The notes beneath the pieces were generated by a model. The model was not told the origin of the DNA and did not search any database. It saw nothing but the letters and a program-made list of their open reading frames with translations. DNA of 51,262 nt from Candidatus Saccharimonadia bacterium. GTDB lineage: Bacteria > Patescibacteriota > Saccharimonadia > CAILAD01 > BJGX01. The stretch lies in contig JBIIIT010000001.1 of NCBI GenBank assembly GCA_044234435.1, forward strand, positions 1 to 51,262. The letters are read 5' to 3'. Shown here piece after piece: positions 1-51,262 of this stretch. The translations under genes and the position numbers were made by a program. The stretch's first letter is position 1. Each line of letters begins with the position of its first letter.

Positions 1-162
1 CTCATCGGTGCCGGTCAAAAAGAAGGAATCGCGCCCACGGTTTTTATAATATCTTGCCAAAGTATCGGCCTCAAACAATTCCATTGCATAGCCGATATGT
101 GGCTTTGCATTGGCGTAAGCTATAGAAGTTGTGACATAGTAACTATTTTTCTTTTGAATCAT
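1..162 (-). CDS. metG: methionine--tRNA ligase, N-terminal fragment (gene continues past the left edge)
   Basis: Hand translation of the minus strand from the ATG at 162-160 gives MIQKKNSYYVTTSIAYANAKPHIGYAMELFEADTLARYYKNRGRDSFFLTGTDE. It has a class-I HIGH-type motif (PHIGY) followed by LTGTDE, as in Bacillus-type MetRS N-termini. The in-window part is too short to appear in the ORF track. It overlaps the stop of the upstream gene by 20 nt. Confidence 0.6.
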   Translation of the reverse strand, partial: MIQKKNSYYVTTSIAYANAKPHIGYAMELFEADTLARYYKNRGRDSFFLTGTDE

Positions 163-2059
163 TTGCAGTATCTTTTTTCTTTTTAGAATTATTGTTACGT
201 AATTTTACCATTGTCAGTATTAAAATAACAGATATGATTGAGACCAATACAAGTACCATTGGCAAATAATTATTGGTTATATTTGAGCTTGCTAAAGCAC
301 CTGAAGAAATAGGATCAATTAATTCGATCTTGCTAAAAGAGGAAAAAGAAAGCCCTAGGTTCCAGGCCGTACCTTTTAATAACTCAGAGGGCGCCAAGGT
401 CTTGGTAAGAACAATTTTATCTCTGGCAGAAATAAACTTAACTTTAGCATCAAATATTGTGGCATTACTTGGGGAGTTTACTTGGTATGATGTAAACGAA
501 ATAAAAGGTAGAATTGTCCAATTTGTGGCATTAATCTTAGCATCATTGGAAACTTTAGGGATTTCGGTTGTGTAAGAAAGCTGAACATTTTCATACTGGT
601 AGTTTGTGTCCAAACCAGCCTTAGTTACAGCAACTGGCTCGGAATCATTTTCGCCCCAAATTGCAAAGGCAAGATGATCTATATCGCTGATTCCGAAATT
701 ATTAAATTTCTCTCCCCAGGTTGGATCTAAATTAATCCAGCCATTACCTGGAATGTAAACCTGCACCCAAGAGTGAAGCGAATCGCTGACGCTCTTTGAT
801 TTTTTCAAATCACCAGAATAAGCGTATCCCACGGGCATACGAGCTGGTATTCCAGCTGCCCTAAGAAGAGATATTGTAAGATCCGAATACTCTAAACACA
901 CTACATTATTTGGATTATTTAAAGCCTCAAGGCCACCTTGTCTAATATTATATTTTATTTTTTCGTTGTTATAATTTAGGGTTTTTAATACATAGTCATT
1001 AATAGACTTTACTTTATCTATCACAAGGGACTTGTCGGCTGTTAACTCGTTGGCTTTTTGTTTAATCTGATTATTATCAGCAGGCCAATACTTTGTTGCT
1101 TTTGTGTAATTTGCTCTTATTGGCTGAGGAATATCTTTTATGTCTCCGCTCTTTGTAAAATCATATTGTATATACCTAACGTCAGCCAGCACATCCGCCT
1201 TGATGTCCAATTTCTGATTTGCCTCGAGTTTGTACTTAGCAATTACATTGCCATCTCCATCCACTCTAGTTGAAATTGGAGCAGGATCAATTCTTTCCAA
1301 AAATGAACTTTGCGATTCTGTGCTAGGCGGCAACGCTATCTCAAAGTCCTTTGTACTACTAGTGTCGTTCACTAAAGGATAAATAAAGTTTGCTTTGTAC
1401 GTTGTGGAGTCTCCAAAAAGCAGCTGGACTGAATTGTTAAAAAGGTCATCTTTGGAAAAGCTGAAAGTCTTTGTGCTGGCTGTCTGGCTGGTTAGCTTAG
1501 GCAATTTACCGAACCCATGAACCTGACCATAATCATTGGGTACGGTTAGAGTAACATTATATTCATCTCGATTCTCGGCTGAAACACCAGGGATATAAAC
1601 AACATTAGCTCGACCTTTATTCTCGACAATATCCGGGGTGCTGTATTGAATAATAAAGCTCCAATTTAAGCCCTGCCCAACATTGGCCCTATTGAAGTTA
1701 ACCTTTATTTCTGTGTAGTCATAACTAAAACCGACGCTCTCTCTTGTGATTTTCGCAGTTTCGTATGGGATTGAGCTGCCATTTGAATAGTAAACTTGAA
1801 TAGAATTAATATTTGCGCTCGGGGTCGATACCCTAATACTATCCAAATATTGAGTTCCAGTGTTATTGGTAATATTGTAAGTTTCTTTAACTAATGTGTT
1901 GCCATCATTTCTGACTAGATAGTTAACATCGATATTATAATTAAAATTTTCAGAGGCTCGTGCTTTAGTTAGGCTAAATAAAAAGCTTAGTGAAATTATG
2001 GTCAGCAATAATATTGCTACCAGAAAAGTTTTTTTCATCTTTTTGAATCTGAAAAGCAT
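143..2059 (-). CDS. membrane-anchored transglutaminase-like (cysteine protease fold) surface protein
   Basis: 638-aa ORF. It has an N-terminal signal/TM segment (FLVAILLLTIISLSFLF) and a C-terminal TM followed by a Lys-rich tail. The transglutaminase-core Cys/His/Asp context is present: VVCLEYSDLTISLLRAAGIPAR ... SLHSWVQVYIPGNGWINLDPTWG. Confidence 0.7.
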   Translation of the reverse strand: MLFRFKKMKKTFLVAILLLTIISLSFLFSLTKARASENFNYNIDVNYLVRNDGNTLVKETYNITNNTGTQYLDSIRVSTPSANINSIQVYYSNGSSIPYETAKITRESVGFSYDYTEIKVNFNRANVGQGLNWSFIIQYSTPDIVENKGRANVVYIPGVSAENRDEYNVTLTVPNDYGQVHGFGKLPKLTSQTASTKTFSFSKDDLFNNSVQLLFGDSTTYKANFIYPLVNDTSSTKDFEIALPPSTESQSSFLERIDPAPISTRVDGDGNVIAKYKLEANQKLDIKADVLADVRYIQYDFTKSGDIKDIPQPIRANYTKATKYWPADNNQIKQKANELTADKSLVIDKVKSINDYVLKTLNYNNEKIKYNIRQGGLEALNNPNNVVCLEYSDLTISLLRAAGIPARMPVGYAYSGDLKKSKSVSDSLHSWVQVYIPGNGWINLDPTWGEKFNNFGISDIDHLAFAIWGENDSEPVAVTKAGLDTNYQYENVQLSYTTEIPKVSNDAKINATNWTILPFISFTSYQVNSPSNATIFDAKVKFISARDKIVLTKTLAPSELLKGTAWNLGLSFSSFSKIELIDPISSGALASSNITNNYLPMVLVLVSIISVILILTMVKLRNNNSKKKKDTANDSKEK

Positions 2060-2090
2060 ATGCCTATTTTAGCATAAGCAATAGGTGTAA

Positions 2091-2876
2091 TTAGATTATT
2101 TCCGCCGACAAGCAATGATTATATAGATTCTCCCAATCTTGCATGGAAAGCTCTTGAGCTCTAGCGGTTGGAGCAATGCCGGAAGTTTCTAATAATTCTA
2201 ATACCTTTGAAGTCTCTATTCCTAAACCGCCCGCTAAGCTATTGCGCAACATCTTCCGCTTTTCACCAAAACCGGCCTTTACTAGCCTAAATAACTTTTT
2301 AGTGTCAGATTCAAATGCTGGCCTATTTAATCTAGTAATTTTTATGACTGCAGAATCAACCTTAGGGATTGGCTCAAACAATTCTTTATTTACGTCTATA
2401 ACAAATTCTGCCTTTGCATAGTATTGAACCGAAAATGCCAGAACCGACAAATCCCCTGGCTTGGCCAAAATACGCTGGGCAACCTCTTTTTGTACCAACA
2501 AGACCATTAGTTGCGGAGGATTTTGAGCTTCTAAAAGACTGCGAATTAAATTAGAAGTCAGATAATAGGGAATGTTAGCAACTACCTTGTATTTTGGGGG
2601 CATTTGGCTATAGTCAAACTTTAGTATGTCCCCCTCGATTAATTTAAAATTTACCTTGCCCTGGAATTTATTATTGAGCCTTGGCAACAAATCCCTATCA
2701 GCCTCCACGGCAACAACATTGGCACCACTATCGACAAGTTTTTGAGTGAGTGTGCCAAGTCCTGGGCCAACCTCTAATAAGTTATCTTCTTTAAAAATCT
2801 CGGCGGACTTAATGATTTCATCTAATACAAATTCATCTCTTAGCCAATTTTGACCAAAACTTTTTTTAGCTTTCAT
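2091..2876 (-). CDS. rsmA: 16S rRNA (adenine1518/1519-N6)-dimethyltransferase
   Basis: N-terminus KKSFGQNWL, SAM motif EVGPGLGTLT and the NIPYY motif. The 261-aa length is typical of KsgA/RsmA. Confidence 0.9.
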   Translation of the reverse strand: MKAKKSFGQNWLRDEFVLDEIIKSAEIFKEDNLLEVGPGLGTLTQKLVDSGANVVAVEADRDLLPRLNNKFQGKVNFKLIEGDILKFDYSQMPPKYKVVANIPYYLTSNLIRSLLEAQNPPQLMVLLVQKEVAQRILAKPGDLSVLAFSVQYYAKAEFVIDVNKELFEPIPKVDSAVIKITRLNRPAFESDTKKLFRLVKAGFGEKRKMLRNSLAGGLGIETSKVLELLETSGIAPTARAQELSMQDWENLYNHCLSAEII

Positions 2877-2891
2877 TTAGACATTTTAGAT

Positions 2892-4061
2892 CTAATTGGG
2901 GAATTTTGGTAGCCCAAGCTTAGTTGAACAGCCAGGATGCTGGCTCCAGAACCCACCTTTGCTGGCTTTGGCGTTCTTGATAACCATTTCGTCCTGTACT
3001 TGCGGGGGTGCCAAATCGGCTCGTGCATATCCAGTATTCCATCGGTTCCAGGTTGCTGCTGAGAACTGGTAAGCTCCATAATATCCATTTCCGGTATTGG
3101 CATTATAACGACCCCCTGTTTCACACATTCTTAATTTTAATAAAAGCTGAGCGTTGTCACCTACTGCATCAATTTTTGTTCCTCTGATAACTATTTTTGC
3201 GACTGCCTCTAGAGTTATTTTTTCATCTATTTTTTGTCTACTTAATTCGACAGTGCCTTTTCTATTAACAATATAGCTAACGATCTTTTCACCTTGCTTT
3301 CCTTCACTTTCGGTCAGCCTGTAAGATAATGGCTTTGTGGGGTCGTCCTTATATTGTACTTCGGGCTCTATAGCTACCCGCTCCTGAACAACATCTTGAG
3401 TTAATTTTAGAATTTTTATATTCATTCCTTTATAAATAGGGTCAGAGAAACTTAAACCGGCCAGGTCTGACTCGTTTACACTCATTCCTTTTTCCTCCAG
3501 AAGTTCACCAACTGTTTTCTTCCAAGTTCTGAACTCAAATGTTTTAGTACCTATCATCACATCCACAGGAGTCGCTCTTTCAATTTTTATTCGCTGACCA
3601 ACAACACCATCGAGCACAAAATTATCACTTCTGTCTAAACTAACTTTATCTTCATCGAAGACCTGGATTCCCGAAGCTTCTACAACTTGCCTGGGGCTGC
3701 GATAGCCGCTAAGCACTGTCACTTTTTTGTCTCCATCAATAACTAAAGAAGGATAGGCCCTATAAACATTTATATTATAAAAGGGTTGATTGAGCGGTGT
3801 TTCTGCAATTGGCTCAACTACATCACCTTTTTCGAGCTTTACACCACTAAGCCTTAAAGCCTCACCAATTGTTTTGGCATCAGTTGGTATTGTCTTTTTG
3901 TTACCATCAGCATAGATAGTGACTAATTTTTTATTTTCTGCTTTTGCGGTATTAGTAAGTGCTACTTGGGACTGCCCAAATACAACCGAAAATACAACAA
4001 AAACAAACAACGAAGAGACAGCAATCACACTCATAAATGGGTAATGCTTTTTCCCCTCCAT
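2892..4061 (-). CDS. RpfB-like resuscitation-promoting-factor / muralytic protein (TM anchor, DUF348-like repeats, G5-like region, Rpf transglycosylase-like domain)
   Basis: N-terminal TM segment (VIAVSSLFVFVVFSVVF). Repeated segments of the form V.V..DG....v.t.a.TVge.L resemble DUF348. The C-terminal CETGGRYNANTGNGYYGAYQFSAATWN ... WSQHPGCS matches the Rpf lysozyme-like domain signature. Confidence 0.75.
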   Translation of the reverse strand: MEGKKHYPFMSVIAVSSLFVFVVFSVVFGQSQVALTNTAKAENKKLVTIYADGNKKTIPTDAKTIGEALRLSGVKLEKGDVVEPIAETPLNQPFYNINVYRAYPSLVIDGDKKVTVLSGYRSPRQVVEASGIQVFDEDKVSLDRSDNFVLDGVVGQRIKIERATPVDVMIGTKTFEFRTWKKTVGELLEEKGMSVNESDLAGLSFSDPIYKGMNIKILKLTQDVVQERVAIEPEVQYKDDPTKPLSYRLTESEGKQGEKIVSYIVNRKGTVELSRQKIDEKITLEAVAKIVIRGTKIDAVGDNAQLLLKLRMCETGGRYNANTGNGYYGAYQFSAATWNRWNTGYARADLAPPQVQDEMVIKNAKASKGGFWSQHPGCSTKLGLPKFPN

Positions 4062-4179
4062 TGATAGGTTTAGTTTTTTTCTACGATATTCAGAAGTTTT
4101 ACTAAACTTAGGTAAAATAATAAGCCTCTTCGGTTAAATTAATAAAAGGCTTTTGTTTTTGTTTGTATGTACGTAGTTA

Positions 4180-4209
4180 ATTTTAGCTTTAAGCATAAGT
4201 GCTTGTCAA
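4180..4209 (-). promoter_or_regulatory. sigma70-like promoter candidate for the rpfB-like gene (TTGACA-18-TAAAAT)
   Basis: On the minus strand, TTGACA is the complement of 4204-4209 and TAAAAT is the complement of 4180-4185, with an 18-nt spacer. This would give a 5' UTR of about 110 nt. Confidence 0.4.
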
Positions 4210-4253
4210 TTTAAAAACTGAACAAAATATTAGCTCTTCAAACCTGTTAACAC

Positions 4254-6401
4254 CTACAGCTTCTTCAGGGGTGCGTATTGTAAATTAAGTGTCTTTTTCA
4301 TTCCCGATTCAAAGCTGACATCCACCTCGGCACCCGAAACAGACAGCACCTTACCTTGGCCAAATGCCGGATGCATCACATTATCTCCTACTGCAACCTG
4401 AGCAATTTCTACTTCATCTGGAAAGTCGCTATCAAATGCTTCGCGTCTACTATCAGACAGAACTGAGCCCATTGATCCTATCGGCTCTTCGACCATTTCG
4501 ACAGGAATGTCCGAAATAAACCTTGAGGGAACATTGTGCTGAGTATTTCCATAAAGCATTCGAGACGATGCATTAAGCATATATAACTGCTGCTTAGCTC
4601 TAGTCATACCTACGTAGCAAAGACGCCTTTCTTCCTCTAGTTCGTCGGGCTCAAAGAATGTACGTGAGTGTGGAAACACCCCTTCTTCCATTCCGGCCAT
4701 AAAAACCACTTCAAACTCCAGCCCCTTTGCTGAATGAAGAGTCATAAGACTAACCGAATCTTTCATGCCATCATGCGAATCCAGATCCGAAACTAATGCC
4801 ACTTCTGTTAGGAAAGTTTCTAAGTCCAAGTCTTTGTAAACTTTAGCAACCCCCAAAAGCTCTTGAATATTTTCCACTCTATCTTCGGCAGATATTGTTC
4901 CGTCCTGCAAATAGCCAATATAATCTATTCTTTTTATAAGCGCATCCATCAAATCATAAACGTTCATATCTTGTTTAGATTTGAGATCCAAAAGTATCCC
5001 GCCTACAATCTCTATTTCTTTTAAGGCTTTGCCTCTTAGGCCAGGTATAACGCTAGGATTTGCAAGGGTCTCCAGTACATCTGGCTCGTACTTTTCTAAA
5101 TAATCAATTATTGAGGCAATGCTTTTTGCACCAACACCTCGCGTTGGGACATTTAATATTCGGGTAAGACTAACTAAGTCATTAGGTTGAAATATCACTC
5201 GCATATAGGCAAGAATGTCCTTTACTTCGCGCCTGTCGTAGAACCTGGTTCCGCCAACCACTTGATATGGGATATTGTAGCGCAGAAAACTTTCTTCCAA
5301 ACTTCGCGATTGAGCGTTGGTCCGATAAAGTACTGCAAAATCACTCAATCTTAAATCAGGGTTAATGCCGCGCAATCTTTCGATTGTTTGAATTATTGTT
5401 CTTCCCTCAGCCATTTCGTCTTGCACAGACAAAACATGTACTTTTTCACCCAGACCTAAATCGGTCCAAAGCTTTTTACTACTTCGGGATAGGTTTTTAG
5501 TTATCACTGAATGTGCGGCATCTAGTATCATTTGCGTAGAGCGGTAGTTCTGCTCGAGTTTGATCACTTTTGCGCTTGGATAATCAGACTCAAAATTTAG
5601 TATGTTCTGGTAATTTGCTCCGCGCCAAGAATAAATGCTCTGCCAGTCATCGCCCACCACGCATAGATTACTATGTTTCTTGGCAAGCAATTTAATAAGC
5701 TCATATTGCGCGTGGTTGGTATCTTGATACTCATCCACCAAAATATATTGAAATTGGTTCTGGTATTTTTCTAAAATATCATGCTCGTTCTTGAACAGTT
5801 TTACCAACTCCATAATAAGATCATCAAAATCAAAAGCCTTAGCCTTTCGAAGTTCCCTTTGGTAGATTGGATAAACTTCGGCAGCCATAAGCTGAAGCTG
5901 ATTCGAAGCCATGCTGCGATATTTTTCTGGTCCAATCAGTTCATTTTTAGCTGATGATATAACCCAAGCAATTCCTGAAGGAGTAATAGCTTTATCGCTA
6001 ACGTGCATACTCTTTAATATCTTTTTAATAAGTGCCTGAGAATCACCCGAATCGTAGATTAAAAAGTTACTGCCCATACCAACCCGCTCGGCTTCACGCC
6101 TGAGGATTCGATTGGCTATGGAGTGAAACGTGCCTAAAAAGGGGATTGGGTTTGCTCCGGCTTCATCGAAGCCAAGAAGGCGAGATACTCTGGAGCGCAT
6201 TTCGCCAGCGGCCTTGTTGGTAAAAGTAACTGCCAGGATATTGGATGGCGGGATTTTGCGTTCAGATATCAAATAGGCAATTCGGTGAGTGAGAGTCTTA
6301 GTTTTTCCACTACCAGCTCCAGCCAGCATAAGGATGGGTCCTTCGGTCGTTTCAACTGCTTCTGCTTGAGACTTGTTTAATCCTTCAAATAATTTACTCA
6401 T
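4254..6401 (-). CDS. pcrA: ATP-dependent DNA helicase PcrA/UvrD family
   Basis: Walker A AGAGSGKT near the N-terminus, DEYQDT (motif II), and YRS/QNYRST and VGMTRAK motifs. 715 aa. Confidence 0.9.
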   Translation of the reverse strand: MSKLFEGLNKSQAEAVETTEGPILMLAGAGSGKTKTLTHRIAYLISERKIPPSNILAVTFTNKAAGEMRSRVSRLLGFDEAGANPIPFLGTFHSIANRILRREAERVGMGSNFLIYDSGDSQALIKKILKSMHVSDKAITPSGIAWVISSAKNELIGPEKYRSMASNQLQLMAAEVYPIYQRELRKAKAFDFDDLIMELVKLFKNEHDILEKYQNQFQYILVDEYQDTNHAQYELIKLLAKKHSNLCVVGDDWQSIYSWRGANYQNILNFESDYPSAKVIKLEQNYRSTQMILDAAHSVITKNLSRSSKKLWTDLGLGEKVHVLSVQDEMAEGRTIIQTIERLRGINPDLRLSDFAVLYRTNAQSRSLEESFLRYNIPYQVVGGTRFYDRREVKDILAYMRVIFQPNDLVSLTRILNVPTRGVGAKSIASIIDYLEKYEPDVLETLANPSVIPGLRGKALKEIEIVGGILLDLKSKQDMNVYDLMDALIKRIDYIGYLQDGTISAEDRVENIQELLGVAKVYKDLDLETFLTEVALVSDLDSHDGMKDSVSLMTLHSAKGLEFEVVFMAGMEEGVFPHSRTFFEPDELEEERRLCYVGMTRAKQQLYMLNASSRMLYGNTQHNVPSRFISDIPVEMVEEPIGSMGSVLSDSRREAFDSDFPDEVEIAQVAVGDNVMHPAFGQGKVLSVSGAEVDVSFESGMKKTLNLQYAPLKKL

Positions 6402-6447
6402 TTATATATCATACACTGTAAGACTAATAGATTTAAGCATAAACACA

Positions 6448-6476
6448 TTGACTTTTTATACTTTTTATGGTAATAT
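6448..6476 (+). promoter_or_regulatory. sigma70-like promoter (TTGACT-17-TAATAT) driving the high-GC ORF
   Basis: TTGACT at 6448-6453, a 17-nt spacer, and TAATAT at 6471-6476. The GC content jumps immediately downstream of the -10 box. Confidence 0.5.
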
Positions 6477-6523
6477 ATAGGTCTTCTGGACAACCCTGTC
6501 TGGATGGAGCAAGGAGAAATACC

Positions 6524-6886
6524 TTGAAGGCAAGCAAGAAGAAGGCGATCATCGCCGCCCTCCTGACGGCCTGTGCTGTGTTGGCACTGATCATGGGAGG
6601 CATGGGCTCGTCGGCCTCGGCCGGTGGCTACAGTGGTGTCTCGACCGTCGCACTGCGGCAGGTCGAGGAGCTGTCGGGTCAGGCGAAGCTTGCAGTCAAG
6701 ATCTGCAACGTGTCGTCAGACGCTCGGCGCAGCTCCCTCATCAACAAGTTCGAGCGTCGTAAGTTCGAGCTCGACCTTGAGCTTGACCGTCTCGGCTACC
6801 CCTTCCAGTCGCCGATGCTCACCGAGTTCATGAACTCTCTTACGGTCGAGGGCAAGTGCCCGGCACCCGCCGGCGCCCTCGGCTAA
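6524..6886 (+). CDS. small secreted or membrane-anchored protein of unknown function, encoded in a high-GC island
   Basis: TTG start at 6524, preceded by AAGGAG (6511-6516) with a 7-nt spacer. The track's ATG at 6467 lies inside the predicted promoter spacer. The N-terminus (L/M)KASKKKAIIAALLTACAVLALIMGGMGSSASA-GG looks like a Sec signal with an ASA cleavage site, and LTAC is also lipobox-like. The mature part has two Cys. Third codon positions are overwhelmingly G/C in this frame. A GC-rich hairpin terminator follows. Confidence 0.65.
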   Translation: MKASKKKAIIAALLTACAVLALIMGGMGSSASAGGYSGVSTVALRQVEELSGQAKLAVKICNVSSDARRSSLINKFERRKFELDLELDRLGYPFQSPMLTEFMNSLTVEGKCPAPAGALG

Positions 6887-6890
6887 CTCA

Positions 6891-6940
6891 AGGCCCCGCA
6901 CATTCCACAACGTCGTGGATTGTAGCGGGGCCTCTCTTTT
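6891..6940 (+). terminator. rho-independent terminator (GC-rich stem AGGCCCCGC...GCGGGGCCT followed by CTCTCTTTT)
   Basis: Inverted repeat 6891-6899 / 6925-6933 with an inner TCCAC/GTGGA pairing, followed by a T-rich run. It starts 5 nt after the TAA stop at 6884-6886. Confidence 0.7.
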
Positions 6941-6948
6941 ATATGCAA

Positions 6949-7473
6949 TTATTGCTTCTTTGCTAGCTCGATACTATCTAAAACAACCTTCTTGGCAGCC
7001 TCGGCGTCTCCCCATCCATCAAAACTCACAGGGCTACCAGTCCATCCCTTTTTCCAGTCCTTGTAGTGAGCATAAAAATGCTCAATAACCTTCTGGAAAT
7101 TTTCTCCTAAGTCTTTAAGGTCTTTAATGTGATCCTTGCTTACATCATCGGCCGGTACACAAATTAGCTTTTCGTCTTTTTCTCCATCATCAATCATGTA
7201 TAAGACGCCAATTGGCCGAGCGGGCACAACGGTTCCGTGCGGCACTGATTCGTCAATTATCAATAGTCCGTCTAGAGGATCGCCATCCTCACACATTGTG
7301 CCGGGCACATAGCCATAGTCGCTAGGGTATCCAAGTGCAGTTCCGTTTACTCGATCTAAAAATAACCTTCCGGTTTCCTTATCGAATTCATACTTGTTCT
7401 TTTCGCCTTTACGAATTTCAATTACCAAATTTACAATTTCTGGTGATTTTTCACCATAGCTGAGTTCAGTCAT
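6949..7473 (-). CDS. ppa: inorganic pyrophosphatase (family I)
   Basis: 174 aa, with DGDPLDGLLI and a YE.DK...L.LDR-type N-terminus typical of soluble PPase. Confidence 0.9.
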   Translation of the reverse strand: MTELSYGEKSPEIVNLVIEIRKGEKNKYEFDKETGRLFLDRVNGTALGYPSDYGYVPGTMCEDGDPLDGLLIIDESVPHGTVVPARPIGVLYMIDDGEKDEKLICVPADDVSKDHIKDLKDLGENFQKVIEHFYAHYKDWKKGWTGSPVSFDGWGDAEAAKKVVLDSIELAKKQ

Positions 7474-7514
7474 TATTTCTCCTTAGTTTTATGAGTACAT
7501 TATAAACCTGGAAT

Positions 7515-8270
7515 TTAATTATTTCCAGATTGAAGCTGACATATTTTGCTAAACTGCCGGTAATTCAAGCTCGCACCCCCCACCAAAAGTCCATCGCAAT
7601 TTTCAGCATTCAAATATGCCGAAGCGTTGTCGCTATTCACGCTACCTCCATAAAGAAGCTTGATGCCCACAACTACCCTGGCTTGGTATTTATTTATTAA
7701 AAATCGACGAATTACCTGCATCATCTTCTCAACATCATGTGTACTGGCGTTCTCGCCGGTGCCTATAGCCCAAACCGGCTCATAGGCAATGACTACTTTT
7801 GAAACTTCTTTGGAAGTAATTTCTGATAAATCGGCCTCCAATTGATCAGTGACAGTTCGTTGCGCCAAGCCTTCTTCTCGTTGATGTAGGTTTTCACCAA
7901 CACACAAAATTGGAATTATGCCGTTTCTGATTGCAGCCGCAACCTTTAGAGAAATTAACTCGTTTGTCTCGCCAAAATGAATACGCCTTTCTGAATGGCC
8001 AATAATACAATACTCAGCCATCCCCTTAATCATTGGGCCGCTGACTTCACCCGTATAAGCCCCTTCATCTTTATCGTTTATATTTTGTGCGCCTATTTTG
8101 AATTTGGAATGATAAGCTTTTGCACTGACCAGCTCCAGGCTTATAAAATTTGGGCATAGAACAACTTCTGCCGACGGTTTTTGAATGTGTTTTTGTAACC
8201 TCTCTAAAAGGGTAAGTGACTGCTTAACATTCAAATTCATCTTCCAATTGCCGACAATGAGTTTTTTCAT
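7515..8270 (-). CDS. tpiA: triosephosphate isomerase
   Basis: Motifs GNWKMN, IIGHSERR and AYEPVWAIGTG. Confidence 0.92.
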   Translation of the reverse strand: MKKLIVGNWKMNLNVKQSLTLLERLQKHIQKPSAEVVLCPNFISLELVSAKAYHSKFKIGAQNINDKDEGAYTGEVSGPMIKGMAEYCIIGHSERRIHFGETNELISLKVAAAIRNGIIPILCVGENLHQREEGLAQRTVTDQLEADLSEITSKEVSKVVIAYEPVWAIGTGENASTHDVEKMMQVIRRFLINKYQARVVVGIKLLYGGSVNSDNASAYLNAENCDGLLVGGASLNYRQFSKICQLQSGNN

Positions 8271-9802
8271 GTTACCTCCAGCAGTCTTATTGTGTCGGTA
8301 CCGCCTGCAACATCTCTGTTCTGACCAAATGCCTCAACCACCCAATCTCCCTTAGCTATGCTTTTTCTATCTTTTAGCTTATTGATAATTGCAGCTTTGC
8401 GGTTTTTACTTTTGGAAACTAAAAATGTCTTGCCACCCCATATAATCGAGCACTGATTACATACTTTTGCATCTGGACTGGCAATTATAATCGGGCAGTT
8501 GGGTCGCAGACTGGCAATACTCAATGCGGTTGAGCCCGTGGCTGTTTCTGCCAAAATTAATTTTGCACTTAGCTGATCTGCAAGTGTAATAGCAGCAAAG
8601 CTTATACTTGTCTGGGCAGCATCGGAAGAAATCTTAGGCGATAGTTTGGGCCCACGAGAAAACACTAGGCGAGTTTTTTGACCCAATTTATTGACTAGGC
8701 CGTTTTCGTCATTTTCATTAACCGAAACTACATCCTCATCTTCTTGTGTTAATTGAACTCCTACAGAAGTATTTACGAAATATTGCTCAGCACTAAGTAT
8801 GATCTTCTTCATCATCTGCACTGTTTCAACCGGGAATTGACCAATCGCCGATTCGCCAGAAAGCATTAAGCTATCCACGCCCAAGCTTACTGCGGTTGCA
8901 ACATCATTAGCTTCGGCTCTACTTGGCGTAGTGCTTGTCATCATACTCTCCATCATTTGAGTCGCCATGATTACGGGCTTTCTGTATTTTCTACAAAGTA
9001 AGATTGTTTCTCGACCAATTATTGGAACCTGTTCAGGTCCAACTTCAATAGCTAAATCCCCCCTAGCAATCATGACTACATCTGAAGCTTTAATAATTTC
9101 TTCTAAATTAGCGACAGCGGCCTTAGTTTCAATTTTGGCTATTATTTTGGCATTTGCTTTCTGTCTGGAGAGTTCATTGCGGACATCGTAAATATCTTGA
9201 GGCGTATTTACAAAACTTACGGCAACATAATCTGCATCTAGCTTGTGTGTTACAGTCAGGTCATTTTTGTCCTTTTCGCTTAGAACTCCCCCTTTGAATA
9301 CTGTGTCGGGAAGGTTTATGCCGTGATCGCTCATAACTTTTCCCGAATTCAATGCCTTAGCAGTGATTACTTTTTTATCAACGGAAGTAATTTCGGTTTG
9401 CACCTGACCGTCTCGCAGAAACAGTCGCTCGCCTTTTTTGACTTGATTGGAAAAATCATACTGAATTGGCAAAACTCCTTTTGGTAAATTTTCCCCATGT
9501 TTAAATTTAAGAGTTTGACCTGCAGATATTTCTATGCCGCCAGTGCCCAATTTTCCTAGCCTGATTTTAGGGCCTGGGAGATCCTGAATGATTGCTACAG
9601 AACGATCTAACTTTTTAGCTTCTTTTCTAACAAGCTCTGCAATATCGCAATGCCATTTGTGAGTGTTGTGGCTAAAATTTAGCCTTATGCCATTTACGCC
9701 AGATTCTAATAAAAGCCCTATTTTTTCCTGGCTTGCGGGGCCAACTGTGGCAATTATCTTAGTTTTTTTATATTTTCTGGCGTCTATTTCTTCATGAGGC
9801 AT
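8267..9802 (-). CDS. pyk: pyruvate kinase
   Basis: Motifs KTKIIATVGPAS, RLNFSHN and MIARGDLAIEV. Its stop overlaps the tpiA start by 4 nt. Confidence 0.9.
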   Translation of the reverse strand: MPHEEIDARKYKKTKIIATVGPASQEKIGLLLESGVNGIRLNFSHNTHKWHCDIAELVRKEAKKLDRSVAIIQDLPGPKIRLGKLGTGGIEISAGQTLKFKHGENLPKGVLPIQYDFSNQVKKGERLFLRDGQVQTEITSVDKKVITAKALNSGKVMSDHGINLPDTVFKGGVLSEKDKNDLTVTHKLDADYVAVSFVNTPQDIYDVRNELSRQKANAKIIAKIETKAAVANLEEIIKASDVVMIARGDLAIEVGPEQVPIIGRETILLCRKYRKPVIMATQMMESMMTSTTPSRAEANDVATAVSLGVDSLMLSGESAIGQFPVETVQMMKKIILSAEQYFVNTSVGVQLTQEDEDVVSVNENDENGLVNKLGQKTRLVFSRGPKLSPKISSDAAQTSISFAAITLADQLSAKLILAETATGSTALSIASLRPNCPIIIASPDAKVCNQCSIIWGGKTFLVSKSKNRKAAIINKLKDRKSIAKGDWVVEAFGQNRDVAGGTDTIRLLEVT

Positions 9803-9865
9803 ATTTATAATTGTAATGCTTTTTTATGCATACGTAAAAGAATAAATGCTTCAAAATTAAATTGC

Positions 9866-10297
9866 TTACTTTTTACCGAATAGTTTGCCGAAAAATCCAG
9901 GCTTTTTTGGCTGCTCTTGAGCTGGGCCATTTGCATTCACATCAGCTGAGGGTGGTGTGTTCTGTTCTGCTGTTGATTGAGAGGCTTCTACGTCTGCATT
10001 CTCAGAAATTTTAACAGGTGGCTGTTCTAATTCATTTTCATTGAGCTTGAATACATTGGCTTGGCCTTGTGGGGCAGAATTTATGCCCGGCACAGGATTA
10101 AATCCTTTATTCATGGCCGCAGGCTTAATATCCATACCTTTAGGCTGGCTGTTTGAAGCTGCAGCCTGCTGAGCTAATAGTTCTTCTTTCTCGGCTTGAG
10201 CCTTCTGCGCTTTTTGCTCATGCCCTTCTGGCCTTAAATCCAGAGTTCCATTGGATGTTTGATCAAATTTTTCCATAGTTGGCTGAATGTTTGTCAT
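9866..10297 (-). CDS. hypothetical low-complexity (Gln/Ala/Pro/Asn-rich) protein
   Basis: 143-aa ORF with no recognisable domain and a basic C-terminal tail (KKPGFFGKLFGKK). Coding status is supported only by ORF length and gene spacing. Confidence 0.4.
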   Translation of the reverse strand: MTNIQPTMEKFDQTSNGTLDLRPEGHEQKAQKAQAEKEELLAQQAAASNSQPKGMDIKPAAMNKGFNPVPGINSAPQGQANVFKLNENELEQPPVKISENADVEASQSTAEQNTPPSADVNANGPAQEQPKKPGFFGKLFGKK

Positions 10298-10425
10298 AAT
10301 TCCCCCATAATTCTCTAATGCTTATAATTTATACACTCTTTTGCTTATTGTGTCCAATTTACAGGTTGAAACATCCGTATAATTATGTTAGAATTGTATG
10401 GTTATTTTATAAGAAAACAGTTGAT

Positions 10426-10500
10426 GGTCCCATCGTCTAGGGGTTAGGACACCAGGTTTTCATCCTGGCAACAGGGGTTCGAATCCCCTTGGGATCACCA
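10426..10500 (+). tRNA. tRNA-Glu (anticodon UUC), CCA encoded
   Basis: Hand-folded cloverleaf. Acceptor GGTCCCA/TGGGATC, anticodon stem CCAGG/CCTGG with loop TTTTCAT, and T arm AGGGG-TTCGAAT-CCCCT. Confidence 0.9.
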
Positions 10501-10527
10501 ACTGTTTTTTGTTTGCAAAAATTCATT

Positions 10528-10599
10528 GGTGTTCTTAGGACTAACCATCTAGTGTTTTCATCCAGGCAGGCAGGGGTTCGAATCCCATTGGGATCACCA
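10528..10599 (+). pseudogene. decayed tandem copy of tRNA-Glu (3' half conserved, 5' half scrambled)
   Basis: TTTTCATCC..GGCA..CAGGGGTTCGAATCCC.TTGGGATCACCAACT.TTTTTTGTTTGCA is shared with the upstream tRNA-Glu and its trailer. The 5' half cannot form acceptor, D or anticodon stems, and the T stem has a mismatch. Confidence 0.55.
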
Positions 10600-10652
10600 A
10601 CTATTTTTTGTTTGCAGAAAAAATAATTTATCGGTAGTGCTACAATATTCTT

Positions 10653-11909
10653 ATGATAATAAAAAAGTTTGATGAACTTGCCACTACCGATTTACGAAAA
10701 GATATTCTTAAAATCGCCGAGGCCGGATATGAGGCAATTAGTATTGCTAAGCTTATAGGTGAGGAGCTTTCAATAAAATCTAGCATTCTTACAATCCAGG
10801 GTGAAAGCTATGATCTAAATAATTATAAAAATATTTATGTTGTAGCTATAGGTAAGGGATGTAGTTTAATTGCAGAAAGGCTAGAAAACTTAATTGGTGC
10901 AAGCAGAATTAAAGCTGGTGTAGCGATTGATTTAAAACATAAAAAACTAAAAAAAATTAAAGTTTTTGCCGGTACACACCCCCTGCCCTCCGAAAAAAAC
11001 ATTTTAGCTACGAGAAAGCTCATCAATACTCTAAAAGAAGCTAAGTCTAAGGACTTGGTAATTAGCATAATTTGTGGCGGAGGAAGCTCTCTTGCCTGTA
11101 TGCCAGCCAAAAATAATACCTGCACAGATTTAAAAACTATTAGCGACCATATGCTAAAAAATGGAGCAACCATTCAAGAACTTAATATGGTCAGGAAGCA
11201 CATCAGCAACATTCACGGAGGGAATATGGCCAAATTTGCCTACCCAGCAAGCGTTTTAGGCTTAGTAATTTCTGATGTGCCGGGTGATGATATAGATATT
11301 GTAGCCTCAGGTCCAATCAGTAAAGACCGCAGCTCTTTGAGTGAAGTGAGAAAGATAGCCAAAAAGTTTGACTTAGAAAATATTAAGCTTGTTGAAACAC
11401 CTAAAGACGGTAAATACTTCAAAAAAGTTAAAAAAATACTACTGGCCAGTGGTTCAACTGCTCTTGAGGGAATGAATAAAAAAGCAAGAGAACTAGGCTA
11501 TAAGCCCAGAGTCTTTACAAAACAACTGCGAGGTCTAGCGGATGAGGTTGGCCCGAATTTGGCCAATGAAGTCGGGCCTGGTGAGGCACTTTTAGCCTGT
11601 GGGGAAACCACAGTGATTGTAAAAAAACCTGGAAAGGGCGGAAGAAACCAAGACCTCGCATTATCTGCCTTGGCTTATTTAAAAACTAATTCGGCCATAG
11701 TCTCGGCTGCAAGCGATGGAAAAGACAATATAGATGTAGCAGGTGGATTAGCAGACTACACCCTAAAAGATACTAAAAATTTAAACACCAACGATTCGGT
11801 CAAGAACAATCAAAGCTTTCAGACACTATGCGAGCTTAATGGCATTTTTAAGATTAACAAAGTTACTGCAAATGTCTCTGATTTTGTTGTAGTATTAAGA
11901 AAAGGATAA
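10653..11909 (+). CDS. glycerate 2-kinase (MOFRL / DUF4147 family)
   Basis: Motifs ICGGGSSL and CGETTVIVKKPGKGGRNQDLALSA are characteristic of the TM1585/TtuD-type glycerate kinase family. Confidence 0.75.
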   Translation: MIIKKFDELATTDLRKDILKIAEAGYEAISIAKLIGEELSIKSSILTIQGESYDLNNYKNIYVVAIGKGCSLIAERLENLIGASRIKAGVAIDLKHKKLKKIKVFAGTHPLPSEKNILATRKLINTLKEAKSKDLVISIICGGGSSLACMPAKNNTCTDLKTISDHMLKNGATIQELNMVRKHISNIHGGNMAKFAYPASVLGLVISDVPGDDIDIVASGPISKDRSSLSEVRKIAKKFDLENIKLVETPKDGKYFKKVKKILLASGSTALEGMNKKARELGYKPRVFTKQLRGLADEVGPNLANEVGPGEALLACGETTVIVKKPGKGGRNQDLALSALAYLKTNSAIVSAASDGKDNIDVAGGLADYTLKDTKNLNTNDSVKNNQSFQTLCELNGIFKINKVTANVSDFVVVLRKG

Positions 11910-11914
11910 AACTT

Positions 11915-12931
11915 ATGGCTACAACGATTGCTTTTTTTGAAACCACAGAGAAAGAAAAATTATCATTTGAGAGGTATTTTCATGGAGCTAAATATAAGCT
12001 TTTAGTTTTTGATGAAAAAATTGAAAACGTACCAGCCTATAACTATAAAGAAGCTGAAATTATAAGTGTCTTTAATTCAAGCAAAATTGATGGTTCTGTT
12101 CTGTCAAAGCTTCCCAAACTAAGATTCATAGCAGTCAGAGCGACCGGGTACGACAATGTCAGCCTAAGAGAATGCAAAAAAAGATCTATTGCTGTTAGCA
12201 ATGTTCCGGGATACGGGAAAACCACCGTAGCTGAATATGCGATTATGCTAATTTTGATGCTTTATCACCGAATGCCGGCGGTGAATGAAGCTGTTAGTAC
12301 AGGAAAGGTTAACTATAAAAAATTAACTGGTAAGGTTTTGAGTGGGGACACTTTGGGAGTAATTGGTGCTGGCCGGGTCGGAACTGCTGTTGCCAGAATT
12401 GCTACGGCCCTAGGAATGCATGTGGTAGCCTACGATCCACACCCAAATTACGAAGCTGCTGAAAAAATCGGCTTTAGCTATGTTTCTCTTAATGAGCTGT
12501 TAAAAGGCGCTGATGTCATTTCAATTCACGCCACTCTCAACCCCACTTCAAAACATATGATAAACAAATCTACCCTAGAGATGATGAAAGACAGCACAGT
12601 ACTTATTAATACGGCTCGAGGTCCAATTGTAAATACTTTTGATTTAGTTGAAGCACTTAAAAATAATGTTATTGCGGGTGCAGGGCTAGACTGTATCGAA
12701 GGAGAGGGAACCATTGATATGGACATTGAGTCGGAGTTAGTTTTAAAAAATAAAGACAAGCTTTATGAATTAGCCGAAGTGGACATTCTGTCTAAAATGA
12801 ATAATGTAATTTTATCTCCACACAACGCTTTTAACTCCGCCGAATCATTAGCAACCCTTAGAAAAGTGACGGCTCAAAACATCTATGGATTTATCAAAAA
12901 ACAACCTCAAAACTTAATAAAGCTTACTTAG
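11915..12931 (+). CDS. D-isomer-specific 2-hydroxyacid dehydrogenase (NAD-binding)
   Basis: Rossmann motif GVIGAGRVGTAVA, plus INTARGPIV and LSPHNAF (catalytic His region). Confidence 0.8.
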   Translation: MATTIAFFETTEKEKLSFERYFHGAKYKLLVFDEKIENVPAYNYKEAEIISVFNSSKIDGSVLSKLPKLRFIAVRATGYDNVSLRECKKRSIAVSNVPGYGKTTVAEYAIMLILMLYHRMPAVNEAVSTGKVNYKKLTGKVLSGDTLGVIGAGRVGTAVARIATALGMHVVAYDPHPNYEAAEKIGFSYVSLNELLKGADVISIHATLNPTSKHMINKSTLEMMKDSTVLINTARGPIVNTFDLVEALKNNVIAGAGLDCIEGEGTIDMDIESELVLKNKDKLYELAEVDILSKMNNVILSPHNAFNSAESLATLRKVTAQNIYGFIKKQPQNLIKLT

Positions 12932-12971
12932 TTTATTCATTATTAAGCTTATGCTATAATTTTATTAAATT

Positions 12972-14684
12972 ATGGGTATCAAAAACATCATTCCATCTCA
13001 AGTTCTAAACTCTAGGGGCGAGCCTACGGTTAAGGTAAAAATGGTAGCCGAAAATGGCAAAACTGCCAGCTTTGTAGTCCCAGGTGGGGCAAGTGTCGGC
13101 AAAAATGAAGCTGTTAAGAAATTTGATGGTGGTGATGTCTACGGAGGAAAGAGTGTTCTAGATAATATTAAATCAATTAAAACTGTAATTGCTCCTAAGT
13201 TCATAGGCTATCCGTTAGATCACCAAGAAGATTTTGACAGTTTACTTATTGCGCTTGACGGAACGCCGACCAAAGAGAATTTGGGATCTAATACGATTCT
13301 GGCTTTATCAGTGGCCTACTACAAATTAAGCGCTAAGCTTAGCAACAAGCCGCTGTGGCAATATACAGCCGAAAAGCTAAAGACAAGTCCCGAATTCCCA
13401 AGAATTTACGCAAATTTAGTCGGCGGAGGCAAGCACGCTCCCGGTCTAGATATTCAAGAATTTATGATTGTGCCCCAATCCAATAAACCAAATGAAGCAA
13501 TTGAAGAGATAGTTCGAATATACGAGACTGTAAAAACCATTATGACAAGTCTGTACGGGCCTACGGGAAAACTATCTGGTGATGAAGGTGCAATTGCGCC
13601 ACTTGGTGCCAGAACGGAAGTTGTCTTGGAGGCTCTGTCGGGATTAAGTCAAAAATCTGAGAAGAAGTTTGATATTGCATTAGATGTTGCTGCAAACAGC
13701 TTCTATGATGGTAAGAATTATTCCTTTGAAGGACAGAGTGTTCATGCCAATGATTTGATGGCAGTGTACCAAGATTGGAATAGCAAATTTGGCCTCTACT
13801 CCATAGAAGACCCTTTTGCTGAGGATGATTTAGAAGGTATTGAGCTTCTTAAGACAACCCCTAGAGAGAAGGGCTCTTTTATGGTCATTGGCGATGATTT
13901 TACTGTTACAAATTCCGAAAAAATAAAAGAATATGCCGAAAATAAGATCATAGATGGAGTCATAATCAAGCCCGACCAAGTTGGATCAATGAGTGAAGTA
14001 ATTAATGCAATAATGACTTCCAAACAAGCTGGATTAAAAATAATTGTTAGTCACAGAAGTGGAGAAAATAATGACGGATTTATAGTTGACCTAGCTTACG
14101 CAATTGGTGCTGACGGTATAAAAGTTGGAGCACCGAACAGAGGCGAAAGAATAGCAAAATACAATAGACTTTTAGACATCGAAAATGACCTTAAGGCAAT
14201 AAGTGGTGATGTTGATGATGTAGCTCAGACTCAATCAGCTCCTACTCCTCAACGAACGGAGAGTCAAAATTCAACCTCTGCTGCAGTACAGAGCAGTCAA
14301 GCTGCTATGCCCAACCCAAATCCACCAATAAATAATTTCAAAAAAACTGAACCAAATCAAAAAACTCAAATTGGCGGATCTAGAGATATTCATTTCGGAG
14401 CACAGTCAGCGAGTAATGAGCTTTCAAGCAATATGGCTGAAGCCGAAACAGACCATAATGAAAATAACAAAACTCTGGACAATGCCGCACTTACTCCAAA
14501 AGAATTGCCGGCTGTAAATGATGTAAAAATCAATCCGCCAGAAAACCCCATACCAATTGTTCCTCAAGAGCCTACTGCAGCTACAACGAGCTTCCAGAGT
14601 GCAACTTCCGAACTAAACCCTGCTCTAAGGGCAAATGATGGATCGCAATTAGGAAACGGTAATACTCCAACTATTTCAGCATAG
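12972..14684 (+). CDS. eno: enolase with a C-terminal low-complexity extension of about 160 aa
   Basis: Motifs LNSRGEPTVKV, IKPDQVGSMSE and SHRSGENND. From residue 408 onward (K408, nt 14193) the sequence is Pro/Gln/Asn/Ser/Thr-rich with no enolase similarity. Confidence 0.85.
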   Translation: MGIKNIIPSQVLNSRGEPTVKVKMVAENGKTASFVVPGGASVGKNEAVKKFDGGDVYGGKSVLDNIKSIKTVIAPKFIGYPLDHQEDFDSLLIALDGTPTKENLGSNTILALSVAYYKLSAKLSNKPLWQYTAEKLKTSPEFPRIYANLVGGGKHAPGLDIQEFMIVPQSNKPNEAIEEIVRIYETVKTIMTSLYGPTGKLSGDEGAIAPLGARTEVVLEALSGLSQKSEKKFDIALDVAANSFYDGKNYSFEGQSVHANDLMAVYQDWNSKFGLYSIEDPFAEDDLEGIELLKTTPREKGSFMVIGDDFTVTNSEKIKEYAENKIIDGVIIKPDQVGSMSEVINAIMTSKQAGLKIIVSHRSGENNDGFIVDLAYAIGADGIKVGAPNRGERIAKYNRLLDIENDLKAISGDVDDVAQTQSAPTPQRTESQNSTSAAVQSSQAAMPNPNPPINNFKKTEPNQKTQIGGSRDIHFGAQSASNELSSNMAEAETDHNENNKTLDNAALTPKELPAVNDVKINPPENPIPIVPQEPTAATTSFQSATSELNPALRANDGSQLGNGNTPTISA

Positions 14685-14710
14685 CTTTTACGCTGTTATA
14701 ATTCATTTCA

Positions 14711-15580
14711 ATGAATTTTAAGTATAAAAATATTCAAAAAATTACAATATCTTTTGTTTCATTATTCACAGCAATTATTTGCGTAATTTTTATGTATTTA
14801 CTTTTTCTATATCAGCCAACAAAGATTAACCATGGCTTATCTGCAAAAATAGAAAAGTCTGCTGAGTTAGGAGGTAAAATTGAAAAATCGGGCAAAGCAA
14901 TTATTCCCGAAGCTAAGGCAGAAAGCCTAGCCCAGTCTAATAAGAATGTATATTTACCAATACTTCTATACCATAAAACACCAGCCGACTTCGAAGAGCA
15001 AATTAAAATACTAGTTTCGAGAGGCTATACAACCGTCACCATGTCTGAGGCAACAGACATATTAAAAGGAAGTGTCAGATCTCCGACTAAGCCAATTGCA
15101 ATCACATTCGATGATGGATTCAAAGACCAATTTATGGCTTTTGACATACTTAAAAAATACAATCTCAAGGCCACTAGCTATATTATTGTGGGAAGCCAAA
15201 ATAGCGGATGGTGCCTTGGAGTAGAAAAAAAATCGACCAACTGTGGCGATGACTATATGAACTGGAATGATATTAAAAAATTAAAAGAATACTACAATGT
15301 CGAAATAGGATCTCATACGATGGATCATTTTCAGCTTAGTAGTTTGAATGAATCAGCTCAAAGGTATCAGATTATTGAGAGTAAAAAAATATTGGAAGAT
15401 AAATTAGGAATTATCATAAATAGTTTTGCATACCCTTATGGAAAATATAATCAAACCACTAAAAAACTTTTGGTTGAGGCTGGATATACAAACGCTACAA
15501 CTGTAAACGCTTCATACTATCAGAATGCACAAAATATATTTGATTTGTCTAGAATTAGAAAAACTAATGACCTTCCTTAG
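14711..15580 (+). CDS. polysaccharide deacetylase (NodB homology domain), membrane-anchored
   Basis: N-terminal TM segment, then ITFDDGFKDQ and GSHTMDH metal-site motifs. Confidence 0.8.
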   Translation: MNFKYKNIQKITISFVSLFTAIICVIFMYLLFLYQPTKINHGLSAKIEKSAELGGKIEKSGKAIIPEAKAESLAQSNKNVYLPILLYHKTPADFEEQIKILVSRGYTTVTMSEATDILKGSVRSPTKPIAITFDDGFKDQFMAFDILKKYNLKATSYIIVGSQNSGWCLGVEKKSTNCGDDYMNWNDIKKLKEYYNVEIGSHTMDHFQLSSLNESAQRYQIIESKKILEDKLGIIINSFAYPYGKYNQTTKKLLVEAGYTNATTVNASYYQNAQNIFDLSRIRKTNDLP

Positions 15581-16758
15581 GCTTTAAGGGCCTCAATAGC
15601 GGGTAGTTTTTTACCGGCTAAAAGTTCAAGACTAGCTCCCCCACCAGTACTAACAAAGGTAAATTTATTTTGCATACCCATTTTTTCTATAAAAGCAGTC
15701 GTGTCCCCACCGCCAATAATTGTCTCTGCATGATTTTTTCTAATTGCCATTAGGTGAGCTAGGTCTTTGCTTGCCCAAGCGTACTGCTTCATTTCGGCGT
15801 AGCCAAGTGTACCGTTCCAGAAAATAGTCTTAGCGGACTTAAGAGTTGGTATAAGCCCCCTCATAGTTTCTTTGCCTATGTCCAAAACAATATCCTTCTT
15901 GCCGATATTATCTATTGCTATAGTTCTAGCCTCACCCTCTTCTCTCATATTACTGGAGACAACTACATCTTTTGGAAGGATTATCTTGGTATTACATTTT
16001 TCAGCCAGCTCAATAATTTCTATAGCGGTTTTGGTATGTTCTTTTTCTGTCATGCTCATTCCTATTTCATAGCCTTTTGCCTGCAAAAAAGTATTAGCCA
16101 TGGCGCCACCTATAAAAATTACATCCGCTTTTTTGACAAGCTTTTTTATGACCTCTATTTTTGTAGATATCTTTGCTCCGCCAATTGCGGCAAAAAATGG
16201 CTTGTGAGGAAATTCTAATAAGCCCGTGAGAGTTTTGAATTCCTTTTCCATAAGAAGGCCCGCGGCATGGGGAAGATATTTAGGAACCCCCACCATACTA
16301 GCATGTGCCCTGTGCGCGTTCGCAAAAGCATCATCAACATAAACATCCGCGAGTCTTGCCATAGACTTCGCAAAAAGAGAATTATTTTTTTCCTCTGCCT
16401 CATGAAATCTTAAATTTTCTAACAATAATATTTCGCCTGCTTTCAAATCATGAGATTCCTTTGAGACTTCTTCTCCAACACAATCACCAACAAATCCAAC
16501 CGGAATCTTAAGAATATTTGCTAGCGCCTGAGCTACAGGTCTAAGGCTAAGTTTTTTGTCGGGCTTGCCTTCGGGCCTTCCATTATGACTAGCCAGTATG
16601 ATTGAGCATTTTTTTGACAACAATTCTCTGATGGTTGGAATACTTTGCTCAATTCTAAATTCATCAATTATCTTACCATTCTCGACAACATTAAAATCAA
16701 CCCTTAAATAAACTCTTTTGTTTTTATAATCTAAGTCTTTGAGAGTTTTAATTTTCAT
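15577..16758 (-). CDS. pgk: phosphoglycerate kinase
   Basis: I moved the start to the ATG at 16758, because MKIKTLKDLDYKNKRVYLRVDFNV is the canonical PGK N-terminus. The 49 extra codons in the track ORF overlap the end of the kinase gene. GGGD/GGGAS motifs are present. Confidence 0.88.
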   Translation of the reverse strand: MKIKTLKDLDYKNKRVYLRVDFNVVENGKIIDEFRIEQSIPTIRELLSKKCSIILASHNGRPEGKPDKKLSLRPVAQALANILKIPVGFVGDCVGEEVSKESHDLKAGEILLLENLRFHEAEEKNNSLFAKSMARLADVYVDDAFANAHRAHASMVGVPKYLPHAAGLLMEKEFKTLTGLLEFPHKPFFAAIGGAKISTKIEVIKKLVKKADVIFIGGAMANTFLQAKGYEIGMSMTEKEHTKTAIEIIELAEKCNTKIILPKDVVVSSNMREEGEARTIAIDNIGKKDIVLDIGKETMRGLIPTLKSAKTIFWNGTLGYAEMKQYAWASKDLAHLMAIRKNHAETIIGGGDTTAFIEKMGMQNKFTFVSTGGGASLELLAGKKLPAIEALKA

Positions 16759-18940
16759 TATTTTTTTCCTTATTAGATTTTTGTAATTTTGTCTTAGCCG
16801 TATTGTCAATTTTAATCTTATTTTTGATAGGTATTTTAAAGCCAAAGGTACTGCCCTTGCCAGGTTTTGACTCAAATACAATTTTGCCGCCCTGATCCTC
16901 AACAACCCTCTTTACCAAATAAAGCCCAAGCCCTGTTCCGTCAGGCCTTACGTCTCTGGCATTTTCTGCTCTAAACATTTTAGTAAACAATTTAGATTGT
17001 TGATCTTTCGGAACCCCGATACCATTATCCACCACGCTAAAATGAACCTCTTGATTATTAAAAGATAGTAAAACTTGAACTTTGCCACCACCCTTTGGAG
17101 GCTCGCTGTAGTGGATTGCGTTATCAATAAGGTTCATGATAGCCTGACGAGTTTTATTCTCATCTAGTATCATCACTGGAACGTCACTAGATATTTTGCC
17201 TGTTAGGCTTACATTTTTGTTTTTAGCTAGAGTAGTTAACTGATCAATCTCTTGCTGAACTATTTGCTGCAAATTAACTTTTGCAGGGTCAATGTAGAAT
17301 TTGCCGGCTTCCATCCTGCTTACATTCAATAAGTCGTCTATCAGCCTAGCCATTCGATTACTACCATCCAGAGCCAGCTCTATACTTTTTTTCTGGTCCT
17401 TGCTGAGTTTGCCGAAGTCGCCATCGTTTAGCATGCTGACATAGCCTTTTACTGTGGTCAGAGGGGTCCTCAATTGATGACTGGCCATAGATATAAATTC
17501 ATCTTTAGCTTGGTCTAGCTCTTTAAGCTGTGAGTTGGCATTTTGTAGGTTTTTAGTTGCTCGATCCACTCTCTCTTGTAAAGTTACATTAAACTTTTTG
17601 ATTTCTAAAAATGCCTTGGCATTTTCAAGAGCAACGCTTAATTCATTAGCAATTATTCTTAAAGTTCTGATATCTTCATCATTAAAAACCTGCCCGGATT
17701 CCTTCTCGCCAATTACTAAATATCCAATAAAATTATTGGCGGTTTTTAAAGGTATGCTTAAAGAAGCATTAAGATTTTTCATCAATGCCGTTTTGTTTTC
17801 GGTTAAGCCTTGGTCCACAACCAGAATTTTATTGCCGAGGTTTTTTATAATTTCTTCGGTTATGACATTCTTTTGAGAATGATAGATAATTTTCTTTTCA
17901 TCTAAGACTATTATTTCGACATTTGATAAATTTAATTCTCTCTCAATTCCAGCTGAAACTTTTTTACAAAGTTGAGAAATTCTTATTTCAGATGCAACAA
18001 TTCTTCCGATATCATTTACTACTACTTGAGCATCATATCTGTCTCTGTAGAATAACTTATTGCTTATGCGCTCAAAGAATCGTCTGATTGGTTGAAATGT
18101 AAAAGCCAGAGCAACGGCCAGTGCTGTGTTGAATATTTGCTGAGACATAGAAATTTGCTGATAGCTTGTAGAGAATAAGTACCTCCCCACTACACCAAAC
18201 GCTAAAAACCCATACACAATAGCAATAGTAATTATTGTAAATACATAAGCAAAAGACCTAACAACGACTGCCCTAATATCAAATAGGCTATGCCTGATAA
18301 TTGCGTATGAAGTCGAGCCTACAAATATTAAACTAAATAGTGTTCCGTAAATTGCGTAATTATTTGATCCTAGCACCAAAGGTAAAAATAAATTGGTAAT
18401 TGATGCCAGCAAAGTCATTGCCAATATTCCGAAAATTAAAAATCCGAGCCTTAACCTGTCATTATGTGAGCTTTTCTTCCAGGACAAAATAATTACAATA
18501 ATGGAAAATATAACCGAAATTATGAAGTATACCAAAAATATATTATATAAAGGGCCAGTATTCACATTAGAAACACGATTAATTATATCTACTGATGGTA
18601 TAAAGTAATTTGTTAAAGACAATATAGCTACAAATAAAGCATTCAATAAGATAATTGGGCCAACTATTTTTGACTTTATAACTCTAGAAGGAAAATTATT
18701 TAAAAATACTACTAAAAACGCTAGTGAAAAGGCAATCGCGAAAAACGAAAGCCTAGTCCATATTAAAGTGTTTGTAAGCTGGTAGTCGGCAAGATAGTTG
18801 AATGCTGTCCAGGAGGAGAGGCCAAAGCACATTAATGCAAAAGCTCTATTTGATAGCATTTTAGGATTATTAATATATACAAAAACTCCAAGAATAATAT
18901 TGGCTATAAAAACAAAAGCCGTGCTTGTAAGCAAAAGCAT
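16748..18940 (-). CDS. sensor histidine kinase with a large polytopic N-terminal membrane domain and a GAF-like middle region
   Basis: Roughly 7-8 hydrophobic helices in the first 300 aa. H-box MASHQLRTPLT, with N and G boxes NLIDNAIHYS, DNGIGVP and GTGLGLYLV. Confidence 0.85.
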   Translation of the reverse strand: MLLLTSTAFVFIANIILGVFVYINNPKMLSNRAFALMCFGLSSWTAFNYLADYQLTNTLIWTRLSFFAIAFSLAFLVVFLNNFPSRVIKSKIVGPIILLNALFVAILSLTNYFIPSVDIINRVSNVNTGPLYNIFLVYFIISVIFSIIVIILSWKKSSHNDRLRLGFLIFGILAMTLLASITNLFLPLVLGSNNYAIYGTLFSLIFVGSTSYAIIRHSLFDIRAVVVRSFAYVFTIITIAIVYGFLAFGVVGRYLFSTSYQQISMSQQIFNTALAVALAFTFQPIRRFFERISNKLFYRDRYDAQVVVNDIGRIVASEIRISQLCKKVSAGIERELNLSNVEIIVLDEKKIIYHSQKNVITEEIIKNLGNKILVVDQGLTENKTALMKNLNASLSIPLKTANNFIGYLVIGEKESGQVFNDEDIRTLRIIANELSVALENAKAFLEIKKFNVTLQERVDRATKNLQNANSQLKELDQAKDEFISMASHQLRTPLTTVKGYVSMLNDGDFGKLSKDQKKSIELALDGSNRMARLIDDLLNVSRMEAGKFYIDPAKVNLQQIVQQEIDQLTTLAKNKNVSLTGKISSDVPVMILDENKTRQAIMNLIDNAIHYSEPPKGGGKVQVLLSFNNQEVHFSVVDNGIGVPKDQQSKLFTKMFRAENARDVRPDGTGLGLYLVKRVVEDQGGKIVFESKPGKGSTFGFKIPIKNKIKIDNTAKTKLQKSNKEKNNEN

Positions 18941-18997
18941 ATTACTATCTTATCAAAAAAAGGGCCTCATCGGGAGATTTCTCTCCTAATGAAGCCC

Positions 18998-20020
18998 TCA
19001 AAATGCATTACTGTCATAACTGACGCTAAATATAACATTTACACCATTGTCAGAACCACCATAGACTCTAGAAACTTTACTGGCTTTTCCTCCACATTGG
19101 TGCACCTCAGACAGCAACACTTCTTTGGATGGAAAGTCAAAAGGCCCTGCCTTTGCGAGCTCAGAGATAAAGTAGTCAATAATTACCACTCCAAAGAGCC
19201 TCAGAGACATTAGCTGAAGCCAAGACGCATTGCGCAAATGTTCTTGGATGATAGGCCTTGATCCACCTTCGGTCGAAGTAGTCACAACGACTACCCCCTC
19301 TGGTTTAATAAGCCTAAGGCACTCCTGCCAGATTTCAATCCTGTCTTGTGCGGCATAGAGAAAGTTAACCATACTAATTTTATCAAAACTAGCACTCGGC
19401 AAACTCTTCATGTAGTCTAGCGCATCAGAATAAACAACTTCTGCAGAGTCTGATTTGATAAAACTTTGGAGCTTCTTTTTGGCTTGGCGTATCATCGACT
19501 TGGAGCTATCGACACCAACGACATCTACTTTTGCCATTTCCAAAGTGGCTAGCATCACATTGCCAGTACCACAGCCCACTTCAAGAATTTTTTCTCCATC
19601 TTTTACCTGCATTAAATCAACAACATGATTGATAAGATTTCGGTAAGGATAGAAATTCAAAAGGCCGTCATACATATATCCATAAACCCACCAAAGGGCC
19701 TTTGTTAGCCTATCTGCTTTCAAGAAGCGCAGAGTTCCCATCGCAAGCATTAACACAACCCACCAGAATATTAGTTTGGTGACGGTTGTTGGAAGAGTTT
19801 TACGAAAGAGCAAAAATGGCAGATATGGAGCAAGTAGAATAATTCGATATTCTACAAATTGCCACCAAAAGCGCCAACTAAAAACACCATGGCGCCTCGT
19901 TGCGTTTGCAACCACAAGATCAGCGAGTTTTTTCCAGGCCAATTTGAAAGTTGCAATATACAAAACTACAAACATCACCCAGGGGGTGAATGACTGCCAA
20001 TTTTCTTTGAGCCAGGCCAT
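18998..20020 (-). CDS. class I SAM-dependent methyltransferase with a hydrophobic N-terminal membrane region
   Basis: SAM motif I ILEVGCGTGN, preceded by about 110 aa of Trp/Phe/Leu-rich putative TM segments. Confidence 0.7.
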   Translation of the reverse strand: MAWLKENWQSFTPWVMFVVLYIATFKLAWKKLADLVVANATRRHGVFSWRFWWQFVEYRIILLAPYLPFLLFRKTLPTTVTKLIFWWVVLMLAMGTLRFLKADRLTKALWWVYGYMYDGLLNFYPYRNLINHVVDLMQVKDGEKILEVGCGTGNVMLATLEMAKVDVVGVDSSKSMIRQAKKKLQSFIKSDSAEVVYSDALDYMKSLPSASFDKISMVNFLYAAQDRIEIWQECLRLIKPEGVVVVTTSTEGGSRPIIQEHLRNASWLQLMSLRLFGVVIIDYFISELAKAGPFDFPSKEVLLSEVHQCGGKASKVSRVYGGSDNGVNVIFSVSYDSNAF

Positions 20021-20032
20021 TGCTTCCCCTTT

Positions 20033-20656
20033 CTAGAGTAGGATTTTGTCAGCAAAAGGTAGCCTAAAAAGTTCTGTAATGCCGAAGAGGTTTGCGGTTT
20101 CGCTCTCTTCAAGTGCCGGCATAACATCGTTAATAGCACAAACGCAGGGAATTGTTATTCCCATATGTTCTTTTGGCTCACCGATTTGCCTAAAAGGAAA
20201 ACCAAGCCAAGTAACAGTTCTGTAGAATTCTTCATCTACGATTGCAAAGACAGTATCGATATTGTGAGTATCGACTATATGAAATAGCACACGATACATG
20301 CCGATACTAATCTTACCTTCACGAAAATTTTTTCGAACACAAAGCCGTGAAATCTCGGCCGAATTGCCATAAGGCGAGATATCTACGTTGTGATGGTTTG
20401 AATCTTCTATTGGCAAAATACCTTTACTACCAAGTACAAGACGGGTAGTTCCAATTGCATTCAATGAAGCCGATGAAGTAGCAATTACTGAAATTGCGTA
20501 GTCATCATAGCTGTCATACTCTCGTTTTTCAGGGAAATCAGCTGGGTCAATGTATCCCATTTCAGAATAAACATCGAATCGACACTCCTGTATCAATTCA
20601 ATATCTGAGCTGTTTGCAACCCTGATGGTGACGAGAGGCGAAGGAATGCTGGGCAC
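20033..20656 (-). CDS. GNAT-fold N-acyl amino acid synthase-like protein (FeeM / OlsB / LuxI-related family)
   Basis: GTG start with AGGAGG 6 nt upstream. The pattern R.DVY.EMGYI....E.E.D.YDDYA..V.A......IGTTRLV ... AEISRLCVR ... FAIVDEEFYR..TWLGFPF resembles the FeeM-type family, as I remember it. Confidence 0.5.
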   Translation of the reverse strand: MPSIPSPLVTIRVANSSDIELIQECRFDVYSEMGYIDPADFPEKREYDSYDDYAISVIATSSASLNAIGTTRLVLGSKGILPIEDSNHHNVDISPYGNSAEISRLCVRKNFREGKISIGMYRVLFHIVDTHNIDTVFAIVDEEFYRTVTWLGFPFRQIGEPKEHMGITIPCVCAINDVMPALEESETANLFGITELFRLPFADKILL

Positions 20657-20747
20657 CTTTTACCTCCTGGTTTTGAATGTTCACCCCAGAGTTACTGAGA
20701 CTACGTTCATTTTAGAGCAATCATAGCTTTTTACAAGAAGTAGCTAA

Positions 20748-20972
20748 CTAGTCTTTATGCTTAGTTGCTGGCAATTTGGGCTGCTTTGAAAAGTAAAAAA
20801 TGTAAAATATCTCTAATATTCCGGCAGTGTTTACGATAATAAAGATTAAAAACCAAACTTTTTGATCTTTTTTGGCCGCAATCCATAAAGCCCAAGCCTT
20901 CCATGCAGTACTCCATATAAAAAGTAAAATTAGCCACCAAATGTTGTTTTGTACAATTAAGTTTAAATCCAT
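20748..20972 (-). CDS. small two-TM membrane protein, function unknown
   Basis: 74-aa ORF with two Trp-rich hydrophobic helices. Confidence 0.5.
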   Translation of the reverse strand: MDLNLIVQNNIWWLILLFIWSTAWKAWALWIAAKKDQKVWFLIFIIVNTAGILEIFYIFYFSKQPKLPATKHKD

Positions 20973-21010
20973 ATCTTATTTATACTCCTAATAATATTTT
21001 TTGTATATAA

Positions 21011-21619
21011 TTAGCTATTTTGTTCAGGTTTTGCTATGACCACCACCCTACCATCAGCAGCACCACCGAGCGTGCATGTATAGATAGTAAGCTGGGGCTC
21101 ATTGGTCTGATCCTCAATCTCTATAGCATTTGGCTTCACGGTTTTGAGCTTAGAAATTTTATATTTATACTGTTTGCCCTCCCAGTTTATAACTACCTCA
21201 TCGCCAACTTTAGAATTTTTTAAATCATAGAAGATTGATTTTTTCTTAACCTCATCAGGCCTGTAGCCCCAAACGAAACTATGGCCTGTTATTATCATAT
21301 TTCCGCCCTTTATTGGATTCCCTTGGTCAGGAATTCTATGCCATGCAAATCCCTTATCGAGAATATTTATATCGCCCTGTTCAATGCCAGCCTGAATTCC
21401 GACTTTGGGTATGAAAATAGTATTCTTATCTGCTTTTGGCTTCTCTGATACTGCCTTTTGAATAACTTGAGTGGGCTTTTTAGCAAGCCTAGGGGATATC
21501 AATAAATAGGCTATGTACAAACCAATAATCAATAATATTATCCCAATAATAATCAACAAACCTTTACCCTGCTTTTTTCTGGGTTTCATTGATGGTGCTT
21601 GGTAACTTGTATATTGCAT
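21011..21619 (-). CDS. sortase family transpeptidase
   Basis: N-terminal TM anchor, catalytic His (IITGHSF), the TLxTC-type motif (QLTIYTCT) and a downstream Arg (DGRVVVI). Confidence 0.8.
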   Translation of the reverse strand: MQYTSYQAPSMKPRKKQGKGLLIIIGIILLIIGLYIAYLLISPRLAKKPTQVIQKAVSEKPKADKNTIFIPKVGIQAGIEQGDINILDKGFAWHRIPDQGNPIKGGNMIITGHSFVWGYRPDEVKKKSIFYDLKNSKVGDEVVINWEGKQYKYKISKLKTVKPNAIEIEDQTNEPQLTIYTCTLGGAADGRVVVIAKPEQNS

Positions 21620-21647
21620 AAGCTTTAATTATATCTCATATGAAACT

Positions 21648-21683
21648 TTAACAAAAATAAAAAATCGAGAATTATCTCGATTT
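21648..21683 (-). terminator. rho-independent terminator after the tRNA cluster
   Basis: Stem ATCGAGA/TCTCGAT (21664-21670 / 21675-21681). On the minus strand it is followed by TTTTTTATTTTT. Confidence 0.6.
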
Positions 21684-21690
21684 CTTATTA

Positions 21691-21767
21691 TGGTCGGGGT
21701 GAAAGGACTCGAACCTTCGACCTCAGCGTCCCAAACGCCGCGCGCTAGCCAACTGCGCCACACCCCG
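21691..21767 (-). tRNA. tRNA-Pro (anticodon UGG), CCA encoded
   Basis: The reverse complement folds as CGGGGTG...CACCCCG-A-CCA, with anticodon loop TTTGGGA. Confidence 0.9.
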
Positions 21768-21784
21768 CTATATCTATATTAACA

Positions 21785-21861
21785 TGGAGGGCCATCTGGG
21801 ATTCGAACCCAGGACACTCTGCTTAAGAGGCAGATGCTCTAACCAACTGAGCTAATGGCCC
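21785..21861 (-). tRNA. tRNA-Lys (anticodon CUU), CCA encoded
   Basis: The reverse complement is GGGCCAT...ATGGCCC-T-CCA, with anticodon stem TCTGC/GCAGA and loop CTCTTAA. Confidence 0.9.
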
Positions 21862-21872
21862 GCTTTTTAAAA

Positions 21873-21949
21873 TGGTACGCCCTGAGAGATTCGAACTCCC
21901 GACCTTCTGGTCCGAAGCCAGACGCTCTATCCAGCTGAGCTAAGGGCGC
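21873..21949 (-). tRNA. tRNA-Arg (anticodon UCG), CCA encoded
   Basis: The reverse complement is GCGCCCT...AGGGCGT-A-CCA, with anticodon stem TCTGG/CCAGA and loop CTTCGGA. Confidence 0.9.
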
Positions 21950-22005
21950 TAAAACTAAGTTATTTTAACATATTTTAAGATATATTTCTAGGTTATAACC
22001 AAACC

Positions 22006-22030
22006 AAAAAGGAGCCTATGGCTCCTTTTT
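22006..22030. terminator. symmetric (bidirectional) hairpin terminator downstream of the PLDc_N-like gene
   Basis: AAAAAGGAGCC-TAT-GGCTCCTTTTT, with a perfect 6-bp GC-rich core and A/T runs on both sides. Confidence 0.65.
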
Positions 22031-22044
22031 GAAATAGTATATTT

Positions 22045-22461
22045 TTACTTTTGGGAAGGTGGAGCTTGAGGTGTCTGAGATGGTGGCATGTTTTCAGGGC
22101 CTTTGGGCTGCTTATCTAGAGATCTTTTTACAACAAAGTAATAGATGATTGCTCCCAAGTATCCAAAAAGAATAACTACAACTATCCATATTACTTTATC
22201 ATTTTCTTGTTTCCAATTATTTCTTTTAAAAATATCTACCAACATAAATATCCAAAAAATAAAAAGAGCTAGACCCAATACTGCAAGAACTAATAAGAAA
22301 ATCAAAGCTGCTCCGGTTATAGCTCCTGCCGTAGTTACATCTGTCTGGTTGTATACTGCGTTAGCTTGTAAATCCGAAAAAGAATCTTGAGCCCTTGCAG
22401 CTAATGGTGCAAAAGATGCCAAAGCTCCTGCAGCAGCACCGTATTTTAATAATTTGTTCAT
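22045..22461 (-). CDS. membrane protein with a PLDc_N-like (cardiolipin synthase N-terminal-like) two-helix module
   Basis: Signal peptide, then FWIFMLVDIFKRNNW...VIWIVVVILFGYLGAIIYYFVVKR. It is a paralogue of the next gene. Confidence 0.6.
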   Translation of the reverse strand: MNKLLKYGAAAGALASFAPLAARAQDSFSDLQANAVYNQTDVTTAGAITGAALIFLLVLAVLGLALFIFWIFMLVDIFKRNNWKQENDKVIWIVVVILFGYLGAIIYYFVVKRSLDKQPKGPENMPPSQTPQAPPSQK

Positions 22462-22526
22462 AATTTCCTCCTTAATTTATTACTTGTTTTAAGTATAGTA
22501 CTTATACTCTCAATTGCAATAAGGGA

Positions 22527-22892
22527 CTATTTTTTAATCTTTTTGGCAGATTTACTATCTAGCTGTCTTTTAACGACAAAGTAATATATTAATGCCCCGA
22601 TAATATTTAAAAATATTACTAACACCAAATATGCTGCTCTATCGCCATCGTTTTTCCACTCTCGCTTTGCAATATCTATTACCATCACTAGCCAAAAAAC
22701 CCAAAGAGCAAAAATTGCCAACCAAAAAACCATCATTAGCAAAAATAAGAATATAGCAAAACCGGCGAGTGCCCCACCGGCAGATGCCGCACCACCATCT
22801 TCATACATACCCCTTGCATAAGCAGTCATTGGCAATAAAGACATCGATGCAACTGATACTATTCCCAAATAAAATTTTGATTTGATATTCAT
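22527..22892 (-). CDS. membrane protein with a PLDc_N-like two-helix module (tandem paralogue)
   Basis: Signal peptide, then WVFWLVMVIDIAKREW...AAYLVLVIFLNIIGALIYYFVVKR. The architecture matches 22045-22461. Confidence 0.6.
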   Translation of the reverse strand: MNIKSKFYLGIVSVASMSLLPMTAYARGMYEDGGAASAGGALAGFAIFLFLLMMVFWLAIFALWVFWLVMVIDIAKREWKNDGDRAAYLVLVIFLNIIGALIYYFVVKRQLDSKSAKKIKK

Positions 22893-23115
22893 ATTTATCT
22901 CCTTAATGTTTATTAATATCTTATATTATACTACCCTAAGCATACTCTAAAGATTTTATATATATTTTATTGCGCTACTGAGCAAATTAGTATATAATTT
23001 TGGAGTTAGGCGATTATTATTTAGCCCTTGTACCTTTTATTTCTTTTCATATCCCAAATTGATTTATTTCAATTTGATCCAGAAAGCTGGCGCACTTTGT
23101 GCGTCCTTTCTGTAT

Positions 23116-23190
23116 GCGGGTATCGTATAATGATTATTACTCCTGCCTTCCAAGCAGGTGATGCGGGTTTGATTCCCGCTACCCGCTCCA
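23116..23190 (+). tRNA. tRNA-Gly (anticodon UCC), CCA encoded, with atypical D and T loops
   Basis: Perfect acceptor (GCGGGTA/TACCCGC), anticodon (CCTGC/GCAGG, loop CTTCCAA) and T stems (GCGGG/CCCGC). The D loop AATGATT lacks GG, and the T loop is TTTGATT rather than TTCGAAT. Confidence 0.8.
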
Positions 23191-23257
23191 TAAGAATTAA
23201 ATCCCGCCTGCCGGGATTAATTTATTTAATAAGGCAAGCTATAATAGTTAGTTGTTA

Positions 23258-23334
23258 GCCCCCGTAGCTCAGCTGGATAGAGCAACAGTTTTCTAAACTG
23301 TGGGTCGTAGGTTCGAATCCTGCCGGGGGTACCA
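23258..23334 (+). tRNA. tRNA-Arg (anticodon UCU), CCA encoded
   Basis: GCCCCCG...CGGGGGT-A-CCA, with anticodon stem ACAGT/ACTGT and loop TTTCTAA. Confidence 0.9.
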
Positions 23335-23470
23335 TTAAATAAATATGTTTTTCTTAAGCGGTTTATGAAACCAAGCCTAGCTGTTTCGTAAATCGAGAGG
23401 AAAAATAATATGAAGCCTCAATAAATAATTTAAATAATTATTTATTTAAAACGAAATATTATTTCGACGA

Positions 23471-23548
23471 GGCGGGTGTAGCTCAGTTGGTTAGAGCGTC
23501 AGATTGTGGCTCTGAAGGCCGTGGGTTCGAAACCCATCACTCGCCCCA
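23471..23548 (+). tRNA. tRNA-His (anticodon GUG) with genome-encoded G-1 and CCA
   Basis: G-1 followed by GCGGGTG...CACTCGC-C-CCA, with anticodon stem TCAGA/TCTGA and loop TTGTGGC. Confidence 0.9.
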
Positions 23549-23550
23549 TT

Positions 23551-23582
23551 AAAAAAAGACCGAGGTTATCGGTCTTTTTTAA
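23551..23582. terminator. bidirectional hairpin terminator between tRNA-His and the convergent GGCT gene
   Basis: AAAAAAAGACCGA-GGTTA-TCGGTCTTTTTT. The hairpin contains the stop codon of the minus-strand ORF (23566-23568). Confidence 0.7.
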
Positions 23583-24015
23583 TTGCCTTAATATTATCTA
23601 TATATAACTTTGGCAAGCCTGCCTTCTGAGCACTTTCTATTACTTTGTTATGATATTTATCACTGGGATAATTAAATTTATTATCATCTATAAGAGTATA
23701 AATCACTGCTTGATGAAGTTCATTTTTATGGTCTATTACTTCAACAGATTTGCGTTCTCTTCTTTTGGGCACATGTTCAAAACCATCTAGACTAGACAGG
23801 CATCGATCGGTAACTTCATACAATAAACCCCACACTTCGGAGCCCTCTTCCTCTATGATATTAGCCGTACCTTTATTGTCCCAATTAGGAGAGCTGCCAG
23901 AATACATAAATTTATGTCCATTTAGCCTTGCAGGCCCTAGAGGCTTAGATTTTACGCATCCCCTGCTCTTCATTTGCTCTACCGACATATTGGAACCATA
24001 AGCAAAGTATTTCAT
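23566..24015 (-). CDS. gamma-glutamylcyclotransferase / AIG2-like family protein
   Basis: Canonical N-terminal YFAYGSNM motif, then VWGLLYEV and LDGFEHV (catalytic Glu context). 149 aa. Confidence 0.75.
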   Translation of the reverse strand: MKYFAYGSNMSVEQMKSRGCVKSKPLGPARLNGHKFMYSGSSPNWDNKGTANIIEEEGSEVWGLLYEVTDRCLSSLDGFEHVPKRRERKSVEVIDHKNELHQAVIYTLIDDNKFNYPSDKYHNKVIESAQKAGLPKLYIDNIKAIKKDR

Positions 24016-25034
24016 TAAAAGCTACTGCTCTCACGAGAGCTATTAACAAGCCACTTTGATTGCGAGCTGTCATATATTACATTTAGCTCGTATCCAACAA
24101 TATACTGGCTTGAGCCATCCCTAAATTTAAATATTACATTTGCCTGAACTTTATATTTTGCTGTTTCTACTTTTTGATTGCTGATTATTCTGAAGCTAGC
24201 TGGATAAGTCGTAGCTCTAGCCTCTGGGGTTAATTGATTGAAGTCATACTCTTTTTGATAGGCCTCTGTCATATATTGACGCATTAATGGTGCGTTTCCT
24301 GCTAAAAATGCATTTAGGAAGTTCCCTGCAGTATTTTCTACGGCTTTTTTGTCACTTGCGTCTTTTGCTGTAGCTTGCTCTTCTGCCAATAGCCTAGCTT
24401 TTGCGCTCAACTCACTTGTCAAAATGACCTTATTTGCTTCAAAAAGCACATCTTGCACTAAAAACGTTGAGGCTGGCAGGTCTTCTTTTAAGTATTTAGT
24501 ATTAGATTTTAATTCTGAAGCTGAGTTTTTAGCTTGTTCTGATTTTGATTTTAAATTATCCCTTGCTGATTCAGAAAATTCTTTAATATTATCAGCATTT
24601 TTTATTGAGTCGTTTATGTAGGACTGATAGTCATTCAAAAAATTATCGTATCTTTTTGCATCAGCTTGTTTGTATTTAAGCTTTTGAGCTGAATACTTCT
24701 TTTCATCCACAAGAATATTGAGTTTTTTTAATTCTGAGCTATATGCGTCAAAAGCTTGCTGATTTTCAACTTTTTCGGCCAGCTGAGAAAGAGTCTTATT
24801 TTTTTCGACAATTGCAAACCACCCGTCTGAAATGGCTTTTTTATTTGCAGACTGAGAACTTAAAAAAATCGCTGCAAAAATTGCTAATCCTATGCCGATT
24901 ATAGATAGTGTAATTGCAAGCCAAAATAAAGGCTTTTTGAAAATAGGCTTCTTTACTTTTTTTTCGGAATTAACTTCACGCACTTGTTCAATTCCACTTT
25001 TTTTGTTTTCTGGTTGTTTCTGCGATTCTTTCAT
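24015..25034 (-). CDS. membrane-anchored coiled-coil protein with an NTF2/SnoaL-like C-terminal region, function unknown
   Basis: Single TM segment (LFWLAITLSIIGIGLAIFAAIFL), a long Lys/Glu/Ser-rich helical region, and a C-terminal beta-rich module. Its stop overlaps the next gene's start (TAATG). Confidence 0.5.
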   Translation of the reverse strand: MKESQKQPENKKSGIEQVREVNSEKKVKKPIFKKPLFWLAITLSIIGIGLAIFAAIFLSSQSANKKAISDGWFAIVEKNKTLSQLAEKVENQQAFDAYSSELKKLNILVDEKKYSAQKLKYKQADAKRYDNFLNDYQSYINDSIKNADNIKEFSESARDNLKSKSEQAKNSASELKSNTKYLKEDLPASTFLVQDVLFEANKVILTSELSAKARLLAEEQATAKDASDKKAVENTAGNFLNAFLAGNAPLMRQYMTEAYQKEYDFNQLTPEARATTYPASFRIISNQKVETAKYKVQANVIFKFRDGSSQYIVGYELNVIYDSSQSKWLVNSSRESSSF

Positions 25035-25042
25035 ATGATTGA

Positions 25043-26305
25043 TTATTTAAGTAATGCCTGAGCCAAACTTAGAAATACAAAGAAACCTCCAACGTCGGTA
25101 CAGGTGGTGATAAAGATAGTGGCAGAAGTTGCTGGGTCTTTTCCTAGCTTTTTCATAATTAGCGGGATTAGTGCTCCTGCAAAAGCAGCTATAAATAAGT
25201 TACAAACCATTGCTATGGCAAGCACCAAACCGAGCATCGGATTTTTGTTGATAAATACTGCGACTGCAGCTACTAATATGCCGTTAATTGCGCCATTGAT
25301 TACTCCCGCGCCAATTTCTCTGGCTATGTACTTCACAGAGTTCTTAAGGCTAATTTCCTGCATAACAATCCCACGAACTGTTACTGCTAGGGTCTGTGTT
25401 GCTGCATTACCACCCATACCAGCGACAATAGGCATATAAACAGCAAGTAGGGTGAATTTGCTGATAGTGTCTTCAAACATGCCCACAACTGAAGCTGCCA
25501 AGAAAGCAGTTCCTAAGTTGATAATTAGCCATAGCCATCTGAATCTTACTTTTGTGAAAAGCCCATCGTTAGCGTCTTCTTCCTTGTTAACACCTGCCAA
25601 ACCGTAAAGATCGCTTGATCGTCGCCTATCTAATAAAGCCAGTAAATCATCGGAATGAATTACACCCAAAATATCTTCGTTTTCATCAAGAACCACAACT
25701 TTGTCGTGAGGGTGTTTTAGAAAAGAATCAACAACCTGATGCTCTTCATTGTCATATCGAATATGCGGAACTCTTTTAACGTAAGGGTCGATTTTTTCTT
25801 TGCCTTTATGCAAAGCCAATACGTGACCTGGTAGCTCACCCACCAACTTACCCCCATCAACCATAAAAATGGACGGGAATTTTCCTGTTTTCTTTTCGTG
25901 TTCTTCAATGTCTCTGGACAGATCTTCAAAATGAGTTCCTGGTGTGGCCACAACATAATCTAAATTCATCAAGCTAGCTGCAGTTTTGGGATTAAAGCTC
26001 AGTAATAATTCAACCTTTTCTTTGGCATCCACATCTAGCTTAGTTGTTATATGTTTGGCTCTAAGCTTGGACAGATCATTTAGCAAGCTAGTTGCTTTGG
26101 TCGGATCAAGAGTATTTAGCATCTTAACGAGTTCATCATTATCCAAGCCCTTCATAATTTTTTGACGGCTTGGTTTTGATAATTTTAAAAGGACAAAGCC
26201 CTTCAGAGAATCGTCAATATCCCTAAAAGTATCTAATTTTCTTCTGCTCTTTCTAAGATCTACTAGAATTTTGTCATCTATAACTGGTCCAACCATAAGA
26301 ACCAT
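25043..26305 (-). CDS. mgtE: magnesium transporter MgtE
   Basis: N-terminal MgtE_N-like helices, a CBS-pair region, a five-helix C-terminal membrane domain and the TD.GGFF.FL motif (TTCTDVGGFFVFLSLA). Confidence 0.85.
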   Translation of the reverse strand: MVLMVGPVIDDKILVDLRKSRRKLDTFRDIDDSLKGFVLLKLSKPSRQKIMKGLDNDELVKMLNTLDPTKATSLLNDLSKLRAKHITTKLDVDAKEKVELLLSFNPKTAASLMNLDYVVATPGTHFEDLSRDIEEHEKKTGKFPSIFMVDGGKLVGELPGHVLALHKGKEKIDPYVKRVPHIRYDNEEHQVVDSFLKHPHDKVVVLDENEDILGVIHSDDLLALLDRRRSSDLYGLAGVNKEEDANDGLFTKVRFRWLWLIINLGTAFLAASVVGMFEDTISKFTLLAVYMPIVAGMGGNAATQTLAVTVRGIVMQEISLKNSVKYIAREIGAGVINGAINGILVAAVAVFINKNPMLGLVLAIAMVCNLFIAAFAGALIPLIMKKLGKDPATSATIFITTCTDVGGFFVFLSLAQALLK

Positions 26306-26335
26306 TATAGAACTTAAGGCTAATAAATTATAGTA

Positions 26336-26617
26336 CTATTTTTTGTTTCTTACGGCGCGTTTAAATTGTTCGCCCGCACGAAACTTTGGTACTTGCATGC
26401 CGTCAATTTGTAGCTTTTCTTTGGTGTTTGGGTTAATGCCATTGCGTGGTTTTCGATGGGTTAAATGAAAAACCCCAAATCCGCTTATCAATACCTTCTC
26501 GCCATCCTTCACTTCGTCGATGATAGTGTCTAGCATAGTATCCATCACTAGTTCAATTTTGTTTTTGGGCATTCTAGTTTTATTGGCAATTTCTTGAATT
26601 AGTTCTGGCTTAAGCAT
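26336..26617 (-). CDS. hup: HU family DNA-binding protein
   Basis: 93 aa, with GFGVFHLTHRKPRNGINPNTKEKLQIDGMQVPKFRAG matching the HU/IHF arm signature. Confidence 0.9.
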   Translation of the reverse strand: MLKPELIQEIANKTRMPKNKIELVMDTMLDTIIDEVKDGEKVLISGFGVFHLTHRKPRNGINPNTKEKLQIDGMQVPKFRAGEQFKRAVRNKK

Positions 26618-27411
26618 TAACTAACCTCGGTATTCATTAATATCTGCTCGATTGATTTAGCCTTACCGTCGCTACCAACATCTATGAGTACTGAGCTAAA
26701 TTGCACATTGCCAGTAGTCGGCCAGTCGAATTTATTTGGCAATTGATTTAGCCATTTATCTATAATTATTTCTTTTTTAACCCCTAGAACAGAATCAGTC
26801 GGGCCGGTCATACCGACATCGCTAATGTGGGCAGTTCCACCTGGTAATACTTTAGCATCGGCAGTACTTACGTGAATGTGGCTCCCTACTACTCCGCTTA
26901 CTCGGCCATCTAGGTAAAATCCAATTGCCACTTTTTCAGAGGTAAGATCGGCATGCAAATCCACAATAGTCGCTGCTAACTTTTCGTCTTTGTTTTCTTC
27001 TAAGATAGCATCAACGACTTTTAGTGGGTGATCTAATTGTGGGCCGTTAAAGGTTTGGCCTAGCAAATTAATCACCAGTATTTTTCCAAATGGAGTTTCG
27101 GCAATTTTCCAACCTCGGCCCGGGGTTTTGCCCGGGTAATTTGCCGGGCGAATAATAGGCTCATTTGGATCATTTAGCATATCCACACCCTCTGGCTTTT
27201 TAAAGCTGTGATTGCCACCAGTGAAGAAATCCACGCCGGCATCTTTAACTTCCCTAATAGCTTTTGATGTTAGCCCGTTTCCTGTGCTGATGTTTTCGGA
27301 CTGCGCTATTACAAAATCAATCTGTTTTTCTTCTTTGAGTTTTGGCAATACTTGCCCAACTGCCCGCCTACCAATTTTTGCAACTATATCACCGATGTAT
27401 AAAATTTTCAC
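26617..27411 (-). CDS. ymdB: YmdB-type metallophosphoesterase (2',3'-cyclic-nucleotide phosphodiesterase family)
   Basis: MKILYIGDIVAKIGRRAV, GNH, RPANYPGKTPGRG, DLHADLTSEK, VVGSHIHVSTAD and DVGMTGP track B. subtilis YmdB closely. It shows rny-ymdB synteny. Confidence 0.88.
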   Translation of the reverse strand: MKILYIGDIVAKIGRRAVGQVLPKLKEEKQIDFVIAQSENISTGNGLTSKAIREVKDAGVDFFTGGNHSFKKPEGVDMLNDPNEPIIRPANYPGKTPGRGWKIAETPFGKILVINLLGQTFNGPQLDHPLKVVDAILEENKDEKLAATIVDLHADLTSEKVAIGFYLDGRVSGVVGSHIHVSTADAKVLPGGTAHISDVGMTGPTDSVLGVKKEIIIDKWLNQLPNKFDWPTTGNVQFSSVLIDVGSDGKAKSIEQILMNTEVS

Positions 27412-28934
27412 TACTTAGCGTACTCCTCTGCTCTAGTTTCACGAATTACATTAACTTTTATTGTTCCAGGATACTTTAATGATGCTTCGATTTTAGTTGC
27501 GACATCCCTAGCTAGCTTAATAGCGGTTAAGTCATCGACTTGCTCTGGTTTTACAAACACGCGTATTTCACGGCCGGCGCTAATGGCGTAGCTCTTTTCA
27601 ATTCCGCTAAATGAATTGGCGACGTTTTCTAAATCGGTCATGCGTTTAACGTAATTTTCTAAAGTATCGCCACGAGCTCCTGGGCGACCACCGCTTAGGG
27701 CATCGACGACACGGACAATTAGGGCTTCTGGGGTTGTGGCTTCGATATCATCGTGGTGCGCTTCGGCAGCGTGCGTGGTTGCTTCATCAAAACCAGCCTT
27801 GCGCATCATATCGCCAGTAATGTGATGGTGCTTGCCTTCAATTTCGTGGCTTACTGCCTTTCCTAAATCGTGCAAGAAAGCAGCTGTACGCGACACCTGC
27901 ACGTCAGCACCGATTTCGTCGGCAATCATTGCGGCCAAGTGTGCCATTTCTACAGAGTGATGTAGTACATTTTGGCTATAGCTAGTTCGAAACTTTAGCA
28001 TTCCCATTGTTTTAGAAATTTCTGGTGGCAAGCCAAGCACCTTGGCTTCGCGGGCAGCCTGTTCTCCAGCACGCTTAACTTCTTCATCGATTTCTTTTTG
28101 AGCTTTAGCGACTTGCTCTTCGATTTTAGCTGGGTGGATTCGGCCATCTTTAATAAGCTCCTCCAAAGCACGCTTAGCAACCTGACGGCGGATTGGGTTG
28201 AATCCAGAAATAGTAATAACACCTGGGCTTTCATCGATAATAACTTCAACGCCGGTAAGTCGTTCTAGGGTTTGGATGTTTCGGCCTTCCTTACCAATAA
28301 TCTTACCCTTGTCACCATCATTCGGAATTGCAACTGTACTGATAGTTCTCTCAGTGGCAGTGCCGGTAGCCAGGCGCTCCATTGCTTGGGTCATAATATC
28401 TTTAGCAATTTCATCGGCGTTTTCGTTGGCCTCACGTTTGCGCTTTTCGATATATTCAACCAAGTCATTTTTAATATCTCGCTCGGTCATTTCCATAAGC
28501 TTCTTTTGAGCGTCTTCTTTTTTCAGCTTGGCAATCTTTTCTAGGTTATCTTCTTGTCGAGTTCGAATGGCACGAATCTCTTCTTTAATGGCTTCGATTT
28601 CTTTTTCGGAACGATTCAAAGCCTCGGTTCGTTTTTCTATTTGATCAAGTTTACTATCTAGCAAAGTTTCACGATCCGCCACGCGCTTTTCTGAAGCATC
28701 TAATTTATTGCGTCTTTCACGCTCTTCCTTTTTGGCCTCATCAGCAATTTTAATTGCTTCTTCTTTGGCCTCTAAAATCTTCTTTTTGGATTCTTCCTTG
28801 GCATCATCCAATAATTTCTTAGCTTTTTTATCAGCGTCCGTAGCCTTTTGTTTGGATATGTAAGAATTGGCTCCATAGCCAACACCCCCACCAACTGCAA
28901 GGGCAAGGATTGCAAATACTATTTCCATAAACAC
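27411..28934 (-). CDS. rny: ribonuclease Y
   Basis: N-terminal TM segment, a Lys/Glu coiled coil, a KH domain (GKIIGKEGRNI) and an HD domain (FLHDLGKA ... HH). Confidence 0.92.
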   Translation of the reverse strand: MFMEIVFAILALAVGGGVGYGANSYISKQKATDADKKAKKLLDDAKEESKKKILEAKEEAIKIADEAKKEERERRNKLDASEKRVADRETLLDSKLDQIEKRTEALNRSEKEIEAIKEEIRAIRTRQEDNLEKIAKLKKEDAQKKLMEMTERDIKNDLVEYIEKRKREANENADEIAKDIMTQAMERLATGTATERTISTVAIPNDGDKGKIIGKEGRNIQTLERLTGVEVIIDESPGVITISGFNPIRRQVAKRALEELIKDGRIHPAKIEEQVAKAQKEIDEEVKRAGEQAAREAKVLGLPPEISKTMGMLKFRTSYSQNVLHHSVEMAHLAAMIADEIGADVQVSRTAAFLHDLGKAVSHEIEGKHHHITGDMMRKAGFDEATTHAAEAHHDDIEATTPEALIVRVVDALSGGRPGARGDTLENYVKRMTDLENVANSFSGIEKSYAISAGREIRVFVKPEQVDDLTAIKLARDVATKIEASLKYPGTIKVNVIRETRAEEYAK

Positions 28935-29052
28935 CTACCTTTCTAAGTAGTTGTTTTCACCTCTATTAAAGTAAAAACCGGTTATCAAAAATTAAATTCA
29001 AATCGACGAATGTCTAATACTATTTAACAACTATTTAGATGCATCTTCAAGC

Positions 29053-29445
29053 TTAAGAGCCTTTAGGCTTGGTAATATTTGGCTCGGCATTGTATTTTGG
29101 CACCACGAGCTCTCCGACTTTGGCGGTTTTTAGGCTTTCAATCCCATTACTTATCCAGTCTTCACCCTCTGCAGAAACAATCGGCACATTCAAACTGTAC
29201 GCCATAGCGTTAGCTACAGTAGTACCGATACGCAGGCCAGTAAATGAGCCTTCACCGGTGTGCATAATAATCCCTGTAATGTCTTCATTTTTTAAATTAC
29301 TGTTTTTAAGAATCTCTCTTATCTTGCTGAGTAGGGCATCGGCCAACTCGCGGTGAGCCTCCCATACCTCTTTGGCAACTAAATTATTATGCTCATATAA
29401 ATATAGTTCGGCTTCTGGCTTGTCAGTACGTAAAGCTAATATCAT
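29053..29445 (-). CDS. tsaB: tRNA t6A biosynthesis protein TsaB, short form (N-terminal domain only)
   Basis: GEGSFTGLRIGTTVANAMAYSLNVPIV is the TsaB/YeaZ signature. At 130 aa it is about half the usual length. Confidence 0.7.
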   Translation of the reverse strand: MILALRTDKPEAELYLYEHNNLVAKEVWEAHRELADALLSKIREILKNSNLKNEDITGIIMHTGEGSFTGLRIGTTVANAMAYSLNVPIVSAEGEDWISNGIESLKTAKVGELVVPKYNAEPNITKPKGS

Positions 29446-29933
29446 TTTTGTAGTTCCTTGATTATTTTATTGGATTTTGGTCCAGTTCCTGCAAATTCAT
29501 AAGTACGCTCGTTATCACTAATATAATGGCATTCCACGACTAGCCTGTCTTCAGCCATGTGGCCACTGAAGTGATTAGCCCACTCTGTGCAAACTATAGT
29601 ATTCGGATCTTCCAGGCTATCTTTTAATTCATTGGCTACGATTTCATCATCGCTTAATCGGTATAAATCAAAGTGTTCCAAGTGGATTCCACTTGGCGCT
29701 TCATAACCACGATGAATATTAAATGTTGGGCTTGTAACAGTCTGGGTTATTTCAAGCCCCTTAGCGATAGCCTTAACTAAGGCAGTCTTGCCACCACCCA
29801 AATCCCCCACCATTTCTATTAATAATGGTGGTTCTATAGCTTTGGCTAATTTAGCCCCTAGCTCCAAACTTTGCTCTAAGCTTTTGGATTCGAATTTGAA
29901 TTTCTGTTCTGTACTCATATATTCCATATCCAA
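29442..29933 (-). CDS. tsaE: tRNA t6A biosynthesis ATPase TsaE
   Basis: P-loop GDLGGGKT about 44 aa from the start, plus PTFNI and YRL motifs. The track's start at 29933 is TTG, and the first ATG is at 29927. Either start overlaps the upstream gene by at least 68 nt. Confidence 0.8.
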   Translation of the reverse strand: MDMEYMSTEQKFKFESKSLEQSLELGAKLAKAIEPPLLIEMVGDLGGGKTALVKAIAKGLEITQTVTSPTFNIHRGYEAPSGIHLEHFDLYRLSDDEIVANELKDSLEDPNTIVCTEWANHFSGHMAEDRLVVECHYISDNERTYEFAGTGPKSNKIIKELQK

Positions 29934-31122
29934 TAGTACCTAGTCCTGAGGCAACTAGCAACCAAGTCCACAGATTTGAATTTTTTGACTTGGAAGTTTC
30001 TTCTAAGGGAGCTGATATATTACTTTTCGAAGCACTTGAATTAACTTTACTAGTTTTAGGCTTAGAGGTACTTTTTGCTTTTTTTGCTGTGGCCTTTTTA
30101 GTAGCCTTTTTAACATTATTTACTGCTGATGAAGAGCTAGTATCTGCCTCAACATACACTTGAGCATTGACTGCATTAGGAGTAGCAGAAACCGCCCAGA
30201 CCCAAGCTTGATTATATTTTATCCAGCCTAGACCTTCTTTGGCATCTTCATAATTTTCCGACTCATCAACAAGCTCACCGTTGGGATTAATTAGTTTTAT
30301 TGAATCGCCAGTATTATTAAGTGTTATTTTTGAATCAACAACAAATATTGCTAATCTGGAACCAGCAGCAATCACACTATTTTTAATTATAAATTCAGAC
30401 CCGGATTCATCTACTAGCTTCCATCCAGAGAGATTAATATCTTCCGAATTCGGATTATAAATTTCTATAAATTCATCGCTGGTATCGCTTAATGGTGCGG
30501 CCGGATCCGGAAATATTTCACTAAGTTCCAGTGGGAGGTATTTTATAGGCTCAGTATCTTCTTCAGGAACTATTAGCTCTGGCAACTTAGATGGAGTCGG
30601 TGTATTAGATATTTCAAAATCATTAAAATTATCATCAGTATTTTGCATAATAGCTGATTCAAAGTCATAAATTCTATACATACTTTGGCCTGGCTTAGAC
30701 TCACTTGCTGCAGAGCCCAGTGGTGAATTAGCACTACCCCATGCAAATTGATCCACAACCAATCCTACACTATCTCTAATCTGAATATTGCCACCAAGGT
30801 CTGAAAAAGTGCTTGAATATGTTATATCCCCGGACATATTTGCCGAGAAGACAAAAAACTCACCCTTGTTTAAAACTTTAGATATTATCGTTGCTTTCTT
30901 GATCCACGAGCTGCCTGTCGCAGATTTATAGTATAGGCTCCAGCCAGAAATATCTTTAGAATCAATTCCGTTATTATAAATTTCTACAAACTCTTCAGTT
31001 GCAGATACTTCGCTTCCTGTTTGAATTTCAGTTATTAATATGTCTTTAGAGACAGCTTTAGACACTCCAAAGTTGCATAATAAAAGCACAAAAGATATGA
31101 ATGATATATAAACCTTCTTCAT
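29851..31122 (-). CDS. surface protein with two lamin-tail (LTD) domains, a Ser/Lys-rich stalk and a C-terminal TM anchor
   Basis: Signal peptide. The LTD signature appears twice: ILITEIQTGS...EFVEIYNNG..DISGWSL and LELSEIFPDPA...EFIEIYNPN..INLSGWKL. The C-terminal hydrophobic segment is LWTWLLVASGLGTIGYGIY. Confidence 0.75.
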   Translation of the reverse strand: MKKVYISFISFVLLLCNFGVSKAVSKDILITEIQTGSEVSATEEFVEIYNNGIDSKDISGWSLYYKSATGSSWIKKATIISKVLNKGEFFVFSANMSGDITYSSTFSDLGGNIQIRDSVGLVVDQFAWGSANSPLGSAASESKPGQSMYRIYDFESAIMQNTDDNFNDFEISNTPTPSKLPELIVPEEDTEPIKYLPLELSEIFPDPAAPLSDTSDEFIEIYNPNSEDINLSGWKLVDESGSEFIIKNSVIAAGSRLAIFVVDSKITLNNTGDSIKLINPNGELVDESENYEDAKEGLGWIKYNQAWVWAVSATPNAVNAQVYVEADTSSSSAVNNVKKATKKATAKKAKSTSKPKTSKVNSSASKSNISAPLEETSKSKNSNLWTWLLVASGLGTIGYGIYEYRTEIQIRIQKLRAKFGARG

Positions 31123-31175
31123 TTCGATATTCTAAAAAGTGATTTTGAATTCTGCAAGCATGTGCGAAATGATGC

Positions 31176-31205
31176 TTGACCAATAAATCATAAGGGTTAT
31201 ACAAT
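31176..31205 (+). promoter_or_regulatory. promoter candidate for the pilin gene (TTGACC-18-TACAAT), overlapped by a 7-bp inverted repeat
   Basis: TTGACC at 31176-31181 and TACAAT at 31200-31205. The ATG lies 9 nt after the -10 box with no SD, so the mRNA may be leaderless. The inverted repeat CAAGCAT (31155-61) / ATGCTTG (31172-78) overlaps the -35 box. Confidence 0.4.
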
Positions 31206-31214
31206 AGCTTCATA

Positions 31215-31646
31215 ATGTTTTCACTAAAACAACGATTTTCTAATAAGCCGTCGGGCTTCACCATACTAGATGTTGTAGTAATAATTATCGTAGTTGGCTT
31301 CTTTGCAATACTAATTATTCCGGGACTTATAAATGGCCCCTCAAGAGCCCGGGATGCGACCCGTAAAAGCGACTTAAGGGCAATCAAGACTCAGCTAGAG
31401 TCGTACTATTCTGAAAAAGGAAACTATCCAGCCAAGCTTACTGAACTTGAAGCTGGGGCAACTCCATTCATGAAAAAAGTTCCTACCGACCCTTCGACCA
31501 AAAAGGAGTATGTTTATATTACACAGGGTAATCCTCCTGGATCTTTTGAAATTCAAGCAACTCTTGAAAACAAAAACGACAAAGATTTAAAAAGCCTAGG
31601 TAGTGACCCGTCAAAGGGAATATATGTCGTCAGTAGCTCTAACTGA
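31215..31646 (+). CDS. type IV pilin / pseudopilin (prepilin-type N-terminal cleavage-methylation domain)
   Basis: Leader MFSLKQRFSNKPSG, then FTILDVVVIIIVVGFFAILIIPGL, with Asp rather than Glu at +5. DATRKSDLRAIKTQLESYY is typical of GspG/PilA-like pilins. Confidence 0.8.
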   Translation: MFSLKQRFSNKPSGFTILDVVVIIIVVGFFAILIIPGLINGPSRARDATRKSDLRAIKTQLESYYSEKGNYPAKLTELEAGATPFMKKVPTDPSTKKEYVYITQGNPPGSFEIQATLENKNDKDLKSLGSDPSKGIYVVSSSN

Positions 31647-32175
31647 TCTTACTGCCGTAATACTTACTTCTAAGCTCAATTATGTAGTTCTCTAGCTTGT
31701 AAGGGTCTGGGACGTAATCAAAAACGAAGTTTTCCCGCTCTCCTGCTGTTTGGATAATTAGCGTACCATATCCTAACATCGTCTGCAGTGGGCCATTTAT
31801 TTTAGCGCTCACATCTTGAATTTCTTCTAACCTTAAAGTTGATACTTCTCTATTGAATAAGCCGATTTGATCAACATCTACCACATGCTTATTAGTAATC
31901 ACAACCTTATTTCTTTTCCATATCCAAAAAGTACCTACGGTCAGCATTACAATAACTGCAATTACTGCAAAGCCTATTAATGTAACCAATATTGGTGGTA
32001 TGAATTGCTCCACTTTTTCAACATTTAAATTTATATAAATAATCGCAATTATAAAAAATATACAAAGTAGCAGCATACCAAAAAGAATAGGAGCTATAGC
32101 CATAATGTGCTTATAAATTACTCTTTGAGTGACTTCTTCGTGAGCCTGGCCAGGATAGCTGTTTTCGTTTTCCAT
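31639..32175 (-). CDS. membrane protein with a bacterial PH (bPH_2 / YdbS-YdbT-like) domain
   Basis: Two TM helices, then VVITNKHVVDVDQ...LEEIQDVS...MLGYGTLIIQTAG. Confidence 0.6.
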   Translation of the reverse strand: MENENSYPGQAHEEVTQRVIYKHIMAIAPILFGMLLLCIFFIIAIIYINLNVEKVEQFIPPILVTLIGFAVIAVIVMLTVGTFWIWKRNKVVITNKHVVDVDQIGLFNREVSTLRLEEIQDVSAKINGPLQTMLGYGTLIIQTAGERENFVFDYVPDPYKLENYIIELRSKYYGSKIS

Positions 32176-32189
32176 GATTATATTTTATA

Positions 32190-33227
32190 TCAAATAAGAC
32201 TCTCTTGCATATCTTTTGGAGGATCAATTCCTAAATGCAAATATCCATTTCTAGTAACTTTTCTACCCCTACTCGTTCGTTCCAAGAACCCCAGCTGAAT
32301 TAAAAATGGCTCGTAGACGTCCTCAATAGTTTGCTTTTCTTCGCCAGTTGCTGCCGCCAATGCTCCAACTCCAACCGGGCCACCACTGTATTTGTTGATG
32401 ATGGCATCCAGCACTCTTCTATCGGATGCATCCAAGCCCTTATCATCAATTTCAAGAATTGATAAAGTTTCGTCAAGCGCTGTATTGTCTATTACATTAT
32501 TTCCATGAACTTGAGCCCAATCACGAACACGCTTTAAAAGTCTGTTGGCTATTCTTGGGGTAAGCCTGGATCTTTGGGACATCTTATTTAATGCATCACT
32601 ATTTAATTTAATGTCTAATATTTTTGCAGACCGATCTATGATTTTCTCTATCTCTGGTTCATTGTAGTAATCTAGCCTATTAACTATTCCAAAACGGTCT
32701 CTTAAGGGCGATGATAGAGCACCAAAGCGTGTGGTTGCACCAATCAATGTGAATTTAGGAAGATCTAATCTAAGATTTTGCGCAGATGGGCCTTTGCCTA
32801 AAACGATATCAATTACATAATCTTCCATAGCGGAGTATAAAATTTCTTCAACACTTCTTGGCAAGCGGTGAATTTCATCTATAAATAATATGTCGCCATC
32901 TTCTAAGCTGGTGAGCATCGATGCCAAATCGGCAGCCCTCTCCACTGCCGGTCCACTGGTGACCTTAAGATTGCCATTCAGCTCATTTGCAATTACATGG
33001 GCCAGGGTTGTCTTGCCTAATCCGGGCGGGCCATAAAGAAGGATATGGTCTAAAGATTCATTGCGTTTTTTTGTTGCTGCAATTGCGACTTTTAGAGCTT
33101 TTTTGATTTGTTCTTGGCCAATGTACTGGTCAAAACTCTTAGGGCGCAATGACAACTCGAAAAATTCTTCTTGCGCAACTTCCTCAGCTTTCTCTACATT
33201 TTCAATTTCTTCTTGACGCTCAATCAT
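32190..33227 (-). CDS. ruvB: Holliday junction branch migration helicase RuvB
   Basis: LRP..F..YIGQ, Walker A GPPGLGKTT and FIDEIHRL. Confidence 0.95.
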   Translation of the reverse strand: MIERQEEIENVEKAEEVAQEEFFELSLRPKSFDQYIGQEQIKKALKVAIAATKKRNESLDHILLYGPPGLGKTTLAHVIANELNGNLKVTSGPAVERAADLASMLTSLEDGDILFIDEIHRLPRSVEEILYSAMEDYVIDIVLGKGPSAQNLRLDLPKFTLIGATTRFGALSSPLRDRFGIVNRLDYYNEPEIEKIIDRSAKILDIKLNSDALNKMSQRSRLTPRIANRLLKRVRDWAQVHGNNVIDNTALDETLSILEIDDKGLDASDRRVLDAIINKYSGGPVGVGALAAATGEEKQTIEDVYEPFLIQLGFLERTSRGRKVTRNGYLHLGIDPPKDMQESLI

Positions 33228-33781
33228 TTCTTAGAGCCCTTAAGCGCTAATTTTATTCTCTCTTGCGTACTAAGGCTTGGGTCAATATCTTTCAAAACCG
33301 ATTGAGCATCTTTAGCGGAATAACCCAGGCTTATTAAAGCTTGGTAAGCCTGATCAGATTCGTCTGCTTCGGCTTTTTCTACTTGTACCAGTTTGCCCTT
33401 TAAATCCAGTATTATTCGTTGTGCCGTCTTCTTACCTATCCCCGATACACTACTAAATAAATTAACGTCATCGTACAATATAGCATTTTGAACATCCTCT
33501 GAACTGTGGGCAGAGAGTATCGACATAGCGGCTTTAGGACCAACACCATTTACACTGGTAAGTTTATAATAAATCTGCATAGCTTCTCGAGTCGGAAACC
33601 CAAAGAGACTATATTCATCCTCTTTAATATTTTCGGCAATATAAAAAACCTCAACGTCCTTCTCGTTTATAGACGACAAATAATTGGCTGGCACAAATAT
33701 TTCATATCCAATCCCATTAATGTCAACAACGACTGAGCTATCTAGCTTTTCTGCAATTTCCCCTTTAATTCTTGCAATCAT
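33224..33781 (-). CDS. ruvA: Holliday junction DNA-binding protein RuvA
   Basis: MIARIKGEI start, HhH motifs (VNGVGPKAA, VSGIGKKTAQRI). It overlaps ruvB by 4 nt. Confidence 0.9.
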   Translation of the reverse strand: MIARIKGEIAEKLDSSVVVDINGIGYEIFVPANYLSSINEKDVEVFYIAENIKEDEYSLFGFPTREAMQIYYKLTSVNGVGPKAAMSILSAHSSEDVQNAILYDDVNLFSSVSGIGKKTAQRIILDLKGKLVQVEKAEADESDQAYQALISLGYSAKDAQSVLKDIDPSLSTQERIKLALKGSKK

Positions 33782-33842
33782 GTATTAGATTATAGCAGGA
33801 GAATTGACTGTTACCCTATCATTAACTATTTATTATTAATAA

Positions 33843-34517
33843 TTATTTTATATCTTTTGAGGGGCTTGGCTTCTCATTGGGCATCTTGATCGAAGCTGGG
33901 GTAGGATAAATGGAGGAAGCTTCTGATTTTTTTGCTTCAGTCTGTTCGGGGCTAGAATTGTTCGTGCTTGTATCTAGTATGGGGTCTGGTTCGGGAAACA
34001 TAGAGTCTAGTCTAAATAATAAATATATTAATATTGCGAAACAACCCAAATAAATACCAATAGTGAACCCATTGATATTTTCTGAAAATCCTGAAAGCAA
34101 CCCTGTTGTTGTCATAAGAAGTATTGTGGATCCACCAGTTATACCAACTGATAATGGAGAGAAGCCTGTTAAAAAAATTGCAATTATAAAGCCTATTATT
34201 ACTGCAATAAGTGATGCATTAATTCTGTTAATTGAAGCGGAATTCTTTTGCTTCTTATATTCCTTTAGTTTCTCATTATATTCTGCTTGCAAATTTTTCT
34301 CACGATTAGTTATGCAATCTGAATCATAACTATACCTAGATGAGTAATTTCTTGAATTATAGCCATTGCAATAGTCGCTAATTTCAGTATATTGAGGATA
34401 TTTAGGCTCTGGAATATTTTTGTTATCCGGAAAAACCAGAAATACTAGTAACCCAATCATTGTGGGGAATATCAATGCAATTGCAATTGATAATACAATT
34501 TTTACTCCCCTACCCAT
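33843..34517 (-). CDS. hypothetical polytopic membrane protein
   Basis: 224-aa ORF with several hydrophobic helices and no recognisable motif. Confidence 0.45.
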   Translation of the reverse strand: MGRGVKIVLSIAIALIFPTMIGLLVFLVFPDNKNIPEPKYPQYTEISDYCNGYNSRNYSSRYSYDSDCITNREKNLQAEYNEKLKEYKKQKNSASINRINASLIAVIIGFIIAIFLTGFSPLSVGITGGSTILLMTTTGLLSGFSENINGFTIGIYLGCFAILIYLLFRLDSMFPEPDPILDTSTNNSSPEQTEAKKSEASSIYPTPASIKMPNEKPSPSKDIK

Positions 34518-34953
34518 TAGAATGCTTTCTGGTTAGTAACACTGTAGCTATTATTAATGCAAAAAATGCCATCGTTACTACAATAAGAGCTCCATATGAA
34601 CCAAAGTTTTCGAATACATAAGACGATTGAAGAAATATTAATATTAAACCAAGCACCAATATAAAGTTTCTTTGAATTTTACTTTTCATAATTACACCAA
34701 TTATTATTAGTACTACGCCAATGGCAATTCTTATGCCAAAATTTAGCGCGTTTGATTCTATACCAAGTATTTTATTCGGAAGAAAAGTTAAGCCGACCAA
34801 CCCAGAAACTGTAGCTGATAGAAGAATTAGCGCAATCATAGCTTCTCTAGACATTGAGTGGCCCTTTTTTGTACCATTAACTGCAAAATAAACTATCATA
34901 ATTATTGCAGCAGGATAAATAAGCACAGATAAAAATGTAAATGCTAATGCCAT
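34510..34953 (-). CDS. hypothetical polytopic membrane protein
   Basis: 147-aa ORF with 4-5 hydrophobic helices. It overlaps the next gene by 8 nt. Confidence 0.45.
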   Translation of the reverse strand: MALAFTFLSVLIYPAAIIMIVYFAVNGTKKGHSMSREAMIALILLSATVSGLVGLTFLPNKILGIESNALNFGIRIAIGVVLIIIGVIMKSKIQRNFILVLGLILIFLQSSYVFENFGSYGALIVVTMAFFALIIATVLLTRKHSNG

Positions 34954-34984
34954 AAAGTTATCTTAGTTATAAAAATTTAATTCG

Positions 34985-35452
34985 TCAATTATTGTTACTA
35001 TAGCAGATTGCTATCGCCAGTGCGTCAGCAGCGTCATCGGGTTTAGGAATAATATTGAGCTTTAGTATTTTTTTGACCATTTCCTGGACCTGTTTCTTTG
35101 TTGCCTTACCATAACCTGTAACAGCCATCTTAACCTGCAATGGCGTGTATTCTGCGATTTCAATATTGTTTTGTGATGCCACCAGCAGCACAATTCCTCT
35201 AGCCTGACTAACACTCATGGCTGTAGTTATGTTATTTGTAAAAAATAATTTTTCAACTGCCATCACATCAGGCCTATGAGAATGAACAAGCTCTTGTAGA
35301 TCATCAAATAAAATACTAAGCCTTTTTGGCATTTCTAAATCTTTAGACGTAGATATGACTCCATAATCTAATTTAGAAATTTTTGAACCGTCTTTTGAAA
35401 TCAATCCAAAGCCAGTAGTGGCTGTTCCGGGATCAATTCCTAGCACCTTCAT
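34985..35452 (-). CDS. ruvC: crossover junction endodeoxyribonuclease RuvC
   Basis: MKVLGIDPGTATTGFG start, EKLFF and DAADALAIA. Confidence 0.92.
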   Translation of the reverse strand: MKVLGIDPGTATTGFGLISKDGSKISKLDYGVISTSKDLEMPKRLSILFDDLQELVHSHRPDVMAVEKLFFTNNITTAMSVSQARGIVLLVASQNNIEIAEYTPLQVKMAVTGYGKATKKQVQEMVKKILKLNIIPKPDDAADALAIAICYSNNN

Positions 35453-36186
35453 TGGATCTTATTTAAGATATCTTCCGGAATATCGAAGTTACTAGTAACC
35501 TCAACTACATCATCTAAATCATCAAGGGCTTCCATTAAGTTCAGCAAGGTCTTAGCTTTGCCTTCGTCTTCGACAACAATAGTCTGACTTGGCTCTTGCT
35601 TAACTTCGGCACTTTCGACATTATCTTCACCCAAAGAATCACGAACTGCTTCGAGCTTATTTGGCTGTGTGTAAACCACTAGCTGGTCGCTGCTATCATC
35701 GATATCATCAGCTCCGGCTTCGATAGCGACTAAGCTTAGTTCATCTTTATCGGCTTCGGCCTTACATATAATTATTCCCTTATTTTCAAATAGATAAGCT
35801 ACTGAACCCTGACCACCCATGGTTCCACCGTGCTTAGAAAAAGTAGACTTAACTTCGGGGCTTGTTCGATTGCGATTATCACTAAGAGCCTTAACCATGA
35901 TCGCTACGCCGGCAGGTCCGTAACCTTCATACAATAATTCCTCGAGCTTGGCGCCTCCACCCTGTCCACTACCCTTGGCGATTGCGCGTTCAATGTTTGT
36001 AGCCGGCACATTAGCTGCCTTAGCTTTTTGTATAGCCAAGCGCAATTTAAAGTTCATTGCTGGATCCGCACCATCTTGTGCCGCAATAGCAATCTCGGCA
36101 GCCATTTTGGTAAAAATTTTACCGCGCTTTGCATCGGCAGCGCCTTTTTTATGTTTAATTGAGTGCCACTTAGAATGTCCTGACAT
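35449..36186 (-). CDS. yebC: YebC/PmpR family DNA-binding transcriptional regulator
   Basis: MSGHSKWHSIKHKKGAADAKRGKIFTK is the family signature. Confidence 0.92.
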   Translation of the reverse strand: MSGHSKWHSIKHKKGAADAKRGKIFTKMAAEIAIAAQDGADPAMNFKLRLAIQKAKAANVPATNIERAIAKGSGQGGGAKLEELLYEGYGPAGVAIMVKALSDNRNRTSPEVKSTFSKHGGTMGGQGSVAYLFENKGIIICKAEADKDELSLVAIEAGADDIDDSSDQLVVYTQPNKLEAVRDSLGEDNVESAEVKQEPSQTIVVEDEGKAKTLLNLMEALDDLDDVVEVTSNFDIPEDILNKIQ

Positions 36187-36222
36187 TTAGCTTTCTCCGA
36201 ATTTACAGATTAAAATACCTGA

Positions 36223-37644
36223 CTATTTTACCAATTCTTGGTGTTTTTGAAAAGAAGAGACCAGACCTTTGTTATATACAATTAGCCCAATAATTAAAAT
36301 AAATAAATACCATAACGCAATTACAAACAGACTGGGAGGAGAACTAACTTTAAAAGCATCCTGAAATTGCAAATATCTAAGAAAGTCGAAAATGTATTTA
36401 ATTAATGAAGATATATAGCCACCCAATATATAAGATTGGCCTGGCAACATTAAGCCCAAGATTGAAGCTATAAATCCTATCAACATTAATAAAGGTATGA
36501 ATGGCATTAATATTGTGTTTGCTAAAAATGCTAGAGTCGAATAACTACCAAATATATAAAGAATGTAAGGAACTGTTGCGATCTGAGCGGCAAGAGTTAT
36601 TGAGATGATCTCAAATAGCAATTTAGGCTTCTTTGGTAATAGCTTTTGCAGGGGTGGTGAAAGCAAAACAATCCCTATTAAAGAAAGAAATGACAACTGC
36701 CAGCCCAAATCCTCCACAATAGCAAGCGGGTTAATAATTAATGTTATTAATGCAGTAAGGCTGATACAGACAAATATACTTACCGGTCTTCCGTAATAAG
36801 ACGCAATTAAAAAAACACTAGCCATAATTGCTGCTCGCAATATCGAGGCTGATCCGCCAGTTAACAGACAAAACCCCCAAACAACTGTTAAGGAAATTAT
36901 TAAACCTCCCCACGCCCATTTTTTACGGAGCAGTTTCTGCAATATTACAACGAGTATGGTGAGATTGTATCCCGAAACTGCCACAACATGCGAAAGGCCA
37001 GTAGAATTTAATGTTTCTTGATAGTCTTGAGCTAACGAACTACGGGCGCCGACCAAAATCCCTTTTATGAAATTTGCTTCCTCCCCTCCGATAGCAATGT
37101 CTGCGCCACTATATAATTTATTTTTTATTTGCACCAAAAAAGGCTGTGTAGAATTAATTATATTTATCTTTGCATAGCTCATTACATAGCCGGGCTTAGC
37201 TAGGCTAGGAAATAACTTACCCTCTACCTCAACTAAATTACCCTCCTTAACAGCCGAAGAAAATGTCTTGACCTTAATACTCTCTGCCCTGCTTTTACCG
37301 TCCACTTTCAGGTCGGTTATTGTGAATACATAATTTCTATCCTTATCCCAGTATGGGTCGCCAATAACAACCCCCTCTATCTTAGACTTCACAAATAATT
37401 TATCGCTGATGCCATTTTGTGAAATGAAATTAATTCTGCCAGTAATACATATAACCCCAAGAATAAACATCATCAAAACCAAAGGAATGAATTTATATTT
37501 ATTACTTATCAGCAATACCGAGACTACTGATATCAAAATAAAAATAAACCATAAATATGAAATTTCATAAATAAAGTTATAGCCCTGTAATATTCCCAGT
37601 ATGAATCCTATGCAAGACAAAATAATTAATGTTGGTCTGCGCAT
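36223..37644 (-). CDS. comEC: ComEC/Rec2 family DNA internalisation channel (no metallo-beta-lactamase domain)
   Basis: Polytopic membrane protein with a DUF4131-like OB region, followed by the competence domain motif GLSHVVAVSGYNLTIL. Confidence 0.75.
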   Translation of the reverse strand: MRRPTLIILSCIGFILGILQGYNFIYEISYLWFIFILISVVSVLLISNKYKFIPLVLMMFILGVICITGRINFISQNGISDKLFVKSKIEGVVIGDPYWDKDRNYVFTITDLKVDGKSRAESIKVKTFSSAVKEGNLVEVEGKLFPSLAKPGYVMSYAKINIINSTQPFLVQIKNKLYSGADIAIGGEEANFIKGILVGARSSLAQDYQETLNSTGLSHVVAVSGYNLTILVVILQKLLRKKWAWGGLIISLTVVWGFCLLTGGSASILRAAIMASVFLIASYYGRPVSIFVCISLTALITLIINPLAIVEDLGWQLSFLSLIGIVLLSPPLQKLLPKKPKLLFEIISITLAAQIATVPYILYIFGSYSTLAFLANTILMPFIPLLMLIGFIASILGLMLPGQSYILGGYISSLIKYIFDFLRYLQFQDAFKVSSPPSLFVIALWYLFILIIGLIVYNKGLVSSFQKHQELVK

Positions 37645-37749
37645 TAAACTATCGTATCGGCATGAGCAATTTCAGACCAAGCTTATGGGCTATGTAATCT
37701 TGATTTTTAGGCTAAAAAACCTTATAATAATCTGGTTATTTTGCCGTAA

Positions 37750-37826
37750 GGGCCCATAGCTCAGTTGGTTAGAGCACCTGCCTTTTAAGCAGGGTGTCGT
37801 GAGTTCGAGTCTCACTGGGCCCTCCA
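37750..37826 (+). tRNA. tRNA-Lys (anticodon UUU), CCA encoded
   Basis: GGGCCCA...TGGGCCC-T-CCA, with anticodon stem CCTGC/GCAGG and loop CTTTTAA. Confidence 0.9.
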
Positions 37827-37827
37827 T

Positions 37828-37858
37828 AAAAAACACTCATAAAGCGGAGTGTTTTTTT
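37828..37858 (+). terminator. rho-independent terminator after tRNA-Lys
   Basis: ACACTC (37833-38) / GAGTGT (37847-52), followed by TTTTTT. Confidence 0.6.
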
Positions 37859-37924
37859 AGTATTGAAAAAAGACTAATTTATCTATAAAATACTCTGGCA
37901 GTCTTTCCTCGAAAGGAGGAATGA

Positions 37925-38665
37925 ATGAGTTCTTTTATTGTCGTGCCCGACACACAAGGCGAATTACATTTGCTCTACGGAATATTGGAGCAGATATTTG
38001 ACAGAAATCTGCTTAAAGACAGAAAGCTAGTTTTCTTGGGCGACTATATGAACCGAGGAGAAAACACAAAGCTTTTGCTAGATGAATGTATTTCTCTTCA
38101 AAAGCTTGGTCATATTTTTCTACGGGGAAACCATGAAGATGTATTGATTCGTGCTTATCTTGCCCATGCTAATGGTGATGAGTTTTTTAGAGATATTCTT
38201 ATCTACCAATGGCTTCGCATGGAATCAAACACGCTGCTAAGCTATGGGATTAGCAAACACAGAAAAAATAACTTCAAAATCTTTGAAGAATTTGTTAATG
38301 CTCTTGAAGCAAGTGGCCATCTAAAATTCCTGATGAATCTACCTGCTTACTATCAGGATGATAAACTTTTGATGATACATGCTGGAATCAAACCAGGCAT
38401 ATATTGGAAAACACAAAAAATCGATATCGATTCAAAGCTAGATTCTTATCGATACGAGATTGAGCAAATGTATTCTTTTGAATTGGCCGACTACGAAGCG
38501 AGTACCGAAAAGGATATTTGCGTTGTTAGTGGCCATTCCCCCAGAGATAAGCCCTTTATCTCCAAAGGTCGTGTACTTCTAGATTGTGGGGCCGGAAGGC
38601 TTAACCGACCACTAGTGGCCTGGATTAGCGACACCAATGAAGTACTTTATTCATACAAAAAATAA
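37925..38665 (+). CDS. PPP-family metallophosphoesterase (ApaH / PrpA-like) with substituted metal-ligand motifs
   Basis: AAAGGAGG SD. Motif II is GDYMNRG, motif III is RGNHE, and later IHAG and SGHSP are present. Motif I reads PDTQGE instead of GDxHG. Confidence 0.7.
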   Translation: MSSFIVVPDTQGELHLLYGILEQIFDRNLLKDRKLVFLGDYMNRGENTKLLLDECISLQKLGHIFLRGNHEDVLIRAYLAHANGDEFFRDILIYQWLRMESNTLLSYGISKHRKNNFKIFEEFVNALEASGHLKFLMNLPAYYQDDKLLMIHAGIKPGIYWKTQKIDIDSKLDSYRYEIEQMYSFELADYEASTEKDICVVSGHSPRDKPFISKGRVLLDCGAGRLNRPLVAWISDTNEVLYSYKK

Positions 38666-38666
38666 T

Positions 38667-38695
38667 AGCCACCTATTTTTTAGGTGGCTTTTTTG
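38667..38695. terminator. bidirectional hairpin terminator shared by convergent genes
   Basis: AGCCACCT (38667-74) / AGGTGGCT (38682-89), followed by TTTTTT. An A-rich run lies on the other side. The hairpin includes the stop codon of the minus-strand ORF. Confidence 0.7.
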
Positions 38696-39255
38696 TTATT
38701 CAAGAACCATTCACGGATAACTTCACAAGACTTATCGGCTTGTGGTGAGTAATTATCTTCATTAAAAAAGAATGATGCGTCTCTACTATCAAGCTTTGCC
38801 CTAGAAATAATTACTTCATTAATGTATCTAATATCGATACCGCATGACAAAGCATTATCTACAATTTTCATAACAGTCTGAAAATGAGGTTTGCCAGTTT
38901 CAGAAGGGCGAGAAAGACGAATAGTCAGAGCCTCTCTGCCAAGACTATCGACATTAATATAGTCGAATTTGTAATGACCAGAGTAGATTCCGTTATGTTC
39001 ACAAATTGAATTGAAAATTCTTGGCGGAAAATCAATGATGAGAGCAAAGATACTATCATCAATATCTTCTGTAATGTCTGGATAGCTTTCCGAATTCCAA
39101 GCCCCATCAATCCTAAAATAATCAAACTTCCAACCCCTAATTCTGTGGACACCACAGTTTTCAAGTTCAAGGCCATACTTTCCTAGGCCTTTTGCATTTG
39201 GAAAACGCTCCAAGTCTTCAAAATTCATTAAGGTACTAAAGGCTGCATACAACAT
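38680..39255 (-). CDS. hypothetical protein, possibly a divergent GGCT/AIG2-fold protein
   Basis: GGGAGGTGA SD. It is collinear by eye with the GGCT at 23566-24015: LYAAFSTLMNFEDL vs YFAYGSNMSVEQM, IRGWKFDYF vs LNGHKFMYS, SIFALIIDF vs EVWGLLYEV, and ICEHNG vs LDGFEH. The YGSN motif is not conserved. Confidence 0.35.
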   Translation of the reverse strand: MLYAAFSTLMNFEDLERFPNAKGLGKYGLELENCGVHRIRGWKFDYFRIDGAWNSESYPDITEDIDDSIFALIIDFPPRIFNSICEHNGIYSGHYKFDYINVDSLGREALTIRLSRPSETGKPHFQTVMKIVDNALSCGIDIRYINEVIISRAKLDSRDASFFFNEDNYSPQADKSCEVIREWFLNNKKAT

Positions 39256-39354
39256 ACTCTCACCTCCCAGAAATGTTGTAAGCGAGAATTATACATTTTT
39301 TAGTAATTATTTTCAATTTGAAATTTGTTATGTTAATTTTGATATAATTACTAA

Positions 39355-40053
39355 ATGGCTAAAAAAATTCTTATTGTTGATAATTCAGCCCACAAAAAGT
39401 GTGATAGATGTTCACAATTCCACAGGCACTTTAGCTCAAAAAGCAGTGTGCTCCATCCTGCCGATAGAGATTTACCGAAAAATCTTGATCCATATAGCCA
39501 CATAATTTTGACAGGATCGGCCGATAGCGTAAATGAGCTTAGTAAGATTTATAAAAAACTTAAACCCCTGATACTTCAAGCAGAAAAAGAAAAAATCCCT
39601 GTCCTGGGAATTTGCTACGGGTTTCAGGCTATAGTTGCTACTTTTGCAGACCTAACTTCGATTGAGCATTATCAAAATCCTGAATTAGGCTGGACTAAAA
39701 TATATGTTACTAGTCCTTCAAGAATTTTTAAGGGAATCCCTAGTAAGTTTTATGCTTTTGAAAATCACACATCTTCAGTGAGTCATTTGCCATCAGAGCT
39801 AAGAAAAACGGCTATTTCTCACAGAAAAAATATTCAGGCATTTGAACATAAAAATAGTCCAATATTTGGTGTTCAGTTTCACCCTGAATACACTACTTTT
39901 CATGGCCGCAGGACTATAAATTATTGGCTAAAAAGAAGAATACCATTTAGATGGTTTACAAATATTAACAAGCCTCCAAGATATAACCCTGAAATTGCCG
40001 AAAAAATAATTACTAATTTTTATCATTCAACTAAAGAATTTAAGAAGAAGTAA
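39355..40053 (+). CDS. stand-alone class I glutamine amidotransferase-fold protein (GATase1 / peptidase C26-like)
   Basis: Nucleophile elbow LGICYGFQAI and the His-Glu pair in GVQFHPEY. There is no attached synthase domain. Confidence 0.7.
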   Translation: MAKKILIVDNSAHKKCDRCSQFHRHFSSKSSVLHPADRDLPKNLDPYSHIILTGSADSVNELSKIYKKLKPLILQAEKEKIPVLGICYGFQAIVATFADLTSIEHYQNPELGWTKIYVTSPSRIFKGIPSKFYAFENHTSSVSHLPSELRKTAISHRKNIQAFEHKNSPIFGVQFHPEYTTFHGRRTINYWLKRRIPFRWFTNINKPPRYNPEIAEKIITNFYHSTKEFKKK

Positions 40054-40642
40054 TTTCTTCTTCATATATTCTTTTTAATATTCTGTTAAATATTTTACGA
40101 CCATCTCCATCTTTTCCACCACGTTCAGGATGGAACTGCACACCCCAAACCTGCTTGGTTCTGTGCTTGATAATCTCTACCCCTTCACTTGAGGCGGCAA
40201 TACAACGAAGCTCATCAGGAAGTTCGGTGATTATCCACCGATTTGATTGAAATACCATAGCCTCTTCTTTTCCAGCCATTACTTTGTTTCTTTGAATAGC
40301 GACTATTGGGAAAAGGCCCTTTCTTCTCTCCTTAAAGCTCCTATGAAGTTCAGCACCATAGGCATAGCCAATTATTTGACAGCCCAAACAAATTCCCACA
40401 ATTGGCTTTTTAGCTTTTTTAACCATTTGAATTTGGTCTTCATACAAATGGGAGAATCTTTTTAGGGATCTTTTTCTACCCTCTACTTCAATTCCTCCGC
40501 CAGAAAGTACAATTACATCAAACGGTTCAACGTCGTAACCACTAACCTCATCATAGTTTATGGTCGTTAAATCATGCTTCTCAAGCAAATTGTTTAGACG
40601 CTTCTTATAGTGAGTATTGTTATTTATTAGTAGTACTTTCAC
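40040..40642 (-). CDS. stand-alone class I glutamine amidotransferase-fold protein (GATase1 / peptidase C26-like)
   Basis: VGICLGCQIIG and GVQFHPER. 200 aa. Its 3' end overlaps the convergent GATase gene by 14 nt. Confidence 0.7.
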   Translation of the reverse strand: MKVLLINNNTHYKKRLNNLLEKHDLTTINYDEVSGYDVEPFDVIVLSGGGIEVEGRKRSLKRFSHLYEDQIQMVKKAKKPIVGICLGCQIIGYAYGAELHRSFKERRKGLFPIVAIQRNKVMAGKEEAMVFQSNRWIITELPDELRCIAASSEGVEIIKHRTKQVWGVQFHPERGGKDGDGRKIFNRILKRIYEEEITSS

Positions 40643-40699
40643 GGAATTTCAGATTATAAATTTATAAAAGGATATAACAAGTAGTAATAGTCGGGGAAA

Positions 40700-41605
40700 T
40701 TATGCCCCTACCTTGTCTCTCTTTCTCTTTTTTGGAACATGGTCCTCTACATATTCAATCATTTTACCTGCAATATCATGCTTGGTTACTTCTTCAATTG
40801 CACCAAACATTGGGAAGGCATTAACCTCCATAACCAAAGGTCCACGCTCTGAAGGTAGCAGGTCAACACCGGCAATATCTAGATTCATGGCTTTTGCAGC
40901 TCCTAGCGCCATTTGTCTTTCGGCACGAGTTAGCTTAATGGCAGTTCCTTGCCCGCCAATATGAATATTGGATCTGAATTCACCTTCAGGGCCCTGGCGC
41001 TTCATAGCTCCGACTATTTTTCCGCCAACGATAAATGCTCTAATATCGACCCCTTTGGACTCTTCGATAAACTCTTGAACTAAGATGTTCACATTTTGAG
41101 AATAGAATGCTTGAATTATTGCGCGTGCGGCACTTCGGGTTTCGGCAAGCATTACCCCCATACCCTGACTTCCTCGTGCCACTTTAACTATCAATGGAGC
41201 TCCACCAACCATGGCGATTAGCTCATCGACAGCACCGGTATTGTTGGCGACTACAGTTTTTGGGATATCGATATCGTGACGGGCTAATAACTGCATGCTT
41301 CTGAGCTTATCCCTTGTGCGAATAAAGGCTAGCGATCCAGTGGTTGAAAATACATTCATCATCTCAAACTGGCGAATTATTGCACTACCATATGCTTGGC
41401 TTGAAATTGAAATTCTGGGAATAATTGCGTCGATTCCCTCAAGTGGCTTTCCTTCGTAGTATACCTGCGGTTTACTTTTTACTACGTTGCAATAACACTT
41501 GGTGTAATCAACAATTCTTACATCATGACCCCGTTTTTGTGCGGCTTCTAAGAGTCGCTCGGCGCCGTTTTTTCGATTGGGTCTTGAAAGTACCAATATT
41601 TTCAT
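40700..41605 (-). CDS. rimK: RimK-type ATP-grasp alpha-L-glutamate ligase (ribosomal protein S6 modification family)
   Basis: AAAGGAGG SD. It is collinear with E. coli RimK as I remember it: MKI..LSR, RDKLRSMQLLAR, GGAPLIVK, LAETRSAA, ILVQEFI, DIR, FRSN.H.GG and RGPLVMEVNA. Confidence 0.85.
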   Translation of the reverse strand: MKILVLSRPNRKNGAERLLEAAQKRGHDVRIVDYTKCYCNVVKSKPQVYYEGKPLEGIDAIIPRISISSQAYGSAIIRQFEMMNVFSTTGSLAFIRTRDKLRSMQLLARHDIDIPKTVVANNTGAVDELIAMVGGAPLIVKVARGSQGMGVMLAETRSAARAIIQAFYSQNVNILVQEFIEESKGVDIRAFIVGGKIVGAMKRQGPEGEFRSNIHIGGQGTAIKLTRAERQMALGAAKAMNLDIAGVDLLPSERGPLVMEVNAFPMFGAIEEVTKHDIAGKMIEYVEDHVPKKRKRDKVGA

Positions 41606-41712
41606 AAGGCCTCCTTTCTTAATGCTTATGTTTATTTTAATTGAAAAATAACTTTATTAACAGAATTAAATGTAACTCAGCAATTTTACAGATAAAAAGC
41701 GCTTTTAGTCAA

Positions 41713-42198
41713 CTATTTTTTGGCTTTACCGACAGTGAGATACATAACAAATATCCACAAAATTAGTAGGCCTAAAGCCACGAAACGCAGATCATAAGAA
41801 AGTGCAGCTAGATTATGCTCGGTGACGAGCTTATCTCTGAATGAACTAGCTAAGCCTTCTAGGGCATACCCTACAAATGCAAATGCCGAAATAAAACCAG
41901 CAATGGCTGCTTTTATTTTGCTTTTGGGATACTTTGAATCCCTAACATTTTTACCTATGGTGCATAAAACAATAGGCAATACTAGCAGAATTATACCTAT
42001 TCCCACACCTGAATATTCAATATTTTTAGCCCCAATAAGTTTTTCTATAACATCTGTCAGCTGAGTTGAAGCTGCAATTCCTATCACTGTTCCAATCATA
42101 ATTCTTTGTGATTTTTCTTCACCTAAAAAGAAGCTGCCGACGGTTGATGCAGCAATTATTGATAGAAAAATAATATCGTAACCAAAATTAAAATTCAT
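41713..42198 (-). CDS. hypothetical polytopic membrane protein
   Basis: 161-aa ORF with about four hydrophobic helices and no motif I recognise. Confidence 0.45.
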   Translation of the reverse strand: MNFNFGYDIIFLSIIAASTVGSFFLGEEKSQRIMIGTVIGIAASTQLTDVIEKLIGAKNIEYSGVGIGIILLVLPIVLCTIGKNVRDSKYPKSKIKAAIAGFISAFAFVGYALEGLASSFRDKLVTEHNLAALSYDLRFVALGLLILWIFVMYLTVGKAKK

Positions 42199-42245
42199 AA
42201 TAAAAAAGTTATGTTTAAATTATAACTCTTTTTATTGAAATTAAA

Positions 42246-43169
42246 TTACCAAAACCTTCGCTTTTTTGAAGCCTCTTCAAAATCTTTCAGCAAATCTTTC
42301 TGCTTTGAATTTAACTTGGTTGGTATTTCAACTTCGCAAATCACTATATGATCTCCGTGCCTATCACTATTGATTACAGGCATGCCCTTTCCACTTAATT
42401 TGAATATTTTATTAGGCTGAGTGCCCGGTGGTATTTTAAATTTTACCTTTCCAGAAATAGTCTCAATTGGATATTCTCCGCCCAGAGTAGCATGAATCAT
42501 ATCAATTTTTATTTTAGAGATAATATTACTGCCCTCGCGCTCAAAGCGACGATCTGGACGAACTTGTATGCGGACGTATAAATCTCCTCTATCGCCGTTA
42601 TGGTTAATTTCCCCTTTGCCCTCTAGCTTTATGGCTTGGCCTGTATCAATTCCAGCAGGTATTTTTATCTTTACATCTTCTTGTTTTCGGCCGCCATTTT
42701 TATTATCAGCTACTCTGAGGCTAATCTCTTTAGTAACTCCTTTTACGGCTTCTTCAAAATCAATAGTAAGAGTCATTTCGACATCACGAGTGCGGTTTTG
42801 TTGGCCTCTAAAAAACATTTCGAAAATATCATTCAGTCCGCCACCTCCCCCGCCGAAATCAAAACGAATTTCGTTAGGGTCAAAGCCCTGACCATTAAAT
42901 CCACCAAAACCAGCACCAAAGGGATTGCCTCCCCCGTAGCCTCCGCCGGCCTGATCGGCCCCAGCAGCATGACCAAATTGATCATAAGCCTGACGCTTCT
43001 GTTCGTCTTTTAATACTTCGTAGGCTTCATTGGCTTCTTTAAACTTTGCTTCATCACCACCACGATCAGGGTGCAGCTCGACAGCCTTTTTACGAAAGGC
43101 TTTTTTAATTTCGTCTTGGGATGCATCTTTGGCTACACCCAGAACTTCGTAGTAGTCTCTTTTACTCAT
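42246..43169 (-). CDS. dnaJ: DnaJ-family co-chaperone lacking the Cys-rich zinc-finger domain (class B / CbpA-like architecture)
   Basis: J domain (DYYEVLGV...HPD), a Gly/Phe-rich linker and C-terminal substrate-binding domains. It has one Cys in total and no CxxCxGxG repeats. Confidence 0.85.
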   Translation of the reverse strand: MSKRDYYEVLGVAKDASQDEIKKAFRKKAVELHPDRGGDEAKFKEANEAYEVLKDEQKRQAYDQFGHAAGADQAGGGYGGGNPFGAGFGGFNGQGFDPNEIRFDFGGGGGGLNDIFEMFFRGQQNRTRDVEMTLTIDFEEAVKGVTKEISLRVADNKNGGRKQEDVKIKIPAGIDTGQAIKLEGKGEINHNGDRGDLYVRIQVRPDRRFEREGSNIISKIKIDMIHATLGGEYPIETISGKVKFKIPPGTQPNKIFKLSGKGMPVINSDRHGDHIVICEVEIPTKLNSKQKDLLKDFEEASKKRRFW

Positions 43170-43192
43170 ACCGACATTAAATAGCTAGGCTA

Positions 43193-45115
<1,923 letters not shown>

Positions 45116-45118
45116 TTA

Positions 45119-45622
45119 TTATTCTTTCGCTGAATTATTGCTTCCGCCACTAACTTTTACGCGGGCTGGTCGGACCACCCTGTCTCCAATCTGATAGCCC
45201 GGAGTAATCACGTCGGTAATGATTCCCTCCGGTTTGTCAGATTGGACATGTTCAATTGCTTCGTGCAAGTTATGATCAAATTCTTCCCCTGCCGGAACAA
45301 TTTTCTTTACTCCAAGATCATCTAGCTTCTGTGTAAGTTGCTGTCCAACATACTGCATACCTTGAGCCCAAGAGTTACCCTCAAGTTCTGCTGGTAAATG
45401 TGATGCGGCTAAGTCGAAATTATCTAGCGCTGGCAATAGCTCGTTTAATACCATTTCTTTAGCACGAACCATAGTTGTGGCTTGCTCTTCGGTTTGACGC
45501 TTTTTATAGTTCTCAAATTCTGCCTGAAGTCTTTGCAAAGATTCGGTTAGCTCACCAATTCTCTGCTCGTACTCGGCAGTCTTGTCGTTAATATTTCTTT
45601 TCATTTTAGGATTCTGCTTCAT
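45119..45622 (-). CDS. grpE: nucleotide exchange factor GrpE
   Basis: Coiled-coil N-terminus with RLQAEFENYKKR, and a C-terminal beta domain (GY.IGDRVVRPARV). Confidence 0.9.
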   Translation of the reverse strand: MKQNPKMKRNINDKTAEYEQRIGELTESLQRLQAEFENYKKRQTEEQATTMVRAKEMVLNELLPALDNFDLAASHLPAELEGNSWAQGMQYVGQQLTQKLDDLGVKKIVPAGEEFDHNLHEAIEHVQSDKPEGIITDVITPGYQIGDRVVRPARVKVSGGSNNSAKE

Positions 45623-45625
45623 AAA

Positions 45626-46324
45626 TTACTCACTAAATACTTCCTGTAGAGCTTTGCTTGTACCATCTACTAGATTCAAAACCTTTTCATAGCTCTGGCG
45701 GGTCGGCCCGACAATTCCGATATAACTACGGTCCGAGTAGGGACTACTGAATCGGTTTACTATCATCGTAAGTCCGCTAGCACGAGCCACTGGGTTTTCT
45801 TGGCCAATATACACCTGCATCTTATCGATATCGGCAGTTGCTAGCCATTCTTGTACCGAATCAATAAAGCGAGCTGCTTGCCCAACTTGGTTAATATCCA
45901 TAAACTCTGGTTGGCTAAATAGCTGGCCCATGCCATGGAAATACACCGAGTCACTAAGAGTCGCAAAAGCCATATTGCCAGTCATGTCGCTCAAGGTCTC
46001 GGCGGCGATTTTGATTGCGCCGTCGGTTCGATCCTTAAGACTGTCGACTCTTTTAGATATGGTTTGAATACTTCTACCAGACACCATTGGCTTATCGGCA
46101 AGCTTGTTTACAAAATATCGATATCCAGCATCGGTCGGTATTCGTCCTGCAGATACATGTGGCTGATAAATCAACTTGGCATCTTCCAAGACAGACATTT
46201 CAGCCCTAATAGTGGCCGAACTAATACCAAAGCTGTTAGCAAGCTCACGGGAGCTTACTGGCTCGGCGCTATCAGCATAAAGCCGTACTATTTCAGCTAG
46301 AATGTTGTCTTGTCGCTCTGTCAT
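45626..46324 (-). CDS. hrcA: heat-inducible transcription repressor HrcA (compact, 232 aa)
   Basis: N-terminal wHTH (VSSRELANSFGISSATIRAEMSVLEDAKLI, GRIPTDAGYRYFV) and C-terminal IVGPTRQSYEKV. It sits first in the dnaK operon, behind CIRCE elements. Confidence 0.85.
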   Translation of the reverse strand: MTERQDNILAEIVRLYADSAEPVSSRELANSFGISSATIRAEMSVLEDAKLIYQPHVSAGRIPTDAGYRYFVNKLADKPMVSGRSIQTISKRVDSLKDRTDGAIKIAAETLSDMTGNMAFATLSDSVYFHGMGQLFSQPEFMDINQVGQAARFIDSVQEWLATADIDKMQVYIGQENPVARASGLTMIVNRFSSPYSDRSYIGIVGPTRQSYEKVLNLVDGTSKALQEVFSE

Positions 46325-46351
46325 GTTGTTAATATAGTAGTACTACTACTT

Positions 46352-46378
46352 TTAGCAGTCAACACTATAGAGTGCTAA
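46352..46378 (-). promoter_or_regulatory. CIRCE operator, promoter-distal copy (TTAGCAGTC-N9-GAGTGCTAA, one mismatch)
   Basis: Matches the consensus TTAGCACTC-N9-GAGTGCTAA at 17 of 18 positions. It lies in the predicted 5' UTR of hrcA. Confidence 0.85.
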
Positions 46379-46387
46379 CTAATAACT

Positions 46388-46416
46388 ATATTAAAAAATT
46401 AGCACTCTCATGTCAA
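46388..46416 (-). promoter_or_regulatory. sigma70-like promoter of the hrcA-grpE-dnaK-dnaJ operon (TTGACA-17-TAATAT)
   Basis: On the minus strand, TTGACA (complement of 46411-46416) lies inside the spacer of the upstream CIRCE. TAATAT is the complement of 46388-46393. Confidence 0.55.
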
Positions 46417-46425
46417 GAGTGCTAA
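46399..46425 (-). promoter_or_regulatory. CIRCE operator, promoter-overlapping copy (perfect TTAGCACTC-N9-GAGTGCTAA)
   Basis: Exact match to the CIRCE consensus inverted repeat. It starts 3 nt after the stop of the 856-aa ORF. Confidence 0.9.
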
Positions 46426-46427
46426 TT

Positions 46428-48998
46428 CTATATTTCTTCAATTCTAACGTTCCTAATTCTTGGCCTACCCTCTAATAATGGAATAGTTATTCTAGCCGTC
46501 CTACTTGGGGTATTTCTTATAAAACTTGCCAATACTGATTGCATAAGAGGTTCAGTTATAAACCTGTCTAATAAAAATTTATAATTATTATCATTTAGTA
46601 AACCTTCTTCGGTAGAAATTTGGAATGTATCATTTTTAGAATCAGGGCTATGAATAATAAAATTAATTGCTTTCATTTGGGATGGAAAAATATAACTTTC
46701 GCCAATCTCTGCTACAATTAGCTTTAATATATCCTCTTTTGTTGAGCCTATGGGGATTCCTTTTCTAATGTCTTTTTGGCTAAAAGTAATTATAGTAGAA
46801 TCCGCAGAGCCAGCTACATCTGGAATTGGCAAGATAGTCTTTTCGTCACCGTGTTCATCTCCAAATAAACTCTTGGGTATAGTTAAACTTGAATCTTCTT
46901 CAGACATAATGGTTGCAAAATCTCTTGTTGCTGGAACAGAAGTCCAAAGCGCTACTCTTTTACTGATTATATTTTCTTCTCCTCTTTTACTTCTGCTTAT
47001 ATAGCCAGGGGCCTCTTCCATCCATGAAGGTATCTTACCAGTATCAGCAATTGCAAGCGGTCCTATCTTATAAATATCCGTTCCTATTAACCTACTAGCT
47101 ACTTCCTCGCCTGTTTGATCTAATACCATTTCAGTTTCATTATTTTTTATTGGAATCTCCAACGCTTGTACTTCCTCTATATTCAATTGCTCCGTTATTA
47201 AATCCAAACTATCATTAGACGCAGGAAGCCTAATATTTATTATTTGTTTAGTGCTGGAGTTTTTGGATTTCATTTCTAAATCTACATATAAAATGTCTTC
47301 AATTATTTTAGTGCTTACTACTTTGCCCGTTTTATACACGCTAGATTCAGAAAAATGCAATACGGTCCCGTCGATTTTAAGGCCACGGACCATTTCTGAC
47401 TTAATGTCATCTTCAGTAGTAATTATTTCATTTTGCGTTCTGGAGCACATACCATCCACAAAATCATTATCGAAGCCTGTGGCCAGAACTACATGGTCTA
47501 CTACTACATCTTGAGATGAAGAAATTATTTTTCTGCCGTTTTCGTCTAAAACATTATTGCCTTCATTATCCTTTTGGTATAAACCATAAGTTAATATAAA
47601 TTTATCTCCCGATCTTCTAACAGCAATCGCCCTTCCATCTATTGGTCTAATTCTGTGAAAATATTCGTCATTTGGAATTTCACTGGGAGGTATATCTGCA
47701 GATATTTGACCGTATCGGTGTCGACTAGATACAGCATATTGTGATTCATCAGTAAGTGATTGGCCAACCCAATCAATTGTTATATTAGTATCTTGTCTCG
47801 TTGTTAGGCCAGTGTTTCCAGCGTAACCTAATACTTGCTCTATTACTGTCGCCCCAGAGTCACCAGCCCCTATTACTGCTATATGCCTCATCCCCTTAAA
47901 AGGAAGTTCGCCACCTCTTATTCTATCAACTGTTTGTTTATGAAATTGGCTTAGACTCATAATTCCAGACTCTCCGTCGGATGAAAACTTTGCCTGTTCT
48001 TCAGCAATGATTTTGCGCGAAACTTCATCCCCAAAATCTAGTCTTTCCTTTCCAAGGCCAGTGGATATTACCACTCTGTCCGTAAAGACCTCAAATACTT
48101 CGCCCGACACTGTATCGATAAATTCGACAATATATTTACCTGCACTATCTTTAGATGGATTTAGTCTTATGCTTGATAACTCAGATTTAATAACCGTGCG
48201 TGCCTCAAGTGCATGATTAATCCTTACCGCTGTGGCAATCCTATCCTGTGTTCCATAAGTAGAATATGCTATGTCTGGCTCTTGAATGATACCTCTACCT
48301 AGGCTGTTTTTATTACCTGAACGCCCAGCAACATTTTCTTCTGGTATGGAGCTTTCTGGTCCTTGTTTTGTGTTAAGCTCGTGCATAGTAGTTTCATATC
48401 TAAACTGGCCGCCTATAATTGGAGAGCTTTCAATACAGAGGCACGGTTCATCAGGATTCATAAAAAGCCTTTCAGCAGAATATACTTGGGCATGAGGACC
48501 CGAACCTATTACTATTTCATGCACATAGTTATTGCCGTTTCTGATTCTATCCTTAATTCTGACAGAATCCATCTCTACCAATCTGTTAATTGCTTCATTG
48601 ATTAGCGCGCTTCCTCTTTCAGTTCTAGCAATTCCAGCCAAATATCTAGTTAGGTCTCTATGCCTTTGACCTTCAGATGAAGCAGGGTCCCTAACGATTC
48701 TATCGCCTTCCATTTTTACTATGAAGTCCATTTCTTCTAATCTGGTTTCACTAGCTCCGATGCGACCTTCTTCACCTCTTTCGACTGCTCCTCTAGCCAA
48801 ACCATAGGCTACACTTTCCCTAACCGAATTAAATATTTCATCAATCGACTTCACTGTCATGGATAATGCACGCATTGGAGTAGACTTCATTCTATCGGTT
48901 ATTCTTCGCATGGCTTTATTTTCGACATCTGAATCAACTTCCTTGTCTATGAGTATCTTATTTAATTCGTCGCGTTTATCTAAATTAGGATTATTCAT
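46428..48998 (-). CDS. large orphan protein with a two-dinucleotide-binding-domain flavoprotein-like core (FAD/NAD(P)-binding oxidoreductase or N-hydroxylase-like), plus unique N- and C-terminal regions
   Basis: 856-aa uninterrupted ORF. It has GxGxxG-type motifs EIVIGSGPHAQVYS and HIAVIGAGDSGATVIEQ, an ATG-type motif HVVLATGFDN, and a late DIYKIGPLA. About 150 aa of helical N-terminus and about 200 aa of C-terminus have no motif I recognise. Confidence 0.5.
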   Translation of the reverse strand: MNNPNLDKRDELNKILIDKEVDSDVENKAMRRITDRMKSTPMRALSMTVKSIDEIFNSVRESVAYGLARGAVERGEEGRIGASETRLEEMDFIVKMEGDRIVRDPASSEGQRHRDLTRYLAGIARTERGSALINEAINRLVEMDSVRIKDRIRNGNNYVHEIVIGSGPHAQVYSAERLFMNPDEPCLCIESSPIIGGQFRYETTMHELNTKQGPESSIPEENVAGRSGNKNSLGRGIIQEPDIAYSTYGTQDRIATAVRINHALEARTVIKSELSSIRLNPSKDSAGKYIVEFIDTVSGEVFEVFTDRVVISTGLGKERLDFGDEVSRKIIAEEQAKFSSDGESGIMSLSQFHKQTVDRIRGGELPFKGMRHIAVIGAGDSGATVIEQVLGYAGNTGLTTRQDTNITIDWVGQSLTDESQYAVSSRHRYGQISADIPPSEIPNDEYFHRIRPIDGRAIAVRRSGDKFILTYGLYQKDNEGNNVLDENGRKIISSSQDVVVDHVVLATGFDNDFVDGMCSRTQNEIITTEDDIKSEMVRGLKIDGTVLHFSESSVYKTGKVVSTKIIEDILYVDLEMKSKNSSTKQIINIRLPASNDSLDLITEQLNIEEVQALEIPIKNNETEMVLDQTGEEVASRLIGTDIYKIGPLAIADTGKIPSWMEEAPGYISRSKRGEENIISKRVALWTSVPATRDFATIMSEEDSSLTIPKSLFGDEHGDEKTILPIPDVAGSADSTIITFSQKDIRKGIPIGSTKEDILKLIVAEIGESYIFPSQMKAINFIIHSPDSKNDTFQISTEEGLLNDNNYKFLLDRFITEPLMQSVLASFIRNTPSRTARITIPLLEGRPRIRNVRIEEI

Positions 48999-49014
48999 AA
49001 AGTAATCCTACCTA

Positions 49015-49635
49015 CTAAGATGCCTTTTGAGTTGGACAGGTTATTGTATTTATTTTCCAAACTCCATTTTCATTAACCATACCCAATCTGATTGTTATAA
49101 TTCCGCTTTCGGCATAATTTGCCTCCACGCTTACCTCTGCATTTTTTGTGTCCTTTACCGTCGGTGTCTTAAATACGTAGTCTTTAAAGGCCAAAGCATT
49201 TTGAGAGCAGGTTAATGGGTCATAGTTTAGATTAGCACTTTTTTGAAAATCCAAATAAGATTGAGTTATATAATTTCTATCTTTTAAGCTTTGATATGAA
49301 ACTGGACTGGAAGGTGTAGATCCATTCAACCAATAATCATAAATCGATTTGACTTGAGCCGTTATTGCGTTTTGTATAGATGTTTGTTCGTTCAATGAGA
49401 TGTTTTTACTCTCATATTCTTTAACCTTCTGGCTAAGTTCTTGGATTTGATTTTGTAACTGCTGAATCTGCTCATCTTGAGATTTTTTAGAACTCTTAGC
49501 TTTATTGTTCATATAATACCAAGTGCCAATTATTCCACCAATGGCCAAAATAATAACAATTACCAAAGTAACTATTAAGCCTTTATTAGATTTTTTCTGA
49601 TTTATTTCTTGCTTAACCTGATGGTATTCTTCCAT
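49015..49635 (-). CDS. membrane-anchored protein with a coiled coil and an NTF2-like (DUF3828-like) C-terminal module, function unknown
   Basis: TM segment LIVTLVIVIILAIGGIIGTWYY, a Gln-rich coil (QIQQLQNQIQELSQKVKE), and a C-terminal region ending in VWKINTITC. Confidence 0.5.
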   Translation of the reverse strand: MEEYHQVKQEINQKKSNKGLIVTLVIVIILAIGGIIGTWYYMNNKAKSSKKSQDEQIQQLQNQIQELSQKVKEYESKNISLNEQTSIQNAITAQVKSIYDYWLNGSTPSSPVSYQSLKDRNYITQSYLDFQKSANLNYDPLTCSQNALAFKDYVFKTPTVKDTKNAEVSVEANYAESGIITIRLGMVNENGVWKINTITCPTQKAS

Positions 49636-49694
49636 GAAGAGATCCTATATTAATTACTATAAGAATTATAAAACTATAAATAGGCAAATTCAAT

Positions 49695-51262
49695 CTAGTC
49701 TTTTTTAAGTAGTACCATGAAAGCTTCTGGAGGAATTTCTACCCTACCGATCATTTTCATCTTCTTCTTACCTGCTTTTTGCTTGGCCCAAAGCTTCTTT
49801 TTACGGCTGATGTCGCCACCATACAATTTGGCAGTTACATTTTTGCCCATTGGGCGAATGTTTTCACGGCACAATATCTTGCCGCCAATCGCAGCCTGCA
49901 AGCTTACCTCAAAAAGCTGCCGTGGAATTACGTCTTTAAGCTTTAACACAACTTGGTTTCCAATTCTTTCCGCTTCGGACCTATGAACTATCAAGCTCAA
50001 ACTATCCACCGGCTCACCAGCTACCAATATATCAACTTTAACCAAATCTTCCGTGCGGTATTCATCTAGATCATAACTAAACGATCCATAGCCAGATGTG
50101 GTGCTCTTGAGATTGTCATAAAAATCTGTAAGCACATTAGCCATAGGCGCCTGGAAGCTCACAAGAGCTAAGCCTTCGTCGATGTAATCCAAATTAGTCT
50201 GCAAACCGCGTACCGAAGTTATTAACTGCATAACATTGCCAACATATTGCGAAGGAACAATAATTTCCCCTTTCATCCATGGCTCTTTGATTTGCTGAAT
50301 TTGCGTTGGGTCGGGCAATTCGCCAGCACTTTTAATATCTATCTCTTCGCCGTTATTTGTGATTACTTTATAATCCACACTCGGATTGGTAACTACTAAG
50401 CTTAGATTATATTCACGCTCCAAACGTTCTTTTATAATTTCTAAGTGTAAAAGACCTAAAAATCCGACGCGGAATCCAAAACCCAGCACTACTGAATTTT
50501 CAGGATCGTATTCAAGTGCCGAATCATTTAGTGCTAGCTTTTCTAAAGCGTCTTTTAAGTTCTGGTAGTCTTCGGAGCTAGTTGGGTAAAAACCGGCATA
50601 AACATATGGCCGAACTTTTTTGTACCCTGGCAGTGCTTCGCTTGCTGGATTTGTTTTGGCAATCACGGTATCACCCACACGGGCATCGGCAGTAGTCTTA
50701 AAGTTAGTTACGATGTAACCAATTTGTCCGCAAGTTAAATCAGCATCTGCTGACATGGTCGGGTTAAAATGCCCACACTCTAATGCAATAGTGTCTTTTT
50801 GTGATGCAAACATCGTAAGAGACTCGTTCTTTTTAAGGCTTCCGTCCGTAACGCGCACATAAAGTATTACCCCTCGGTATTCATCATAAACAGAATCAAA
50901 AACCAAAGCCCTGAGTGGAGCGTCGGTCTTTCCGGTTGGTGCCGGTACTAGCTCCACCACTTTATCTAAGACCTTCTCTACGTCAGTACCTTCTTTGGCA
51001 GAAATTCTAATAATTTCTTCTGGCCCACAGCCCAATAGGCTTGAAATCTCATCGGCGACTTTATCTGGCTCAGCCGCAGGAAGATCAATTTTATTAATAA
51101 CCGGGATGATTGTAAGGTTCGCCTCCATCGCCAAATACACATTCGCCAGAGTCTGGGCCTGAATTCCTTGGCTAGCATCAACAATTAATATCGCGCCTTC
51201 ACAAGCCTGAAGGCTACGGCTAACTTCGTAAGTAAAATCCACATGCCCTGGTGTATCGATAA
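49695..51262 (-). CDS. lepA: translation elongation factor 4 (LepA), N-terminus beyond the right edge
   Basis: The frame stays open upstream of the track's Met. 51262-51240 translates to IDTPGHVDF (the G3 motif), followed by NKIDL and the LepA C-terminal domain (GGD.SRKKKLW.KQK.GKK.M). Confidence 0.93.
   Translation of the reverse strand, partial: IDTPGHVDFTYEVSRSLQACEGAILIVDASQGIQAQTLANVYLAMEANLTIIPVINKIDLPAAEPDKVADEISSLLGCGPEEIIRISAKEGTDVEKVLDKVVELVPAPTGKTDAPLRALVFDSVYDEYRGVILYVRVTDGSLKKNESLTMFASQKDTIALECGHFNPTMSADADLTCGQIGYIVTNFKTTADARVGDTVIAKTNPASEALPGYKKVRPYVYAGFYPTSSEDYQNLKDALEKLALNDSALEYDPENSVVLGFGFRVGFLGLLHLEIIKERLEREYNLSLVVTNPSVDYKVITNNGEEIDIKSAGELPDPTQIQQIKEPWMKGEIIVPSQYVGNVMQLITSVRGLQTNLDYIDEGLALVSFQAPMANVLTDFYDNLKSTTSGYGSFSYDLDEYRTEDLVKVDILVAGEPVDSLSLIVHRSEAERIGNQVVLKLKDVIPRQLFEVSLQAAIGGKILCRENIRPMGKNVTAKLYGGDISRKKKLWAKQKAGKKKMKMIGRVEIPPEAFMVLLKKD

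Follow-up and report, generated by a model that had tools for sequence, protein, structure and literature searches.

The GC-rich island between ppa and pcrA is judged likely to be a real, self-contained single-gene cassette that encodes a small exported protein and is exchanged among lineages by recombination. The window, meaning the whole stretch of 51,262 nt analyzed here, is from a freshwater Saccharibacterium of a UBA4664-related clade. The inserted cassette occupies 547 nt (6402–6948) between the start codon of pcrA (6399–6401, minus strand), which forms its left edge, and the stop codon of ppa (6949–6951, minus strand), which forms its right edge, and these junctions were set by a three-way alignment of the window with the relatives L003 and L029. 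The left flank is a pcrA/UvrD-type helicase gene (4254–6401, minus strand), and the right flank is the inorganic pyrophosphatase gene ppa (6949–7473, minus strand); both were taken from the ORF list and carried Pfam matches on their orthologues (UvrD-helicase and PF00719, respectively). The cassette gene lies antisense within an otherwise contiguous and co-directional pyk-tpiA-ppa-pcrA array. All other genes between 143 and 10297 were on the minus strand, in agreement with the preliminary description, made from the sequence alone, of a sole plus-strand gene in approximately 10 kb. The cassette comprises an AT-rich arm, a predicted promoter close to the consensus, a 5′ UTR carrying a strong Shine-Dalgarno sequence, an ORF of 120 codons, and a putative intrinsic terminator.

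The base composition of the cassette gene was compared with that of its surroundings. The G + C counts reported earlier, 38/60 at 6541–6600 and 13/60 at 6401–6460, were reproduced. The CDS (6524–6886, plus strand) had a G + C content of 62.3%, while 363-nt windows elsewhere in the contig had a mean of 38.8% (sd 4.2) and a maximum of 51.8% (z = 5.6). GC1, GC2, and GC3 of the CDS were 0.59, 0.47, and 0.81, respectively. GC3 was 0.34–0.40 in pcrA, ppa, tpiA, and pyk and 0.22–0.42 in the contig's other genes (contig G + C content, 39%), and the cassette CDS was the only real gene in the 51 kb with a GC3 above 0.42. Codons for Lys, Glu, and Gln ended in G 19 times and never in A, compared with a ratio of 114:194 in the flanking genes (p = 1.7e-8).

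The reading frame proposed for the island was confirmed, with a TTG start at 6524, 120 codons rich in G/C third positions (GC3 0.81), and a TAA stop; its product is a precursor from an orphan family of small proteins that are predicted to be exported. Homologues in the same slot formed ten clusters with 70–100% identity, and dN/dS among them was 0.14–0.45. In the aligned carriers, substitutions were codon-periodic, indels were in frame (6 nt), and Ser codons alternated between AGT and TCG. The codon-periodic substitution, in-frame indels, and dN/dS values, together with a GC3 of 0.81 against a GC2 of 0.47, demonstrate that 6524–6886 is a genuine protein gene under purifying selection. A crude segmental dN/dS analysis did not detect positive selection on the CDS (maximum, 0.41), and per-segment dN and dS revealed intragenic mosaicism among the alleles. 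A 139-aa ORF starting from the ATG at 6467 was rejected because this ATG is inside the promoter and the extension is missing from L015 and L018. The shadow ORFs at 6624–6833 (plus strand) and 6716–6910 (minus strand) were both present in the ORF list, and all sequence-level statements of the preliminary description held up on checking.

In AT-rich genomes, an island of high GC often proves to be an RNA gene, and this one was also considered as a structured non-coding RNA, or as an assembly chimera, in place of a protein gene. The fold of the whole transcript (z = −4.85) is consistent with an RNA. However, an Rfam scan of the window at gathering and permissive thresholds returned tRNAs elsewhere and one sub-threshold match; no Rfam family was recovered for the island even at E ≤ 10, the best being sub-threshold BjrC68 with 16 bits against a cutoff of 39. 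The codon-periodic changes, in-frame indels, and GC3 far above GC2 also argue against this reading. As for a chimera, against which the preliminary description had cautioned, identical junctions in more than 14 independent assemblies (JGI, ENA, NCBI, and Logan) excluded it. Both forms of this reading were effectively refuted and retain almost no probability.

When relatives were examined for presence or absence of the segment between pcrA and ppa, as had been suggested earlier, filled, empty, and alternative slots were all found. In L029–L031, the slot was empty and the ppa stop codon abutted the pcrA start codon with a 0-nt gap, and in outgroups with 81–83% identical ppa, the ppa-pcrA gaps were only 21–48 nt. 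These empty sites indicated that the cassette is an insertion. The filled L003 and the empty L029 were 0.95–1.00 identical in the flanks over about 3 kb (approximately 99%). L003 and the window shared a cassette with 82–97% identity, whereas their flanks were only about 75% identical; the ppa 3′ end in L003 is mosaic, its last 25–50 nt having travelled with the cassette. A second filled and empty pair, L013 and L030, came from one metagenome (contig prefix Ga0214921) and had pcrA genes that were 99.0% identical in their first 300 nt.

Replacement of the slot content was also observed. Over 5.8 kb, L011 and L015 shared about 97% identity, apart from a divergent block of about 470 nt (37–62%) that extends from the −10 box to the 3′ arm of the terminator; genomes with 97% identity carry alleles only about 53% identical. 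Between the window and L007, ppa was 96% identical and the cassette gene only 78%. A mid-GC homologue with 52% identity and a GC3 of 0.48 occupied the same slot and was found on at least 49 contigs. The third payload, represented by L027, was an unrelated 64-aa membrane or secreted ORF in the same promoter/terminator frame; its homology to the 120-aa family was rejected (tblastn E > 1). With alternative and empty contents, sharp boundaries, and a history incongruent with the core genes, the slot behaves as a miniature replacement-type flexible genomic islet with four states: empty, the GC-rich class, the mid-GC homologue, and the 64-aa ORF.

The dS of the cassette gene between the window and L001, L003, L004, and L010 was 0.32–1.06, compared with 1.3–2.7 for ppa in the same pairs, and that of pcrA was 3.4 (L004) or too saturated to compute. 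In the majority of flank comparisons, dS exceeded 2 or was incalculable. The gene tree conflicted with the flanks, as judged from pairwise identity matrices of the gene and ppa; the slot-state phylogeny was built on ppa alone (525 nt). Therefore, the empty and alternative sites, sharp breakpoints, gene-flank conflict, and low gene dS indicated that the cassette has been exchanged by homologous recombination, and the GC-rich allele class has spread over at least five species-level lineages after their divergence. Selection acting on synonymous sites, and not recent sharing, could account for part of the low gene dS. Alleles are moved between lineages and shuffled internally through homologous recombination, for which the conserved flanks and frame provide the matching sequence, and DNA would most plausibly be taken up by natural transformation. 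In cultured Saccharibacteria, natural transformation with flanking homology puts cassettes into intergenic sites (PMC10633639). A single-gene unit is thus gained, lost, and swapped at 97–99% flank identity and also across lineages with saturated synonymous sites, and this gene flow fits the prediction from the natural competence of cultured Saccharibacteria.

In the replacement-type flexible islands and islets of aquatic bacteria, near-identical strains differ in the surface-related genes, often non-homologous, that they carry at a given locus, and these contents are exchanged via the conserved flanks. The cassette resembles them in its fixed position among core genes, its sharp breakpoints, and its exported products, as well as in a slot that is empty, filled, or alternatively occupied at 97–99% flank identity and a history that conflicts with the flanks. 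In contrast to these islets, the cassette is much smaller (a single ORF within 547 nt), all of its payloads use one promoter/UTR/terminator frame, one payload class has twice the genome GC3, and the unit sits within the housekeeping array of a CPR epibiont.

No hallmark of a mobile element accounts for the first insertion of the cassette. There were no terminal inverted repeats at the cassette ends, where one AT-rich direct repeat (10/11 nt) was the repeat candidate nearby, and there was no transposase or integrase gene in the vicinity, the neighbors being housekeeping genes. An IS, a MITE, an integron cassette, and a prophage remnant were rejected because the cassette lacks such termini and gave no PHROG or viral match of substance.

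The frame shared by the payloads begins with the AT-rich left arm (6402–6447), the conserved left end of which is TTATNCATNATACAC (6402–6416); this motif was kept in all three payload classes (representatives: window, L011, and L027). Read on the minus strand, this left end gives GTG-TATGAT-N6-ATG, which could act as a −10 element if pcrA is transcribed without a leader. The promoter described earlier, TTGACT and TAATAT with a 17-nt spacer (6448–6476, plus strand), was recovered by a promoter scan as a sigma-70-type promoter with the upstream TG of an extended −10. Its sequence was practically invariant among five aligned carriers and was common to L011 and L015 up to the swap breakpoint directly 3′ of the −10. 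The predicted 5′ UTR (6483–6523, plus strand), which starts at the presumed transcription start, contains the AAGGAG Shine-Dalgarno sequence at 6511–6516, 7 nt 5′ of the TTG start, exactly as had been described, and GGATGGANCAAGGAG in the 5′ UTR was kept among carriers. In the minimum-free-energy fold, CAAGG (6510–6514) was able to pair with CCTTG (6522–6526).

At the other end of the frame, a putative Rho-independent terminator (6891–6946, plus strand) has a nested hairpin, CCCCGC...TTCCAC-loop-GTGGA...GCGGGG (6891–6933), followed by a U-rich tract that is found on one strand only. A simple terminator scanner missed this hairpin, and folding recovered it (−32.2 kcal/mol, z = −8.6), so that the hairpin terminator of the preliminary description was confirmed. 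The hairpin was present in all three payload classes, with compensatory (double) changes at 4 of the 16 pairs. The promoter and terminator motifs of the frame were single-copy in the window.

The protein was predicted to carry a signal peptide at residues 1–33 (6524–6622, plus strand), comprising a Lys-rich n-region, approximately 19 hydrophobic residues, and the c-region SSASA. The n-region, hydrophobic region, and ASA site noted earlier were borne out, and cleavage was predicted between ASA and GG. SASAGGYSG was invariant in all 11 clusters, including the 52%-identical allele. These features are those expected of a Sec signal peptide cut by signal peptidase I. AlphaFold2 modeled a helix at residues 5–24 followed by a disordered linker, and, in the 87-aa mature domain (6623–6883, plus strand), helices at residues 39–62, 66–90, and 99–108; confidence of the model was medium (core pLDDT 78–88, mean 68). 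The two cysteines of the mature part, C61 and C112, were invariant in the alignment, and variable patches were located at residues 63–76 and 93–108. Sec export and cleavage at ASA/GG would release or display an 87-aa three-helix domain that is probably disulfide-bonded.

The LTAC lipobox pointed out in the preliminary description did not hold, as it was found only in the window's allele; other alleles had LTVC, LTIC, MMVC, or IMVC, and the Cys was replaced in a 111-aa allele. Additionally, the hydrophobic stretch runs on past the lipobox-like Cys. A bacterial lipoprotein was rejected on the basis of this lack of conservation and the hydrophobic sequence after the Cys.

Homologues were sought with a profile among 1.84 billion representative proteins and with word indexes among 5.8 billion clusters; all belonged to a narrow Saccharibacteria clade, and none to Actinomycetota; the three remaining profile matches were repeat-driven or short and spurious. 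No homologue was found in viral contigs, phage records, or plasmid records. Pfam, NCBIfam, PADLOC, and PHROGs gave nothing significant for all three payloads, a weak PHROG holin match (E = 0.004) covering only the hydrophobic N-terminus. A PDB sequence profile search returned no match. When the AlphaFold2 model was compared with PDB and BFVD by Foldseek, no match reached E ≤ 0.001 and only generic helical bundles came up. No description of the cassette gene surfaced in the literature searched.

The GC richness of the gene most likely stems from a high-GC genome in which the gene arose or resided for a time, with slow amelioration afterwards. GC3 was 0.48, 0.51, and 0.63–0.82 across the three payload classes, compared with 0.33–0.42 in the genome, and the GC-rich alleles graded in GC3 from 0.82 down to 0.63. 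At third positions, S>W changes exceeded W>S changes by 2.1–3.1 to 1 in polarised counts, which depend on the tree and its rooting. Simulations gave a stationary mean of 1.42 (p about 0.045 for the observed ratio) and 3.2–4.0 for neutral decay. Because the observed excess is marginally above the stationary expectation and at the low edge of neutral decay, amelioration is not demonstrated. In the concept of Lawrence and Ochman, acquired genes drift towards the base composition of the recipient. The cassette is like such genes in an anomaly centered on third positions, the GC3 gradient from 0.82 to 0.63, and the S>W excess; it is unlike them in having no identifiable donor, a mid-GC homologue in the slot, and an S>W excess below neutral decay.

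The preliminary description had proposed a recent horizontal capture from a high-GC actinobacterial host. Mobility was corroborated by the empty sister at about 99% identity and the alleles at about 53%, and the composition does look foreign, but the Actinomycetota source was not supported: homologues are confined to the Saccharibacteria clade, and the traceable donors are other Saccharibacteria. In that scenario, which we regard as unlikely, a direct and recent transfer from the host brought the ORF under the control of a native promoter, and the product would be a host-derived secreted or lipid-anchored factor. The GC3 of 0.81, the 19 G-ending and zero A-ending Lys/Glu/Gln codons, the net S>W drift at third positions, and the AT-rich, native-looking promoter/terminator frame are in line with it, as is the growth of cultivated Saccharibacteria on Actinobacteria (PMC10633639; PMC9166423). 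It is contradicted by the lack of any homologue beyond the clade, viral contigs, phages, and plasmids included, by the fact that all traceable transfers are between Saccharibacteria, and by a lipobox that is not kept among alleles. The mid-GC homologue, which fills this slot in at least 49 contigs, argues in the same direction; because it shares the slot at a GC3 of 0.48, the protein family is resident in the clade. Homologues only in AT-rich relatives were named earlier as a sign of an ancient lineage-specific gene, and this pattern was literally found, yet the presence/absence polymorphism rules out simple vertical inheritance of an ancient gene. A broader version, in which the payload derives from a high-GC host or a host-epibiont shuttle, sits in the native frame, is spread by transformation, and acts as a determinant of host interaction or host range, is similarly doubtful. 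A host-derived payload requires a donor homologue that is unsampled or beyond HMM detection.

GC richness may instead have arisen in place, without a donor, through GC-biased heteroduplex repair at a hypervariable locus that recombines often or through selection for strongly structured GC-rich mRNA, an unlikely alternative. In bacteria, recombination has been reported to be linked to GC3 (PMC4450053), and the locus shows allele swaps and intragenic mosaicism. All three payload classes are above genomic GC3, folding z ranged from −0.9 to −4.7 for the CDS (averaging about −2.6), while ppa segments gave about −0.7, and the S>W:W>S ratio is below the neutral-decay expectation. On the other hand, the same ratio exceeds the stationary expectation (2.1–3.1 versus 1.4), and housekeeping codons within 50 nt of the cassette have ordinary GC3. 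To our knowledge, there is no bacterial precedent for a local GC effect this large. With its GC3 of 0.8 in a genome of 39% G + C, the gene provides a test case for amelioration versus local GC-driving forces in bacteria.

The product is probably a strain-variable extracellular factor at the cell surface that would serve in contact with the host, in interaction with phages, or in recognizing kin. This role is a guess, since neither sequence nor fold gave a functional homologue. The exported orphan family and the alternative payloads are candidate strain-variable surface factors that could govern the host or phage specificity of the epibiont, for which few such determinants are known.

A selfish, toxin-like module akin to type I toxin-antitoxin systems, with a small membrane-targeted product, was considered very improbable, and so was its regulatory part, in which the mRNA is opposed by antisense read-through from pyk-tpiA-ppa to pcrA and the essential neighbors favor retention. 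Both unrelated payloads start Lys-rich and continue with a hydrophobic helix, the cassette lies antisense inside a tight co-directional array in which ppa read-through is possible from the arrangement, and the terminator U-tract is confined to one strand, all of which would suit such a module. Type I toxins are small and hydrophobic, of roughly 60 aa or less, and have an overlapping antisense RNA. The 120-aa product, with its conserved cleavage motif and predicted folded disulfide ectodomain, is unlike those known to us. The PHROG holin match in the N-terminal hydrophobic region (E = 0.004) could be counted in favor of a toxin but is probably compositional, PADLOC was negative, and the common occurrence of empty sites indicates no obvious addiction.

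Polymorphic secreted-peptide loci of naturally competent Gram-positive bacteria offer a parallel; streptococcal pherotype (comC) and bacteriocin alleles are such loci and are exchanged by transformation. Like them, the cassette encodes a small, predicted exported product, has discrete divergent allele classes and mosaic alleles, and belongs to a group capable of natural transformation, in which it is replaced through homologous recombination. Unlike them, it has a Sec-type leader with AxA instead of a double-glycine leader, lacks an adjacent kinase, transporter, or immunity gene, and has as its mature part a predicted 87-aa folded helical domain and not a short peptide.

In Southlakia epibionticum, expression cassettes were placed into an intergenic neutral site by natural transformation with homology arms of about 1 kb (PMC10633639). 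The cassette described here is likewise a promoter-ORF unit between two conserved genes, and the L003/L029 pair resembles the outcome of such an insertion; it differs in being natural, in that transformation is inferred, and in lying between abutting co-directional rather than convergent genes. The junction between ppa and pcrA naturally tolerates insertions, and the cassette offers a compact native promoter/terminator frame; both could serve genetic work in this group.

The 547-nt cassette at 6402–6948, between the pcrA start and the ppa stop (both on the minus strand), is a replacement-type flexible islet in miniature, whose single gene encodes an orphan protein predicted to be exported. Islets of this class are already known; unusual here are the expression frame (promoter, UTR, and terminator) shared by swappable payloads and a GC3 double the genomic value. 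The coding sequence (6524–6886, plus strand, 120 codons) has a G + C content of 62.3%, compared with 39.0% for the contig overall and a mean of 38.8% (SD 4.2, maximum 51.8%; z = 5.6) for 363-nt windows elsewhere in the contig. Recounting confirmed the local values in the preliminary description, 38/60 G + C at 6541–6600 and 13/60 at 6401–6460. GC1/GC2/GC3 in the proposed frame were 0.59/0.47/0.81. GC3 was 0.34–0.40 in the neighboring pcrA, ppa, tpiA, and pyk and 0.22–0.42 in all other credible genes of the 51 kb, so the gene indeed looks foreign in composition. Its Lys, Glu, and Gln codons ended in G 19 times and never in A, versus a ratio of 114:194 in the four neighbors (p = 1.7e-8).

The described expression signals were all recovered. 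A promoter scan located TTGACT-17-TAATAT at 6448–6476 with a TG upstream, and AAGGAG lies 7 nt ahead of the TTG start codon at 6524; the transcription start site is a predicted position. The upstream ATG at 6467 was rejected as a start because it sits within the promoter and its 19-codon extension is missing from the alleles of loci L015 and L018. The terminator is a nested hairpin at 6891–6933 followed by a U-tract (−32.2 kcal/mol, z = −8.6). Both shadow ORFs were found in the window, and the gene is the sole plus-strand gene between 143 and 10297. Within the predicted 5′ UTR (6510–6526), CAAGG, which overlaps the Shine–Dalgarno sequence, and CCTTG, which includes the TTG start, could base-pair with each other; both segments are conserved across the GC-rich alleles, and the pairing may act as a translational control element. 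On the minus strand, GTG-TATGAT-ATATAA at 6402–6416 precedes the pcrA start codon (ATG, 6401–6399), and a −10-like TATNAT 6 nt upstream of this start is kept in all three cassette classes. Judging from this motif (TATGAT, 6413–6408, minus strand), the cassette may supply a new leaderless pcrA promoter after parting pcrA from ppa.

The coding sequence is a protein gene. The DNA alignment of alleles displayed substitutions at third positions, indels of 6 nt, and serine codons switching between AGT and TCG, with a dN/dS of 0.14–0.45. An RNA gene was rejected on the basis of this codon-type substitution, the dN/dS, and the Rfam search, which found nothing above threshold in 6350–7000 even at E ≤ 10. 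Rfam matches in the window were tRNAs only, namely clusters of three genes at 21694–21949 (minus) and 23116–23545 (plus) and single tRNAs at 10426–10497 and 37750–37823. Ten protein clusters were related to the gene product (70–100% identity), and the order pcrA (−), gene (+), ppa (−), tpiA, and pyk was found in every cluster with readable context. The recurrence of this order across independent JGI, ENA, NCBI, and Logan assemblies excludes an assembly chimera.

Comparison of relatives established the anatomy and insertion site of the cassette, its presence or absence, the replacement of alleles, and an incongruent, younger history of the gene. The ppa–pcrA spacing is only 21–48 nt in outgroups with 81–83% ppa identity. 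At loci L029–L031 (ppa 94% identical), the slot is empty and the ppa stop abuts the pcrA start. Loci L026/L027 (ppa 94% identical) instead contain a 424-nt insert (4026–4449) whose left end (TTATNCATNATACAC), promoter, UTR, and CCCCGC...GCGGGG terminator resemble those of the cassette but enclose an unrelated 64-aa ORF (MTKKYGVELVAVILSFLALFCCALAY...); this ORF has a GC3 of 0.51 and encodes a hydrophobic helix at the N terminus. When slot states were mapped on the ppa tree, the empty, 64-aa, 111-aa, and 120-aa states were interleaved. In the outgroup loci L022/L023 (81% ppa identity), an 866-aa protein (858–3458) with Peptidase_S74 and faint collagen matches, a tail-fiber-like architecture, lies ahead of ppa where pyk and tpiA would be expected.

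Filled and empty slots and swapped alleles at near-identical flanks demonstrate the proposed horizontal mobility. L003 (filled) and L029 (empty) are 95–100% identical in each 60-nt window over flanks of approximately 3 kb. Against the window, the L003 cassette is 82–97% identical and its flanks approximately 75%; the last 25–50 nt of L003 ppa are window-like and thus mark a recombination tract. L013 (filled) and L030 (empty), from one metagenome, share 99.0% identity over the first 300 nt of pcrA. L011, with the 111-aa allele, and L015, with a GC-rich allele, share approximately 97% identity across 5.8 kb, except for a block of approximately 470 nt (37–62% identity) from just past the −10 box to the 3′ arm of the terminator. 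These three pairs reflect replacement, not vertical descent. Between the window and L007, ppa is 96% identical and the gene only 78%. Compared with L001, L003, L004, and L010, dS was 0.32–1.06 for the gene and 1.3–2.7 for ppa; that of pcrA was 3.4 for L004 and not computable for L001 and L010, and synonymous divergence of the flanks was thus high or saturated. Nearest neighbors differ between the 5′ and 3′ halves of the gene, indicating mosaic alleles.

Neither inverted terminal repeats nor a transposase accompanied the cassette, and the frame motifs are single-copy within the window. A 10/11-nt AT-rich direct repeat (CTCATTTATAT / CTCTTTTATAT, 6397–6407 and 6934–6944) surrounds the insert. 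It may be left over from the original insertion event or reflect coincidence in AT-rich sequence; loss of the segment between the two copies would not recreate the observed empty site. The simplest mechanism would be DNA uptake, presumably by transformation, followed by homologous recombination in which the conserved frame and flanks provide the homology. Natural transformation of cultured Saccharibacteria depends on ComEC and places cassettes at intergenic sites, given flanking homology (PMC10633639).

Members of the family occur solely in a narrow Saccharibacteria clade. When 1.84 billion representative proteins were searched exhaustively with a profile, the only matches were this family, a 111-aa relative, and three spurious hits; viral contigs, phage records, and plasmid records were also searched for the protein, with negative results. 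Two genomes matched, ‘Candidatus Saccharibacteria bacterium LBMAG_Ca.Saccharibacteria_epi.bin1’ and MAG UBA4664, the latter with a 111-aa homologue in the same slot and a GC3 of only 0.48. The 111-aa allele cluster was present on at least 49 contigs, the cluster of the small protein includes a 139-aa member (P0136), and the window ppa protein is 100% identical to the cluster representative P0015. Both proteins are recorded on a 51,262-bp contig in JGI and NCBI, so the window appears to be a complete metagenomic contig. The suggested acquisition from an actinomycetotal host is not supported, as these searches revealed no homologue outside the clade. Among the GC-rich alleles, GC3 is highest in the window (0.82) and falls to 0.63 in L004. 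Third-position parsimony gave S>W:W>S counts of 97:31 or 64:30, varying with tree and rooting; on the same tree, simulated ratios were 1.42 (95% interval 0.77–2.41) under stationarity and 3.2–4.0 under neutral decay to genomic composition. The counts lean toward slow GC loss, so foreign origin with amelioration fits, and partial maintenance is also compatible. Several points favor a local force acting in place: GC3 is above genomic in all three payload classes, the locus is a hot spot of recombination (for bacteria, conversion has been proposed to be GC-biased; PMC4450053), and in most alleles the coding sequence forms a more stable fold than its dinucleotide shuffles do (z −0.9 to −4.7; ppa approximately −0.7).

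Two cysteines of the mature part (C61 and C112) and the motif SASA/GGYSG(V/A)ST do not vary, not even in a homologue with 52% identity. The invariant site agrees with the suggestion of an exported protein, probably via Sec with cleavage at ASA/GG, and C61 and C112 would form a disulfide. The lipobox-like LTAC is LTVC, LTIC, MMVC, or IMVC in other alleles, and one allele lacks the Cys. From the preliminary description, a mobile, foreign-looking gene with a putatively exported product is therefore retained, and host origin and lipoprotein nature are not. An AlphaFold2 model (mean pLDDT 68, core 78–88) showed a helix at the signal peptide, then a disordered linker, and then three helices. Nothing similar was detected in Pfam, NCBIfam, PHROGs, PADLOC, or PDB sequences, or by Foldseek of the model against PDB and BFVD. 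Given the predicted export, the accessory distribution, a dN five- to sevenfold the flank value, and the variable loops (residues 63–76 and 93–108), our best guess at the function is an extracellular factor that varies between strains, at the interface with host, phage, or kin. Another fast-evolving small protein is encoded nearby, downstream of pyk, by a Gln/Ala/Pro-rich ORF of 143 aa (9866–10297, minus), whose L011 counterpart is 122 aa long and clearly divergent.

Follow-up and report, generated by a model that had tools for sequence, protein, structure and literature searches.

Does the interval that follows a tRNA-Lys gene in a Saccharimonadia genome encode a single system for adding and removing glutamate, and, if so, which of its genes belong to that system? 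The window analysed here (51,262 nt of a contig assigned to Candidatus Saccharimonadia bacterium) contains five genes that a first-pass annotation read as one self-contained island, a five-enzyme glutamyl write-and-erase module. The layout that it described is real throughout: five genes in the orientation +,-,+,-,-, a tRNA-Lys(UUU), a hairpin terminator and a 14-nt overlap between the 3' ends of two class-I glutamine amidotransferase (GATase) genes (40040-40053). The uniform minus-strand backbone against which these orientations were contrasted holds for the neighbours from 15.6 to 51 kb, with the exception of one plus-strand ORF (31215-31646).

Organisation of the interval

37750-37826, plus: tRNA-Lys(UUU) (ARAGORN; Rfam 74 bits)
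37833-37858, plus: hairpin and T-run 3' of tRNA-Lys, likely terminator (read from the sequence: ACACTC-loop-GAGTGT then T7)
37925-38665, plus: PPP-family metallophosphoesterase, 246 aa (Pfam Metallophos)
38667-38689, both strands: bidirectional intrinsic-terminator hairpin (9-bp stem, 5 G-C pairs, T-run on each strand)
38680-39255, minus: divergent GGCT/AIG2-fold protein, 191 aa (profile and structure comparison)
39256-39354, no strand: intergenic region separating gatA from the divergently transcribed GGCT-like gene, putative promoter region (promoter-like site and inverted repeat)
39355-40053, plus: gatA, class-I GATase / peptidase C26 fold, 232 aa (Pfam)
40040-40642, minus: gatB, class-I GATase / peptidase C26 fold, 200 aa, GTG start (Pfam)
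40700-41605, minus: rimK, S6-modification-type alpha-L-glutamate ligase, 301 aa (Pfam Rimk_N and RimK; NCBIfam)
41683-41712, minus: promoter-like site 5' of rimK (TTGACT-18-TAAAAT, 10/12 positions; consensus match only)
41713-42198, minus: conserved membrane protein of 161 aa, encoded between dnaJ and rimK (positional homologues)
23566-24015, minus: canonical AIG2_2/GGACT paralogue, outside the cluster and for comparison only (Pfam AIG2_2 52.3 bits, GGACT 49.9 bits)

The terminator at 38667-38689 is common to the convergent phosphoesterase and GGCT-like genes; the hairpin at 37833-37858 is not among the output of the consensus terminator scan. Between the GGCT-like gene and gatA lie an imperfect 26-nt inverted repeat (39299-39324 / 39330-39355) and a predicted minus-strand promoter-like site (TTGAAA-17-TATAAT, 39316-39288), a consensus match at 11 of 12 positions, and the site 5' of rimK falls within the 107-nt gap that separates rimK from the membrane-protein gene. 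The latter, to which neither Pfam nor NCBIfam assigns a family, has homologues at the same position in several loci (L008/9, L016-L020, L098). Strong Shine-Dalgarno sequences precede at least three genes, as first annotated, namely those for the phosphoesterase (AAAGGAGGAATGAATG), the 191-aa ORF (GGGAGGTGAGAGTATG) and rimK (AAAGGAGGCCTTATG), and no strong Shine-Dalgarno sequence was found upstream of gatA or gatB. The same gene set is found on independent metagenome contigs, and dN/dS for cluster genes is 0.01-0.05 in the comparisons with unsaturated synonymous sites; both observations support the ORFs as real genes.

A canonical RimK followed by a GATase-fold enzyme

By its profile score and alignment, the window RimK is a canonical S6-type alpha-L-glutamate ligase. 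It scores 338 bits against the NCBIfam S6--Glu ligase equivalog (NF007764, cutoff 331), has ~55% full-length identity to solved RimKs, and aligns without gaps over residues 1-290 with those of Pseudomonas (7qys, E=1.7e-93) and E. coli (4iwx, E=6e-89). Of the seven residues that contact poly-Glu, six are retained, and R64, R189 and N262 are invariant. In 14 of the 17 GATase-linked RimKs, Gly or Asn stands in place of the poly-Glu contact S14, which is invariant in the other RimKs (67/67), and S7 and S68 are likewise relaxed in this clade; since S14 is lost specifically there, the acceptor of these RimKs may differ.

The clade consists of uncultured Saccharimonadia (Patescibacteria), and in all 17 of its distinct RimK lineages gatB lies 10-57 nt 3' of rimK, a spacing that is held while RimK identity drops to 65%. 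The gatB product (Pfam GATase 85.8 bits, Peptidase_C26 44.2 bits) has a C85 that is invariant across orthologues and an HPE motif, and it is nearest in sequence to GMP synthase subunit A, TrpG/PabA and CarA, the small subunit of CPS. The second enzyme, gatA (GATase 91.7 bits, Peptidase_C26 44.2 bits), carries a C-terminal extension and is encoded convergently with gatB, both here and in most members of the clade; C87, H176 and E178 are invariant across its orthologues, and among solved structures the protein lies closest to archaeal GMP synthase subunit A, with a weaker match to plant gamma-glutamyl peptidase 1. The two families form separate orthologous groups in simple neighbour-joining trees without support values, have an intact Cys-His-Glu triad and lie above the Pfam Peptidase_C26 threshold, yet their scores come nowhere near any equivalog cutoff (80-91 bits, where GMP synthase subunit A requires 198). 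The GATase assignments made at first pass are sound. Likewise, the view that the set is not debris is borne out, given that RimK and two class-I GATases recur together and gatB follows rimK in every clade member.

Complementarity with rimB

In other phyla, rimB-rimK is found in 35 of 65 loci and an adjacent GATase in none. Within Saccharimonadia, three loci (L029, L030, L105) have rimB-rimK without gatB in the same dnaK...comEC synteny, and a RimB-like gene was found neither within +-8 kb of any GATase-linked locus nor anywhere in the window. Given that the search spans +-8 kb of the loci, rimB could lie elsewhere in those genomes; in the shared dnaK...comEC frame, rimB and gatB are strictly complementary. 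The GATase-linked RimKs form one clade in the neighbour-joining tree, which is likewise simple and without support values, with a RimB-linked Saccharimonadia pair as sister, and this points to a single origin of the GATase linkage. A RimB-like gene is also present at the contig end in L013.

A vertical backbone and a mosaic slot

Comparison across loci does not sustain the notion that the five genes form a single self-contained island. The rimK-gatB pair belongs to the vertical, conserved backbone, whereas the three remaining genes (gatA and those for the GGCT-like protein and the phosphoesterase) occupy a mosaic, recombining slot beside tRNA-Lys. Synteny is strongly conserved across Saccharimonadia generally, and the tRNA gene is a backbone landmark that marks the edge of the slot: of 14 related loci scanned, 12 have it between comEC and the GATase cluster, and it was not found in L014 and L023. 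In L098 it is duplicated. The contents of the slot between dnaKJ and comEC include an ABC transporter, DUF4287, the phosphoesterase and families of no known kind, and conservation at the locus does not extend to any transporter, carrier protein or additional tailoring enzyme. By the same comparisons, gatA and the divergently transcribed GGCT-fold gene are an exchangeable cassette in a hot spot between gatB and tRNA-Lys: GGCT-fold genes adjoin gatA in the same slot in ~6 lineages and are missing in many others of the clade, and the gatA allele in L098 has only 75% identity, against ~93% for the backbone. Distant gatA homologues occur in unrelated gene contexts. The interval carries no compositional sign of foreign origin.

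The phosphoesterase gene lies on the slot's tRNA-Lys side and is, from its distribution, independent cargo that can be separated from the rest: apart from the window, L100 and L101 alone carry it (73-75% identity; three lineages in all), and it is absent from all other syntenic loci. Its description as an atypical PPP enzyme stands, with a Metallophos score of 38.5 bits (cutoff 21.5), a motif I changed from GDxHG to PDTQG and Rhizobiales-like phosphatase 2 as nearest solved structure (5vjv, E=3.4e-7). Its NCBIfam matches, of ApaH/PrpE type, are far below their cutoffs.

The GGCT fold proposed for the 191-aa ORF is upheld by profile, AF2 model and Foldseek alike. It has no Pfam match; its profile reaches bona fide AIG2_2/GGACT proteins and human GGCT (2pn7, E=3e-4), and the best Foldseek match of its model (pLDDT 86.5) is GGCT 2rbh (E=6e-8, TM 0.63-0.70). 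However, YGSL is replaced by AFSTL and the catalytic Glu by Asn88, and consequently a cyclotransferase 'eraser' role is doubtful. The protein is under strong purifying selection (dN/dS 0.02-0.05) despite the loss of these active-site residues, and its role is probably glutamyl-ligand binding or regulation rather than cleavage. Support for the five-enzyme write-and-erase module is thus only partial.

A possible variant of the Rim system

The reading that we tentatively favour, with somewhat less than even confidence, is that the core represents a Rim-system variant particular to this lineage, with GATase-fold hydrolases in RimB's place. A canonical RimK would be co-transcribed with gatB, a small Cys-His-Glu class-I GATase/C26-fold enzyme, and flanked by its convergent paralogue gatA, and together they would fill the functional niche held in other bacteria by the retropepsin-like protease RimB. 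RimK would use ATP to extend the C-terminus of S6 (RpsF) with L-glutamate and/or to make free poly-alpha-glutamate, and the GATase-fold enzymes would control this reaction hydrolytically, most likely by removing or turning over glutamyl units; the main alternative is that glutamine hydrolysis feeds or gates RimK.

The RimK/RimB system (RimABK) of Pseudomonas and other bacteria shares the RimK orthologue and likewise comprises a RimK operon with a small hydrolase-fold partner, and sister Saccharimonadia keep rimB-rimK at the same genomic position. The GATase-linked clade differs in having neither RimB (a retropepsin-like aspartic endopeptidase) nor RimA, in the altered S14 of its RimK, and in its partners, which in the window are two Cys-His-Glu class-I GATase/C26-fold genes downstream of rimK. 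The first-pass annotation knew of no characterised system of this composition, which is true of the GATase partners; however, RimB is already characterised as a write/erase partner that strips glutamates from RpsF and modulates RimK (PMC11957791, PMC7343187), such that only the partners are new and not the concept. In the literature searched, no paper connects RimK to Saccharibacteria or to an amidotransferase partner, and RimK with amidotransferase-fold partners would be a form of a known ribosome-modification system that has not been described before.

Glutamate erasure by the GATases is something that we infer by analogy with folylpolyglutamate synthetase (FPGS)/gamma-glutamyl hydrolase (C26) and cyanophycin synthetase/cyanophycinase, which likewise unite a tail ligase with a hydrolase of class-I GATase-like fold. 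Gamma-glutamyl hydrolase and cyanophycinase take off the residues added by their partner ligases, yet the links that they cut are gamma-glutamyl or beta-aspartyl, and characterised C26/GATase enzymes cut gamma-glutamyl amides, whereas RimK forms alpha-peptide bonds, which argues against erasure. Furthermore, FPGS is of Mur-ligase type and RimK is an ATP-grasp enzyme, and the nucleophile is Ser in cyanophycinase but Cys in the window GATases.

Alternative roles for the GATases

It is also conceivable, though somewhat unlikely, that gatB serves as glutaminase subunit to RimK in a two-component, glutamine-dependent enzyme. It might pass glutamine-derived glutamate to RimK, so that ribosome glutamylation would report on the supply of glutamine, or it might donate ammonia to the RimK acyl-phosphate, in which case the tail would be capped as a C-terminal amide. 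With its minimal 200 aa and best matches to heteromeric amidotransferase subunits, gatB resembles ammonia-donating subunits (GuaA-A, TrpG, CarA), which favours a glutaminase-subunit role over that of a peptidase. Moreover, its gene is tightly coupled to that of an ATP-dependent enzyme that activates carboxylates, its relatives adjoin other ATP-grasp ligases (GSH-S_ATP-like, R2K_3), and glutamate, the glutaminase product, is a RimK substrate. Carbamoyl-phosphate synthetase follows the same logic in pairing an ATP-grasp enzyme with a GATase1, and in CarA/CarB, archaeal GMP synthase A/B and MurT/GatD a stand-alone small class-I GATase likewise stands beside an ATP-dependent carboxylate/carbonyl-activating enzyme; gatA and gatB, however, have no adjacent cognate synthase subunit. 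Relative to stand-alone RimKs, the window RimK has no extra domain or evident tunnel-forming insertion, and we know of no ammonia use by RimK and of no precedent for a GATase that channels glutamate rather than ammonia. Such a role would also leave the second GATase, the GGCT-fold neighbours and the loss of RimB unexplained.

We consider it unlikely that the genes are mere neighbours, with the GATases salvaging glutamate or ammonia in a reduced genome as glutaminases or gamma-glutamyl hydrolases of general function, and rimK adjacency reflecting inherited synteny in a dnaKJ-comEC region that gathers accessory genes. The region is a demonstrable hot spot of mosaic content, and the unrelated contexts of distant gatA homologues and the general conservation of Saccharimonadia synteny fit this account. 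However, the 10-57 nt spacing retained across diverging RimKs and the strict complementarity with rimB in the same syntenic frame speak against it, and chance poorly explains why related GATases are independently paired with three other ligase types.

Least probable, and to our minds quite doubtful, is that the clade RimK acts mainly off S6, on a small glutamyl peptide or metabolite or in adding a transient glutamyl protecting group later removed by GATase/C26 and GGCT-fold enzymes: the relaxed S14, S7 and S68, the recurrence of gamma-glutamyl-acting hydrolase folds (C26, GGCT) at the locus and the example of BtrG, a GGCT-fold remover of a protective gamma-glutamyl group, are consistent with this, but RimK exceeds the S6--Glu ligase equivalog cutoff with R64, R189 and N262 kept, the GGCT-fold partner is patchy and catalytically altered, and the locus conserves none of the transport, carrier or tailoring functions. 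In butirosin (BtrJ/BtrG) and putrescine (PuuA/PuuD) metabolism, an ATP-dependent glutamyl ligase is likewise paired with a GGCT-fold (BtrG) or C26/GATase-fold (PuuD) remover, although the BtrJ and PuuA ligases act on small molecules or carrier proteins to form gamma-glutamyl amides, whereas the window RimK is a canonical alpha-ligase; and the GGCT-fold protein of the cluster, unlike BtrG, is without the catalytic Glu and YGSL motif. In the canonical paralogue at 23566-24015 the corresponding motifs are intact (YFAYGSNM, Glu80), and it matches the 191-aa family with an hhalign probability of 96.6%.

Layout and coding capacity of the interval

The interval beside tRNA-Lys(UUU) comprises the following features:

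37750-37826, tRNA-Lys(UUU), then a hairpin and T-run
37925-38665, + strand, ORF of 246 aa, putative phosphoesterase
38667-38689, both strands, 9-bp terminator hairpin between the first convergent gene pair
38680-39255, - strand, ORF of 191 aa, GGCT-like
39355-40053, + strand, ORF of 232 aa, gatA
40040-40642, - strand, ORF of 200 aa with a GTG start, gatB
40700-41605, - strand, ORF of 301 aa, rimK

The ORFs, tRNA, hairpin, overlap and Shine-Dalgarno sites described in the first-pass annotation are all confirmed at their positions, including a 14-nt overlap of the 3' ends of gatA and gatB and strong Shine-Dalgarno sequences before the phosphoesterase gene, the 191-aa ORF and rimK. Independent metagenome contigs carry the identical gene set, and dN/dS is 0.01-0.05 for rimK, gatB and the 191-aa ORF (where synonymous sites are unsaturated); the ORFs of the interval are real genes, under constraint. 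A PADLOC scan for anti-phage defence returned 0 matches for six proteins, and a defence role was consequently dropped, as was a riboswitch or other known RNA, given that Rfam returned tRNAs only.

RimK and its neighbours across genomes

The product of rimK is predicted to be a canonical member of the S6--L-glutamate ligase family. It matches Rimk_N (PF18030) with 111 bits and the RimK ATP-grasp domain (PF08443) with 204 bits, exceeds the cutoff of the NCBIfam S6--L-glutamate ligase equivalog NF007764 (338 bits vs 331), and aligns without gaps over residues 1-290 to RimK of Pseudomonas (7qys, 7qyr) and E. coli (4iwx, 5zct), at E=1e-89 to 1e-93. The S6 gene itself, rpsF, was found neither in the window nor in any fetched locus.

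A RimK scan using one genome per species yielded 80 loci, with further loci added from look-ups of gatA and gatB homologues, and neighbourhoods were viewed over ±5-10 kb around each match. Wherever a Saccharimonadia RimK shares at least 65% identity with that of the window, gatB directly follows rimK; this pairing, predicted to be an operon, is represented by 17 RimK sequences that are distinct, and its intergenic gaps span 10-57 nt. Most of these GATase-linked loci also carry gatA, convergent with gatB, with the exception of L012, L027 and the contig of the homologous protein P0042, where the next gene instead encodes DUF192 or a membrane protein. No RimB-like gene was detected within ±5-10 kb of the match in any GATase-linked locus, and in the window a search for the retropepsin-like protease RimB (PF05618) at E<=1 gave only one spurious 34-aa match. 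RimABK and RimBK systems are recognised by a rimB gene adjoining or fused to rimK; the window locus has neither arrangement, and so differs from them.

The reverse arrangement occurs within Saccharimonadia in L029, L030 and L105, which have rimB-rimK and no gatB within the same dnaK-dnaJ ... tRNA-Lys-comEC synteny, while L013 has a RimB-like gene at the contig end. In other phyla, rimB adjoins rimK in 35 of 65 loci, and a GATase is adjacent in none of the 65. A neighbour-joining tree (without support values) places all GATase-linked RimKs in one clade, the sister of which is a RimB-linked Saccharimonadia pair. A corresponding GATase tree (likewise neighbour-joining and without support values) resolves three orthologous groups: group A is convergent with gatB, group B directly follows rimK, and group C follows a methyltransferase gene and is normally succeeded by a second, GSH-S_ATP-like ATP-grasp enzyme. 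L105 had seemed to present a co-occurrence of GATase, RimB and RimK at odds with simple displacement, yet the tree assigns the GATase preceding its rimB-rimK to group C; that objection was therefore dropped, and the complementarity of rimB and gatB holds.

Group C GATase genes lie downstream of a divergent methyltransferase gene in L012 (5659-8255), L013 (7001-8504) and L105 (5001-5594). They are paired with the GSH-S_ATP-like ATP-grasp enzyme in L012, which has an extra 313-aa protein without known family, and in L013; L105 lacks the ATP-grasp enzyme, and its GATase directly adjoins rimB-rimK. A further pairing is seen in L010 (6460-8246), where NlpC/P60, a gatB-like GATase and a convergent R2K_3-type ATP-grasp gene occupy a nucleotide-metabolism neighbourhood; this pairing could be related to peptidoglycan stem-peptide chemistry. 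One distant gatB relative adjoins a protein with weak, sub-threshold FemAB/GNAT similarity. On the contig of P0042 (3826-7630), a GGDEF diguanylate-cyclase gene stands beside ATP-grasp_4, RimK and GATase genes, which deserves mention because RimK is regulated by c-di-GMP in Pseudomonas (PMC7343187).

The two amidotransferase-fold genes

Both gatA and gatB exceed the Pfam gathering thresholds for GATase and Peptidase_C26, and their products appear to be catalytically intact GATase-fold enzymes: the triad of gatA is C87, H176 and E178, gatB has C85 and an HPE motif at residues 171-173, and the Cys-His-Glu triad is kept across the orthologues of each. The two are only distantly alike (~26% identity). 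Among named families, both come closest to archaeal GMP synthase subunit A, TrpG/PabA and CarA, yet they stay well short of the equivalog cutoffs (for NF001975, 90.7 and 80.4 bits vs a cutoff of 198, with the other equivalogs also far short); gatA has, in addition, a weak match to plant gamma-glutamyl peptidase 1. The GATases adjoin neither an ATP-PPase gene nor one for TrpE/PabB or CarB, and a full-length GuaA is additionally present in a related genome. An identity as GMP synthase or anthranilate synthase subunit was consequently rejected, since the cutoffs are missed and partner genes are lacking. The neighbourhoods of two distant gatA homologues, P0119 and P0124, are unrelated and offered no clue to function.

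The gatA orthologues additionally have a CxxC motif near the N-terminus, which reads CDRC in the window (residues 16-19, 39400-39411) and CNAC, CYRC or CSYC elsewhere, and is lost in L014. It could be a metal or redox site, and would be atypical for class-I GATases.

Possible roles of the GATase-fold enzymes

The locus most likely descends from a Rim system and works like one. In such systems RimB trims glutamates from RpsF and modulates RimK (PMC11957791, PMC7343187), and at the level of loci the gain of gatB coincides with the loss of rimB. The GATase-fold enzymes may thus have taken over the partner role of RimB, and we put forward, tentatively, that cysteine hydrolases of the class-I GATase/C26 fold form a hitherto unrecognised type of RimK partner, which replaces the aspartic protease RimB in one Saccharimonadia clade, where they would be either the first GATase-fold trimmers of alpha-linked polyglutamate on a ribosomal protein or a direct tie between glutamylation and glutamine hydrolysis, through which nitrogen status would gate translation in an ultra-reduced episymbiont. 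The literature searched held no mention of RimK together with Saccharibacteria, or of an amidotransferase partner for RimK.

Several ligases of polyglutamate or other poly-amino acids are paired with GATase-fold hydrolases, among them folylpolyglutamate synthetase (FPGS) with gamma-glutamyl hydrolase (GGH) and cyanophycin synthetase with cyanophycinase. Because these are clear precedents, we favour hydrolytic turnover of glutamyl units by the GATase-fold enzymes, as a plausible account that falls somewhat short of being probable. Its main weakness is linkage, since RimK forms alpha bonds whereas the precedent hydrolases act on gamma bonds, and the likeness of the locus to FPGS/GGH, CphA/CphB, PuuA/PuuD and BtrJ/BtrG is one of logic only.

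The chief rival is that gatB acts as a glutaminase subunit feeding glutamate or ammonia to RimK. The minimal size of gatB and its likeness to amidotransferase subunits fit this arrangement, which we regard as possible but rather improbable. That rimK and the GATases are mere neighbours without common function seems less likely again, when set beside the coincidence of gatB gain and rimB loss. The least credible alternative is that RimK of this clade has a changed substrate or serves a metabolite pathway. The residues that contact poly-Glu in P. aeruginosa RimK are S7, R8, S14, R64, S68, R189 and N262 (PMC10092738). Six of the seven (S7, R8, R64, S68, R189, N262) are kept in the window RimK, where position 14 is Gly; S14 is kept in all 67 RimKs that are RimB-linked or solitary, and is replaced by Gly or Asn in 14 of the 17 that are GATase-linked.

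At these loci, a genome-reduced, host-dependent Saccharimonadia clade has kept RimK and exchanged RimB for two amidotransferase-fold enzymes, suggesting either new enzymology for the removal or capping of polyglutamate, or direct glutamine input into ribosome modification. To our knowledge, glutamylation of S6 by RimK is one of few known dynamic modifications of the bacterial ribosome, and Pseudomonas is the sole case in which its regulation, by RimA, RimB and c-di-GMP, has been elucidated. RimK, gatB and gatA together form a concrete three-protein set that is open to testing.

The GGCT-like protein and the phosphoesterase

GGCT-fold neighbours are recurrent at the locus. For the 191-aa ORF of the window, Pfam gives no match and only five close homologues exist, yet the GGCT fold suspected in the first-pass annotation is borne out by profile and structure comparisons. 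An exhaustive profile search from the ORF reaches bona fide AIG2_2/GGACT proteins, with which its family aligns in hhalign at 97.5% and 96.6% probability, and the profile matches human GGCT (2pn7) at E=3e-4. An earlier AF2 model from six close homologues was unusable (pLDDT 49), and a confident model (pLDDT 86.5, pTM 0.83) was obtained only on an alignment widened with distant relatives; its top Foldseek matches are human GGCT (2rbh, 3cry, 2i5t; E=6e-8 to 7e-7), followed by YkqA and ChaC2. Profiles are needed for this link, as direct BLASTP of the 191-aa protein against the syntenic AIG2_2 protein of L009 found nothing.

We took an active cyclotransferase to be marked by a YGSL/YGSN substrate-loop motif and a catalytic Glu (E98 in human GGCT, E82 in GGACT). 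In the 191-aa protein, A-F-S-T-L (residues 5-9) replaces YGSL and Asn88 aligns to the catalytic Glu. As the protein is conserved yet without the catalytic residues, a binding or regulatory role appears more likely than that of an eraser. A canonical AIG2_2/GGACT gene of 149 aa is present elsewhere in the window (23566-24015, - strand), adjoining a tRNA-Gly/Arg/His cluster and overlapping by 1 base the stop of a 339-aa membrane/coiled-coil ORF. Its YFAYGSNM motif and Glu are intact, so that an apparently active GGCT-fold enzyme is encoded outside the rimK locus.

The product of 37925-38665 is predicted to be a PPP-family phosphoesterase with an altered motif I. It matches Metallophos at 38.5 bits (threshold 21.5) and has motifs II (GDYMNRG, for a consensus of GDxxDRG) and III (GNHE), whereas motif I reads PDTQG in place of the expected GDxHG, with His replaced by Gln, as it is in the homologue from L101. 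The equivalog cutoffs of ApaH and PrpE are missed. Comparison of loci identifies this gene as separable cargo of the variable slot, the segment between gatB and tRNA-Lys(UUU)/comEC.

A mosaic slot beside tRNA-Lys

The backbone of L098 is ~93% identical to the window at the nucleotide level, and RimK (99%), gatB (97%) and ComEC (96%) are closely similar, but its gatA is only 75% identical. Its slot has another AIG2_2 gene and lacks a phosphoesterase; nothing in L098 corresponds to window positions 37870-39337, and identity breaks sharply at ~40,000-40,090, the gatA/gatB junction. L100 presents the reversed pattern: ComEC is 71% identical, the GGCT-like protein 96%, gatA 90% and the phosphoesterase 75%, and the GGCT-like gene has 90-95% nucleotide identity and a dS of 0.31, against saturated flanks. 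L101 has an ABC-transporter pair between the GGCT-like gene and the phosphoesterase gene, and in L017 and L018 this pair is present by itself. The lineages with GGCT-fold genes in the slot, in each case transcribed divergently from gatA, are that of the window, L098, L009/L022, L023 and L024 (two copies each), and L100/L101.

The tRNA-adjacent island of the first-pass annotation survives in part. No integrase was found among the ORFs and no tRNA 3'-end (att-like) repeat within 36.0-43.5 kb, and the foreign composition that a comparison of GC and codon usage at 37.9-41.6 kb might have revealed did not appear: none of the five genes departs by more than 1.6 SD from the window's genes in GC or GC3, and codon usage shows no anomaly. 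A classical element integrated at the tRNA is therefore rejected, and, given the mosaic slot, the island is confined to ~37.83-40.05 kb as a recombination hot spot. Gene-scale mosaic recombination is thereby documented at a tRNA-Lys hot spot in Patescibacteria genomes.

Other slot contents were also observed. In L098 (4282-5251), a 179-aa ORF without family is bracketed by two complete copies of tRNA-Lys(UUU), as if an insertion or a duplication had left its mark at the tRNA. Next to gatA, L009 has an unbroken AIG2_2 gene (8463-9017), which in the near-identical contig L008 (8403-9037) is split into three short ORFs, suggesting decay of the gene in that strain. In L014 (8398-9174), L025 (3493-4575) and L026 (7174-7953), the GGCT slot holds a conserved family of 258-360 aa, divergent from gatA, for which Pfam, NCBIfam and PDB sequence/profile searches gave no match; a likeness to N-formylglutamate amidohydrolase was considered for this family and dropped, as these searches lent it no support.

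Other regions of the window

Between ruvA and ruvC (33808-34986), the window has two ORFs (33843-34517 and 34510-34953, the latter with weak TgpA_N similarity) that L098 lacks and whose GC3 (z = -2.5) is the lowest of the window. In L002, an additional 168-aa ORF lies between yebC and ruvC, and the ruvA-ruvC interval looks like a second small indel hot spot.

A patch of ~400 nt at 6467-6900 has 56-67% GC, against 38% GC in the genome, and coincides with a 139-aa ORF (6467-6886, + strand) whose N-terminus is hydrophobic and for which neither Pfam nor NCBIfam gives a match. Rfam was empty for the patch, the + strand of which has an RNA fold z-score of -2.98. It may have been acquired recently, from a donor of high GC, or it may represent a structured RNA that has so far gone unrecognised.

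At 18998-20656, a gene for a FeeM-like N-acyl amino acid synthase (GNAT) adjoins a class-I methyltransferase gene, and the two are predicted to be a small-molecule acylation pair, unexpected in a reduced genome. Finally, the enolase ORF (12972-14684) encodes 570 aa, of which the Pfam enolase domains stop near residue 408, leaving an uncharacterised C-terminal extension of ~160 aa.
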